A DNA stretch of 48,090 bases, taken from positions 1 to 48,090 of the forward strand of contig CANQBF010000003.1 of the NCBI GenBank assembly GCA_947588895.1. The letters run 5' to 3'. Below, one piece after another: positions 1-48,090 of the stretch. The stretch is from an uncultured Bacilli bacterium (GTDB lineage Bacteria > Bacillota_I > Bacilli_A > RF39 > UBA660). The notes under the pieces are model-generated. The model was given only the letters and a program-made list of their open reading frames with translations. It was not told the DNA's origin and made no database searches. Every line of letters begins with the position of its first letter. Positions within the stretch are counted from its first letter, which is position 1. Made by a program: the position numbers and the translations under genes.

Positions 1-72
1 AGTGCTAATATAATTTTGTAGGTTTTTCGACATTTTTATATTCGTCTTTTCCTACATTTTTATATTAGCACT
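1..72. repeat. Inverted repeat (22-bp arms, 3 mismatches) with an internal 13-bp direct repeat
   Basis: AGTGCTAATATAATTTTGTAGG (1-22) vs CCTACATTTTTATATTAGCACT (51-72); ACATTTTTATATT at 30-42 and 54-66. May extend beyond the window start. Confidence 0.75.
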
Positions 73-336
73 ATCAAATATTTAAAAACTAAAATATGTA
101 AAATATTTGGTCATGATGTTGATTTAACGTATGCCATCATATGGTATGATGATAATAATACTTTGCATCTTGATGGGGATATCGATTGTATATGTGATTT
201 TTGTGGGAAGTTTTTAGATGAAGAAGATTGGAAAGATCCTGATTCATTATATAATTATGGAATAGTTATGCCAAAAAGGAAAGAAGATTTATCTTTACCA
301 TCATTTGAAGATTATCAAAGAAAACTAAAAAAATAA
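73..336 (+). pseudogene. 3' part of a small hypothetical gene without a usable start (CKIFGH...CxCxxC, possible Zn-binding)
   Basis: Frame 1 is open from 22 to TAA at 334-336 (IKYLKTKICKIFGHDVDL...DCICDFCG...QRKLKK). In-frame TAG at 19-21 lies inside the hairpin; no ATG/RBS before the protein-like part. Confidence 0.45.
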
Positions 337-350
337 TTTAAAACTTAAGT

Positions 351-1760
351 GAGTATGTAAAAAACTTTGTGTAAAGATAAATCCTTTCTATGGTAATATA
401 GAAATATATAACTAAGAAAGGATTTTTTATATGAAAGAAAATAAAAATAAAGAAGTTGTTAAATATTTATTAGAAAATTATGATATTAAAAATGCAAATG
501 ATATTGCTGCTGCATTGAAAGATATGTTTAAAGATACTATTCAAACCATGATGAATGCTGAATTTGATTCATCTATGGGTTATGAAAAAAGTGATAATAA
601 AATAGAAAAATCAAATTATAGAAATGGTTATTCTTCAAAAAAGGTAAAAAGTCAATTTGGTGAATTTGAATTAACCGTCCCTAGAGATAGAAATGCTGAA
701 TTTGAACCACAAATAGTTCCTAAGAATAAAAGAGATATTTCTGGTATTGAAGAGAAAGTTATAAATCTTTATGGAAAGGGATTATCAACTAGAGAAATAA
801 GTGATTCTATCGAAGATATCTATGGAGTTCAACTATCTGCTACAATGATAAGTAATATTACAGATGCAGTTTTAGAAGAAATAGAAGAATGGCAAAAAAG
901 GCCATTAAAAGAAGTATATCCAATTGTATTTATAGATGCAGTACATTTTAATGTAAAATGCGAAAATGTTATAGTAAAAAAAGCAGCTTATGTTATTTTG
1001 GGAGTTACTACTGAAGGATTTAAAGAAGTATTAGGAATATGGATTGGTGAAAATGAATCTGCAAAATATTGGTTAGGCACTTTAAATGAATTAAAGAACC
1101 GCGGAGTTAAAGACATATTAATTATATGTTCTGATGGTTTAAAAGGAATAAATGAAGCAATAAAAGCTGTTTATCCAAATGCTATGCAACAAAGATGTAT
1201 TGTTCATTTAATTAGAAATTCTGTTAAATTTGTTTCCTATAAACATTTAAAAGAGTTTTGTAATGATTTAAGAACTATATATAAATCAAATAATGAAAAG
1301 GAGGCACGAGAAAATTTAGAAAAAGTAAAAAATAAATGGAATTCCATTTATCCAACAAGTTTAAAAGTTTGGGAAGATAATTGGGAAGCAATTTGTACTT
1401 TATTCAATTATTCTAAAGAATTAAGAAAAATAATGTATACAACTAATGCTATTGAAAGTTTAAATCGTTCATATCGTAAATATACTAAAACTAAAGGTGT
1501 ATTTACTAGTGATAATTCTTTAATGAAATGTTTATTTCTAGCTACTAAAAATGTAGAGAAAAAATGGACTACTAGATATCCTAATTGGGATATGATTTAT
1601 AATGAACTTAATATTTTATATCCTGAACGATTAAATTGATCTTTGAAAATTATTCAGTTTGTGTTATTATTAAGATAACAAAAAAGAGATTGTTATAATC
1701 AATCTCAAATATCTTTATTACCATGGATTGGTAACTTTACACAAAGTTTTTTACACTCTC
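351..1760 (+). mobile_element. Complete IS256-family insertion sequence
   Basis: 26-bp terminal IRs GAGTATGTAAAAAACTTTGTGTAAAG (351-376) and CTTTACACAAAGTTTTTTACACTCTC (1735-1760), 2 mismatches; 8-bp target duplication ACTTAAGT at 343-350 and 1761-1768. Confidence 0.95.
431..1639 (+). CDS. IS256-family (Mutator-type DDE) transposase
   Basis: RNGY, VPRDR, FIDA, SDGLKG, QRCIVH, YTTNAIES motifs typical of IS256 transposases. Confidence 0.97.
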   Translation: MKENKNKEVVKYLLENYDIKNANDIAAALKDMFKDTIQTMMNAEFDSSMGYEKSDNKIEKSNYRNGYSSKKVKSQFGEFELTVPRDRNAEFEPQIVPKNKRDISGIEEKVINLYGKGLSTREISDSIEDIYGVQLSATMISNITDAVLEEIEEWQKRPLKEVYPIVFIDAVHFNVKCENVIVKKAAYVILGVTTEGFKEVLGIWIGENESAKYWLGTLNELKNRGVKDILIICSDGLKGINEAIKAVYPNAMQQRCIVHLIRNSVKFVSYKHLKEFCNDLRTIYKSNNEKEARENLEKVKNKWNSIYPTSLKVWEDNWEAICTLFNYSKELRKIMYTTNAIESLNRSYRKYTKTKGVFTSDNSLMKCLFLATKNVEKKWTTRYPNWDMIYNELNILYPERLN

Positions 1761-1764
1761 ACTT

Positions 1765-1790
1765 AAGTCCTTAGTTGGGCTTTTTGTTTT
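1765..1790 (+). terminator. Probable intrinsic terminator at the IS insertion site
   Basis: AAGTCC-TTAGTT-GGGCTT stem (one G-U) followed by TTTGTTTT. Confidence 0.5.
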
Positions 1791-1801
1791 GGAATATATA
1801 T

Positions 1802-1838
1802 AAAAACGCTAATAATTTTAAGAACTACTAGCGTTTTT
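1802..1838 (-). terminator. Intrinsic terminator of the 715-aa gene
   Basis: Minus-strand RNA forms ACGCTAGTAGTT/AATTATTAGCGT stem with G-U pairs, followed by a U tract. Confidence 0.75.
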
Positions 1839-1840
1839 TA

Positions 1841-3988
1841 TTAATTCTTCTTTAATTTCTTTTTATTTGTATTTAAATATTCTAATATTAAATTATCTTT
1901 TAATTCTTGATTATAATTTGTATTAAGTATTTTTATACCAAATTTTTCATCTATCAAACTTATAAGAACATCTTCCATATTTTCATAACAATATTCTTCT
2001 ATTGCTTCAGTTAAAACTTTATTAATTAATTCTTTATAATCAATTAGAATATTATCATTATCTTCTTGATCAATTAATTTATTAATTAAGTAATCTCTAA
2101 CCATTGTAGATTCTTGATCTTGAATTTTAAAATAATTAGATTTTGCTATACCATCAATTAAAATAATAGTTGCATTTCTCTTAAGAAGTGCTCTTTCTTT
2201 AACAATATCTTTATTATCTTCTTTAGAATTTTTAATTTCTAGTTTCATTTTCTTATCACAATAGATAAATGTTTTACAAATATTTAAAATAAAATCATAA
2301 TTATTATTTATTGCTTTTTCTTCATTAACGAATTTTATTAAGTAATTATTTAAAAATTCATCTTTAGATTCTTGCATAATATTTAATAGTTCTCTTTGAT
2401 GTGGCAAATATTTCTTGTTAGTCATAATCTTATAATACATTTCTTGCTTGTTATTATCTTTTTCATAAAGATATAAATAGGCATATTTTTTATTTAATCC
2501 TAGTTTTTTAAAATTACTATTTTCAACTATCTCTATACCCTTTGCTAATACGCATTCATTAGTTTTATTACTAAATAACTTAATTATAGTTATAAAATTT
2601 TTAAAATCATTGTTAGTAATTCTGTTATAATAATATTTATTTAATTCATCGTTAATTAACTTATAATATTGTGAATAATTTTCGAGTAACTCAATAAAAT
2701 CAAATATCAAATCATTTTTAGCTAGCTTATTTACATAAATAAAGATTTCTTTAACATTGTTTGAAATATTGTAATCATCAATATTTCTTATTAAATTAAG
2801 ACATCTTTTATTTAGATTAAGATTAATTAAAAATGGATTTTTATAAACTTCTAATTCATAAAAATCAAATCCTACTGGAGAATTCATTATTTCATTAGCA
2901 TATTCTAAAGAAAGGTCCATGTTAATAAGATTTGAATCAATTAGTACTTCATATACACCATATAAGTCTTTACTTTTAATAAATATATCTAAACTTTCAT
3001 AAACAATATTCTTTTCATTAATTAAATCATTAGTAATAATACTATATGCTTTCGAAATACTAGTTTGAATATTGGCAAGTATTCTAGCATATTTTATCTT
3101 TTTAGATTCTAATAACTTTAAAACAACTGTATACGCTTTTTTATTGGTATTATAAACTAAATTAATAATATTTAAACTTTCTTTTAATTCTTCATCACTA
3201 AAATTATTATCAAATGCCACTACTAAAAATTGTCCAAATTCATCAACATCATCTATCAACAAATTATTAATTAATTCTTTATTTGTACTAAAAATATTAT
3301 TTATTTTTTCTATATTGTTTTTAAAAAGGTTAAGAAAATGTTTTTTATCAATATCAGAAAAAGGCATTTTTTTAATAAATTTACAAACTAATAAAGTATT
3401 ATCACTAAATGTATTGTTTATTATAAATTCATAAGTATCTTCATTAAGAACTTCAATATTTTTCATACTATCATTATTACATTTATCTTTTATTATATTG
3501 ATTATTGAATCTATATCTAAATTGGAAAAACGAAATTTAGATAAATTATTAATAATCATATCTATTAAATTATTATTAATTAATTTCTCATTAGTTAAAT
3601 AACTATATAAGTTTTTAGCATCAAAATTTGCAACATTTTCAATAAATATATTTGCATATTTAATAGTTAGATTTTTATCTCTTAACATTTTATTATCAAA
3701 AATTTTTATTAAACAATCTAAACCATCTCTTTCACAAAAGATACCATAATTGAATGTAACAACAACTCTATTCCAAACGCCAATAACATCAAGTAAGTCT
3801 TGTTCATCACTAAAATATTTTAATGAGTTTATAACTGCATATACTAGTTCTCCTCTGTATGGTAATTTATTTAATTCATCTATTACTTTATTACTATAAT
3901 TTAATACTCTTTTTAAATCTTCAATAGAAATTAAATCATTATATTTTAGTATATTTAGTAAATCTTCATTTATATTGTTTTTTTTCAT
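1841..3988 (-). CDS. Hypothetical protein (715 aa, N/I/L/K-rich, probably helical)
   Basis: Long ORF with GGAGG RBS and own promoter; no recognisable motif. Confidence 0.8.
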   Translation of the reverse strand: MKKNNINEDLLNILKYNDLISIEDLKRVLNYSNKVIDELNKLPYRGELVYAVINSLKYFSDEQDLLDVIGVWNRVVVTFNYGIFCERDGLDCLIKIFDNKMLRDKNLTIKYANIFIENVANFDAKNLYSYLTNEKLINNNLIDMIINNLSKFRFSNLDIDSIINIIKDKCNNDSMKNIEVLNEDTYEFIINNTFSDNTLLVCKFIKKMPFSDIDKKHFLNLFKNNIEKINNIFSTNKELINNLLIDDVDEFGQFLVVAFDNNFSDEELKESLNIINLVYNTNKKAYTVVLKLLESKKIKYARILANIQTSISKAYSIITNDLINEKNIVYESLDIFIKSKDLYGVYEVLIDSNLINMDLSLEYANEIMNSPVGFDFYELEVYKNPFLINLNLNKRCLNLIRNIDDYNISNNVKEIFIYVNKLAKNDLIFDFIELLENYSQYYKLINDELNKYYYNRITNNDFKNFITIIKLFSNKTNECVLAKGIEIVENSNFKKLGLNKKYAYLYLYEKDNNKQEMYYKIMTNKKYLPHQRELLNIMQESKDEFLNNYLIKFVNEEKAINNNYDFILNICKTFIYCDKKMKLEIKNSKEDNKDIVKERALLKRNATIILIDGIAKSNYFKIQDQESTMVRDYLINKLIDQEDNDNILIDYKELINKVLTEAIEEYCYENMEDVLISLIDEKFGIKILNTNYNQELKDNLILEYLNTNKKKLKKN

Positions 3989-4022
3989 ATATAACCCTCC
4001 ATTACAAATATAATTATATGCG

Positions 4023-4052
4023 TATTTTTAAACGCCTGTCAATATTAATTAA
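4023..4052 (-). promoter_or_regulatory. Sigma-A-type promoter region of the 715-aa gene
   Basis: Minus strand TTGACA-18 nt-TATAAT; the spacer contains a GCGT...ACGC inverted repeat. Coordinates approximate. Confidence 0.55.
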
Positions 4053-4136
4053 TTAGTAAATTTTTTATTTGCTTAAACTATGAGTATCCATTTTATCATA
4101 TTTTATCTATATAATTCTGCAATATCTTTTAAATCT

Positions 4137-4934
4137 TTAATCTAAAAAATTACACTTCTTACATAATTCTTCACATTTTTTATTTTCTTGAAAACATGCT
4201 AACATAGTTTGATATCTCTTACTATTTATAATATCATCTAAATTATCTTGATAAATATTACCTAAATTAATAATCCCTTCTGTATCTAGGCAACATGGTA
4301 TAATTGTTCCATCAACCAAAATACCAATATGGTCTTTTAAAGCATAACATTTACCCTTATCATTATAATAATCATTAGTAAGTGATGGCCAAATAAATTC
4401 ATGACCCATACTTATAAAAACATGATTATTTATTTTAAAATTTTCTTCTAACTTAATTTCTTTATGAAAATAATTTTCTAAATACTCTTTTATTTTTAAA
4501 TTATTTTCATTATCCACCCAAAATCTTAAATTAAAATAAGTATTAGGTAAATTATTAATAACATTAATTATATTATTAAGATATTCTTCTAAAGTTAAAT
4601 TATATTTATTATTAAAACTATGAAGCGAAATATTTATTTGTCTTATATTTTGATTATCTTTTATTTTATTAATTAAATATCCATTAGTAGTTATATTAAT
4701 ATAAAAATCTTTACTAGCAATATTTATAAGTTCATTAATATTAGGATGTAATAAAGGTTCACCTAAAACATGAAAATATAAATATTTAGTATAAAATTTT
4801 ATTTTAGATAATATTATTTTAAAATTAGCAATACTTATAAATTCATTCTTTCTTTTATTTTGAATACAAAAAGGACATTTTAAATTACAATTATTAGTTA
4901 TTTCTAAATATATTTTTTTATACATTACATTCAT
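4137..4934 (-). CDS. Radical SAM/SPASM domain protein
   Basis: CNLKCPFC (CxxxCxxC), GEPLLHP, C-terminal C...PCC...CxxxCxxC SPASM-type cysteines. Confidence 0.9.
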   Translation of the reverse strand: MNVMYKKIYLEITNNCNLKCPFCIQNKRKNEFISIANFKIILSKIKFYTKYLYFHVLGEPLLHPNINELINIASKDFYINITTNGYLINKIKDNQNIRQINISLHSFNNKYNLTLEEYLNNIINVINNLPNTYFNLRFWVDNENNLKIKEYLENYFHKEIKLEENFKINNHVFISMGHEFIWPSLTNDYYNDKGKCYALKDHIGILVDGTIIPCCLDTEGIINLGNIYQDNLDDIINSKRYQTMLACFQENKKCEELCKKCNFLD

Positions 4935-4938
4935 CCAA

Positions 4939-5268
4939 TTAATTTACAAAATCACTAACATCACTTTTTTTAATGATATCACCTTTTTTAATATCTTTAT
5001 TAGCCATTTTATTTGCTAACTCATTAAAACTTATCATTTCACCTTTAGGTATATCATCTAAATCAATATCAATTACTCCAATAAAATCAAAATCTATTTT
5101 TTCTCCTTTAACAATATCTTTTTTGGCAACAGGAACCCTAACATTAGTAATTGCAGCATTAACTCTATCATCATAAACTTTATGCAAAAATAAAATTGAA
5201 CAAAATACTACCCATACTACTGCAATTATTACAATTAAAATTATTAAAAATATATTTTTATTTTGCAT
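4939..5268 (-). CDS. Membrane-anchored SAF-domain protein
   Basis: N-terminal TM helix followed by VPVAKKDIVKGEKI...ANKDIKKGDII (SAF/beta-clip pattern). Confidence 0.7.
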   Translation of the reverse strand: MQNKNIFLIILIVIIAVVWVVFCSILFLHKVYDDRVNAAITNVRVPVAKKDIVKGEKIDFDFIGVIDIDLDDIPKGEMISFNELANKMANKDIKKGDIIKKSDVSDFVN

Positions 5269-5368
5269 ATCAAACTCACCTTTAACTAATTATATCAAAT
5301 ATATTTTTAAAACAAAATAGTGTTATTATTTTCTTTATTATGATAAAATTAAAGGGAGGTAATATAAA

Positions 5369-6754
5369 ATGTATGATGTAGTTATAGTGGGCGCAGGTCC
5401 AGCTGGTTTATTTACGGCTTATGAATTAATCAAAAAGAATAAAAAGTTAAAAGTGTTATTACTAGACCAAGGTAAATTTGCTAAACATCGAGTATGTCCA
5501 ATGAAAAAAACTAATATATGTGTTGGTTGTAATCCTTGTGGTATCTTATCAGGTTATGGTGGTGCTGGAACATTTTCTGATGGCAAATTAAACTTCATTC
5601 CTAAACTTGGTAAATCCGATTTATATAAATATATGAGTATTAGTGAAGCTGAAAAATTAATTGATGATACTGAAGAAATATTTAATGAATTTGGTATGGA
5701 TAGCGATGTATATCCAACTAATATGGAAGAAGCCAAAAAGATACAAGAAAAGATTGCCAAAGAAGGGGCGAGTCTTTTAATTATTAAACAAAAACATTTA
5801 GGTAGTGATAAATTACCAGAGTATATTCAAAATTTTACTGAATATTTAAAAAATGCTGGCGTTGATATTTTAGAAAATGCTTGTGTTAAAGATATTGAAG
5901 AAATAGATAAAGGCAATTATAAAGTTATTTATAATGATAAAGAAATAGATACAAGATATGTTGTTGTAGCTCCAGGTAGAACTGGTGCAAAATGGATTCA
6001 AGAACTTGCTGATAAATACAAAATACCTTATGTATCACAAAGTATTGAAATTGGAGTTAGAGTTGAAGTAAGAAAAGAAATATTAAAAGAATTATGTAGT
6101 GTTATTTATGACCCAACTATATTTATTAAAACTGCTACTTACAATGACCAAATAAGAACATTTTGTACTAATCCCGAAGGTTTTGTAACTAAAGAAAACT
6201 ATTATGGTTATATATGTGTTAATGGTCATGCTTTAAAAGAAGTTAAATCTAATAATTCTAATTTTGCATTTATATCTAAAGTTAATTTAACTCATCCATC
6301 AACTAACACTAGAGAATATGGCGAATGCATTGCGAGAATTGCCAATACTTTAGGTAATGGAAAACCAATAGTTCAATCATTAAGAGATTTAAAAGCCGGT
6401 AGACGAAGTACGATTGAAAGAATAAATAAAGGATTCATTGAACCAACATTAAAAGATGTAGTTGCAGGAGATTTAGCATTAGTTCTTCCCCATAGAATTA
6501 TTAAAAATATTTTAGAAGGATTAGAAACTCTTGATAAAATAATTCCAGGTGTTAATAATGGCGAAACATTACTATATGGACCAGAGATAAAATTCTTTAG
6601 TAATGAAATAACTACCGATAATCATATGAAGCTTTTAGACCATAATATATACTTTATTGGCGATGGTGCTGGTAAAGCCGGAAACATTGTTGCAGCAGCA
6701 GCGACAGGCTTAGTTGCAGCTCGTGATATTATAGAAAAAGAGAGTAAAAAATAA
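5369..6754 (+). CDS. NAD(P)/FAD-dependent oxidoreductase
   Basis: GAGPAG Rossmann motif, Cys cluster, GGAGTFSDGKL, RTFCTNP, GDGAG; GGGAGG RBS. Confidence 0.9.
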   Translation: MYDVVIVGAGPAGLFTAYELIKKNKKLKVLLLDQGKFAKHRVCPMKKTNICVGCNPCGILSGYGGAGTFSDGKLNFIPKLGKSDLYKYMSISEAEKLIDDTEEIFNEFGMDSDVYPTNMEEAKKIQEKIAKEGASLLIIKQKHLGSDKLPEYIQNFTEYLKNAGVDILENACVKDIEEIDKGNYKVIYNDKEIDTRYVVVAPGRTGAKWIQELADKYKIPYVSQSIEIGVRVEVRKEILKELCSVIYDPTIFIKTATYNDQIRTFCTNPEGFVTKENYYGYICVNGHALKEVKSNNSNFAFISKVNLTHPSTNTREYGECIARIANTLGNGKPIVQSLRDLKAGRRSTIERINKGFIEPTLKDVVAGDLALVLPHRIIKNILEGLETLDKIIPGVNNGETLLYGPEIKFFSNEITTDNHMKLLDHNIYFIGDGAGKAGNIVAAAATGLVAARDIIEKESKK

Positions 6755-6790
6755 TATCAAAAAATTTTTTAAAAAAGTGTTAAAAAAGTG

Positions 6791-6819
6791 TTGACAAATT
6801 AAGTGAAATCGATTAGGAT
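6791..6819 (+). promoter_or_regulatory. Strong sigma-A promoter with UP-like A/T tracts
   Basis: TTGACA (6791-6796)-17 nt-TAGGAT (6814-6819); upstream tandem TAAAAAAGTGT x2 and AAAAATTTTTT. Confidence 0.75.
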
Positions 6820-6824
6820 AGTAA

Positions 6825-6921
6825 TCACCAATTCGGAAATTCTCGAATTGGTGCTAGTATCACACTAGTCAACCCCTTTTTATTCTTTGAGAACATGTGC
6901 AAACATGTTCTCGTTTTTTTT
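6825..6921 (+). ncRNA. Candidate orphan small regulatory RNA (~95 nt)
   Basis: Promoter, 10-bp stem (6826-6853), 5-bp stem (6854-6868), single-stranded AACCCCTTTTTATTC, terminator; no ORF/RBS inside. Confidence 0.65.
6889..6921 (+). terminator. Intrinsic terminator (sRNA / oxidoreductase)
   Basis: GAGAACATGT-GCAA-ACATGTTCTC then G and T8. Confidence 0.85.
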
Positions 6922-6932
6922 ATTATTTAAAA

Positions 6933-6962
6933 AATGTTGAAAACCTTTAAGCTTTCAACATT
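6933..6962 (-). terminator. Intrinsic terminator of PFOR gene
   Basis: AATGTTGAAA...TTTCAACATT inverted repeat flanked by A/T tracts just past the PFOR stop. Confidence 0.7.
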
Positions 6963-6968
6963 ATTTTT

Positions 6969-9900
6969 TTATACCAACTTTTTATAATAATTATATCTTT
7001 TAATTGCATTCTCTTTTTGTGACTCTAATAAATCATGAGCAAGTTGTTCATCTTTAATTTTCAATGCTTTAAATCTTACTTCATTATCTAAAAATTCTTG
7101 ATAACGATTAAAATCTGGTTCTTTACTATCTAAATATAATTTTTCTTCTTCAGGATTATAATGCATTAAAAGTTCATAACCAACATCTACAGCTAATTTG
7201 CCTTCACTTACTGCACAAGATAAACCATTTTTTATACCATGTTCAACACAAGGCGAATAAGCAATAATTAAAGCTGGTCCATTATGCTCCATAGCTTCTT
7301 TTAAAACTTTAATTGTATGCATTGGATTTGCTCCCATTGAAATACTTGCAACATAACAATTTGGATAACTCATTGCAATTCTAAATAAATCTTTTTTATA
7401 AGTTTTTTTACCAAAATCTGCAAATTCTGCAACTGCACCTATTTTACTAGATTTACTCATTTGTCCACCAGTATTTGAATAAACCTCTGTATCTAATACT
7501 AAACATTTTATATTTCTATTTTGACTTAATACATGGTCTAGACCGCCAAAACCAATATCATAAGCCCAACCATCTCCACCGATTGCCCAAACAACTCTAG
7601 ATGGAATATAATCAATTAAATCCTTTAAATCTTTAGGAATATTTTTATCATTTAAATTATCTCTAACACTAGTAGTTATTTTAACATCTTCCATATTTGC
7701 TAACCATAATTCATATTGTTTCTTTATATCTTCTTCAACTGAATTAATACTCATTTCCATTATTTCTTTAATTCTATTTCTTTTATTTTGGTAAGATGCA
7801 TCAATACCTAAAGCAAATTCAGCATTATCTTCAAATAATGAATTAGCCCAAGGAATACTATAAGGAGTTGATGGAGCACTTCCACCATAAATTGATGAAC
7901 AACCAGTGGCATTAGCAATCACTAATTCATCCCCATAAAGTTGTGTAAGTAATCTTATATATGGTGTTTCTCCACAGCCAGCACAAGCTCCACTAAATTT
8001 AAACTTACTTTTTTGCAAGGAAGCTCCCTTAATATTAAATTTATCCATTAATTCAGGATTTTCATAATTTTCAAAATATTTATTTACAATTTCTAAATTT
8101 TCTTTATTAGAATTACCAAAACTTAAAGCTTGAGTTGGACAATTTTTAATACATAAACCACATCCCGTACAATCTTTTTCAGAAATAGCTAAATAATAAT
8201 TATATTCTTCTTTTCCAACATATTTTTTACCAATATTATCTTTAGTAACTATTGGTCTTATAACTCCATGAGGACATATAATATTACATTTGCCACATTC
8301 AATACATTTTTCCATATCCCAAACAGGAATTAAATATGAAACACCTCTTTTTTCCTCACTAGCAAGATTCCATGGGAAAGCTCCATTACGATATGGCACT
8401 AATTCACTTACTTTTAAACTATTACCTTCTCTACAATTAATCTTTTCAAAAATATTTTGTTTTAATTTAACTGGTTCATCTACTTCATGTAAATTTTCTA
8501 AAATCTTTAAACTATCAAGTGAATTATTTAATGCATTAATGTTATTATTTATTACTTCTTCTCCTTTGGTAACAAATGTTTTTTTTATTAATTCTACTAC
8601 TTTTTCATAACCATTTGGAATATTTAATAACTTTAATATAACCATTTCAATTATTTTATTTATTTTACCATTAATATTATTATTTAAAACAATTACTGAT
8701 GCATCAATATAAAATACCTTAATCTTTTTATTATTAATAATATTTTTTAAATTATTAGGTAAAAATTCATTTAATTCTTTTTCATTTTTATTAGTATTTA
8801 ATAATAAAATACCATTATCTTTAATACTATCTAATACTTTAAATCTTTTTAAATATTCATCTTTCGTAACTACAACTATCTCTGGATTTTCAACATAAAA
8901 TGGTGCATTTATTTTACTTTTACTCCATCTTAAATTAGAAATAGTTACCCCACCACTTTTTTTAGAATCATATTCAAAATATCCTTCAACATAATTATCT
9001 TCTTCAGCAATAATTTTAAGCATTTCTTTACTAGCACTAACCATTCCATCAGAGCCAAAACCAAATATTTTTATTTCTTTAGCATCAAGTTCTATATTAT
9101 AATCTTCTTCTTCCAAAGATAAATTAGTAACATCATCATTAATACCAATCGTAAAATTATTTTGAAGTTTAGTTTTTAACATTTTAAAAACACTATAAAT
9201 ATGTTTAGGTGTCGTATTTTTACTAGATAAACCATATCTACCACCAACTATATTAATATTTTTATCATGTAGAGCACTAACAATATCTAAATATAATGGT
9301 TCTCCAATACTACCAGCTTCTTTTGTTCTATCTAATACAGCAATATTTTTAACTGAAGATGGTAAAACATCTAATAAATATTTAACACTAAAAGGTCTAT
9401 ATAAATGAACATTTATAAGTCCTACTTTTTCGCCTTTTTTATTTAAATCATCTACTACTAATTTAATTGTATCAGTTACACTTCCCATCGCAATAATTAT
9501 ATTAGTTGCATTACTATCGCCATAATAATTAAATGGTTTATAAGAAGTATGCATAATATTATTAATTTTTTCCATATATTCATTAACAATATCAGGCATT
9601 TTTAAATAAAGTTCATTTCTTGCTTCAACTGATTGAAAATATATATCTTCATTTTCAGCTAAACCATATTGAACACCACAATTTACATTTAAGCATTTAT
9701 TTTTATAATCATTTATATTATCCCAAGGAATTAATTTTAACACTTCTTTTTCATCAATTAAATCAATCGTATTAAGTTCATGACTAGTTCTAAAACCATC
9801 AAAAAAATGAACAAAAGGTAAACTTCCTTTAATCGCCGCTAAATGAGCAACAACTGCTAAATTTTGAGCATCTTCAACATTCGAAGATGATAACATACAA

Positions 9901-10304
9901 AATCCAGTTTCTCTTGTGGCATAAACATCAGAATGATCACCAAAAATAGATAAAGCATGTGTTGCTACTGTTCTACTAGCTACATGAATAACTCCCGGTA
10001 AACATTCACCAGCTATCTTATACATATTAGGAATCATTAATAAAAGACCTTGACTAGCAGTAAATGTTGAAGCTAGTGAACCTGAAAGTAAAGCACCATG
10101 CATTGTTGCAATCGCACCAGCTTCACTTTGCATTTCAATTACATTTGGTACACTTCCATATAAATTTTTTAAATCACTATGAGTTAAACTATCTATATTT
10201 GAAGCCATTGGACTAGAAGGTGTAATTGGATATATACTACATATTTCACTAAATAAATATGCTATTCTACTACACGCTGTATTTCCATCTACTTGTTTTT
10301 TCAT
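6969..10304 (-). CDS. nifJ: Pyruvate:ferredoxin (flavodoxin) oxidoreductase
   Basis: YPITPSS, EMQSEAGA, two CxxCxxCxxxCP ferredoxin motifs, GACAGCGE, GGDGWAYDIG TPP motif. Confidence 0.97.
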   Translation of the reverse strand: MKKQVDGNTACSRIAYLFSEICSIYPITPSSPMASNIDSLTHSDLKNLYGSVPNVIEMQSEAGAIATMHGALLSGSLASTFTASQGLLLMIPNMYKIAGECLPGVIHVASRTVATHALSIFGDHSDVYATRETGFCMLSSSNVEDAQNLAVVAHLAAIKGSLPFVHFFDGFRTSHELNTIDLIDEKEVLKLIPWDNINDYKNKCLNVNCGVQYGLAENEDIYFQSVEARNELYLKMPDIVNEYMEKINNIMHTSYKPFNYYGDSNATNIIIAMGSVTDTIKLVVDDLNKKGEKVGLINVHLYRPFSVKYLLDVLPSSVKNIAVLDRTKEAGSIGEPLYLDIVSALHDKNINIVGGRYGLSSKNTTPKHIYSVFKMLKTKLQNNFTIGINDDVTNLSLEEEDYNIELDAKEIKIFGFGSDGMVSASKEMLKIIAEEDNYVEGYFEYDSKKSGGVTISNLRWSKSKINAPFYVENPEIVVVTKDEYLKRFKVLDSIKDNGILLLNTNKNEKELNEFLPNNLKNIINNKKIKVFYIDASVIVLNNNINGKINKIIEMVILKLLNIPNGYEKVVELIKKTFVTKGEEVINNNINALNNSLDSLKILENLHEVDEPVKLKQNIFEKINCREGNSLKVSELVPYRNGAFPWNLASEEKRGVSYLIPVWDMEKCIECGKCNIICPHGVIRPIVTKDNIGKKYVGKEEYNYYLAISEKDCTGCGLCIKNCPTQALSFGNSNKENLEIVNKYFENYENPELMDKFNIKGASLQKSKFKFSGACAGCGETPYIRLLTQLYGDELVIANATGCSSIYGGSAPSTPYSIPWANSLFEDNAEFALGIDASYQNKRNRIKEIMEMSINSVEEDIKKQYELWLANMEDVKITTSVRDNLNDKNIPKDLKDLIDYIPSRVVWAIGGDGWAYDIGFGGLDHVLSQNRNIKCLVLDTEVYSNTGGQMSKSSKIGAVAEFADFGKKTYKKDLFRIAMSYPNCYVASISMGANPMHTIKVLKEAMEHNGPALIIAYSPCVEHGIKNGLSCAVSEGKLAVDVGYELLMHYNPEEEKLYLDSKEPDFNRYQEFLDNEVRFKALKIKDEQLAHDLLESQKENAIKRYNYYKKLV

Positions 10305-10360
10305 ATCATCACCACCATAATTATAAAATAAAATGACTAGATTTACTAGTCAAATTAAAA

Positions 10361-10381
10361 AAGTTCACGTTTTGTGAACTT
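10361..10381 (-). terminator. Intrinsic terminator of ABC transporter gene
   Basis: AAGTTCAC-GTTTT-GTGAACTT with a U tract on the minus strand. Confidence 0.65.
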
Positions 10382-10390
10382 AATTTATAA

Positions 10391-12799
10391 TTATTCTGTT
10401 CTAAGTGCAATAACTGGGTCTTTTTTACTTGCTATTTTTGATGGAATTAAACCAGCAATTACAGTTAATACCACACTAATAATAACTAATACAATACTAC
10501 CTACTAAAGGTAATTTACATAAATTACTTATATCAACTAATTTTTTTAGAACTATGTTAATAGGTATTGTTAATAAGAAAGTAATACCTATACCTAAAAG
10601 ACCAGCAGTTAAACCAATAATAAATGTTTCAGCATTAAATACTCTAGCAACATCTTTTTTACTAGCACCAATACTTCTTAAAATACCAATTTCCTTTGTT
10701 CTTTCTAATACACTAATATAAGTAATAATACCAATCATAATTGATGATACAATTAAGGAAATACTAACAAAAGCAATCAATACATAACTAATAATATTAA
10801 CGATTGTAGTAACACTACTCATAAGTAATCCAACATAATCAGTATATTGAATTTTATTTACTTCATCTTGAGAATCATTATAATCTTTAATTATATTTTC
10901 AATTTCTTCTTTATCACTAAAGCTTTTTGGATATAAATTAATTGCACTAGGAGATTCTAAATCAATTACGCCAAAATTACTCAAATTATTTTCATAACTA
11001 TCAATTCCACTAAAAGGTTCTTTAGTCAAAACATTAATCTCTTTATTACTCTTTTGCTCTTTAGCAATATTTGAATTATTATTTTTATCAATAATATAAT
11101 TAGTTAATTCATTTAAATAACCAATACCACCAGTTGTACTATTAATTGATGCTTCTTCATTTGGTTTCATAATACCTACTACTTTTATTGTTTCAGCATC
11201 ATCAATTAATTTTTTCATATAGCTTTCATTTTTACTCATATCTTGCCAAATACCATTTTCTTTTTTATATAAATCAGTATTTAAAATTAATTTATATTCT
11301 AAAGCTAATATTTCATCATATGTATAAACTTTATCAGTTAATTCATACTTTTCTCCCCTCATTGTACTTTGAAACAATTCAAACAATTCTTGTTTATCTT
11401 TAAGCCCTAAAGAATATAAAGCATAATCACTAACTTCATTATTTTCATCAACTATTAAAATAATTTCATTATATTTTTCTGGTAATCTACCGGCAATAAT
11501 ATCATATTGACTTTTTAATAATTCTTTATTATTAGATAATTCACTCCATAAAGGATAATTACTCATCATTGTTCCCATACCCATTTCTTCCATAATATGA
11601 GATGGATTAATTTGGTTTATTCCTTTACTAGTATCTTTATCATATATATTTATATCAAAATTATATACATATTTTATATCAGTCGTTAATTCTTTTATTT
11701 TATCATTATTATCAACAAATTTTTTGAAATCAACTAAATTATTAGTAGTAACTTTATTGATTACCATACTCATCATATCAGTCATAACATTATTTGAATA
11801 AATTTTATCATTATCATGCTCTTTTTTATCATCACTTTGCATACTATTCATAAATGATGCCATATCAACTGTTTGTCTTTCAATAGTAAGTGGATAGCTA
11901 GTAAGTGTATCTTCTTGAACTTTAGCAATATATTGTTCAATACCATTTGATAAACTCATAATTAAAGAAATACCAATAATTCCTATACTACCAGCAAAAG
12001 CAGTTAAAATTGTTCTTCCTTTTTTTGTCATTAAATTATTTAAACTTAAAGAAACAGCAGTCTTAAATGACATATTAGCTTTAATATTTTTATCTTTCTT
12101 CTTTATTTCAACTTTTTCGCCATCATATGGATTACTATCTCCTTCAATAACTCCATCTTTAATATTAATTATTCTTGTTGAATATTTTGAAGCTAAATCA
12201 GGATTATGAGTAACCATAATAACTAAACGGTCTTTAGCAATTTCTTTTAATAAATCCATAATTTGAATACTAGTTTTAGTATCTAATGCTCCACTTGGTT
12301 CATCAGCTAAAACTATTTGAGGATTATTAACGAGTGCTCTAGCAATCGCTACTCTTTGCATTTGACCACCAGATAATTGGTTTGGCTTTTTATTAATATG
12401 TTCACTTAATCCTACACTAGCTAATGCTTGTTTAGCTCTTTCTCTTCTTTCTTTTTTAGATACACCTGATAAAGTTAAAGCTAACTCAACATTACTAAGT
12501 ATAGTTTGATGAGGTATTAAATTATAACTTTGAAAAACAAACCCAATTTTATGATTACGATATATATCCCAATCATGGTCAGTATAATTTTTAGTTGATA
12601 CTCCATCAATAATTAAATCACCACTTGTATATTTATCTAATCCCCCAATTATATTTAAAAGGGTTGTTTTTCCAGAACCTGATGGTCCTAAAATAGAAAC
12701 AAATTCACATTCTCTAAAATTAATACTTACTCCATCTAAAGCATTTTGAATAAAATTATCAAGTTTATATACTTTAGTTATATTTTTTATTTCTAGCAT
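10391..12799 (-). CDS. ABC transporter ATP-binding/permease fusion (MacB/FtsX-type)
   Basis: GPSGSGKT Walker A, LSGGQ, ADEP, and C-terminal FtsX permease ERTKEIGILRSIGA. Confidence 0.95.
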   Translation of the reverse strand: MLEIKNITKVYKLDNFIQNALDGVSINFRECEFVSILGPSGSGKTTLLNIIGGLDKYTSGDLIIDGVSTKNYTDHDWDIYRNHKIGFVFQSYNLIPHQTILSNVELALTLSGVSKKERRERAKQALASVGLSEHINKKPNQLSGGQMQRVAIARALVNNPQIVLADEPSGALDTKTSIQIMDLLKEIAKDRLVIMVTHNPDLASKYSTRIINIKDGVIEGDSNPYDGEKVEIKKKDKNIKANMSFKTAVSLSLNNLMTKKGRTILTAFAGSIGIIGISLIMSLSNGIEQYIAKVQEDTLTSYPLTIERQTVDMASFMNSMQSDDKKEHDNDKIYSNNVMTDMMSMVINKVTTNNLVDFKKFVDNNDKIKELTTDIKYVYNFDINIYDKDTSKGINQINPSHIMEEMGMGTMMSNYPLWSELSNNKELLKSQYDIIAGRLPEKYNEIILIVDENNEVSDYALYSLGLKDKQELFELFQSTMRGEKYELTDKVYTYDEILALEYKLILNTDLYKKENGIWQDMSKNESYMKKLIDDAETIKVVGIMKPNEEASINSTTGGIGYLNELTNYIIDKNNNSNIAKEQKSNKEINVLTKEPFSGIDSYENNLSNFGVIDLESPSAINLYPKSFSDKEEIENIIKDYNDSQDEVNKIQYTDYVGLLMSSVTTIVNIISYVLIAFVSISLIVSSIMIGIITYISVLERTKEIGILRSIGASKKDVARVFNAETFIIGLTAGLLGIGITFLLTIPINIVLKKLVDISNLCKLPLVGSIVLVIISVVLTVIAGLIPSKIASKKDPVIALRTE

Positions 12800-12911
12800 A
12801 AAAATCCTCCTTTAAATTATATGTAATTTTTTTAAACTTACTTTCTTATTATATTAAGTATTTGTGAAGTTTACAAGAAAAATTTAACAAAAGCTACATA
12901 ATAGTAAAAAA

Positions 12912-12933
12912 AGAAAGGAATTTCTACCTTTCT
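12912..12933 (-). terminator. Intrinsic terminator of HD gene
   Basis: AGAAAGG-N8-CCTTTCT with a U tract on the minus strand. Confidence 0.6.
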
Positions 12934-12938
12934 AATTA

Positions 12939-13646
12939 TTATTTATATCTTAATTTTCCTGTAATTAAAGATTGCAAACTATTAATAGATTTTAATTCTT
13001 TACTTAAAGATACTTGTTTATCAGCTTTTGATACAATTCTTCCTTCCAAATATACACTTCTTGAAATAGATAAATTAAATAATTTATTACGATTAGTTGA
13101 TTCAATAATCATATTTTTATATTTTGGTAATAAATTTTTATATTTTTTCAAATTATTTAATTCTAATTTTTCAATTTCTTTTCTAGCACTTTTTACTGGA
13201 AATGGATACATATGATGAATTATACCATCAATAATCATATATGCCATTTCTTTATTCTCAAAATATTCAGGATACCATGTTATAGCATTAATAACTGCTT
13301 CAATTGGATGAGTAAAACCATGTTTATTAGTAAAATATTCTTTTTTTATTGGTGAATTTTGCCATGGTAATTCATATAAGTCATGGAACATAGCAATAAT
13401 AACTGCTGTTTTTAAATCAACATTATTATATTTTTCTTTATTTTTAATTAATTTATATGTAACCATTGCATCACTTAATATATGATATCCTAAACTTATA
13501 TTATCATGATGAGGATATTCTAAAGCATTATACCTTTTAATAAATTCTTCATGAGATATTATAGGCATAATAAAACTAAAGAACTCTTCTTTCTCACTTC
13601 TATTAAAATCATAATTATCTAGTAATTCATTTATGTCGTCAACCAT
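12939..13646 (-). CDS. HD-domain phosphohydrolase
   Basis: HH...H...FHDLY...HGFTHP...HHMYP...ADK pattern. Confidence 0.85.
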   Translation of the reverse strand: MVDDINELLDNYDFNRSEKEEFFSFIMPIISHEEFIKRYNALEYPHHDNISLGYHILSDAMVTYKLIKNKEKYNNVDLKTAVIIAMFHDLYELPWQNSPIKKEYFTNKHGFTHPIEAVINAITWYPEYFENKEMAYMIIDGIIHHMYPFPVKSARKEIEKLELNNLKKYKNLLPKYKNMIIESTNRNKLFNLSISRSVYLEGRIVSKADKQVSLSKELKSINSLQSLITGKLRYK

Positions 13647-13710
13647 ATTTATCCCACCTACATAGAATTATACGCTTTTTATTAAAAAAATACAATAAAA
13701 ATTGTATTTT

Positions 13711-14397
13711 TCACTTTTTCCTTCTAACTAATTCTTGGCGTTTATTCTTGATAATATCAACTTCACTATCATTATGTAGTCCAGTATAAATATCCCAATC
13801 AGGTTCATCAGTTGTCATGTCTATACCTCTTTTATTAATTATTTTAAATGATTCATATTGTTCTTTAATTGTTTTTAATATTCGCATATCCATTTTTCTG
13901 CTATTGTTTTCATTTTTAGTCATTTCAATACTATTATTTTTTATAGTTTCTAATGCTTTTTCAGCTTCTTTCTCTTTTAAATTCAAATAATCAATATTAG
14001 ATTCAGTTTGATGTTGCTTATCTTTAAGATTATATTCCATATTCATTAACTTTGTAGTTTTAATATATGAATAACCAGTAACTATTATAAAAAATAATAA
14101 GTATATAAAATCTAATACAACATGACTAGTTATCATTGAAAATAATTGAATCCCTGTAAATAAAGTCCCAATAATATTAAATATACTAAATAAAATTATA
14201 TACTTATTATTACTTTTTATTTGATTAATTAAATTATTACGTTTATTTTCTTCTTCATTTTTTAAATTATTAATAAACTCTATTATATTTTCTTCTGTTA
14301 ATATATCATATACATTATCTACAGTTTTAACTTCTTTTTCCCCATTATCCATTTTTACCTTGGTATTCTCTCCATCAAATTTATATTCTTTATTCAT
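13711..14397 (-). CDS. Hypothetical membrane protein (2 TM, coiled-coil flanks)
   Basis: GGAGG RBS; two hydrophobic helices; basic C-terminus. Confidence 0.75.
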   Translation of the reverse strand: MNKEYKFDGENTKVKMDNGEKEVKTVDNVYDILTEENIIEFINNLKNEEENKRNNLINQIKSNNKYIILFSIFNIIGTLFTGIQLFSMITSHVVLDFIYLLFFIIVTGYSYIKTTKLMNMEYNLKDKQHQTESNIDYLNLKEKEAEKALETIKNNSIEMTKNENNSRKMDMRILKTIKEQYESFKIINKRGIDMTTDEPDWDIYTGLHNDSEVDIIKNKRQELVRRKK

Positions 14398-14439
14398 AAA
14401 ACCTCCATGACCTTATTTTATCATATGTCAATTTCTAAA

Positions 14440-15543
14440 TCAATTTATTGTACCTAAATATTCTACAATTACTCTAACTGTTGGATTAACAAAATAAGAA
14501 CGAGTATTTTGAATTGAATTTATAAATGGTGATTTTAAATTAATTGTATCTAAAGATAAATTTACAAGTTCATATTGATTATTTTCATCTTCTACAGTAA
14601 TTATTCCTTCTCCATGTAATTCTTGTATTTCACCTCGATATATATATTTACTATCTCCTACATATATTGAATCAGTATCTTTTTTTCTAAATCCAATAGC
14701 AATAAAATCTTTATCTTCATTAAAAGTTTGATTTGCTTTTTTATAAGCATAAACCATAAAAGTAATTTTATAATATCCAGTTTTATTAAAACTAACTAAA
14801 TAATCTGGTGAAACACTTGTTAATTCTTCACTTTCCATTTCTTTTCTTTTTATTGGAATTCTTGAATTAGAAGCAACTTCAAAACCATCATATGGATAAC
14901 TTTCATTAAATGTTATTAAATAACTAGCTTTTATTTTTTCTGGTCCACTTGGCCCTGTAACTCCTGGTTCTCCTTGAATACCTTGAGGACCCATTGGTCC
15001 CATTTCGCCTTTTTCTCCCTTAGGACCTCTTATTACTCCAACATCTTTCCACTTATTTTCATTTTCACTCCATACATATAAATTATCATTAATTAAATAT
15101 CCATCACCTTGTTTACCACTTTCATGCTCTTTCATTAAATCTTCAAGATTATCATAAGAGCCTTCAATAGTTACACTTGTTCCTGAAGGACCTATCGCAC
15201 CCGGTATTCCTGGTTCTCCCTTATCACCTTTTAATCCTCTAGCACCAGGTTCTCCTTTATCTCCCTTTTCTCCTTTTGGGCCGGTTGCTCCCATAGGAAT
15301 ATAAAATTCTAAACGAGCATTATTATTATCACCAACATTAACTACCTTAGCTGTCATAGAAGGATCAATTGTTTCTACTTTAGCCACTTCAATTTGGGTA
15401 AAACTAGCTGGTCCCGTAGGTCCTATTTCTCCTTGAGGTCCTCTTTCTCCCTGTGGTCCAGTTGGCCCTGGTATTAATTTTATTCCAAAACTATTTTGAC
15501 AACATTTGTTATTTTTATTACAATTATTAAAATAATTATTCAT
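14440..15543 (-). CDS. Collagen-like protein
   Basis: Three Gly-X-Y blocks separated by globular spacers; Cys/Asn-rich N-terminus; C-terminal beta-rich domain. Confidence 0.85.
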   Translation of the reverse strand: MNNYFNNCNKNNKCCQNSFGIKLIPGPTGPQGERGPQGEIGPTGPASFTQIEVAKVETIDPSMTAKVVNVGDNNNARLEFYIPMGATGPKGEKGDKGEPGARGLKGDKGEPGIPGAIGPSGTSVTIEGSYDNLEDLMKEHESGKQGDGYLINDNLYVWSENENKWKDVGVIRGPKGEKGEMGPMGPQGIQGEPGVTGPSGPEKIKASYLITFNESYPYDGFEVASNSRIPIKRKEMESEELTSVSPDYLVSFNKTGYYKITFMVYAYKKANQTFNEDKDFIAIGFRKKDTDSIYVGDSKYIYRGEIQELHGEGIITVEDENNQYELVNLSLDTINLKSPFINSIQNTRSYFVNPTVRVIVEYLGTIN

Positions 15544-15643
15544 AAAGCTAATACTCCTCTCCCTATAATTTATGTAATTATTATAAATATGGCTGTTTAT
15601 TTTACTTAATTATGCTATAATAACTACTTTGAAAGGACTACTT

Positions 15644-16240
15644 ATGAATAAAGATTTATTAAATTTAAAACTTAAAATGTTATTATCATTATTTGAATTT
15701 AAAAAAATAGAAAAACTATCAACATTATATTTAGAATATATAAAAAAATATGTTAATTTATATAATCAAAGTCCCAAATATAATCAAAAATGGCAATCAA
15801 TTAATAATTGTTACTTTTATGCTTTAAATATTTCTACCCCATTAATAATAAATATCTATTCAAAATTATTAACTGATGATTATTTTAGTATAAATGTCGG
15901 TAATATTGCCGGTATGGATTTTATGGAACAACAAAATCAAAATGAAATAGAATTATTAAATTGTTTATATCATGACTTAAATGAACTTAATATAAAATGT
16001 TATGAAAGTACGATAAATACACCAAATAAATATAATGGCTATAAAATACTAGTTTTATATAGTGATTCTCATGATTATCATTTTATTCGTCAAAATAGTG
16101 ATAATTTATGGTCAACAAAATTTGGATTAGAGAAAGATATATTTACATCTGATAATCCTTTATTACTATTTAATAATCCATTTGATACTTCATGTAGCTA
16201 TAAATTAGTAAAATGCTTAGAAATAGTCAAACCTCAATAA
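15644..16240 (+). CDS. Hypothetical protein with papain-like Cys/His motifs
   Basis: ATG at 15644 after GAAAGGA; NNCYFYALN and DYHFIRQNSDNLWSTKFG motifs. Confidence 0.7.
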   Translation: MNKDLLNLKLKMLLSLFEFKKIEKLSTLYLEYIKKYVNLYNQSPKYNQKWQSINNCYFYALNISTPLIINIYSKLLTDDYFSINVGNIAGMDFMEQQNQNEIELLNCLYHDLNELNIKCYESTINTPNKYNGYKILVLYSDSHDYHFIRQNSDNLWSTKFGLEKDIFTSDNPLLLFNNPFDTSCSYKLVKCLEIVKPQ

Positions 16241-16268
16241 ATTTATACATATAATTAATTGAACTCAA

Positions 16269-16297
16269 TTGACATACCCAATATTTTAAGGTAAAAT
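16269..16297 (+). promoter_or_regulatory. Sigma-A promoter of tRNA-Cys
   Basis: TTGACA-17 nt-TAAAAT. Confidence 0.8.
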
Positions 16298-16320
16298 TAA
16301 TTATGTTAATAAATTTATTT

Positions 16321-16394
16321 GGAGCCGTAGCCAAGTGGTAAGGCCCCGGTCTGCAACACCGTCATCGCCGGTTCAAATCCGGCCGGCTCCTCCA
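16321..16394 (+). tRNA. tRNA-Cys (GCA)
   Basis: Acceptor GGAGCCG/CGGCTCC, anticodon loop CTGCAAC, GGTTCAAATCC T-arm, U73 discriminator, encoded CCA. Confidence 0.97.
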
Positions 16395-16408
16395 ATTTTG
16401 TTTATATC

Positions 16409-16437
16409 TTGCATAAATACTAATTTTATGGTATTAT
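16409..16437 (+). promoter_or_regulatory. Promoter of putative antitoxin RNA
   Basis: TTGCAT-17 nt-TATTAT with extended -10 TG. Confidence 0.7.
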
Positions 16438-16460
16438 GTATTTAGCAAGAAAATTTGCAT

Positions 16461-16498
16461 AAAATAAAAAAGGAACATTCAATTTTGCAAGTGAATGT
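16461..16498 (-). terminator. Terminator of toxin mRNA
   Basis: ACATTCA-N10-TGAATGT hairpin followed on the minus strand by TCCTTTTTTATTTT. Confidence 0.55.
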
Positions 16499-16519
16499 CG
16501 CCTCTAAATTATTTGAGTT

Positions 16520-16555
16520 GACACTCTATCAATGCTGAAGAGTGTCTATTTTTTT
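16520..16555 (+). terminator. Terminator of antisense RNA (also stops tRNA read-through)
   Basis: GACACTCT (16520-27)/AGAGTGTC (16539-46) followed by a T tract. Confidence 0.8.
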
Positions 16556-16638
16556 ATTGCTAGCACCAATAAGGTAGAAAGTAGCAAAATGATAGAAATA
16601 AGCTTTAGAACTTTTATAATAAAAGCCTTAATATTCAT
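16546..16638 (-). CDS. Putative type I toxin, 30-aa hydrophobic membrane peptide
   Basis: MNIKAFIIKVLKLISIILLLSTLLVLAIKK*; strong RBS GAAAGGAGGT; single TM helix with C-terminal KK. Not in the ORF track. Confidence 0.8.
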   Translation of the reverse strand: MNIKAFIIKVLKLISIILLLSTLLVLAIKK

Positions 16639-16704
16639 TAATATCTAACCTCCTTTCTTTTTCAAGATTGGAGGACGACACTCACATCAAACGTTCCTAA
16701 TAAA

Positions 16705-16733
16705 ATTATATATCATAAACAAATATTAAACAA
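16705..16733 (-). promoter_or_regulatory. Promoter of toxin peptide gene
   Basis: Minus strand TTGTTT-17 nt-TATAAT. Confidence 0.7.
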
Positions 16734-16898
16734 GCGAACAAATAAAAACTATAATATTTATTTTAAAATTTATACTTTAAATCAAGTGTTTATTTCAAAA
16801 TAGCAAAGGATATTCTAAATATTTATAAATAAATGTTTCATAAATTATAAAAATATAATATACTATTACTTGCAATAGAAATTTTTTGGGAGGAATTT

Positions 16899-17609
16899 AT
16901 GGAAATTATAGATATTTTAAAAAAATATAAAGAAGATAAATTAATTAAAATGATTCACAAAAATAAATTAAATATTAATTTAGAAGAATTACTTATTGAA
17001 AGTGTTAATTTAGGATATAATAAGTTAAGTAATTATTTAATTGATAAAGGTATATCATATGAATATATTAATAAGTTAGATTTTGATTGTTATTTAATGG
17101 CTGTATATCGTGGAAATATTAATATTGTAAAAAATTTAATGACAAAAGGATTGAATTTATATAAAAAATATAATATTGATAATAATGATGTATATGCTAT
17201 TAGTTATGTTATAGATTTAGAAACTTTTAAGTTTTTTGAGAGTCAAAAATTACCAAATGATATTTTTAATAAATGTATTAAAAAAATAGTTTATAATACT
17301 ATATATTCTCATAATATAGAATTATTATCTTATTTAATTGATAATTATCATATCGATATTACCAAATTTGTTTATAAAATAGAAAATAAAAATTATAATA
17401 TTTTAGATAAAACAAAAGAATATTTGGATAATATGCTTGAAATAGAAAAAAGAAAAAGAGAAATGACATATTTTATAGATAGTATCTTTAGTGATAAAAA
17501 ATATTCTAAAGAAATCAAAATAGCTTTTGATAAATTAAAAGAAATTGAAAAAGAAAATGATGAATTAAAACAATATTATCAATTTATAGAAAAACAATTT
17601 AAAAATTAA
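16899..17609 (+). CDS. Ankyrin-repeat-like protein
   Basis: LIESVNLGYNKLSNYLIDKG and YLMAVYRGNINIVKNLMTKG fit the ankyrin repeat pattern; GGGAGG RBS. Confidence 0.7.
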   Translation: MEIIDILKKYKEDKLIKMIHKNKLNINLEELLIESVNLGYNKLSNYLIDKGISYEYINKLDFDCYLMAVYRGNINIVKNLMTKGLNLYKKYNIDNNDVYAISYVIDLETFKFFESQKLPNDIFNKCIKKIVYNTIYSHNIELLSYLIDNYHIDITKFVYKIENKNYNILDKTKEYLDNMLEIEKRKREMTYFIDSIFSDKKYSKEIKIAFDKLKEIEKENDELKQYYQFIEKQFKN

Positions 17610-17663
17610 AAAAGCAAAAATTTATTTTCTTGCTTACCTATAAACTTAAATAAATAATTATAT

Positions 17664-18209
17664 CTATCTAGATTTTCCATTAGATACGTTATCTTTTAAA
17701 GAATTCTGTATCTCTCTAACATCAAAAACATTTGTTATCAAAGACATAGGTATAGGATTCTTAGTCCCTGATGATTTAAAATGTTTAACAGATGGGTCAT
17801 ATGCTAAACGATTACCATTATCAAAGGAAGGTATAAAATAATCTTTATAAGCTGGACATTCTAAAATAATATAACCATATTGTAATGATACTCCACCTAA
17901 AAACCAATTAACACCCTTATTATTATAAAATTTTTGACCATTTTCTTCATATTCTTGATATTCATCATCAATAACATTTCCTACAATAAACCCTAACTCT
18001 AAATAATGTTTATATGTTTCTTCACTAACAGCCCTATAACAATGGTCAGGTTTTAACTTATAGTTACCTATTTCTTTAATAGTATGGTCTCTTTCTGCAA
18101 TCATCTTTTCTTTTGGAGATAATGATTCACCACGTATTATTTTCTCTTGAACTTCTCTTAAACTTTTATCACTAGATAATGGTATAGTTTGAACATTATA
18201 TAAATCCAT
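17664..18209 (-). CDS. Hypothetical protein (possible ADP-ribosyltransferase-like fold)
   Basis: GAGGT RBS; CYRAVSEE...LGFI segment resembles ART strand-1 motifs. Fold assignment is speculative. Confidence 0.7.
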   Translation of the reverse strand: MDLYNVQTIPLSSDKSLREVQEKIIRGESLSPKEKMIAERDHTIKEIGNYKLKPDHCYRAVSEETYKHYLELGFIVGNVIDDEYQEYEENGQKFYNNKGVNWFLGGVSLQYGYIILECPAYKDYFIPSFDNGNRLAYDPSVKHFKSSGTKNPIPMSLITNVFDVREIQNSLKDNVSNGKSR

Positions 18210-18229
18210 ATTAACCTCACTTAATTTTA

Positions 18230-18769
18230 CTATTTATATTTTCTCAAATTTAAATTATATTTATTATCTTCAAATAATAGATGAACCAAAGGATAAGGTA
18301 ATCCAACACTTTTCTTAAATTTATCAACAATGACTTCATTTAAGTCATCTAAAAGAATTAATTCATCAATACAATCTGAATCTTCTAATTCTTTTATCTT
18401 TTTATACTTTTTGTTAAATAACCATTGCATGGATAAGATATTATTTTCTTCAGTTATATAAAATAATGTTGGTTCTCCAAATTTTTGACTTAATATTAAA
18501 TAAAAGTCACTCAATACTGATAATTTTTCTTTTACAGTTTTGTTATCTAAATTACTACCTATATTTAATTTTAAATAATTATTTTTATTATAATCAAACG
18601 AAAAACCAATTTCATTAGACATTAATTCATTATTAATATCTAAAAAGTATTTACCACTTATATGTGGTTTATTAATACTGTCAACAAATATAATTTTTTT
18701 TCCTAATATTTTTTTTAATTCAATTGCTATTGCATAAGAATTATATGGTACTACATTTTTATGTTGCAA
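18230..18769 (-). CDS. Hypothetical protein
   Basis: TTG start after AAAGGAGGT RBS. Confidence 0.7.
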   Translation of the reverse strand: MQHKNVVPYNSYAIAIELKKILGKKIIFVDSINKPHISGKYFLDINNELMSNEIGFSFDYNKNNYLKLNIGSNLDNKTVKEKLSVLSDFYLILSQKFGEPTLFYITEENNILSMQWLFNKKYKKIKELEDSDCIDELILLDDLNEVIVDKFKKSVGLPYPLVHLLFEDNKYNLNLRKYK

Positions 18770-18836
18770 AATAATACCTCCTTTATAAAAACTTTCTTTA
18801 GAACGTATTATACAATAAATTACATCATTGTGTAAA

Positions 18837-19151
18837 TTATTTTTTTAAATCTTTTACTTCTTTTTTTAAATTTTTAATTTCTTTTTTATAATTTTTTATA
18901 TCTTTCTTAGAAACATAATCATAATCTTTATATTTTTCATAATTAACATCTGTATTATATCTAATCAAAACTAAAAATAATATAGAATTTATAAATGCAC
19001 ATATACAAGATATACTTATTACAATAATTTGTAATGATTCATACAAATTAATTTTTTTTAAAATAAAACTAATAGATACATTTATAAGACCAATTATAAA
19101 CAATATTAAAACAATAGAAGTTAATATATTATAAATTCTATCTTTTTTCAT
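18837..19151 (-). CDS. Hypothetical membrane protein (2 TM)
   Basis: Two hydrophobic segments and a charged C-terminal tail. Confidence 0.7.
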   Translation of the reverse strand: MKKDRIYNILTSIVLILFIIGLINVSISFILKKINLYESLQIIVISISCICAFINSILFLVLIRYNTDVNYEKYKDYDYVSKKDIKNYKKEIKNLKKEVKDLKK

Positions 19152-19260
19152 TTAAACACCAACTCTTATTCTTATTATAACATTATAATTTTAATTTATT
19201 GCTTTTTTTACTTTAATATTTAAAATTTAACGTCAAATGAAAAAGATAACAATTGTTACC

Positions 19261-20451
19261 TTATATTATTAGATTACCATTTTTCATAATAGTAATCCTT
19301 CCATCTTTAGTATCAGCATCAATTTGCATATCTTTTGTACCTATCATAAAATCAACATGATTTTGACATTTATTAATTCCTATTTTATCTAATTCTTCTG
19401 GTGTTTTTTTAATACCATCTTGAATACATTCTAAAAATCCCATACCTAGAGCTAAATGACAAGAGGCATTTTCATCTAAAAGTGTTGTATTAAAACAAAT
19501 ATTAGTTTTAGAAATAGGTGAATCATAATCTACTAAAGCTGCTTCTCCTAAGAATTTCATTCCTTTTTCACTTTCTAATATTTCCTTTAAAATATCTTCT
19601 CCTTCTTTAGCTTTAAAATCAATTACTTTTCCTTTTTCAAATTTCAAATAAAATTCATCAATTATTTTTCCATTATAAATTAATGGTTTAGAACTATAGA
19701 CTATACCATTTGTTTGATGATAATCAGGTGTCGTAAATATTTCATAACTAGGTATATTAACAATAACATCGCCTTCTTCAGCATTTTGCCATCTAGCCTT
19801 TTCAGGAATAGCAACTTCTAAATTAGTACCTAAAGAATTAGAATAATATAATTTAGAAATTTCTAAATTATTTAATTTTTCTTTTTTCTTTTCTTGGGAT
19901 TTTAAAAAAGTATCCCAATTTTTAACTGCATTACCTTCAAGCATACATAAATTACTTAAAACATTCCAAAATTCTTGCATTGAATCTTTACTATCAGGAA
20001 ACAAAGAATCAGCCCAATACTTATTTGGAACTGCTGCTATACACCAAGGAATAATACCTTTACCTTGATATTCTCGATATAATGGTTTTGTTTCTAAACA
20101 AATTTTAGATTTTAATGCAACTTTATCACTATCGACATCAGTCATTAAATTTGGAATTTCACTACAAATCATTAAGAAAGATGCTTTCTTTTTAGCATAT
20201 TTATCCCACATATGAGAATTAAATAAAGGATTATCTTTTATTTCATCTAAAGTAGATGTTTTTAAAATATCATGAATTTGAAAAATATTAGTAACATCTA
20301 AATAAATATCATCAATACCTTTAGATTTAGCATAACTGACTAATTTTTCAATAAAATCATTGTTAATCTTATCATAACTAATAAATAATGAATTTCCCTT
20401 TTGTAATCTTAAACAACCATCAACTAATAACTTAATATATTCAGTTTCCAT
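19261..20451 (-). CDS. Aminopeptidase, M29 family (AmpS/PepS-like)
   Basis: NIPSYEIFTTP, LGEAALV, DENASCHLALG, HVDFMIG motifs. Confidence 0.93.
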   Translation of the reverse strand: METEYIKLLVDGCLRLQKGNSLFISYDKINNDFIEKLVSYAKSKGIDDIYLDVTNIFQIHDILKTSTLDEIKDNPLFNSHMWDKYAKKKASFLMICSEIPNLMTDVDSDKVALKSKICLETKPLYREYQGKGIIPWCIAAVPNKYWADSLFPDSKDSMQEFWNVLSNLCMLEGNAVKNWDTFLKSQEKKKEKLNNLEISKLYYSNSLGTNLEVAIPEKARWQNAEEGDVIVNIPSYEIFTTPDYHQTNGIVYSSKPLIYNGKIIDEFYLKFEKGKVIDFKAKEGEDILKEILESEKGMKFLGEAALVDYDSPISKTNICFNTTLLDENASCHLALGMGFLECIQDGIKKTPEELDKIGINKCQNHVDFMIGTKDMQIDADTKDGRITIMKNGNLII

Positions 20452-20475
20452 TTAATCACCAATATTATTATATCC

Positions 20476-20718
20476 TTAAAGAAAAAATTTATCAATTCTC
20501 GTATCTAAAACTACTGAAATCTTATATAAAGTATTAATTGAACAACCAACTTTACCTTTTTTAAATTCTAATCTTCTCACAAAATCATAAGAAAGACCAA
20601 TATCTACTGCTAATTGCTCTTGGGTTATACCAGCTTTTAACCGATATTTTTTAATATTTTTAGAAATTCTCTTTTTTATATCATTTTTAAACTCAAAATC
20701 TCTTGGAAATGTTGCCAT
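20476..20718 (-). CDS. XRE-family helix-turn-helix regulator
   Basis: NIKKYRLKAGITQEQLA...RLE...SINTLYKISVVL HTH_3 pattern. Confidence 0.9.
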   Translation of the reverse strand: MATFPRDFEFKNDIKKRISKNIKKYRLKAGITQEQLAVDIGLSYDFVRRLEFKKGKVGCSINTLYKISVVLDTRIDKFFL

Positions 20719-20757
20719 AATATATCACCAACTACATTTTTGCATTGAAAAATCAAA

Positions 20758-20783
20758 ATGTCCGGTAACTATTATGTCCGGTA
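20758..20783. promoter_or_regulatory. Direct-repeat operator candidate (ATGTCCGGTA x2, 16-bp period)
   Basis: Perfect 10-bp repeats at 20758-20767 and 20774-20783, directly upstream of TGATATAAT extended -10. Confidence 0.6.
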
Positions 20784-20809
20784 TATGATATAATATTCAT
20801 GGAGGTATT

Positions 20810-20968
20810 ATGGAAGGATTAACTGTTTATTATAAAAAAGTAATAAAAAGAGTTGAAAAAAGATACAACTTAATGTGTATCCTTTATAATATAACAAAAT
20901 TAAAATATTTTAAGAAGAAAAAATATATATATAACAAATTATTAATATATTGTTATAAACTATTATAA
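20810..20968 (+). CDS. Small basic, Tyr/Lys-rich hypothetical protein (52 aa)
   Basis: GGAGGT RBS; MEGLTVYYKKVIKRVEKRYNLMCILYNITKLKYFKKKKYIYNKLLIYCYKLL*. Not in the ORF track. Confidence 0.55.
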   Translation: MEGLTVYYKKVIKRVEKRYNLMCILYNITKLKYFKKKKYIYNKLLIYCYKLL

Positions 20969-20970
20969 TA

Positions 20971-22575
20971 TTATTTTAATCTAATTAAATATTCTTTATT
21001 TCTTATAATAAATGCTAAATATGCTGTATCAACTTCATTAACTTTATTTGTTGTTTCAACAATTATTTTATTATTTAAATTACTTGGTGTAACATAATAA
21101 ACATCAGCATACTTTTCTTCATTATTTTCAATATATTTAACTTTAGCAAAATTTTCTACTATATTTTTTATACTTGTATTTTCTGTATAGAAAGAACTAG
21201 TAGTATCAAGTGACAAAGTATAATCAAATACCATTAATGTTGTATTATTTTTGGTATTATCTATTTTAACTTGATTAATATAATTATCACATTTATTAAA
21301 TCTAGTACAAAATTCATAAGTATATGTATATTTATCAGTTATTTCTAAATTAGATAATTTTAATTTAGTATTTTTTAAATTTGAACTAACAAAATTAATT
21401 TCATTACCTAAATCATACATTCCTTCTACTCGGGGTCTATCAATTACTACAGGATTAATACTAACATAATTATATTTACCAACAATTTCATCTTTAGATG
21501 TAGTTAGTCCTCCATCAATTTTTATTCGATAATTCTTTTTAATTTCATTATCACTTATTTCATATACTAATGAATAAGTATTTTGAGATTTTTTAGCTAT
21601 TGTACTTCCCGTTAAATTTCTCGCATAATCAATAAAATATACTCCTTTATCAAATATTGGATATCTAGTTTCTTTATTAACTTCTAATCTAAATCTATTA
21701 AAATCTAATTTTTGTAATTTATCACTATTATTTTCTATATATAATTTAACAACTACATAATATTTATTATTTATTTTATCTCCATTATAATCTAAATTAG
21801 TTACAATACTATCTTGTATCTTATAATTAATTCCTAAATTACTAAAATAATCTCCTTGATTAAATAAACCATTCATATTTTTTGGTAAATTATTATATAT
21901 TACAACTACTAAAATTATAGATGTTATAATAGCAATTATTGTAAATACAAATTTATTTTCTTTAACATAATAAATAAACTCTCTAAAGAATCTTCTAACA
22001 TTTCTTTGTAATTTAACTGTATCCCCTTTAAATGTTAATTCAAATTCTTCATTATCTTTATTTTCTATTTCAAGATTTTTTAAATCTTGTTTAAAATTAT
22101 ATTTATCAATATTTATACCTAAACCTTGCATTACAAATAATACCAATAAAGGCAATTGAGGTATAAATATAATCATAGTAATATCTCGATATAATCTTGC
22201 AACTTCAGTTGTAATATAATTGGTTTCAATTGAAACCATAGTATTTTTTACAAGTATTACTCCAATAAATAATAATATATAATATCCAATTGCTAATATA
22301 TAACTTTTTGGCTTTTTCTTTTTATAGATAAATAATATTAGCATACCAGCAAGACCAATTAAAATAAAAATTAAAGCTAAATATACAAAAATATCAATAT
22401 ATTCTGATGAAAAACCAGGATAATAATTACCCGAAAAATTATTCTTCAAATATTGATTAAAAAAACCTATAATTCGATAATATTTATATGTTATAAAGCC
22501 AGCTAAAAATGCTAATATTATATGTATTAGTCTAAAATGTTTAATTAAAAATGCATATGGCTTTCTTAATATCAT
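20971..22575 (-). CDS. Hypothetical membrane protein with C-terminal extracellular Ig-like (DUF4352-like) region
   Basis: About five TM helices followed by a beta-rich region (KYYVVVKLYIENNS); GGAGAG RBS. Confidence 0.8.
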   Translation of the reverse strand: MILRKPYAFLIKHFRLIHIILAFLAGFITYKYYRIIGFFNQYLKNNFSGNYYPGFSSEYIDIFVYLALIFILIGLAGMLILFIYKKKKPKSYILAIGYYILLFIGVILVKNTMVSIETNYITTEVARLYRDITMIIFIPQLPLLVLFVMQGLGINIDKYNFKQDLKNLEIENKDNEEFELTFKGDTVKLQRNVRRFFREFIYYVKENKFVFTIIAIITSIILVVVIYNNLPKNMNGLFNQGDYFSNLGINYKIQDSIVTNLDYNGDKINNKYYVVVKLYIENNSDKLQKLDFNRFRLEVNKETRYPIFDKGVYFIDYARNLTGSTIAKKSQNTYSLVYEISDNEIKKNYRIKIDGGLTTSKDEIVGKYNYVSINPVVIDRPRVEGMYDLGNEINFVSSNLKNTKLKLSNLEITDKYTYTYEFCTRFNKCDNYINQVKIDNTKNNTTLMVFDYTLSLDTTSSFYTENTSIKNIVENFAKVKYIENNEEKYADVYYVTPSNLNNKIIVETTNKVNEVDTAYLAFIIRNKEYLIRLK

Positions 22576-22638
22576 ATCTAGTCTCTCCTAGTATAATTTT
22601 ATCAAAAATATCATCTATTGTAAATTAATTTAAACAAA

Positions 22639-22658
22639 AAACTAGAAGACTCTAGTTT
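22639..22658 (-). terminator. Terminator of LysM gene
   Basis: AAACTAGA-AGAC-TCTAGTTT with a U tract on the minus strand. Confidence 0.6.
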
Positions 22659-22661
22659 CTA

Positions 22662-23111
22662 TTATTTTTTATTAACTAATAATTGACCTTCCATTAAGTA
22701 AATAGTCTTATTTTCATCTAAAAATTTATCTTTAGTTGTATTAAATACTTTTATAACTTCATCCATTGTATCGCCCTCAGCAGTTATATAATAAGAATAA
22801 TTACTTTTTGGAATTAATATCGTTTGATTTGGATATATATAATCATCATTTTTAAGTCCATTTAAACTAGCAAGTAATTCAGGATTAATATTATACTTCC
22901 TAGCAATAGCATATAAATTATCCCCTTTTTCTACAACATAATAATTAAAATAATCTTTACTTTCTTTAGGAACAATTAATTCCATATTTTCTCTTAATCC
23001 ATCAATATAATATAAGTTATTTAAATCTTGTAAAACTTTAACACTAGTATTATATTTTTGAGCTATACTTGATAAAGTATCTCCTCTTGTTACACGATAA
23101 CTTTCAAACAT
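22662..23111 (-). CDS. LysM peptidoglycan-binding protein (three LysM repeats, third degenerate)
   Basis: YRVTRGDTLSSIAQKY, YVVEKGDNLYAIARKY, YITAEGDTMDEV; no signal peptide. Confidence 0.9.
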   Translation of the reverse strand: MFESYRVTRGDTLSSIAQKYNTSVKVLQDLNNLYYIDGLRENMELIVPKESKDYFNYYVVEKGDNLYAIARKYNINPELLASLNGLKNDDYIYPNQTILIPKSNYSYYITAEGDTMDEVIKVFNTTKDKFLDENKTIYLMEGQLLVNKK

Positions 23112-23157
23112 TTTTCCACCTCTAATATAAGGTATGAAAAAGTTAAAAATGTGTTAT

Positions 23158-23604
23158 TTAATTATCTTTTTTATATTCCTTTTTAGCTTTCATCATAAAT
23201 TCTGAAATTACTGTTTCGATTTCATCTAATGCATTTTTAGATACATTAGAAAGAATAACTTTCTCTTTTACAGTATCAATAGTAATTTTACCCCAATTAA
23301 GACCTCTAAAAATTTCCATGTCATTATATAAATCTGGAGTTATAGAATATAAAAAGCTTCCCCATATTAATCTTTTATGACCAAGTAATATTCTTTTATT
23401 AGTTAATGCGATTACAAAAGTATTAAATAATTCCGTAAATTTTTCATTTTTTTGAGCACAAAAGGCATATAAAACTTCTTCATCAGGATTTAAATAATCA
23501 TCAACAACTTGAGCATGTTTTTTAATTCTCCATGCAATTGTACTTTGATATTTATTTTGAAATTCCATAACTTTGTCTAATACTTTTCCCATATTTAAAT
23601 TCAC
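23158..23604 (-). CDS. Bacterial PH-domain protein
   Basis: LNPDEEVLY...VIALTNKRILL...GKITI pattern of bacterial PH domains. Confidence 0.75.
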   Translation of the reverse strand: MNLNMGKVLDKVMEFQNKYQSTIAWRIKKHAQVVDDYLNPDEEVLYAFCAQKNEKFTELFNTFVIALTNKRILLGHKRLIWGSFLYSITPDLYNDMEIFRGLNWGKITIDTVKEKVILSNVSKNALDEIETVISEFMMKAKKEYKKDN

Positions 23605-23682
23605 CTACCAACATTATATAATTTTTTTGTTTTTTTAGCAATTTTTTATAAGTGGTTTCTTAATGTTTTACAAGATTAAATA

Positions 23683-24300
23683 TTATTTACGAACTTTTAA
23701 AAATGGTTTCTTTAATGTTTTACAAGGTTGAATATTCTTTACTAATTTAGGATTAAAATTCACTACATAATTAATAACTTTATTATTCTTATCTCTTAAA
23801 CTATCTATAGTATCTTTAGTATGTCTTAAATCAATTAATGCCCAACATGCCAATAAGGGTAATATTTCATCTAGATATCCTGCTAAATCATCTCTTGAAT
23901 ATGCGGCAAAATGCTTGAATACATCATATAAAAGGACTTTAACATCATTATCTAATTCATTACATCTATAAATAATTGGCACAGATTCATCGGTAGGTGA
24001 TATTTCACTATCTAATATTTCACTATTTTTAGTTTTATGCTGACTATCTAAATATATTTCTCTATCAAGCCAATATAAAGTATCAAACATATATCTAGTA
24101 GCGTCTTTACTACAAATTAATGCCCCATCAATTAACTGTTTACCATTATAAGAAGTAACTAAAGCAGCAATTATTAAAAGACGGGTTAATTTATATCTAG
24201 TACAATCATATTCCTTATTAGTACGATAAAATAAACTAATTAAATATTTTGCTAAATCATAACTATCATAATTTAAATTTTCTATTACTAAATAAAACAT
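23683..24300 (-). CDS. Degenerate Panacea/SocA (DUF4065)-like protein
   Basis: DLAKYLI...TRYKLTRLLIIA...LLYDVFKHFAAYSRDDL aligns by eye with the SocA/GepA pattern; AGGAGG RBS. Confidence 0.6.
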   Translation of the reverse strand: MFYLVIENLNYDSYDLAKYLISLFYRTNKEYDCTRYKLTRLLIIAALVTSYNGKQLIDGALICSKDATRYMFDTLYWLDREIYLDSQHKTKNSEILDSEISPTDESVPIIYRCNELDNDVKVLLYDVFKHFAAYSRDDLAGYLDEILPLLACWALIDLRHTKDTIDSLRDKNNKVINYVVNFNPKLVKNIQPCKTLKKPFLKVRK

Positions 24301-24379
24301 TATTATTCCTCCTAAAATTTTTATAATAAAAAGTGAGTATAACTTTTAACTAATATTAATTACCCACTTTATTCTTTTA

Positions 24380-25480
24380 TTATACATTAAATCTAAAATA
24401 TACTATATCTCCATCTTGCATAATATATTCTTTACCTTCTAAACGAAGACGTCCTAGTTCTCTTACTCTAAGTTCACTACCTGCAGCTTCTAAATCCGAA
24501 AAACTCATTACTTCTGCTTTAATAAAACCGCGTTCAAAATCACTATGAATAATTCCAGCACATTCTGGAGCTTTCATTCCTTTTCTAAATGTCCAAGCAC
24601 GACATTCATCAGCACCTGATGTAAAGAATGTTGCTAAATCTAGTAAATCATAAGTAGCAAATATTAATTTATCTAAACCACTTGCTGAAATACCTAAATC
24701 CTTTAGAAAAGCTTCTCTTTCTTCATTATCATAATCAGCAAGTTCACTTTCTAATTTAGCACACATTACAATTACTGATGCTTTTTCTAAATCAGCTCTT
24801 TCTTTTAATATTTTTGAGTATTCATTATCTCCAATTGAAGCTGCTTCTTCATCAACATTAGCTACATAAATTAGTTTCTTTAAAGTAATGAAATTAAAAT
24901 TTTTTATAATATCAAGTTCATCTTTATCAAATTCAACTAATCTTAAAGGAATACTTTTTTCTAAATTTTCTTTTATCTTCTTTAAAACATTAACTTCTTT
25001 TATTGCTTCTTTATCTTTTGTCGTTTCAGCTTTCTTTTCAATTTTACCAAGTCTATTAACAGCAATTTCTAAATCAGCTAAAATAAGCTCAGTATTAATT
25101 ATTTCTATATCCCTAATTGGGTCAGTTTTACCTTCAACATGAGTAATATTCTCATCATCAAAACAACGTACTACTTCTACAATAGCGTCAACTTCTCTAA
25201 TATGGGATAAAAATTTATTACCAAGTCCTTCACCATTGGAAGCTCCACTTACTAACCCAGCTATATCAATAAATTCAAATGTTGTTGGTACAATACTTTT
25301 AGGATTATACAAACTAACTAAATAATCAAGTCTTGTATCTGGTACTGTAACTACCCCAACATTTGGCTCTATTGTTGCAAAAGGATAATTAGCTGCTAAA
25401 ATATGTTTCTTTGTAATGGCATTAAATAATGTTGATTTTCCAACATTAGGCAATCCAACAATTCCTGCTTGTAATCCCAT
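24380..25480 (-). CDS. ychF: Redox-regulated ribosome-binding ATPase YchF
   Basis: [33 protein letters not shown]-terminal FRFNV. Confidence 0.98.
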
Positions 25481-25489
25481 AAAAACCTC

Positions 25490-27028
25490 CTATAAAATTG
25501 GGAATGTACTTATTCCTAAAGGTATATTTATTATATACCAAATTATTATAATAGCAAGTAACGCTATACCTACAACTGCTGTATAAGGTAATTGATATTT
25601 AATTGCATCAATTAATCTAATATTTTCACTATGTTGATTATACTTCTCTAAAAATGCTAAATAAACTATAAAATATGCTAGAACTGGTGTTATATTCATT
25701 GTCGCACCTTCAGCAAATCTAAATATTAATTGTGAAAATTCCGGTGATATTTCAGCTCCCATTAATAATGGTACAATTGTTGGAGCTAATATAGACCATT
25801 TCATTGTACTAGTAGGTAATACTAAATTAGTAAGGGCAATTAATACAAATACTAAGATAATTAATGGTATTCCTACAAAATTAGTATTATTGATAAAATT
25901 ACCAACACTAGCAACTACTACATCACCAATATTAGTTTGTTTAAATATACTAATAAATGTTGAAGCTAAAAATATCATAACAAGTGTTGTACCAATACCA
26001 TCTAATGAATGTCCTAAATTATCAAAAAAATCTTTATGACTTTTTATTGTTTTTACACCAATACCATAAAATAATCCAAGTATTATAAATAACATTGTTA
26101 TAACAAATACAAAACCATTACTAAAGAATGAATTAACACTAAATAATTTATCTATATAAGCTACTTGACTATTATCTAGTAAAGCACCACTTAAAGGTAA
26201 TCCTGGAATAATTGAATATATAAATATTATTAAATAAATTGATGCACTTATACATGCAAGTAACATTCCTTTTCTTTCATCTTTAGTAACAATATCTTCT
26301 TCTAATTCTACTTCCGTAAAATCATATTTTGGTAATTTCTTAACAATAACATTTTCGGTAATAACAGTTATAATTGAAGATACAATTGATACTGCTAATA
26401 ACATGATAAATACAAAACCTAACATAGATATTGTATAATTTGCATTAATTGTATGACTTGCTAGAGTTGTAAATTTAAGCAACGCTGAATCACTACTAGT
26501 AAATATAAAATTAATCGCACTACCACATGATAATGCTGCAAATGATGCTATAATTCCAATCGCTGGATTTCTCTTACCATAATAGAATAATAATGCTCCT
26601 AAAGGGATAAATATCAAATAAGATAAATCTCCAAATACACTGGATATAACACATAAAAAGACAAATATAAAAGTAACTGCTTTCTTTTTTAATCTTTTAG
26701 TTGTAAGTGTTATTGCTGTTTGTAAAAATCCACTTCTATCTAAAATACTAATTCCCATTAACAAAATAATTAAATTAGATAAAACTGTAAAATTAGCAAA
26801 ATTGGAAACTGTATTAGTAAAAATATACTTTATTCCACTTAAATTAAATAATGATTTAACAGTAATATTTTCTGGCATTGTTTCTAATGTTATCTCATTA
26901 ATTTTATTATATGAAGCATGAAAATCTACTAAATGTAAAATTCCACTTAAGACAATAGTTATAACAATTAAAAGAACAAAAGACAATAAAGGATGCATTT
27001 TTTCTCTTATTTTACTTCTCTTGGTCAT
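25490..27028 (-). CDS. AbgT-family transporter
   Basis: HP at N-terminus, VKSLFNLSGI, KWSILAPTIVPL, polytopic membrane profile. Confidence 0.8.
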   Translation of the reverse strand: MTKRSKIREKMHPLLSFVLLIVITIVLSGILHLVDFHASYNKINEITLETMPENITVKSLFNLSGIKYIFTNTVSNFANFTVLSNLIILLMGISILDRSGFLQTAITLTTKRLKKKAVTFIFVFLCVISSVFGDLSYLIFIPLGALLFYYGKRNPAIGIIASFAALSCGSAINFIFTSSDSALLKFTTLASHTINANYTISMLGFVFIMLLAVSIVSSIITVITENVIVKKLPKYDFTEVELEEDIVTKDERKGMLLACISASIYLIIFIYSIIPGLPLSGALLDNSQVAYIDKLFSVNSFFSNGFVFVITMLFIILGLFYGIGVKTIKSHKDFFDNLGHSLDGIGTTLVMIFLASTFISIFKQTNIGDVVVASVGNFINNTNFVGIPLIILVFVLIALTNLVLPTSTMKWSILAPTIVPLLMGAEISPEFSQLIFRFAEGATMNITPVLAYFIVYLAFLEKYNQHSENIRLIDAIKYQLPYTAVVGIALLAIIIIWYIINIPLGISTFPIL

Positions 27029-27218
27029 TATTAATCACCTTCTTTAATTTTTTTTGAAATTCTAATCTATCCATCATAATTTCTCTATTACAATTATTGC
27101 ATTTTAATTTTATATCAACACCCATTCTTGTAATAGTCCATAAATTAGTACCACAAGCATGACTTTTTTTCATTATAACTTCATCGTTCAGCTTGTAATC
27201 TACTTTTTCTTTATTCAA
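27012..27218 (-). CDS. DUF951 (YyzM-like) protein
   Basis: MKKSHACGTNLWTITRMGVDIKLKCNNC motif; typical position between parB and ychF. Confidence 0.9.
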   Translation of the reverse strand: MNKEKVDYKLNDEVIMKKSHACGTNLWTITRMGVDIKLKCNNCNREIMMDRLEFQKKLKKVINNDQEK

Positions 27219-27220
27219 AT

Positions 27221-28105
27221 TTAATCATCTCCAATAGAAATATCTAATATTTCCATAATTCTTTCTAAATCTTTTACTGAATCAAAATTAATAGTAATTT
27301 TATTATTAGAAATCTTTACTTTATTACCAATCTTATCACTAATAACATTTTCATACATATGATATTTTGGCTCTTTATCTTTTACAATAATTGGTTTTCT
27401 TTTTACAACTTCATTATTATTAACTAGATTTTCTAATTCTCTAACATTTAATTTATTTTTAATTACTTTTTTTGCTAATTCATTAATTTGATTTTCATCA
27501 TCTAATTTACTTAATACTCTTGCATGAGATGGTGATAATTCTTTATTAACAACCATTTCTTGAATATTATTTGGTAATTTAAGAAGTCCTAATAAATTAG
27601 TAATATAAACTCTACTTTTACCAAATTTTTTAGCAAATTCTTCTTGAGTAAATCCTCTTAAATTAATTATATTTAAAACACTTTTAGCTTCATCTATTGC
27701 ATTTAAATCTTCTCTTTGTATATTCTCAATTAAAGCAATTTCCATCATTTCTTGGTCTGTAAAATCTTTGATAATTGCTGGTATTTCAACTAATCCAGCT
27801 TTTTTACTAGCTCTAAGTCTTCTTTCACCCGCAATTAATTCATAACCTTTAATACTTTTTTTAACGATTATTGGTTGAACTACTCCATATTCTTTAATTG
27901 ACGTTGCTAATTCTTCTAAACTATCTTCATTAAAAGTTTTACGAGGTTGATAAGGATTAGCTCTTATTTCTTCAACTTTTATCATAGTAACATTATTTTT
28001 ATTATCATTAACTAATTCTTTTTCAAAATTATTAAAATCAATAACATTATTATTAGTAAATAATTGCTCTAATCCTTTACCTAAAGCTTTTTTCTTAGTT
28101 TCCAT
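27221..28105 (-). CDS. parB: Chromosome partitioning protein ParB/Spo0J
   Basis: ALGKGL, NPYQPRK, IAGERRLRA, ENIQREDL. ATG at 28105 preferred over TTG at 28114. Confidence 0.95.
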   Translation of the reverse strand: METKKKALGKGLEQLFTNNNVIDFNNFEKELVNDNKNNVTMIKVEEIRANPYQPRKTFNEDSLEELATSIKEYGVVQPIIVKKSIKGYELIAGERRLRASKKAGLVEIPAIIKDFTDQEMMEIALIENIQREDLNAIDEAKSVLNIINLRGFTQEEFAKKFGKSRVYITNLLGLLKLPNNIQEMVVNKELSPSHARVLSKLDDENQINELAKKVIKNKLNVRELENLVNNNEVVKRKPIIVKDKEPKYHMYENVISDKIGNKVKISNNKITINFDSVKDLERIMEILDISIGDD

Positions 28106-28880
28106 CTCTTTCAATCACTTCCTTTGCTAAATTATGATAAGCTTCAGTTGCTCTACTAGTTGGGTCATATTCATTGATTGGAAGTCCATGAGATGGTGCT
28201 TCAACTAAACGTACTAATCTTGGAATTATTGTATTAAATACTTTATCTTTAAAGTATTTTCTAATTTCTTCAATAACTTCAAGTCCAATATTAGTTCTAC
28301 CATCAAGCATAGTAAGTAATACACCTTCAATAGTAAGTTTTGGATTTAAACTTTGTTGTAACATTATAATAGTATTTAATAATAAGGTTATACCATCTAA
28401 TGCATAAAATTCACATTGAACTGGTATAATTACTGAATCACTGGCAACCAATGCATTCATTGTAGCTAAACCTAAAGATGGTTGACAATCAATAATTATA
28501 TAATCAAAAGCATTTTTTATTTTATTAAGTGCTTCTTTTAATTGTTCATTTTGTCTAAATTGTTGGTCTTCTAACATTTTTTTAACAAATTCTACATCAA
28601 TACCTGCTAAATTTAACGAAGAAGGTATAATTGCTAAATTATCAAACTTAGTTTTAATAATAGCTTGTTCAATATCACACTTCTTAGTTATAACATCATA
28701 TATATCATGTTCAAAATCATTAGCATTAAGACCTAATCCTGTTGTTGCATTACTTTGTGAATCTAAATCAATAAGTAATACTTTTTTATTTTCCTTTCCT
28801 AAAGCTGCAGCTAAGTTAATGCTTGTTGTAGTTTTACCTACACCACCTTTTTGATTAACTAATGAAATAACTTTAACCAT
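28095..28880 (-). CDS. parA: Chromosome partitioning ATPase ParA/Soj
   Basis: NQKGGVGKTT deviant Walker A, PVQCEFYALDG, EAPSHG. Confidence 0.96.
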   Translation of the reverse strand: MVKVISLVNQKGGVGKTTTSINLAAALGKENKKVLLIDLDSQSNATTGLGLNANDFEHDIYDVITKKCDIEQAIIKTKFDNLAIIPSSLNLAGIDVEFVKKMLEDQQFRQNEQLKEALNKIKNAFDYIIIDCQPSLGLATMNALVASDSVIIPVQCEFYALDGITLLLNTIIMLQQSLNPKLTIEGVLLTMLDGRTNIGLEVIEEIRKYFKDKVFNTIIPRLVRLVEAPSHGLPINEYDPTSRATEAYHNLAKEVIERDGN

Positions 28881-29004
28881 AATACACCTCTTAATATCTT
28901 TATTACATTTTCACGCATTAATATTGTATCATATAAATAAAATTTAGGATATATAAAAAGAAAGAATTTTTAAAATTCTTTCAGTTTAATAATTAACTTA
29001 ATTT

Positions 29005-29898
29005 TTAGTTTTTATATTTTGTATAAACGTCTTTGTAAGCTTTACCTCTACTTAATGTAGGTTCATCATTTTTTACTTCTTTAGTAATTGGAACTGTCAT
29101 AATATCTCTTATTAATAATTCTAATTCATGTTTAGTTACAGTATTTAAATTTAATGTTGTTTTACCTTCAATAATGTTTGAAACAACACCACTTATATCA
29201 CAATTACCTAAAAAAGATGGAAATCTATTATCTGGATTACAATAATCCCATGAAACAGGGTCATCATAATACGATAAATCAGAAAAATCTCTTGTTTCAT
29301 ATTCTTGCAAATCATAATTTCTCTCTTCTAATTTTTGTTGTAAATAATAATATACTTTATACGAAACATTTTCATTAATTCCTTTAGCATATAATTTTAC
29401 AAAATCTTTAAATTTATCTGTTATTAATGATTCATATTCTTTTATATTTTCTTCTAAAAGTTGTATATATTGTGTCTTTAAATCACTTTTTATAAATATA
29501 TATTGTTCACATCTTTGTAACTCAAAATAGTAAGCATTAATAAAATCTTTAATTGTTTTTCCTTCATTCCATACAATTACACCATATTTAATTTCACCTA
29601 AATCATTATTTTTAACAAAATCATGAACTACCTTTAAAATATAATCATTATCAAATTTAGAATAAGTAACTTTAACTTCACTTAATCTTATATTTTCTAA
29701 CTTACTATTTATATTTCCATATCTAGTAGCTATATCATTAATAAAGCATATAAATTCTTTCATTAAAAATTTATATTTTGAATAAAATCCCTTTTGAAGA
29801 ACATTAGCAGCTTCATTAGATTCTTTTTCTCTTGCTATTTTTAATTCATTTTCTAATTTCCCATTATTCTTTACAACTTCATAAAAATTATTTTCCAT
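29005..29898 (-). CDS. Hypothetical protein, paralog of adjacent gene
   Basis: GAGGAG RBS; shares motifs with 29913-30644. Confidence 0.8.
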   Translation of the reverse strand: MENNFYEVVKNNGKLENELKIAREKESNEAANVLQKGFYSKYKFLMKEFICFINDIATRYGNINSKLENIRLSEVKVTYSKFDNDYILKVVHDFVKNNDLGEIKYGVIVWNEGKTIKDFINAYYFELQRCEQYIFIKSDLKTQYIQLLEENIKEYESLITDKFKDFVKLYAKGINENVSYKVYYYLQQKLEERNYDLQEYETRDFSDLSYYDDPVSWDYCNPDNRFPSFLGNCDISGVVSNIIEGKTTLNLNTVTKHELELLIRDIMTVPITKEVKNDEPTLSRGKAYKDVYTKYKN

Positions 29899-29912
29899 AT
29901 TTATCTCCTCTA

Positions 29913-30644
29913 TTATTTAATTTTTTTATGATTACTTTTTTTAATTCTTCTTAAATATTTTATTAGATCAATTAATTCATATTTATTCATATCATCAACA
30001 TTAAACATTTTATTTATCTTTTCTACATCAATATCATTTACTATATGCTTATCATAATTGTAAGATTCTAATCTTACTTGTAAATCATAATAAACTCTAT
30101 AAGGAATATTTTCTTTGCATACCATAACATTTTTAAAATCATTTGTTAATAATGGTTCATATTCTTTTTTATCATCCTCTAGCATTTGAAAATATTCTTC
30201 TTTTAATTCTTTTCCTGAAATCATTAAATATTTTAATGAATTTAATGATTCAATATAGCTCTTTATTAATTTATTTAAAGTAATACCTTCATTCCATATA
30301 ATTACTTTATTATATTTAACAGTTCCTAAATTTTTTCTTTCTAAAAATTCTTTTAAATAATTAACTGCATCTTGAGCATAATAGTCTGAATATACTATTT
30401 CTTTTTCGCTTATAACTCTATTTATTAATCTCTCTTCAGCATTACTATAATCTTTTAAAATATTTTTTATAAAACGACTAAATTCTTTTAATAAAAAATT
30501 ATATTCATATTTACTACGATCTACAATAATTTTCTCAGCTTGATCGTATTTTTCATTTCTAATTTCTTCAAGCTCAGACTCTTTTCCTTCATTTTCTGCA
30601 AGAACATCATAAAATTCATCAACTACTGTTTCTAATTCTTCCAT
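29913..30644 (-). CDS. Hypothetical protein, paralog of adjacent gene
   Basis: Start revised to ATG 30644 (MEELETV) after GAAAGAGAG; the longer start overlaps promoter/palindrome. Confidence 0.75.
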   Translation of the reverse strand: MEELETVVDEFYDVLAENEGKESELEEIRNEKYDQAEKIIVDRSKYEYNFLLKEFSRFIKNILKDYSNAEERLINRVISEKEIVYSDYYAQDAVNYLKEFLERKNLGTVKYNKVIIWNEGITLNKLIKSYIESLNSLKYLMISGKELKEEYFQMLEDDKKEYEPLLTNDFKNVMVCKENIPYRVYYDLQVRLESYNYDKHIVNDIDVEKINKMFNVDDMNKYELIDLIKYLRRIKKSNHKKIK

Positions 30645-30685
30645 ATTCACTCTCTTTCTAATACTCTTTATAATACAATAATAAC

Positions 30686-30729
30686 TATTTAAATGCAATA
30701 ATAACATATGTTACTATTGCATTTAAATA
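30686..30729. repeat. 44-bp near-perfect palindrome overlapping a -35 element
   Basis: TATTTAAATGCAATAATAACAT|ATGTTACTATTGCATTTAAATA, one mismatch; minus-strand TTGCAT-17 nt-TATTAT promoter starts within it. Confidence 0.8.
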
Positions 30730-30733
30730 AAAA

Positions 30734-30755
30734 AATTGAGAAAATAATCTCAATT
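30734..30755 (-). terminator. Terminator of the ribosomal/alpha operon
   Basis: AATTGAGA-N6-TCTCAATT directly after rplQ stop, with a U tract on the minus strand. Confidence 0.75.
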
Positions 30756-30756
30756 C

Positions 30757-31098
30757 TTATACTAATTCTAATCTAACTTCTAAAGCATCATCGCCACGGC
30801 GTTCAGCAAGTTTAATTATTCTTGTGTATCCACCGTTACGATCTTTATACTTAGGTGCAAGTTCATTAAATACTTTATTAACAACATCTTTATCATTATG
30901 TAAAAATGCAAGTGCCATACGACGAGATACTAAAGTACCTCTTTTACCATATGTAACCATTTTATCAACAAACTTTCTTACTTCTTTAGCTCTTGCTTCA
31001 GTAGTAACAATAGATTCATGCATTATAACATCTTTTGTAAGTCCTGCTAAAATGCTTCTTCTAATACGTGTTTCTCTTCCTAATTTTCTATATGCCAT
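30757..31098 (-). CDS. rplQ: 50S ribosomal protein L17
   Basis: [25 protein letters not shown]. Confidence 0.98.
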
Positions 31099-31104
31099 AA
31101 TCCA

Positions 31105-32052
31105 TTACTCCTTAAATGTAAGTCCTAAATCAGCAACTTTATCAAGAACTTCTTTAAGACTCTTCTTTCCTAAGTTTCTAATCTTTGTAACTTCTACTTC
31201 TTTTTTATCAACTAAATCTTGAACGGTATGAATACCAGCTCTTTTTAAACAATTATAAGCTCTAACACTAAATTCAACTTCTTCAATTGGTGTTTCTAAT
31301 GTCTTAGTAATTGTATCTACTTTCTTTTCTTGCATTAATCCTGAAAAATCACTAATAGCATTTAAATCAGTAATGATATTAAAATGTTCTACTAATATTT
31401 TTCCAGCTAAAGCCATAGCTTCTTCTGGAGTCATACTACCATCAGTAGTAACTTCCATAATTAATTTATCATAATTTTCATTTTGTCCAACACGAGTATC
31501 TAATACTTCATATTTAACAAGTTCAATTGGTGAATAAGATGAATCAATTGCTATAGTTCCTACTTTAGCATCAGTAAGTCTTTTCTTATTTTCTTTTGCA
31601 TCAACATAACCACGACCATTTTCAACAGTCATTTCAATATCGATTTTTCCACCTTCAACTAAATTACAAATAACTAAATCGCCATTAATAACTTCAATAT
31701 CAGCATCTTTTTCAATCATGCTAGCTGTTACTGGTCCTTCAGAATCAGCAAATAATCTAATAGTTTTCTTTTCATCTGAATGATTTTTAACAACTAAATT
31801 TTTAATATTTAAAACGATTGCTGTAACATCTTCAATAACGCCAGGAATTTTTTGAAATTCATGTAAAACGCCATCGATTTTTATGCTAGTAACTGCACTT
31901 CCTGGTAAACTAGATAATAATACTCTTCTTAAAGCATTACCAATAGTAGTACCAAAACCTCTTTCTAATGGTTCAAGTTCAAATTTACCAAAATGATTGC
32001 TATCGATGTATTCAGTAATTTTGTATTCTGGTTTTCCAAATTTTATCATCAT
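31105..32052 (-). CDS. rpoA: RNA polymerase alpha subunit
   Basis: EPLERGFGTTIGNALRRVLLSSLPG, SVRAYNCLKRAGI. Confidence 0.98.
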   Translation of the reverse strand: MMIKFGKPEYKITEYIDSNHFGKFELEPLERGFGTTIGNALRRVLLSSLPGSAVTSIKIDGVLHEFQKIPGVIEDVTAIVLNIKNLVVKNHSDEKKTIRLFADSEGPVTASMIEKDADIEVINGDLVICNLVEGGKIDIEMTVENGRGYVDAKENKKRLTDAKVGTIAIDSSYSPIELVKYEVLDTRVGQNENYDKLIMEVTTDGSMTPEEAMALAGKILVEHFNIITDLNAISDFSGLMQEKKVDTITKTLETPIEEVEFSVRAYNCLKRAGIHTVQDLVDKKEVEVTKIRNLGKKSLKEVLDKVADLGLTFKE

Positions 32053-32075
32053 ACAATATTCCCTTTCTACTTATA

Positions 32076-32459
32076 TTAATTTCTTGGTCTTTTTGGTGGA
32101 CGACAGCCATTATGTGGAACTGGTGTTTTATCAGTAATACTAGTAACCTCTAAACCAGCAGTTGATAATGCTCTAATTGCATTTTCTCTACCTGGTGCTA
32201 AACCAACAACTTCAACGTCAACTTTTTTAACGCCTTGTTCCATTGCAGCAGTAGCAGCAGCTTCAGCAGCAAGTCCAGCAGCATATGGAGTTTTCTTTTT
32301 ACTTCCAGTATATCCTATTCTTCCAGCACTTGACCAACTAATTGCATTACCATCTTTATCAGTAATTGTAACAATAGTGTTATTGTAAGTTGCTTGAATA
32401 TGTGCAACTGCTTCTGGTATATTCTTCTTAATTTTTCTTTTTCTTCTATTATATGCCAT
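32076..32459 (-). CDS. rpsK: 30S ribosomal protein S11
   Basis: [21 protein letters not shown]. Confidence 0.98.
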
Positions 32460-32469
32460 AAGTTAATCC

Positions 32470-32844
32470 CTACTTTCCAGCTTTCTTCTTATTAGCTACA
32501 ACTTTTCCTTTACCTTTACGAGTCTTAGCATTTCTACTAGTTCTTTGTCCTCTTACTGGTAAACCTTTTTTGTGTCTAATACCTTGATAACAATTAATTT
32601 CCATTTTATTTTTAATGTTCATTTGAACATCTCTACGTAAATCACCTTCAACAACATATTTATCTACTTCTTTACGTAAGGCATTAATTTCATCTTCAGT
32701 TAAATCTTTAATTTTCTTTGTTTCATCTACTTTAGCATCTTTACAAATAGTTTTTGCTAAAGGTCTTCCGATACCATAAATTGCTGTAAGTCCTATACAA
32801 GTATGTTTTTCTCCTGGTAAATCAATATTTTTAATTCTTGCCAT
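32470..32844 (-). CDS. rpsM: 30S ribosomal protein S13
   Basis: [20 protein letters not shown]. Confidence 0.98.
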
Positions 32845-32853
32845 AATTTCCTC

Positions 32854-33250
<397 letters not shown>

Positions 33251-33267
33251 TTCTTATCACTCTCCTT

Positions 33268-34008
33268 TTACTCTGTTAATATGACATATCCATCATCAGT
33301 AACTAATACTGTATGTTCAAAATGAGCACTTGGAAGACCATCTTCGGTTTTAATAGTCCACTCATCTTCTTCCATATATATATGTCTTGAGCCTAAATTT
33401 AACATTGGTTCAACAGCAATAACCATGCCACTTCTAAGTTTAGTTCTATCATTAGTATAGTAATTTGGAACATCAGGTTCTTCATGAACACAAGTACCAA
33501 CACCATGACCAACAAGTTCTTCTACTACACCTAAGTTATTAGCTTTAGCAAAATTCTCAATTTTTTCTCCAATTTCACTAACTCTAATACCATTTTTGAT
33601 AACGCTTAAACCTTCATATAAAGCTTTTCTAGTATTCTCTACTAAATTTGTTATTTCTTCACTGCTTTTTCCAACTATATATGTATTAGCAGAGTCTGAA
33701 TGATATCCTTTATAACATACACCAATATCAATTGATACAACATCACCAGCTTTAATTTTTCTTTTTGATGGAATACCATGTACCACTTCATCATTTACTG
33801 AAATACAGATACTTGCTGGGTATCCTTCATAATTTAAAAATGAAGGAGTACAATCATTTTCTAAAATAAATTTATGAGCAATATCATTTAATTCCTTAGT
33901 AGTTATACCAGGTTTTAAATGTTTCTTTACTTCTTGATGAGTCAAATAATTGATATGCCCAGCATGTTTCATTAATTCAATTTCTCTATTACTTTTTATC
34001 GTAATCAT
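33268..34008 (-). CDS. map: Methionine aminopeptidase type I
   Basis: SVNDEVVHGIP, GHGVG, EPM, SAHFEHT. Confidence 0.97.
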   Translation of the reverse strand: MITIKSNREIELMKHAGHINYLTHQEVKKHLKPGITTKELNDIAHKFILENDCTPSFLNYEGYPASICISVNDEVVHGIPSKRKIKAGDVVSIDIGVCYKGYHSDSANTYIVGKSSEEITNLVENTRKALYEGLSVIKNGIRVSEIGEKIENFAKANNLGVVEELVGHGVGTCVHEEPDVPNYYTNDRTKLRSGMVIAVEPMLNLGSRHIYMEEDEWTIKTEDGLPSAHFEHTVLVTDDGYVILTE

Positions 34009-34646
34009 TTTAATATTTCCTTAATTTCTAAAGCAATTTTATCTTTGCCTAACTCTGTATCTATAATATGTAATTTATTTTTGCTTTCATAAAATTCTTT
34101 AATTGGTAAAGTATTTTCCATAAATGTTTGAAATCTAACTTTAAATGATTCTTCATTATCATCACTTCTAGCTATTAATTTCTTACCACATTTATCACAT
34201 ATACCTTCAACTTTTGGCTTAAATTCTTTAATATTTTTACTATAAGATGCTCCACATTCACATGTAAGACGTCCTAAAGCTCTTTCTAATGCATCTTCTA
34301 AAGTAATATCTAAATATATTACTTCATAATCGCTTATATTTAATTCTTTAAACAATTTATCTAACATTTCTGCTTGATTTAATGTTCTTGGAAATCCATC
34401 TAATATAAAAGATTTATTAATATTAGTTAATTTATTTTTTAATAGTTCATATACTATATCATCACTAACTAATTTTCCACTTTGCATTATACTTTCAACT
34501 TTTAAACCAATTTCTGATTTTTTATTTATTTCTTCTCTTAACATATCTCCAGTAGAAATATGCACGTAACCCATATCAACAAGAATGGCACTTTGTGTAC
34601 CCTTTCCTGCTGAAGGTGGGGCAATAAAAATTACATTTTTCATCAT
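34005..34646 (-). CDS. adk: Adenylate kinase
   Basis: AGKGTQ, HISTGDMLR, LDGFPRT, Cys-containing lid, RSDD. Confidence 0.97.
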   Translation of the reverse strand: MMKNVIFIAPPSAGKGTQSAILVDMGYVHISTGDMLREEINKKSEIGLKVESIMQSGKLVSDDIVYELLKNKLTNINKSFILDGFPRTLNQAEMLDKLFKELNISDYEVIYLDITLEDALERALGRLTCECGASYSKNIKEFKPKVEGICDKCGKKLIARSDDNEESFKVRFQTFMENTLPIKEFYESKNKLHIIDTELGKDKIALEIKEILK

Positions 34647-35911
34647 CTTAATTTTCTTCTCTTTTCTTTATAACTTCTTGCAAGTAAACTACTTTCCATT
34701 TGCTTATAAGTTTCAATTGCTACACCAACAACAATTAATAAACCAGTACCACCAATAGTTACTGAACTATCTAGGGTTGTAAATTTACTAATTAAAACTG
34801 GTAATATTGCTATAATAGCTAAGAAAATACTACCTACAATTGTTAATTTACTGATTGAAGAACTTATAAATTTAGATGTATCTGCTCCTGGTCTTATTCC
34901 TGGAATATAACCTCCTCTTTCATTTAAGTTCTTACTCATCTCTTCCGGATTCATAATCATAAATGTATAGAAATATCCAAAGAATAAAATTAATAATATA
35001 TATAATATTAATCCAGTATTTGAAGTATATATAATATACTTATCAATAAATTCTAATACCTTTTCATTTTTAAATAATGCTGCAATCGTTGATGGTATTG
35101 TAAGTAATATTTGAGCAAATATTACTGGAATAACACTTGCTGAATTTAATTTAATTGGTAAATAACTTTGTTCAGCACCATAAGCACTTGTAGTTCTATT
35201 TGCGTATTGAATTGGTATTCTTCTTTCTGCAAGTTGAACATATATAATTCCAACTAATACAAGTAAATATACTAATATAAATATAATAAATAGTATTATA
35301 CCCATTGGTAATGAATAAGCACCATTTATAAATGAATTATATGCTCCGGTAAATATTCTTGGCATACTGAACATTATACCAGCCATGATAATCATTGATG
35401 TTCCATTACCAATACCTTTTTTTGTAATTTGGTCACCTAACCATAAACAAAATGCTGTACCAGCTGTCATAACAAGTGCTGTTTTTAAAATCTCGATTGA
35501 AGCTAAATTAAATGTTTTATTAAAGAATAAACATAAAGCATATGCTTGAACAAAAGCAAATATTATAGACATATATCTTGTTATTTTATTTATCTTTTGT
35601 CTTCCTGTATATCCTTGTTCTTTTAATTCTTTAAAATATGGTATTATATCCATTTGTAAGAATTCTGTTATGATTGATGCTGTAATATATGGAGATACTC
35701 CTAATGCAAATATTGATACATTTTGAAGACCTCCACCACTCATTAAGTTAAATATTTCAAGAGCTCTTAAATCTTCAATAACAACATCAATCCAAGGTAC
35801 TGTAATTGTAGTTCCTAAACAGAACAAACCTAAACAAGCTAAAGTAAAATATATTCTATGTCTTAAATCTTTATTTGATTTACTAAATAATTGGGAAAAC
35901 CCACGAAACAT
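34643..35911 (-). CDS. secY: Preprotein translocase subunit SecY
   Basis: SIFALGVSPYITASII, GIGNGTS, IPGIRPG, GGTGLLIVVGV. Confidence 0.98.
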   Translation of the reverse strand: MFRGFSQLFSKSNKDLRHRIYFTLACLGLFCLGTTITVPWIDVVIEDLRALEIFNLMSGGGLQNVSIFALGVSPYITASIITEFLQMDIIPYFKELKEQGYTGRQKINKITRYMSIIFAFVQAYALCLFFNKTFNLASIEILKTALVMTAGTAFCLWLGDQITKKGIGNGTSMIIMAGIMFSMPRIFTGAYNSFINGAYSLPMGIILFIIFILVYLLVLVGIIYVQLAERRIPIQYANRTTSAYGAEQSYLPIKLNSASVIPVIFAQILLTIPSTIAALFKNEKVLEFIDKYIIYTSNTGLILYILLILFFGYFYTFMIMNPEEMSKNLNERGGYIPGIRPGADTSKFISSSISKLTIVGSIFLAIIAILPVLISKFTTLDSSVTIGGTGLLIVVGVAIETYKQMESSLLARSYKEKRRKLR

Positions 35912-36355
35912 CTAAATCACCTCAGTTTTGCCACCGGCTTCTTCTATTTTAGTTACAGCCTTACTTGAGAATCTTTGAGCTTTAACAGTTAATTTTTTAT
36001 CTAAATTACCATTTGCTAAAACTTTGATTCCACATAAATTTTTCTTTATTATACCTCTTTCATTTAATACTTCTGGTGTTACAACATCACCATCTTTGAA
36101 GAATTTACTTAATGTATCAAGATTAATAGTTGCATATTCACATCTAAATCTCTTATTATTAAATCCTCTTTTAGGTATTCTTCTATATAATGGAGATTGT
36201 CCACCTTGGAACCATGCTGGAATTGATGCACCACTTCTAGCTTTTTGTCCTTTTTCTCCACGAGTTGATGTTTTACCCATTCCTGAACCTGGTCCTCTAC
36301 CTACTCTTTTTATTCCTTTTGTTTCTTTAGATTTTGGTAAATTTTCTAATTTCAT
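35912..36355 (-). CDS. rplO: 50S ribosomal protein L15
   Basis: [28 protein letters not shown]; start revised to ATG 36355 after GGAGG. Confidence 0.97.
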
Positions 36356-36356
36356 A

Positions 36357-36878
36357 TTATAATTCCTCCACTTTCTTGCCACGAAGTTCAGCAATATGTT
36401 CTGGAGTTCTTTGAGCTTGTAATGCTTTTAATGTAGCTTTAGCAACATTAATTTGCGTATTAGCTCCTAAACTTTTTGCAACAATATCTTTAACGCCAGC
36501 TAATTCTAATACAGCTCTTGCTGCACCACCAGCGATAATTCCACGACCTTCTTTAGCAGGTTTAACTAAAACAACACTACGACCAACTTTACTAGTATAA
36601 TCATGAGGAATTGTTCTATTATCTATTAAAGATATTTTAACAACATTTTTATTTGCTGCTTGAATAGCTTTTTTAATTGCTTCAGAAACTTCATTAGCTT
36701 TTCCAGTACCAATACCTACAAGTCCTTTTCTATTACCAACTGCAACATCAGCTTTAAAACGGAAATGTCTTCCACCTTTGTTAACTTTAGTAACTTTAGA
36801 TATTGAGATAACTTTTTCTTCTAATAAATTTTTCTTTGCATCATTATTTTTTCTATTATTAACAACCTTTTTGTCCAT
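36357..36878 (-). CDS. rpsE: 30S ribosomal protein S5
   Basis: [24 protein letters not shown]. Confidence 0.98.
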
Positions 36879-36886
36879 GTTTCCTC

Positions 36887-37243
36887 CTATATCTCTAATC
36901 CTGCTTCTCTAGCAGCATCTGCTAAAGCACTTACACGACCATGATATAAGTAACCACCACGGTCAAAAACAACTTTATTAATTTTTGCTTTCTTACATTT
37001 TTCAGCAATGTCTTTTCCAACTGCTTTAGCAGCTTCAACATTACCACCATTTGCAAGTTTAAGTTCACGGCTTGATGAACTAGCTAATGTTGTACCAGTT
37101 ACATCATCAATTACTTGAGCATAAATTTGAGCATTTGAACGAAAAACATTTAATCTTGGCATTTCTTTAGTACCACTTAAATTTTTTCTAATTCTTGCGT
37201 GTCTAATTTCACGAGTTTCATTTTTAGATTCTTTTTTTATCAT
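36887..37243 (-). CDS. rplR: 50S ribosomal protein L18
   Basis: [22 protein letters not shown]. Confidence 0.98.
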
Positions 37244-37254
37244 AATTTACCTCC

Positions 37255-37791
37255 TTATGCCGCTTTCTTTCCTTCTTTACGACGAACTATTTCGCCTTTA
37301 TAACGAATACCTTTACCTTTATATGGTTCAGGTTCTCTTACTTCTCTAACTTTTGCAGCAAATTCTGCAACTTTTTGTTTATCAATACCTTTAATTGTAA
37401 TTTCAGTATTGCTTACAAGTTCAGCAGATAAACCTTCAGGTACTTCAATTTCAACTGGATGAGAATAACCAGCACTAACAACTATTTTTTTGCCTTGAAC
37501 ATTAAAACGATATCCAACACCAACAGCTTCTAGTCCTTTTTCAAATCCTTTATGAATTCCTTCAATCATACTTTTGATTAATGAATTAGTAGTACCTTGT
37601 TGCATATTTGCTTCTTTAGAAGCATTTTTTTGCTTTGTAATAACATGTCCTTCTGAAACAGTAACTTCTACTAAAGGATTAACAGTTAAACTTAATGTTC
37701 CTTTACTTCCTTTAACAGTTACTACTCTACCTTCAACAGTTACTTCTATACCTTCAGGTATAGCTAATTTTCTTTCACCTATTCTACTCAT
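37255..37791 (-). CDS. rplF: 50S ribosomal protein L6
   Basis: MSRIG, GVGYR, PEPYKGKGIRY. Confidence 0.98.
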   Translation of the reverse strand: MSRIGERKLAIPEGIEVTVEGRVVTVKGSKGTLSLTVNPLVEVTVSEGHVITKQKNASKEANMQQGTTNSLIKSMIEGIHKGFEKGLEAVGVGYRFNVQGKKIVVSAGYSHPVEIEVPEGLSAELVSNTEITIKGIDKQKVAEFAAKVREVREPEPYKGKGIRYKGEIVRRKEGKKAA

Positions 37792-37801
37792 AAATATTTA
37801 C

Positions 37802-38200
37802 TTACCAAATATAGGCAAGAACTTCGCCTCCTAACTTAGCTGCTCTTGCTTCTTTATCAGTCATTAAACCTTTAGAAGTAGAGATAATTGCAATACCTAA
37901 GCCATTAAGAACACGAGGAACTTCAGTAGCTTTTGCATATACACGTAAACCAGATTTACTAATTCTTTTAAGACCTGTTATAACGCTTTCTTTTTTAGCA
38001 CCATATTTTAGTTTTAAATTTAATACGTCACCATTTGTATTTTTAATGTATTCAAAATCTTCAATGTATCCTTCTCTTTTTAAAATTTCAGCAATTCCTA
38101 AAGTCATCTTTGTTCCAATAACTTCAACAGTTGGATACTTCATAATGATTGCATTACGAATACGAGTTAACATATCAGCTATTTTATCTTGTACAAACAT
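37802..38200 (-). CDS. rpsH: 30S ribosomal protein S8
   Basis: [23 protein letters not shown]; start revised to ATG 38200 after AGGAGG. Confidence 0.97.
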
Positions 38201-38214
38201 TTTGTTCCTCCTTC

Positions 38215-38400
38215 TTACCAACTAGATTTCTTTACGCCAGGTATTTGGCCTTTATTTGCAAGTTCTCTAAAGCAAATACGACATAATTTGAATTTTCTCA
38301 TAACTGCATGAGGTCTTCCACATCTTTCACATCTAGTATATTCTCTAGATGAAAATTTTGGATTTCTTTTATTTTTAATAATCATACTTTTTTTAGCCAT
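38215..38400 (-). CDS. rpsZ: 30S ribosomal protein S14 type Z (Zn-binding)
   Basis: 61 aa with CERCGRP and CRIC. Confidence 0.97.
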
Positions 38401-38408
38401 AATAACAC

Positions 38409-38948
38409 CTAACCTTTAAATGGCATTCCAAATGCCTTAAGTAATGCATGAGCTTCATCATTACTCTTTGCTGTGGTAACAAATATAATATCCATACCAC
38501 GAATTTTATAAACATTATCATATTCAATTTCAGGGAATATTAATTGTTCTTTTATACCTAAAGTATAGTTTCCTTTACCATCAAAGGCATGAGCTGAAAC
38601 TCCTCTAAAATCTCTAACTCTTGGAAGACCAACTTTAATTAATTTTTCCATAAAATTGTACATATTTTCACCTCTTAATGTTACTTTAACACCAACAGGT
38701 TGTCCTTCTCTTACTTTAAAGCCAGCAATTGATTTACGAGCTTTAGTAACAACAGCATGTTGACCAGCAATTAATTCTAAGTCTTTTTGTGCTGCTTCAA
38801 TAAATTTAACATCATGACTTCCTTCACCTACACCCATGTTGATAACAATTTTTTCTAAACGAGGAACTTCCATAATACTTTTATAATTAAATTCTTTCAT
38901 TAAATTATTTTTTATTTCTTTATTATATAATTCTTTAAAATTACTCAT
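38409..38948 (-). CDS. rplE: 50S ribosomal protein L5
   Basis: [27 protein letters not shown]. Confidence 0.98.
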
Positions 38949-38956
38949 AAATTCAC

Positions 38957-39274
38957 CTACTTACTAGCTTTCTTTGTAGATTTTTTAGGTTCTTTAACTT
39001 CTTTTTCTACTTTTGTAGCTTTAGTTTCTTTTTTTGCTTCTTTCTTAGCATCCTTTTTATCTACTAATTTTACATTTGATACATGAATAGGCATTTCAAT
39101 ATCAAATATACCACCTTGATCATTATTTGTTCTTGGTTTTGTATGTCTTTTGGAAATATTAACACCTTCAACAACAACTTTGTTTTCAGATTTAATAGTT
39201 TTTAATACTTTACCAGTTTTGCCTTTATCTTCACCAGTAATTACTAAAACAGTGTCATTTACTTTAATCTTCAT
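38957..39274 (-). CDS. rplX: 50S ribosomal protein L24
   Basis: KOW motif [22 protein letters not shown]. Confidence 0.97.
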
Positions 39275-39282
39275 ATTTCCTC

Positions 39283-39651
39283 CTATATAACCTCAGGAGC
39301 TAGTGAAACGATCTTCATATAATCTTTTTCTCTTAGTTCTCTAGCAACTGGTCCTAATACTCTTGTACCAATTGGTGATTTATCATCTTTAATAAGTACA
39401 CAAGCATTATCATCGAATTTAATATAAGAACCATCTTCTCTTCTTACACCTTGAACTGTTCTTACAATAACAGCTTTAACAACTTTTCCTTTAGGCATAT
39501 TACTATTTGGAATAGCCTTTTTTACAGTAACAACAACTGTATCTCCAATATTAACACCTTTAACTTTGCTTCCACCTAAAGCTTTGATAACTAATACTTC
39601 TCTTGCTCCAGTATTATCAGCAACTTTTAATCTTGTTTCTTGACTAACCAT
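39283..39651 (-). CDS. rplN: 50S ribosomal protein L14
   Basis: [20 protein letters not shown]. Confidence 0.98.
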
Positions 39652-39661
39652 AGACTACCTC

Positions 39662-39919
39662 CTAAAGAACTACAGCTTCTTGAATAACATCTACTAATTC
39701 ATATTTCTTAGTTTTAGAAATAGGTTTTGTTAATCTTATTCTTACTGTATCTCCTTGTTTTGCTTTATTAAGTTCATCATGTGCGTGATATTTCTTAGAA
39801 ACTTTTACACGCTTATTATATAGAGGATGACGTTTGTAAGTTTCAACTAAAACAATTATTGTTTTATCACATTTAGCACTTACTACTTTTCCTACTAATT
39901 CTTGTACTCTTTTAGCCAT
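39662..39919 (-). CDS. rpsQ: 30S ribosomal protein S17
   Basis: GKVVS, HPLYNK, AHDE, PISKTK. Confidence 0.98.
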
Positions 39920-40122
39920 TATTTATTTGCCTCCTCTAATTCTCTTTCTCTTAAGATAGTTTTCATTTTTGCAACATTTTTTCTTAATGTTTTAAGTTCT
40001 GTAGGATGTTCTAATGTACCATTAGCTTGTTGCATTCTTTTTGTGAATAATTCTTCTTTAGTTTCTCTGATTTTTTTCTTTAAATCTTCATCAGTTAATT
40101 TTCTAATTTCTTTAATATCCAC
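39919..40122 (-). CDS. rpmC: 50S ribosomal protein L29
   Basis: GTG start; EELF...[13 protein letters not shown]; operon position. Confidence 0.95.
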
Positions 40123-40124
40123 TT

Positions 40125-40538
40125 TTATTCACCATCCTTTTTAACAAATTTACATTTGATTGGAAGTTTATGAGAAGCAAGTCTAAAAGCTTCTTTAGCA
40201 GTTGCTTCATCAATTTCACTTATTTCAAACATAATTTTACCTTCTTTAACTACAGCAACATATTCTTCTACGTTACCTTTACCTTTTCCTTGACGAGTTT
40301 CTAAAGGTTTTTTAGTTATTGGTAAATGTGGAAAAATATTAATAAATACTTTACCACCACGTTTCATATAACGAGTCATTGCTATACGAGCAGCTTCAAT
40401 TTGACGAGCAGAAACCCAAGCTCCTTCAGTAGCCATTAATCCATACTCACCTTTTGTTAAAGTAGTATTTCCTCTTGCATGACCATCATATGTTAATCTA
40501 TGCGACTTTCTATATTTAGTCCTCTTTGGCATCAACAT
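40125..40538 (-). CDS. rplP: 50S ribosomal protein L16
   Basis: [22 protein letters not shown]. Confidence 0.98.
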
Positions 40539-41199
40539 TTGAAGTCGCCTCCTTCTTATTAACTATTTTTTTAGCAGGTAGAATTTCATCTTTATAAATC
40601 CAAACCTTAACACCAATTTTTCCGTATGTTGTATTAGCTTCACTTTGTGCATAATCAATATCAGCACGAATAGTATGTAGTGGAACAGTTCCTTCAGTAT
40701 AACCTTCACTACGAGCCATTTCAACACCATTTAATCTTCCAGATACTAAAGTTTTAATTCCTTTAGCTCCAGCTTTCATTGTATCTCTAATTGCTCTTTT
40801 TTGAGCTGCTCTAAAAGGTGCTCTATTTTCAATTTGCATTGCAATATTATCAGCAACTAATTTAGCATTTAAATTAGGATTTTTTTCTTCAATTATGTTA
40901 ATGTAAACTTCTTCATTAACTAATTTAGAAACTTTCTTTCTTAATTTTTCAATGTCTTCTCCACCACGACCAATTATAACACCTGGTTTAGCAGTTTTGA
41001 TTGTAACATCTACTCTATTTTTCTTTCTTTCAATTATAACTGATGAGATAGATGCATCATTAAGACTAGTTAAAATGTATTCACGAATTTTAATATCTTT
41101 ATTTAAATTATCAGCATAATTCTTTTTATCATACCAACGTGATTCCCAGTCTTTATTAACGCCTAAACGATATCCAACCGGATTAACTTTTTGTCCCAT
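40516..41199 (-). CDS. rpsC: 30S ribosomal protein S3
   Basis: [25 protein letters not shown]. Confidence 0.98.
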
Positions 41200-41549
41200 T
41201 ATGCATTTTCTCCTTTCTTATTATCAGTAACAACAATTTTGATATGACTTGTTCTCTTATCATGTCTGTCTACATTTCCACGAGATGCAAATTGAATTCT
41301 TTTTAAAATTGTTCCTGGATTAACAAAACATTCTTTAATAACAAGTTCTTCTTCTTTTGCTCCAAAATTATTAACAGCATTTGCTGAAGCACTATTTAAA
41401 ACTTTTAAAATTAATCTACTAGCTTTAGTATTAGTTACTTCTAATATCTTTCTAGCTGTTATTACATCTTTTCCTCTAATTAAATCCATAGTCATACGTG
41501 CTAAACGAGGTTTAATAATAGCACCTTTATGTATTGCATAAGTTTCCAT
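41199..41549 (-). CDS. rplV: 50S ribosomal protein L22
   Basis: DLIRGK, SASANA, KRTSHI; operon position. Confidence 0.95.
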
Positions 41550-41818
41550 TATTTATTACCTCCACCAGCATGACCAGTAAATTTACGAGTTCCAGCAAAT
41601 TCACCTAATTTATGACCAACCATTTCTTCAGTTACATAAACAGGTATAAAATCTTTACCATTATGTACTGCAAATGTATGTCCAACAAAGTCAGGGAATA
41701 TTGTACTTCTTCTTGACCAAGTTTTAATAACAGTCTTTTTATTTTCAGCATTTAATTTTTGAACCTTTGCTAATAATGAACTAGCAACATAAGGCCCTTT
41801 TTTCAAACTTCTTGCCAT
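41549..41818 (-). CDS. rpsS: 30S ribosomal protein S19
   Basis: [22 protein letters not shown]. Confidence 0.98.
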
Positions 41819-41819
41819 G

Positions 41820-42662
41820 TTATCCTCCTATTTTAGTCTTCCTACTAATTATTAATTTTTCAGAAGCTTTCTTAGATTTACGAGTTTTATGTCCAAGGGC
41901 TGGTTTACCCCAAGGAGTCATTGGACTCTTACGACCAACTGGAGCTCTTCCTTCTCCACCACCATGTGGGTGATCGTTAGGATTCATTACACTACCTCTA
42001 TTAGTAGGTCTAATTCCCATATGTCTTTTACGTCCAGCTTTACCAAGATTTACTAAGTTATAATCTTCATTTCCTACAACACCAACTGTTGCAATACATG
42101 TTCCTAAAACTTTTCTTGTTTCACCAGATTGTAAACGAACTAAAACATATTTTCCTTCTCTTCCAAGGATTTGAGCACTTGTACCAGCAGCACGACATAA
42201 CTCAGCACCTTTTCCTGGTTTAAGTTCAATACAATGAACCATTGTACCAACTGGAATATTTTGAAGTGGAAGTGAATTACCAACTTTAATATCAGCATTC
42301 TCTCCATTTTCAACTATCATTCCTACTTTTAAACCATTTGGAGCAATAATATATTTCTTTTCTCCATCACGATAGTTTATTAATGCTATATTAGCATTTC
42401 TATTTGGGTCATATTCAATTGTTGCAACACGACCAGTAACTCCAATTTTATTTCTTTTAAAATCAATTACACGATACTTTTTAGTAGCTCCACCACCAAT
42501 ATGGCGAACTGTTAATTTTCCTTGGTTATTTCTTCCACCAGTTTTATTAACCTTAGTAACTAAAGATTTAGTAGGATTATTTCTTGCTGTTAATTCTTCA
42601 TTTGCAAGTGTTGTCATTCCTCTTCGACCATTAGTCGTAGGTCTATAATGTTTTATTGCCAT
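41820..42662 (-). CDS. rplB: 50S ribosomal protein L2
   Basis: [25 protein letters not shown]. Confidence 0.98.
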
Positions 42663-42675
42663 TTTATAATCCCTC

Positions 42676-42951
42676 CTATAAATCTATTGTAGAGCCATCT
42701 TTTAATGTAACTATTGCTTTTTTATAAGTTTTAGTCATACCGGCATAACGGCCAACTCTACGTCTTTTAGCTTTTGTATTAAGTGTATTAACACTTTTTA
42801 CATTAACTTTGAATGCTTCTTCTATAGCTTTTTTAATTTCTTCTTTAGTTGCACTCTTATTTACTTTAAAAATATAAACACCATTTTTTCTTTCAGCCAT
42901 AGATTTTTCTGTAATTACTGGTGAATAAATAATATCACTATAATGTTTCAT
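42676..42951 (-). CDS. rplW: 50S ribosomal protein L23
   Basis: PVITEKS, KKAIVTL. Confidence 0.97.
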
Positions 42952-43574
42952 TATTTAAGCCCCTCCTCTATCATATTAACTGCTGTTTCATCTAAAACTA
43001 CGATATCAGCATTTACTAAATCAAAGCAGTTAATTTCATTTGCCATAAGAACTAGGACATTTCCTAAATTTCTTGAAGCCATATATAAGTTTTCGTTTTC
43101 ATCACTTGTAACAAATAATACTTTGCCACTTAAATTTAATGTTTCAAGCATATTTGCAACTTCTTTTGTTTTTAATGATTCTAAATCAATCTTATCAACA
43201 ACAATAACGCTTTTTTCTTTATTCTTATAAGTTAAAGCACTTTTTAAAGCTAAGCTTCTTTCTTTTTTATTGATTTTAAATGAATAATCACGATTATCAA
43301 CACCAAAAGCAATTCCGCCACCACGCCATTGTGTAGCACGAATACTACCTTGACGAGCACGTCCAGTACCTTTTTGTTTCCATGGTTTTCTTCCACCACC
43401 TGATACTTCAGCTCTTGATTTTGTTTTTCTTGTTCCTTGACGAACTGCATTTGTTTGTAAACGAATCATTTTCTTTAATGCATCATCATTAACTTCAATA
43501 TTCCAAACTTTATCATTTAAAGTGATATCTTTTACAACTTCACCTTTTAAATTTTTAACACTTATCTTTGTCAT
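42951..43574 (-). CDS. rplD: 50S ribosomal protein L4
   Basis: GGGRKPWKQKGTGRARQGS. Confidence 0.98.
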   Translation of the reverse strand: MTKISVKNLKGEVVKDITLNDKVWNIEVNDDALKKMIRLQTNAVRQGTRKTKSRAEVSGGGRKPWKQKGTGRARQGSIRATQWRGGGIAFGVDNRDYSFKINKKERSLALKSALTYKNKEKSVIVVDKIDLESLKTKEVANMLETLNLSGKVLFVTSDENENLYMASRNLGNVLVLMANEINCFDLVNADIVVLDETAVNMIEEGLK

Positions 43575-43593
43575 TTTAATTCCTTTCTAAAGC

Positions 43594-44403
43594 CTAATTG
43601 CTTTCTTCCGGATTTTCTTCTTTAGTTTCTTCTTTTACTTCTTCAGTAGCTTCTGTATTTTCTACAACTTCCTCAGTTTCAGTTTCGTTAACAACAGTAT
43701 TTTCTACTTCTTCTTTAACATCTTCAACTGCATCTACTACTGTTTCTTCATAAGTAATAATTTCTTTTGCATCTTTCTTACGAGAGTTTTTAATTGCACT
43801 TCTAATATAAACTAAAGAATTTTTTGCACCTGGAATATTGCCACTTATTAAAATGTAACCTTCTTCTTTATTTGCTTCAATAATTTCAAGATTTTGAATA
43901 GTTACTGTTTCTACTCCCATATGTCCTGGAAGTTTTTTACCCTTTAATACTCTTTTTGGTAACATTGTTCCTAAAGAACCTGGTTTTCTATGATAGTGAG
44001 AACCATGTCCCATTGGTCCACGAGATTGATTAAATCTTTTAATAACACCTTGTGTACCTTTACCTTTTGAAGTACCAGTTACATCAACGATATCTCCTAC
44101 TTCAAAAATATCAACTAATATTTTATCTCCTACATTATAGTTACCATCTGCGTCTTTAATTTCTTTTAAGAAGCGCTTAGGAGTAGTATTAGCTTTTTTA
44201 GCATGGCCAATTTCAGCTTTATTGGCACTCTTTTGTTTTTTTTCAAATACGCCTAATTGAATTGCATTGTAACCATCTTTTTCAACAGTTTTAACTTGCA
44301 TTACAACGTTTTCATCACAAGCTACTACAGTTACTGGAATTAATTTTCCATCTTTAGTAAATACTTGTGTCATTCCAATTTTGCGTCCTAAGATTCCTTT
44401 CAT
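43594..44403 (-). CDS. rplC: 50S ribosomal protein L3 with acidic C-terminal extension
   Basis: [22 protein letters not shown]; ~60 extra Glu-rich residues. Confidence 0.97.
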
Positions 44404-44427
44404 TTTTTATTTCCTTCCTTTTCTTAA

Positions 44428-44739
44428 TTATTTAGTAGTAATTTTGATGTCAACGCCACTTGGTAAATCTAAATGTGTTAATGCATCAATTGTTTCTTTA
44501 CTTGGATTTTTAATATCAACAAGTCTTTTGTGTGTTCTTCTTTCAAATTGTTCACGAGAATCTTTATACTTATGAACAGCTCTTAGTACAGTAAACTTCT
44601 CAATTTCAGTTGGAAGTGGTACTGGACCTGAAACTTCACCACCAGTTCTTTTTACAGTTTCCACAATTTTAGAAGCAGCTACATCTAATAAACGATGGTC
44701 ATATGCTTTTAAATTGATTCTAACTTTTTCATTTGACAT
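44428..44739 (-). CDS. rpsJ: 30S ribosomal protein S10
   Basis: [26 protein letters not shown]. Confidence 0.98.
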
Positions 44740-44741
44740 TT

Positions 44742-44866
44742 ATTATGTCCTCCTTTCGTCTATATCTAGTATAGACTTGCTCCACCTGAATTCCCTAGAC
44801 AACTAGAAACATATTTACCAACTATCCCTAGTGTGTCAGCAACCTCACGCTTCCCTGCAGTCATAC
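44742..44866 (-). promoter_or_regulatory. S10 operon 5' leader (structured, Bacillota-type)
   Basis: Minus strand has GAAGCGTGAGGTTGCTGACACAC...GGAG and a GTCTAT..ATAGAC hairpin before the AAAGGAGG RBS, matching my recollection of the Bacillus-type rpsJ leader. Confidence 0.7.
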
Positions 44867-44873
44867 GTATACC

Positions 44874-44903
44874 ATTATAACACACTAATTATATGAAATG
44901 CAA
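44874..44903 (-). promoter_or_regulatory. Sigma-A promoter of the S10 operon
   Basis: TTGCAT-18 nt-TATAAT with extended -10 TG. Confidence 0.7.
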
Positions 44904-44944
44904 CCCCAAATTTTACATAAAATTCACATTTTTAATTAACAAAA

Positions 44945-44969
44945 AACTGTTAGATTTTTTCTAACAGTT
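44945..44969 (-). terminator. Intrinsic terminator
   Basis: AACTGTTAGA...TCTAACAGTT hairpin with a U tract on the minus strand. Confidence 0.75.
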
Positions 44970-46692
44970 ATAAACTATTTACTTCTGAACATTTTTTAGT
45001 TCCAATAATAGTATTAGTAGTTGTATCAGTTACTCGACATGAACCATTCCTGCATTCAATTAGATAATCATCAACAGTTTCATTATATGTTTCTCCATTA
45101 GTTTCTAAACATGCTGAATCAATTAAAGCTTCCTCACTATTACCAAATAGATCATCTAAATTTAAGTCTTTTATAATTTCTGCAATTACTTCATTATTTA
45201 TTACATTGTCCAATATTTTATTTTCGTCATCTTCAGTTAATTCAGTATAATCTATTGCACCACTTAAATCAGGTAATGTAATTGGTGAATCTAATACTAT
45301 TTCATAACTATCTTTTAATACTAATTCATCAATACCATCACTAGGTATTTTAACACTAAGAGTTAAATCTCCTTTATTTTTTGTTCCAATATTTGAAAGA
45401 CTTAATTCTATTTTCTCACATGTTTCATCTCTGCTATCACAAACAGTCTTCATTTTTAAATCAATATTATTTGCATTATTTCTGAAATCAATAATGAATG
45501 AAGCGCTAACTCCCTCATAATTATAATTTATTTCAAAATATTTGTCTTCTATTTTAACATCAGCAAATTGTTTTAATGAACCATCTTTATCTTTTATTAT
45601 AACATTGTATCTATCATTTGATGATTCTATTACCAATTGATCATCATTTCCTAGAACAAACATATCTGTTTTATTTATATATACTTCTAAATTTAAATGA
45701 CTATCATCAACTATTTTTTCTACTTTATTCTTTTTATTTAAATAAACTTCTACATGTATATAACTATCATCTTCAATTTTTTCAACCATATTATCTAAAT
45801 TAGATGTTATTTCTTCATCTGTTAATCCTGTTAATTTTTTAAGTTCATTCATTAAAGTATTATTACTCTTAATTCCATTTGCAACATTTGTTATATATTC
45901 TTTGAAATTAGAAATAGTCATTGTATGTTTGGTAACTTCAACATTATTTAATGTAGTTTTTTCTTTTGTAAAATATTCATCTTTTAAATTGTTTTTTATA
46001 ATATTAAGAATTTCTTTTGTTGCTTTATCAATTGAATCAAAATTTATCTTTTCTTCAATATTCCAAACATTTTCTACATCTTCTATATCTTGTTTAATAT
46101 ATTTATCATAAATGTTTCCAAGACCTAAATACATTGCTTTATCATTTAATATTGCATTAATATTAAGCGCATCTTTTGAATTATATTTTAATCCTACATT
46201 TGAATTAATAATTTTTGAACTATAATCAACATCTAAGCCTAAATTAATTTCAATATTCTTTATTAATTTACTTATATCAGCAAATTCTACATCACTAGAA
46301 TTTAAATCTCCCGTTATTTTATGAGTCATTTTAATTTTATCATTTGTAGCTTTTTTTACTGTACTTACAGTATTACCAATATATTCACCCATTTTATCAA
46401 TAGTATTAGTAAATACTTCTTTAGGCTCTATATTTTCTCTTTTATTAAAATACCAATAAACTCCTCCACCAATTAATATTACTATCAACACAAAAATAAT
46501 TATTAATGGTACAACAGCTCGATTTTTAACTTTCACTAACTCTTCTACACTTTGAGTCGCATTAACATTATTATTTGTAGGTATTTCTCCTAACATTTCT
46601 GGCATTTGGTTATTTTGTTCTACATTATTTGTATTAACATTATTTTGATTATTCAAATTATTTTGTCCATTCATTTCATTATTCATATTCAC
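44968..46692 (-). CDS. Hypothetical membrane-anchored surface protein
   Basis: Asn/Gln-rich N-terminus, single TM helix, large beta-rich domain, Cys-containing C-terminus. Confidence 0.8.
   Translation of the reverse strand: MNMNNEMNGQNNLNNQNNVNTNNVEQNNQMPEMLGEIPTNNNVNATQSVEELVKVKNRAVVPLIIIFVLIVILIGGGVYWYFNKRENIEPKEVFTNTIDKMGEYIGNTVSTVKKATNDKIKMTHKITGDLNSSDVEFADISKLIKNIEINLGLDVDYSSKIINSNVGLKYNSKDALNINAILNDKAMYLGLGNIYDKYIKQDIEDVENVWNIEEKINFDSIDKATKEILNIIKNNLKDEYFTKEKTTLNNVEVTKHTMTISNFKEYITNVANGIKSNNTLMNELKKLTGLTDEEITSNLDNMVEKIEDDSYIHVEVYLNKKNKVEKIVDDSHLNLEVYINKTDMFVLGNDDQLVIESSNDRYNVIIKDKDGSLKQFADVKIEDKYFEINYNYEGVSASFIIDFRNNANNIDLKMKTVCDSRDETCEKIELSLSNIGTKNKGDLTLSVKIPSDGIDELVLKDSYEIVLDSPITLPDLSGAIDYTELTEDDENKILDNVINNEVIAEIIKDLNLDDLFGNSEEALIDSACLETNGETYNETVDDYLIECRNGSCRVTDTTTNTIIGTKKCSEVNSL
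45669..45786. repeat. Degenerate intragenic tandem duplication (63-bp period)
   Basis: Encodes VEKIEDDSYIHVEVYLNK and VEKIVDDSHLNLEVYINK. Confidence 0.7.
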
Positions 46693-46746
46693 ACTATCCT
46701 CTATTCATACTTATAATATACATTATTTTTTAAAAATTAACAAGTC

Positions 46747-48090
46747 TTACTTTAAAAGTATTTCCGTATCTTGCATTTCTTGTGGTATTGCAATATCCAT
46801 ATATTCTAATATTGTTGGGGCAACCATTGTTAAATCGCCAGTCTCTTTTAATTTAACATTTTTATCTAAAATAATAAAAGGTACTTTACTTAAAGTATGA
46901 GTTGTTACTGGATTATTATTTTCATCTAACATAATATCAACATTACCATGATCTGCTAATATTATTACTTTATAAAAGTTTTCTTCAGCTTTTTCAACAA
47001 TTTTATCTAAACATACATCTACTGTTAAACAAGCTTTAACAGCTGCATCAAAGTTACCAGTATGACCTACCATATCAGGATTAGCAAAGTTAACTAAAAT
47101 AAAATCATAATCTTGAATCATACATTCAATAACTTTTTTCGTAACTTCAATCGCACTCATTTCTGGTTTTAAATCATAAGTTGGAACATCAGGCGACGGA
47201 ATATGAAACATATTACATTTAGCTATTTTACCTTCATATCCGCCATCAAAAAAATAAGTTACATGAGGATATTTCTCAGTCTCAGAAATTCTTGCTTGCG
47301 TTAATTCTAATTTTTCTAGATATCTTCCTAAAGGATTATTAATAACTGGTTCTTCAATGAAATGTTCTGTTGGTATATCATTATCTATTGGTAACATGCT
47401 ATACACACTAAGCTTACCCATATCTAAAGTTTTGAATCCATCAAAATCATCACAAACAAATGATGAAATAATTTGTTTAGCTCTATCAGCACGATAATTC
47501 ATCCATAATAATATATCGCCATTTTTTATTAATCCATTGGTATTTACTACTATTGGTACTATAAATTCATCCGTAATATTTTTTTCATATAATTTATTAA
47601 TAATACCTTCAATATTAGAATTATTTACTCCTATACCTTTAGTAACTAAATCATAATATTTTTTAGTTCTATCATAATTTTTATTTCTATCCATAGCATA
47701 ATATCTACCACAAATAGTAGCTATATCTCCAACTTTATTCTCTTTGATAACATCCGTTATCATCTTTATATATTTATAAGATTCATGAACTCCTGTATCT
47801 CTACCATCAGTAATAACATGAAAATGAATTTTTTTACAACCATTCTTAACTAATAATTTATACATATTAATAATATTATCAATACTAGCATGTACATTAC
47901 CATCACTACATAATCCCATAATATGTATATCTTTTTCTTTATTCTCTATTATTTGATTAAATTTTTCATTTTCTAATACATTACTATTAATAAAATCATT
48001 AACTAATGTTGGATTTTGTTTTATTAATCTACCTGCTCCAATAGTTAAATGACCAACTTCACTATTTCCAAATTGACCTTTTTGAAGTCC
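46747..48090 (-). CDS. gpmI: 2,3-bisphosphoglycerate-independent phosphoglycerate mutase (5' end outside window)
   Basis: Frame is open to the window edge (GNSEVGH); DGRD, GRYYAMDR, ETEKYPHVT, NPDMVGHTG, ADHGN. Confidence 0.97.
   Translation of the reverse strand, partial: GLQKGQFGNSEVGHLTIGAGRLIKQNPTLVNDFINSNVLENEKFNQIIENKEKDIHIMGLCSDGNVHASIDNIINMYKLLVKNGCKKIHFHVITDGRDTGVHESYKYIKMITDVIKENKVGDIATICGRYYAMDRNKNYDRTKKYYDLVTKGIGVNNSNIEGIINKLYEKNITDEFIVPIVVNTNGLIKNGDILLWMNYRADRAKQIISSFVCDDFDGFKTLDMGKLSVYSMLPIDNDIPTEHFIEEPVINNPLGRYLEKLELTQARISETEKYPHVTYFFDGGYEGKIAKCNMFHIPSPDVPTYDLKPEMSAIEVTKKVIECMIQDYDFILVNFANPDMVGHTGNFDAAVKACLTVDVCLDKIVEKAEENFYKVIILADHGNVDIMLDENNNPVTTHTLSKVPFIILDKNVKLKETGDLTMVAPTILEYMDIAIPQEMQDTEILLK

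Follow-up and report, generated by a model that had tools for sequence, protein, structure and literature searches.

What does the unannotated segment directly downstream of the tRNA-Cys gene encode in this 48,090-nucleotide stretch of DNA from an uncultured Bacilli bacterium (the window, on contig C3 of a 1.1-Mb genome with 24% GC and 83% completeness)? The original prediction, made from the letters alone, proposed a type I toxin-antitoxin (TA) pair laid out like txpA/RatA or bsrG/SR4. All sequence-level expectations of that layout that we tested were borne out. We consider it very probable that the locus is a bsrG/SR4-like type I TA module with a new, family-restricted peptide lineage, acting as an addiction unit for variable DNA. 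To the original description we add an anti-SD hairpin, a 5'-3' helix, a wider family and a mobile context. Transcription, toxicity, decay by RNase III, addiction and recombinase activity we infer from sequence. Sporulation-like genes are present in the genome, and the window also holds a Mutator-family transposase (431-1639) and a collagen-repeat protein (14440-15543). The locus and its surroundings are laid out as follows.

16269..16297, + strand: tRNA-Cys promoter, TTGACA-17-TAAAAT (generic scan, 11/12 matches).
16321..16394, + strand: tRNA-Cys(GCA), CCA encoded; presumed anchor of a variable island (tRNA search and genome comparison).
16395..16408, + strand: spacer from CCA to the antisense promoter, probably a left arm shortened by ~30 nt.
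16409..16437, + strand: antisense promoter, TTGCAT 16409-16414, 17 nt, TG-N-TATTAT 16432-16437 (sequence; conservation).
16444..~16556, + strand: predicted antitoxin RNA of ~113 nt with 5' hairpin and A-rich tract, middle hairpin and terminator hairpin (putative ends).
16462..16500, - strand: toxin mRNA terminator, stem 16499-16474 and then a U-run; both arms also pair with the 5' leader (folding).
16520..16555, + strand: antisense terminator, stem 16520-16546, U-run 16549-16555 (folding).
16546..16638, - strand: predicted type I toxin, a 30-aa single-helix hydrophobic peptide (ORF, conservation, structure model).
16649..16674, - strand: SD-sequestering hairpin, CCTCC:GGAGG with a GAAA cap (folding).
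16670..16699, - strand: 5' leader of the long-range 5'-3' helix; mRNA start ~16699 (folding, covariation).
16705..16733, - strand: toxin promoter, TTGTTT 16733-16728, 17 nt, TATAAT 16710-16705 (sequence; conservation).
16899..19151, no strand assigned: four low-GC ORFs (236, 181, 179 and 104 aa), likely island cargo, up to a conserved M29 peptidase gene (ORF list, genome comparison).

The 30-aa ORF with a single transmembrane segment (16638-16546, minus strand) on which the original prediction rested was present; its peptide has five Lys and zero acidic residues and formed one helix in the structure model (pLDDT 92). The strong ribosome-binding site claimed for it was also found, as the SD AAAGGAGGT at 16656-16648, ten nt ahead of the ATG, and both SD and start codon are conserved. 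The peptide's own promoter and terminator lay where they had been placed, the promoter-like pattern being retained in 72/85 intact copies of the module and the terminator 89% paired. The convergent antisense gene over the stop codon, put at ~110 nt, came to a predicted ~113 nt with conserved signals; its promoter-like pattern was kept in 80/85 copies, and both promoter patterns are loose ones scored without a shuffle control. As claimed, the locus adjoins the 3' side of tRNA-Cys, with 14 nt between the CCA and the antisense -35 box. The two RNAs overlap by ~95 nt that include the stop codon and the last codons of the ORF. The U-run of the antisense terminator complements the Lys-Lys-stop codons and thereby dictates the C-terminal Lys-Lys, which does not count as separate evidence. 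In the mRNA this terminator region forms a hairpin of the 3' UTR, and the leader box is an alternative partner for its left arm.

A generic scan of promoters and terminators listed neither module promoter, because both -35 boxes match at only 3/6 positions, and neither terminator, because the loops are too long. It found 23 promoter-like sites against 18.9 expected. By this outcome a single locus alone would be weak, and we therefore relied on folding and conservation. The predicted toxin mRNA (16699-16462, ~238 nt) folds at -71.7 kcal/mol (z -7.65, 0/200 shuffles); this z score together with conservation across copies excludes a chance origin. The antisense RNA gave z -2.4, with 5/200 shuffles as low. 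Homology among module copies begins and ends at the two promoters. Copies of the tRNA-Cys type also carry a 40-nt imperfect inverted repeat across the whole antisense promoter (16409-16448 in the window) with no U-run after it. This repeat might serve as an operator or, in a transcript reading through from the tRNA, as a processing signal.

In the mechanism that we propose, the ~238-nt mRNA would be silent by folding, its SD held in a hairpin and its first ~30 nt paired to its last ~45 nt. Both mRNA ends would be shielded by this helix, probably from nucleases. The ~113-nt antisense RNA would pair with ~95 nt of the mRNA 3' end, including the stop codon, and displace the leader; the long duplex could then be cut by RNase III, whose gene is present in the window genome. 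If the locus were lost or antisense transcription stopped, the longer-lived mRNA would be translated, and the peptide, inserting into the membrane, would arrest or kill the cell. The module would serve as an addiction unit for variable DNA, with many copies at the left end of small cassettes stacked behind the 3' ends of tRNA/tmRNA genes and the window copy as first item of a 2.9-kb variable island at tRNA-Cys.

The island was recognised by comparing genomes. Across 12 genomes of the genus that share this arrangement, tRNA-Cys lies ~50 bp to 8.6 kb from the convergent M29 peptidase gene; in about 10 others the peptidase gene lies upstream instead. The 2.9-kb gap of the window holds the TA pair and the four low-GC ORFs, three of which were checked and belong to clusters of 1-2 members. 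The ORF at 16899-17609 is ankyrin-like, weakly and below cut-off. The left end of the window copy lies at a tRNA 3' end, as would that of a cis-mobilisable element (an att-flanked, integrase-less island), and the same type of left end also follows an att-like junction (see below) in locus L032. No right-end att site was found in 16395-19300 with an HMM and a relaxed pattern, so that delivery of the window copy by a recombinase is an association only. Elsewhere in the same genome att-like sites occur on contigs C22, C77 and C14, and one recombinase on C21 is cut by the contig end. In the common form of the left end, with 60-nt spacing, the antisense -35 box is embedded in a hairpin and U-run expected to terminate the tRNA transcript. 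The window spacing of ~30 nt lacks that hairpin and U-run, and tRNA-Cys may, speculatively, read through into the antitoxin; a 33-nt form of the spacing occurs in L152.

To place the module among its relatives, 98 copies were taken from a set not chosen for tRNAs; 6 lacked room and 19 were tandem, leaving 73 that come first in their array. Seventeen of the 73 lie directly behind a tRNA or tmRNA gene (Cys, Met, Arg, Thr, Leu, Ala, tmRNA), all co-oriented, where a rough estimate from the 23 tRNA genes of the window genome gives a chance expectation of a few per cent. Another 11/73 follow an att-like junction and 45/73 follow ordinary sequence. The junction consists of a conserved ~27-nt arm with NNCCA at its end. 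It was found at 31 loci of the species collection and in 15/42 genomes of the genus, against 0 for the reversed control. Among 68 distinct sites, 30 have a tRNA or tmRNA gene upstream in the available sequence and 30/30 are on the same strand; downstream tRNA/tmRNA genes are also same-strand in 5/5 cases, so that strand bias contributes to this figure. The last five bases of the site equal the end of the resident tRNA in 23/25 cases, and about 5-7 nt are shared at the CCA end. The sites bound cassettes of 1-3 genes (acetyltransferases, hydrolases, NUDIX, KilA-N, TIR), and the same cassette turns up at other tRNAs in other genomes. Complete units of tRNA, arm, TA, gene and site, right-end att site included, were present in L122, L125 and L136. 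Stacks of 3-4 junctions behind one gene, each junction bounding 1-3 cargo genes, were seen at L082:7541-15111 (the same region as L142), L127:2768-9792 and L213:7001-12806, behind tRNA-Thr, tmRNA or tRNA-Leu.

A large serine recombinase and MobV lie between tRNA-Leu and an att-like site at L140:6519-12296. Recombinases with domains PF00239 and PF07508 were identified in L140, L166-L195 and L206-L225, and relatives of the L140 protein occur in 53/121 genomes. Of the best 30 recombinase loci, 24 have a same-strand tRNA or tmRNA gene of ten gene types 450-1400 bp upstream, and three of the other six lack room. These loci share left arms with those that precede TA modules. Two recombinases that are 96% identical sit one at tRNA-Leu and one at tmRNA. 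A TA module lies inside a recombinase element in L215 and right after one in L223. The recombinase is often followed by an ORF of ~450 aa or a MobV relaxase, and an ORF of ~90 aa stands ahead of it in L140 and L117. A different serine-recombinase element, oppositely oriented, follows a truncated third TA copy behind tRNA-Ala (L080:2193-6163). A record with the title uncultured Clostridia (L120:6766-8031), from a genome without a TA match, likewise contains the att-like site together with tRNA-Arg and a left arm; this is either transfer beyond Bacilli or a binning error.

Tn7-type elements end in TGT/ACA inverted repeats. The cassette ends are not of this kind, and Tn7-type insertion was rejected; a tyrosine integrase is an unlikely driver, one being near only 2/31 site loci. 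We tentatively propose, with somewhat less than even confidence, an integron-like gene-capture system in which a single large-serine-recombinase lineage can use nearly every tRNA or tmRNA gene that ends in NCCA, integrating at the CCA end and building stacks of integrase-less cassettes of 1-3 genes. The type I TA would be the left-end addiction unit that holds the stacks, and its antisense promoter would lie inside the tRNA terminator, so that in window-like copies tRNA transcription would also feed the antitoxin. The Islander paper states that serine recombinases targeting many tRNA genes were not known. The word 'tRNA' is absent from the main text of Durrant et al. (PMC10083194), and a search of mostly open-access literature returned no paper on site-specific targeting of tRNA genes by metagenomic large serine recombinases. 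The present loci point to serine recombinases that apparently do target many tRNA genes. Such an enzyme could supply a portable integrase acting on a landing site that is near-universal and non-disruptive, and the arrays may show how genomes of ~1 Mb acquire and retain accessory genes.

The same setting bears on a second reading, that this is a genuine TA pair whose main role is phage defence (abortive infection) or dormancy and not cassette retention. Both are listed among the roles of type I systems (PMC6563280). We regard this as possible, though rather improbable. The 45/73 first-in-array copies that stand away from a recognisable att site suit it, and the window tRNA-Cys, having no terminator before the antisense RNA, could tie the antitoxin to tRNA transcription. 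The position at cassette left ends and the copy inside the L215 recombinase element fit maintenance instead, and the roles are not exclusive.

We then asked how far the module extends and what constrains its peptide. Homologous loci in related genomes, named in the original prediction as a check, were abundant: blastn found the module in 186/301 genomes of the order and in 80/127 genera. The closest copies to the window module are in other genera (91% and 87%), the best within the genus being 85%. The module was absent by blastn from 349/349 Bacilli genomes outside the family, and an RNA model matched 0/148 genomes outside the family with 24 candidates scored per genome. The window genome has four complete copies (C3, C18, C28, C51) and three partial ones. 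Most family peptides have 25-32 aa; they combine a basic N-terminus with a Leu/Ile helix and form several subfamilies. Over 79 same-length pairs, differences at first, second and third codon positions numbered 325/174/469, with pN/pS ~0.32; the peptide ORF is under purifying selection at the sequence level.

The family itself proved as unrecognisable as had been claimed, the peptide being without a meaningful match in Pfam, NCBIfam, PHROGs or Rfam, libraries that presumably hold the BsrG, BsrE, TxpA, Fst and Hol_Tox families. Not one of 39 peptides scored meaningfully against a toxin family in Pfam, NCBIfam or PHROGs, and homology to those five families was not found there; short hydrophobic peptides diverge fast, so that remote kinship to named toxin families may exist. 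The weak scores comprised one HokA match (E 0.12) and SecE-like matches in 4/39 (best E 0.0046). In Rfam only the tRNA of the locus reached gathering score, neither module RNA being matched. The ESM Atlas gave no meaningful match, its top score of 0.76 going to a nameless entry. A profile search of 1.84 billion representatives returned 42 matches; the 20 examined are of the same peptide family, mostly within longer mis-called ORFs, and the exact window peptide was absent among called proteins. Viral contigs gave 0 exact-pattern matches for the antisense motif or the att-like site, and phage and plasmid records gave no blastn match to the module. By these sequence comparisons the peptide lineage is new, family-restricted and outside every named peptide family tested. 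A search of mostly open-access literature returned no paper joining type I toxin-antitoxin, tRNA and RF39. The module would add an abundant type I TA family that gene callers overlook.

The way in which copies decay was also informative. There were 139 distinct matches, 18 of them at edges; of the other 121, 87 were intact, 28 retained the antisense RNA but no intact ORF, 2 were the reverse and 4 had neither. The 28:2 asymmetry carries a bias, since no part is easier to detect than the antisense 5' end and loci were picked from matches to it. Read-through or alternative-start ORFs account for some of the 28. One of the two reverse cases has a decayed promoter and leader. In the other, L047, an IS splits the overlap and leaves the peptide ORF and its promoter intact; this IS (L047:422-2198) has two ORFs and short inverted ends and is inserted in the loop of the antisense terminator. 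Decay mostly spares the antisense RNA and loses the peptide, which, as a sequence pattern, is only supportive of toxicity.

These observations can be set against the idea that the peptide is not a toxin but some other small membrane protein controlled by an antisense RNA, perhaps one that regulates a membrane complex. Its conservation and hydrophobicity suit any small membrane protein; the weak SecE-like scores in 4/39 members (best E 0.0046) and L047, which retains the ORF without an overlapping antisense RNA, lean the same way. Such a protein would hardly explain why genomes carry multiple divergent, predicted mutually insulated copies and tandem arrays, nor the horizontal spread, the double silencing of the SD and the peptide-biased loss, and we consider it quite unlikely.

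Further support for a TA module came from RNA folding. From loci fetched within the genus, 57 full-length modules were extracted, and mRNAs were delimited by pattern in 47/57, 10 being dropped. The 47 mRNAs fold with a median z of -8.2, and 44/47 have >=15 long-range pairs. In the window the long helix joins the first ~30 nt to both terminator arms, and the G's of the SD have an unpaired probability of <=0.03. Across 44 aligned mRNAs, 19/21 pairs of the 5'-3' helix vary on both sides and 92% of cells are paired (0/500 shuffles; slid registers <=53% paired); kin copies are not independent, so that covariation and counts overstate support. The pairing is G-U-rich and in 41/46 copies stronger for the mRNA than for the complementary strand, which argues that selection acts on the RNA. 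Two competing helices are also conserved, that of the terminator (89% paired) and one between the leader box and the 3'-UTR hairpin arm (91% paired, in a register chosen post hoc from the slid control; one column off gives 33%). In predicted stepwise folding the first partner of the leader box is the 3'-UTR hairpin arm and the later one is the left arm of the terminator, and the final form is computed to be 12 kcal/mol more stable than the terminator form. The early leader helix may delay lock-in so that termination occurs, after which an end-protected, untranslated state would follow.

Antisense binding to the mRNA was predicted at about -92 kcal/mol, with the SD hairpin staying closed and lengthening. 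Among the four complete copies of the window genome, cognate duplexes reached -88 to -103 kcal/mol and non-cognate ones -0.4 to -12.6 kcal/mol; the copies are predicted to be mutually insulated. With compensatory variants available in nature and paralogues predicted to be insulated, the folding path and the rules of specificity can be tested directly. No part of the module is more conserved than the antisense 5' hairpin and A-rich tract (16444-16472), which hold 16/18 invariant columns and lie mostly beyond the overlap.

We assigned the locus to type I from a conserved hydrophobic single-helix peptide within 20-60 aa, a convergent antisense gene within 60-200 nt over the mRNA 3' end and ORF, predicted from conserved sequence signals, and a computed sequestration of the SD in cis together with 5'-3' long-range pairing. 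A repeated non-coding element (a bidirectional terminator or mobile-element end) with an incidental ORF is highly improbable: facing terminators and inverted repeats alone lower folding energy and Leu/Ile-rich ORFs arise readily at 24% GC, but SD and start are conserved, third codon positions vary most (pN/pS 0.32) and the pairing is G-U-rich and strand-asymmetric.

The type I TA module and its setting can be compared with known systems. The cassettes resemble the ssrA islands of Dehalococcoides with the DsiB serine integrase (PMC3146451) and IME/CIME accretion (PMC5704250) in having a serine recombinase, tandem islands at the tmRNA 3' end, integrase-less members and, in some, a MobV relaxase. 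Dehalococcoides uses one target, ssrA, with a 20-bp repeat (PMC3146451), whereas the cassettes here use ten tRNA/tmRNA gene types with ~5-7 shared nt, hold 1-3 genes and have type I TA modules at the left end. In the Vibrio superintegron (cited in PMC6563280), TA units likewise stand among single-gene cassettes, plausibly limiting deletion; that system involves type II TA, a tyrosine integron integrase and attC hairpins, none of which were seen in the arrays here.

Fst/RNAII (par) shares with the module a small hydrophobic peptide, an SD hairpin and convergent RNAs. The repeats of par are direct repeats, unlike those of the module, which are inverted (leader versus 3' end). An Fst/RNAII-type reading was rejected, since the module antisense RNA covers the stop codon and Fst RNA does not overlap the ORF (PMC8594479). 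In txpA/RatA, sprG1/SprF1 and C. difficile CD2517.1/RCd8 (PMC8594479, PMC6563280, PMC8309996), as in the module, the antisense RNA reaches into the ORF, the SD is strong, the C-terminus is basic and paralogues are many. SprF1 has a purine-rich, ribosome-binding 5' region (PMC8309996), and the antisense RNA of the module is also purine-rich there. In contrast to these systems, the module peptides span 25-32 aa, have a basic N-terminus and match no family, and the module is linked to tRNA-anchored cassettes where they are linked to prophages or CRISPR arrays.

The closest likeness is to bsrG/SR4 and bsrE/SR5 of B. subtilis (PMC3834814, PMC6562991), which have the same convergent 3' overlap and a small single-transmembrane peptide. 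In bsrG the SD also lies in a 4-5 bp GC stem and the mRNA 5' end pairs with the 3' region in a long helix, P1 (PMC3834814); SR4 binding is reported to lengthen the SD helix, as predicted for the antisense RNA of the module. The module has no sequence match to bsrG or bsrE in the libraries searched, is not prophage-borne in the collections searched, and has a predicted antisense RNA of ~113 nt against ~180 nt in the bsrG/SR4 type. The bsrG terminator is a stem-loop apart from P1 (PMC3834814), whereas the leader of the module invades both terminator arms, an architecture that sets it apart from bsrG.
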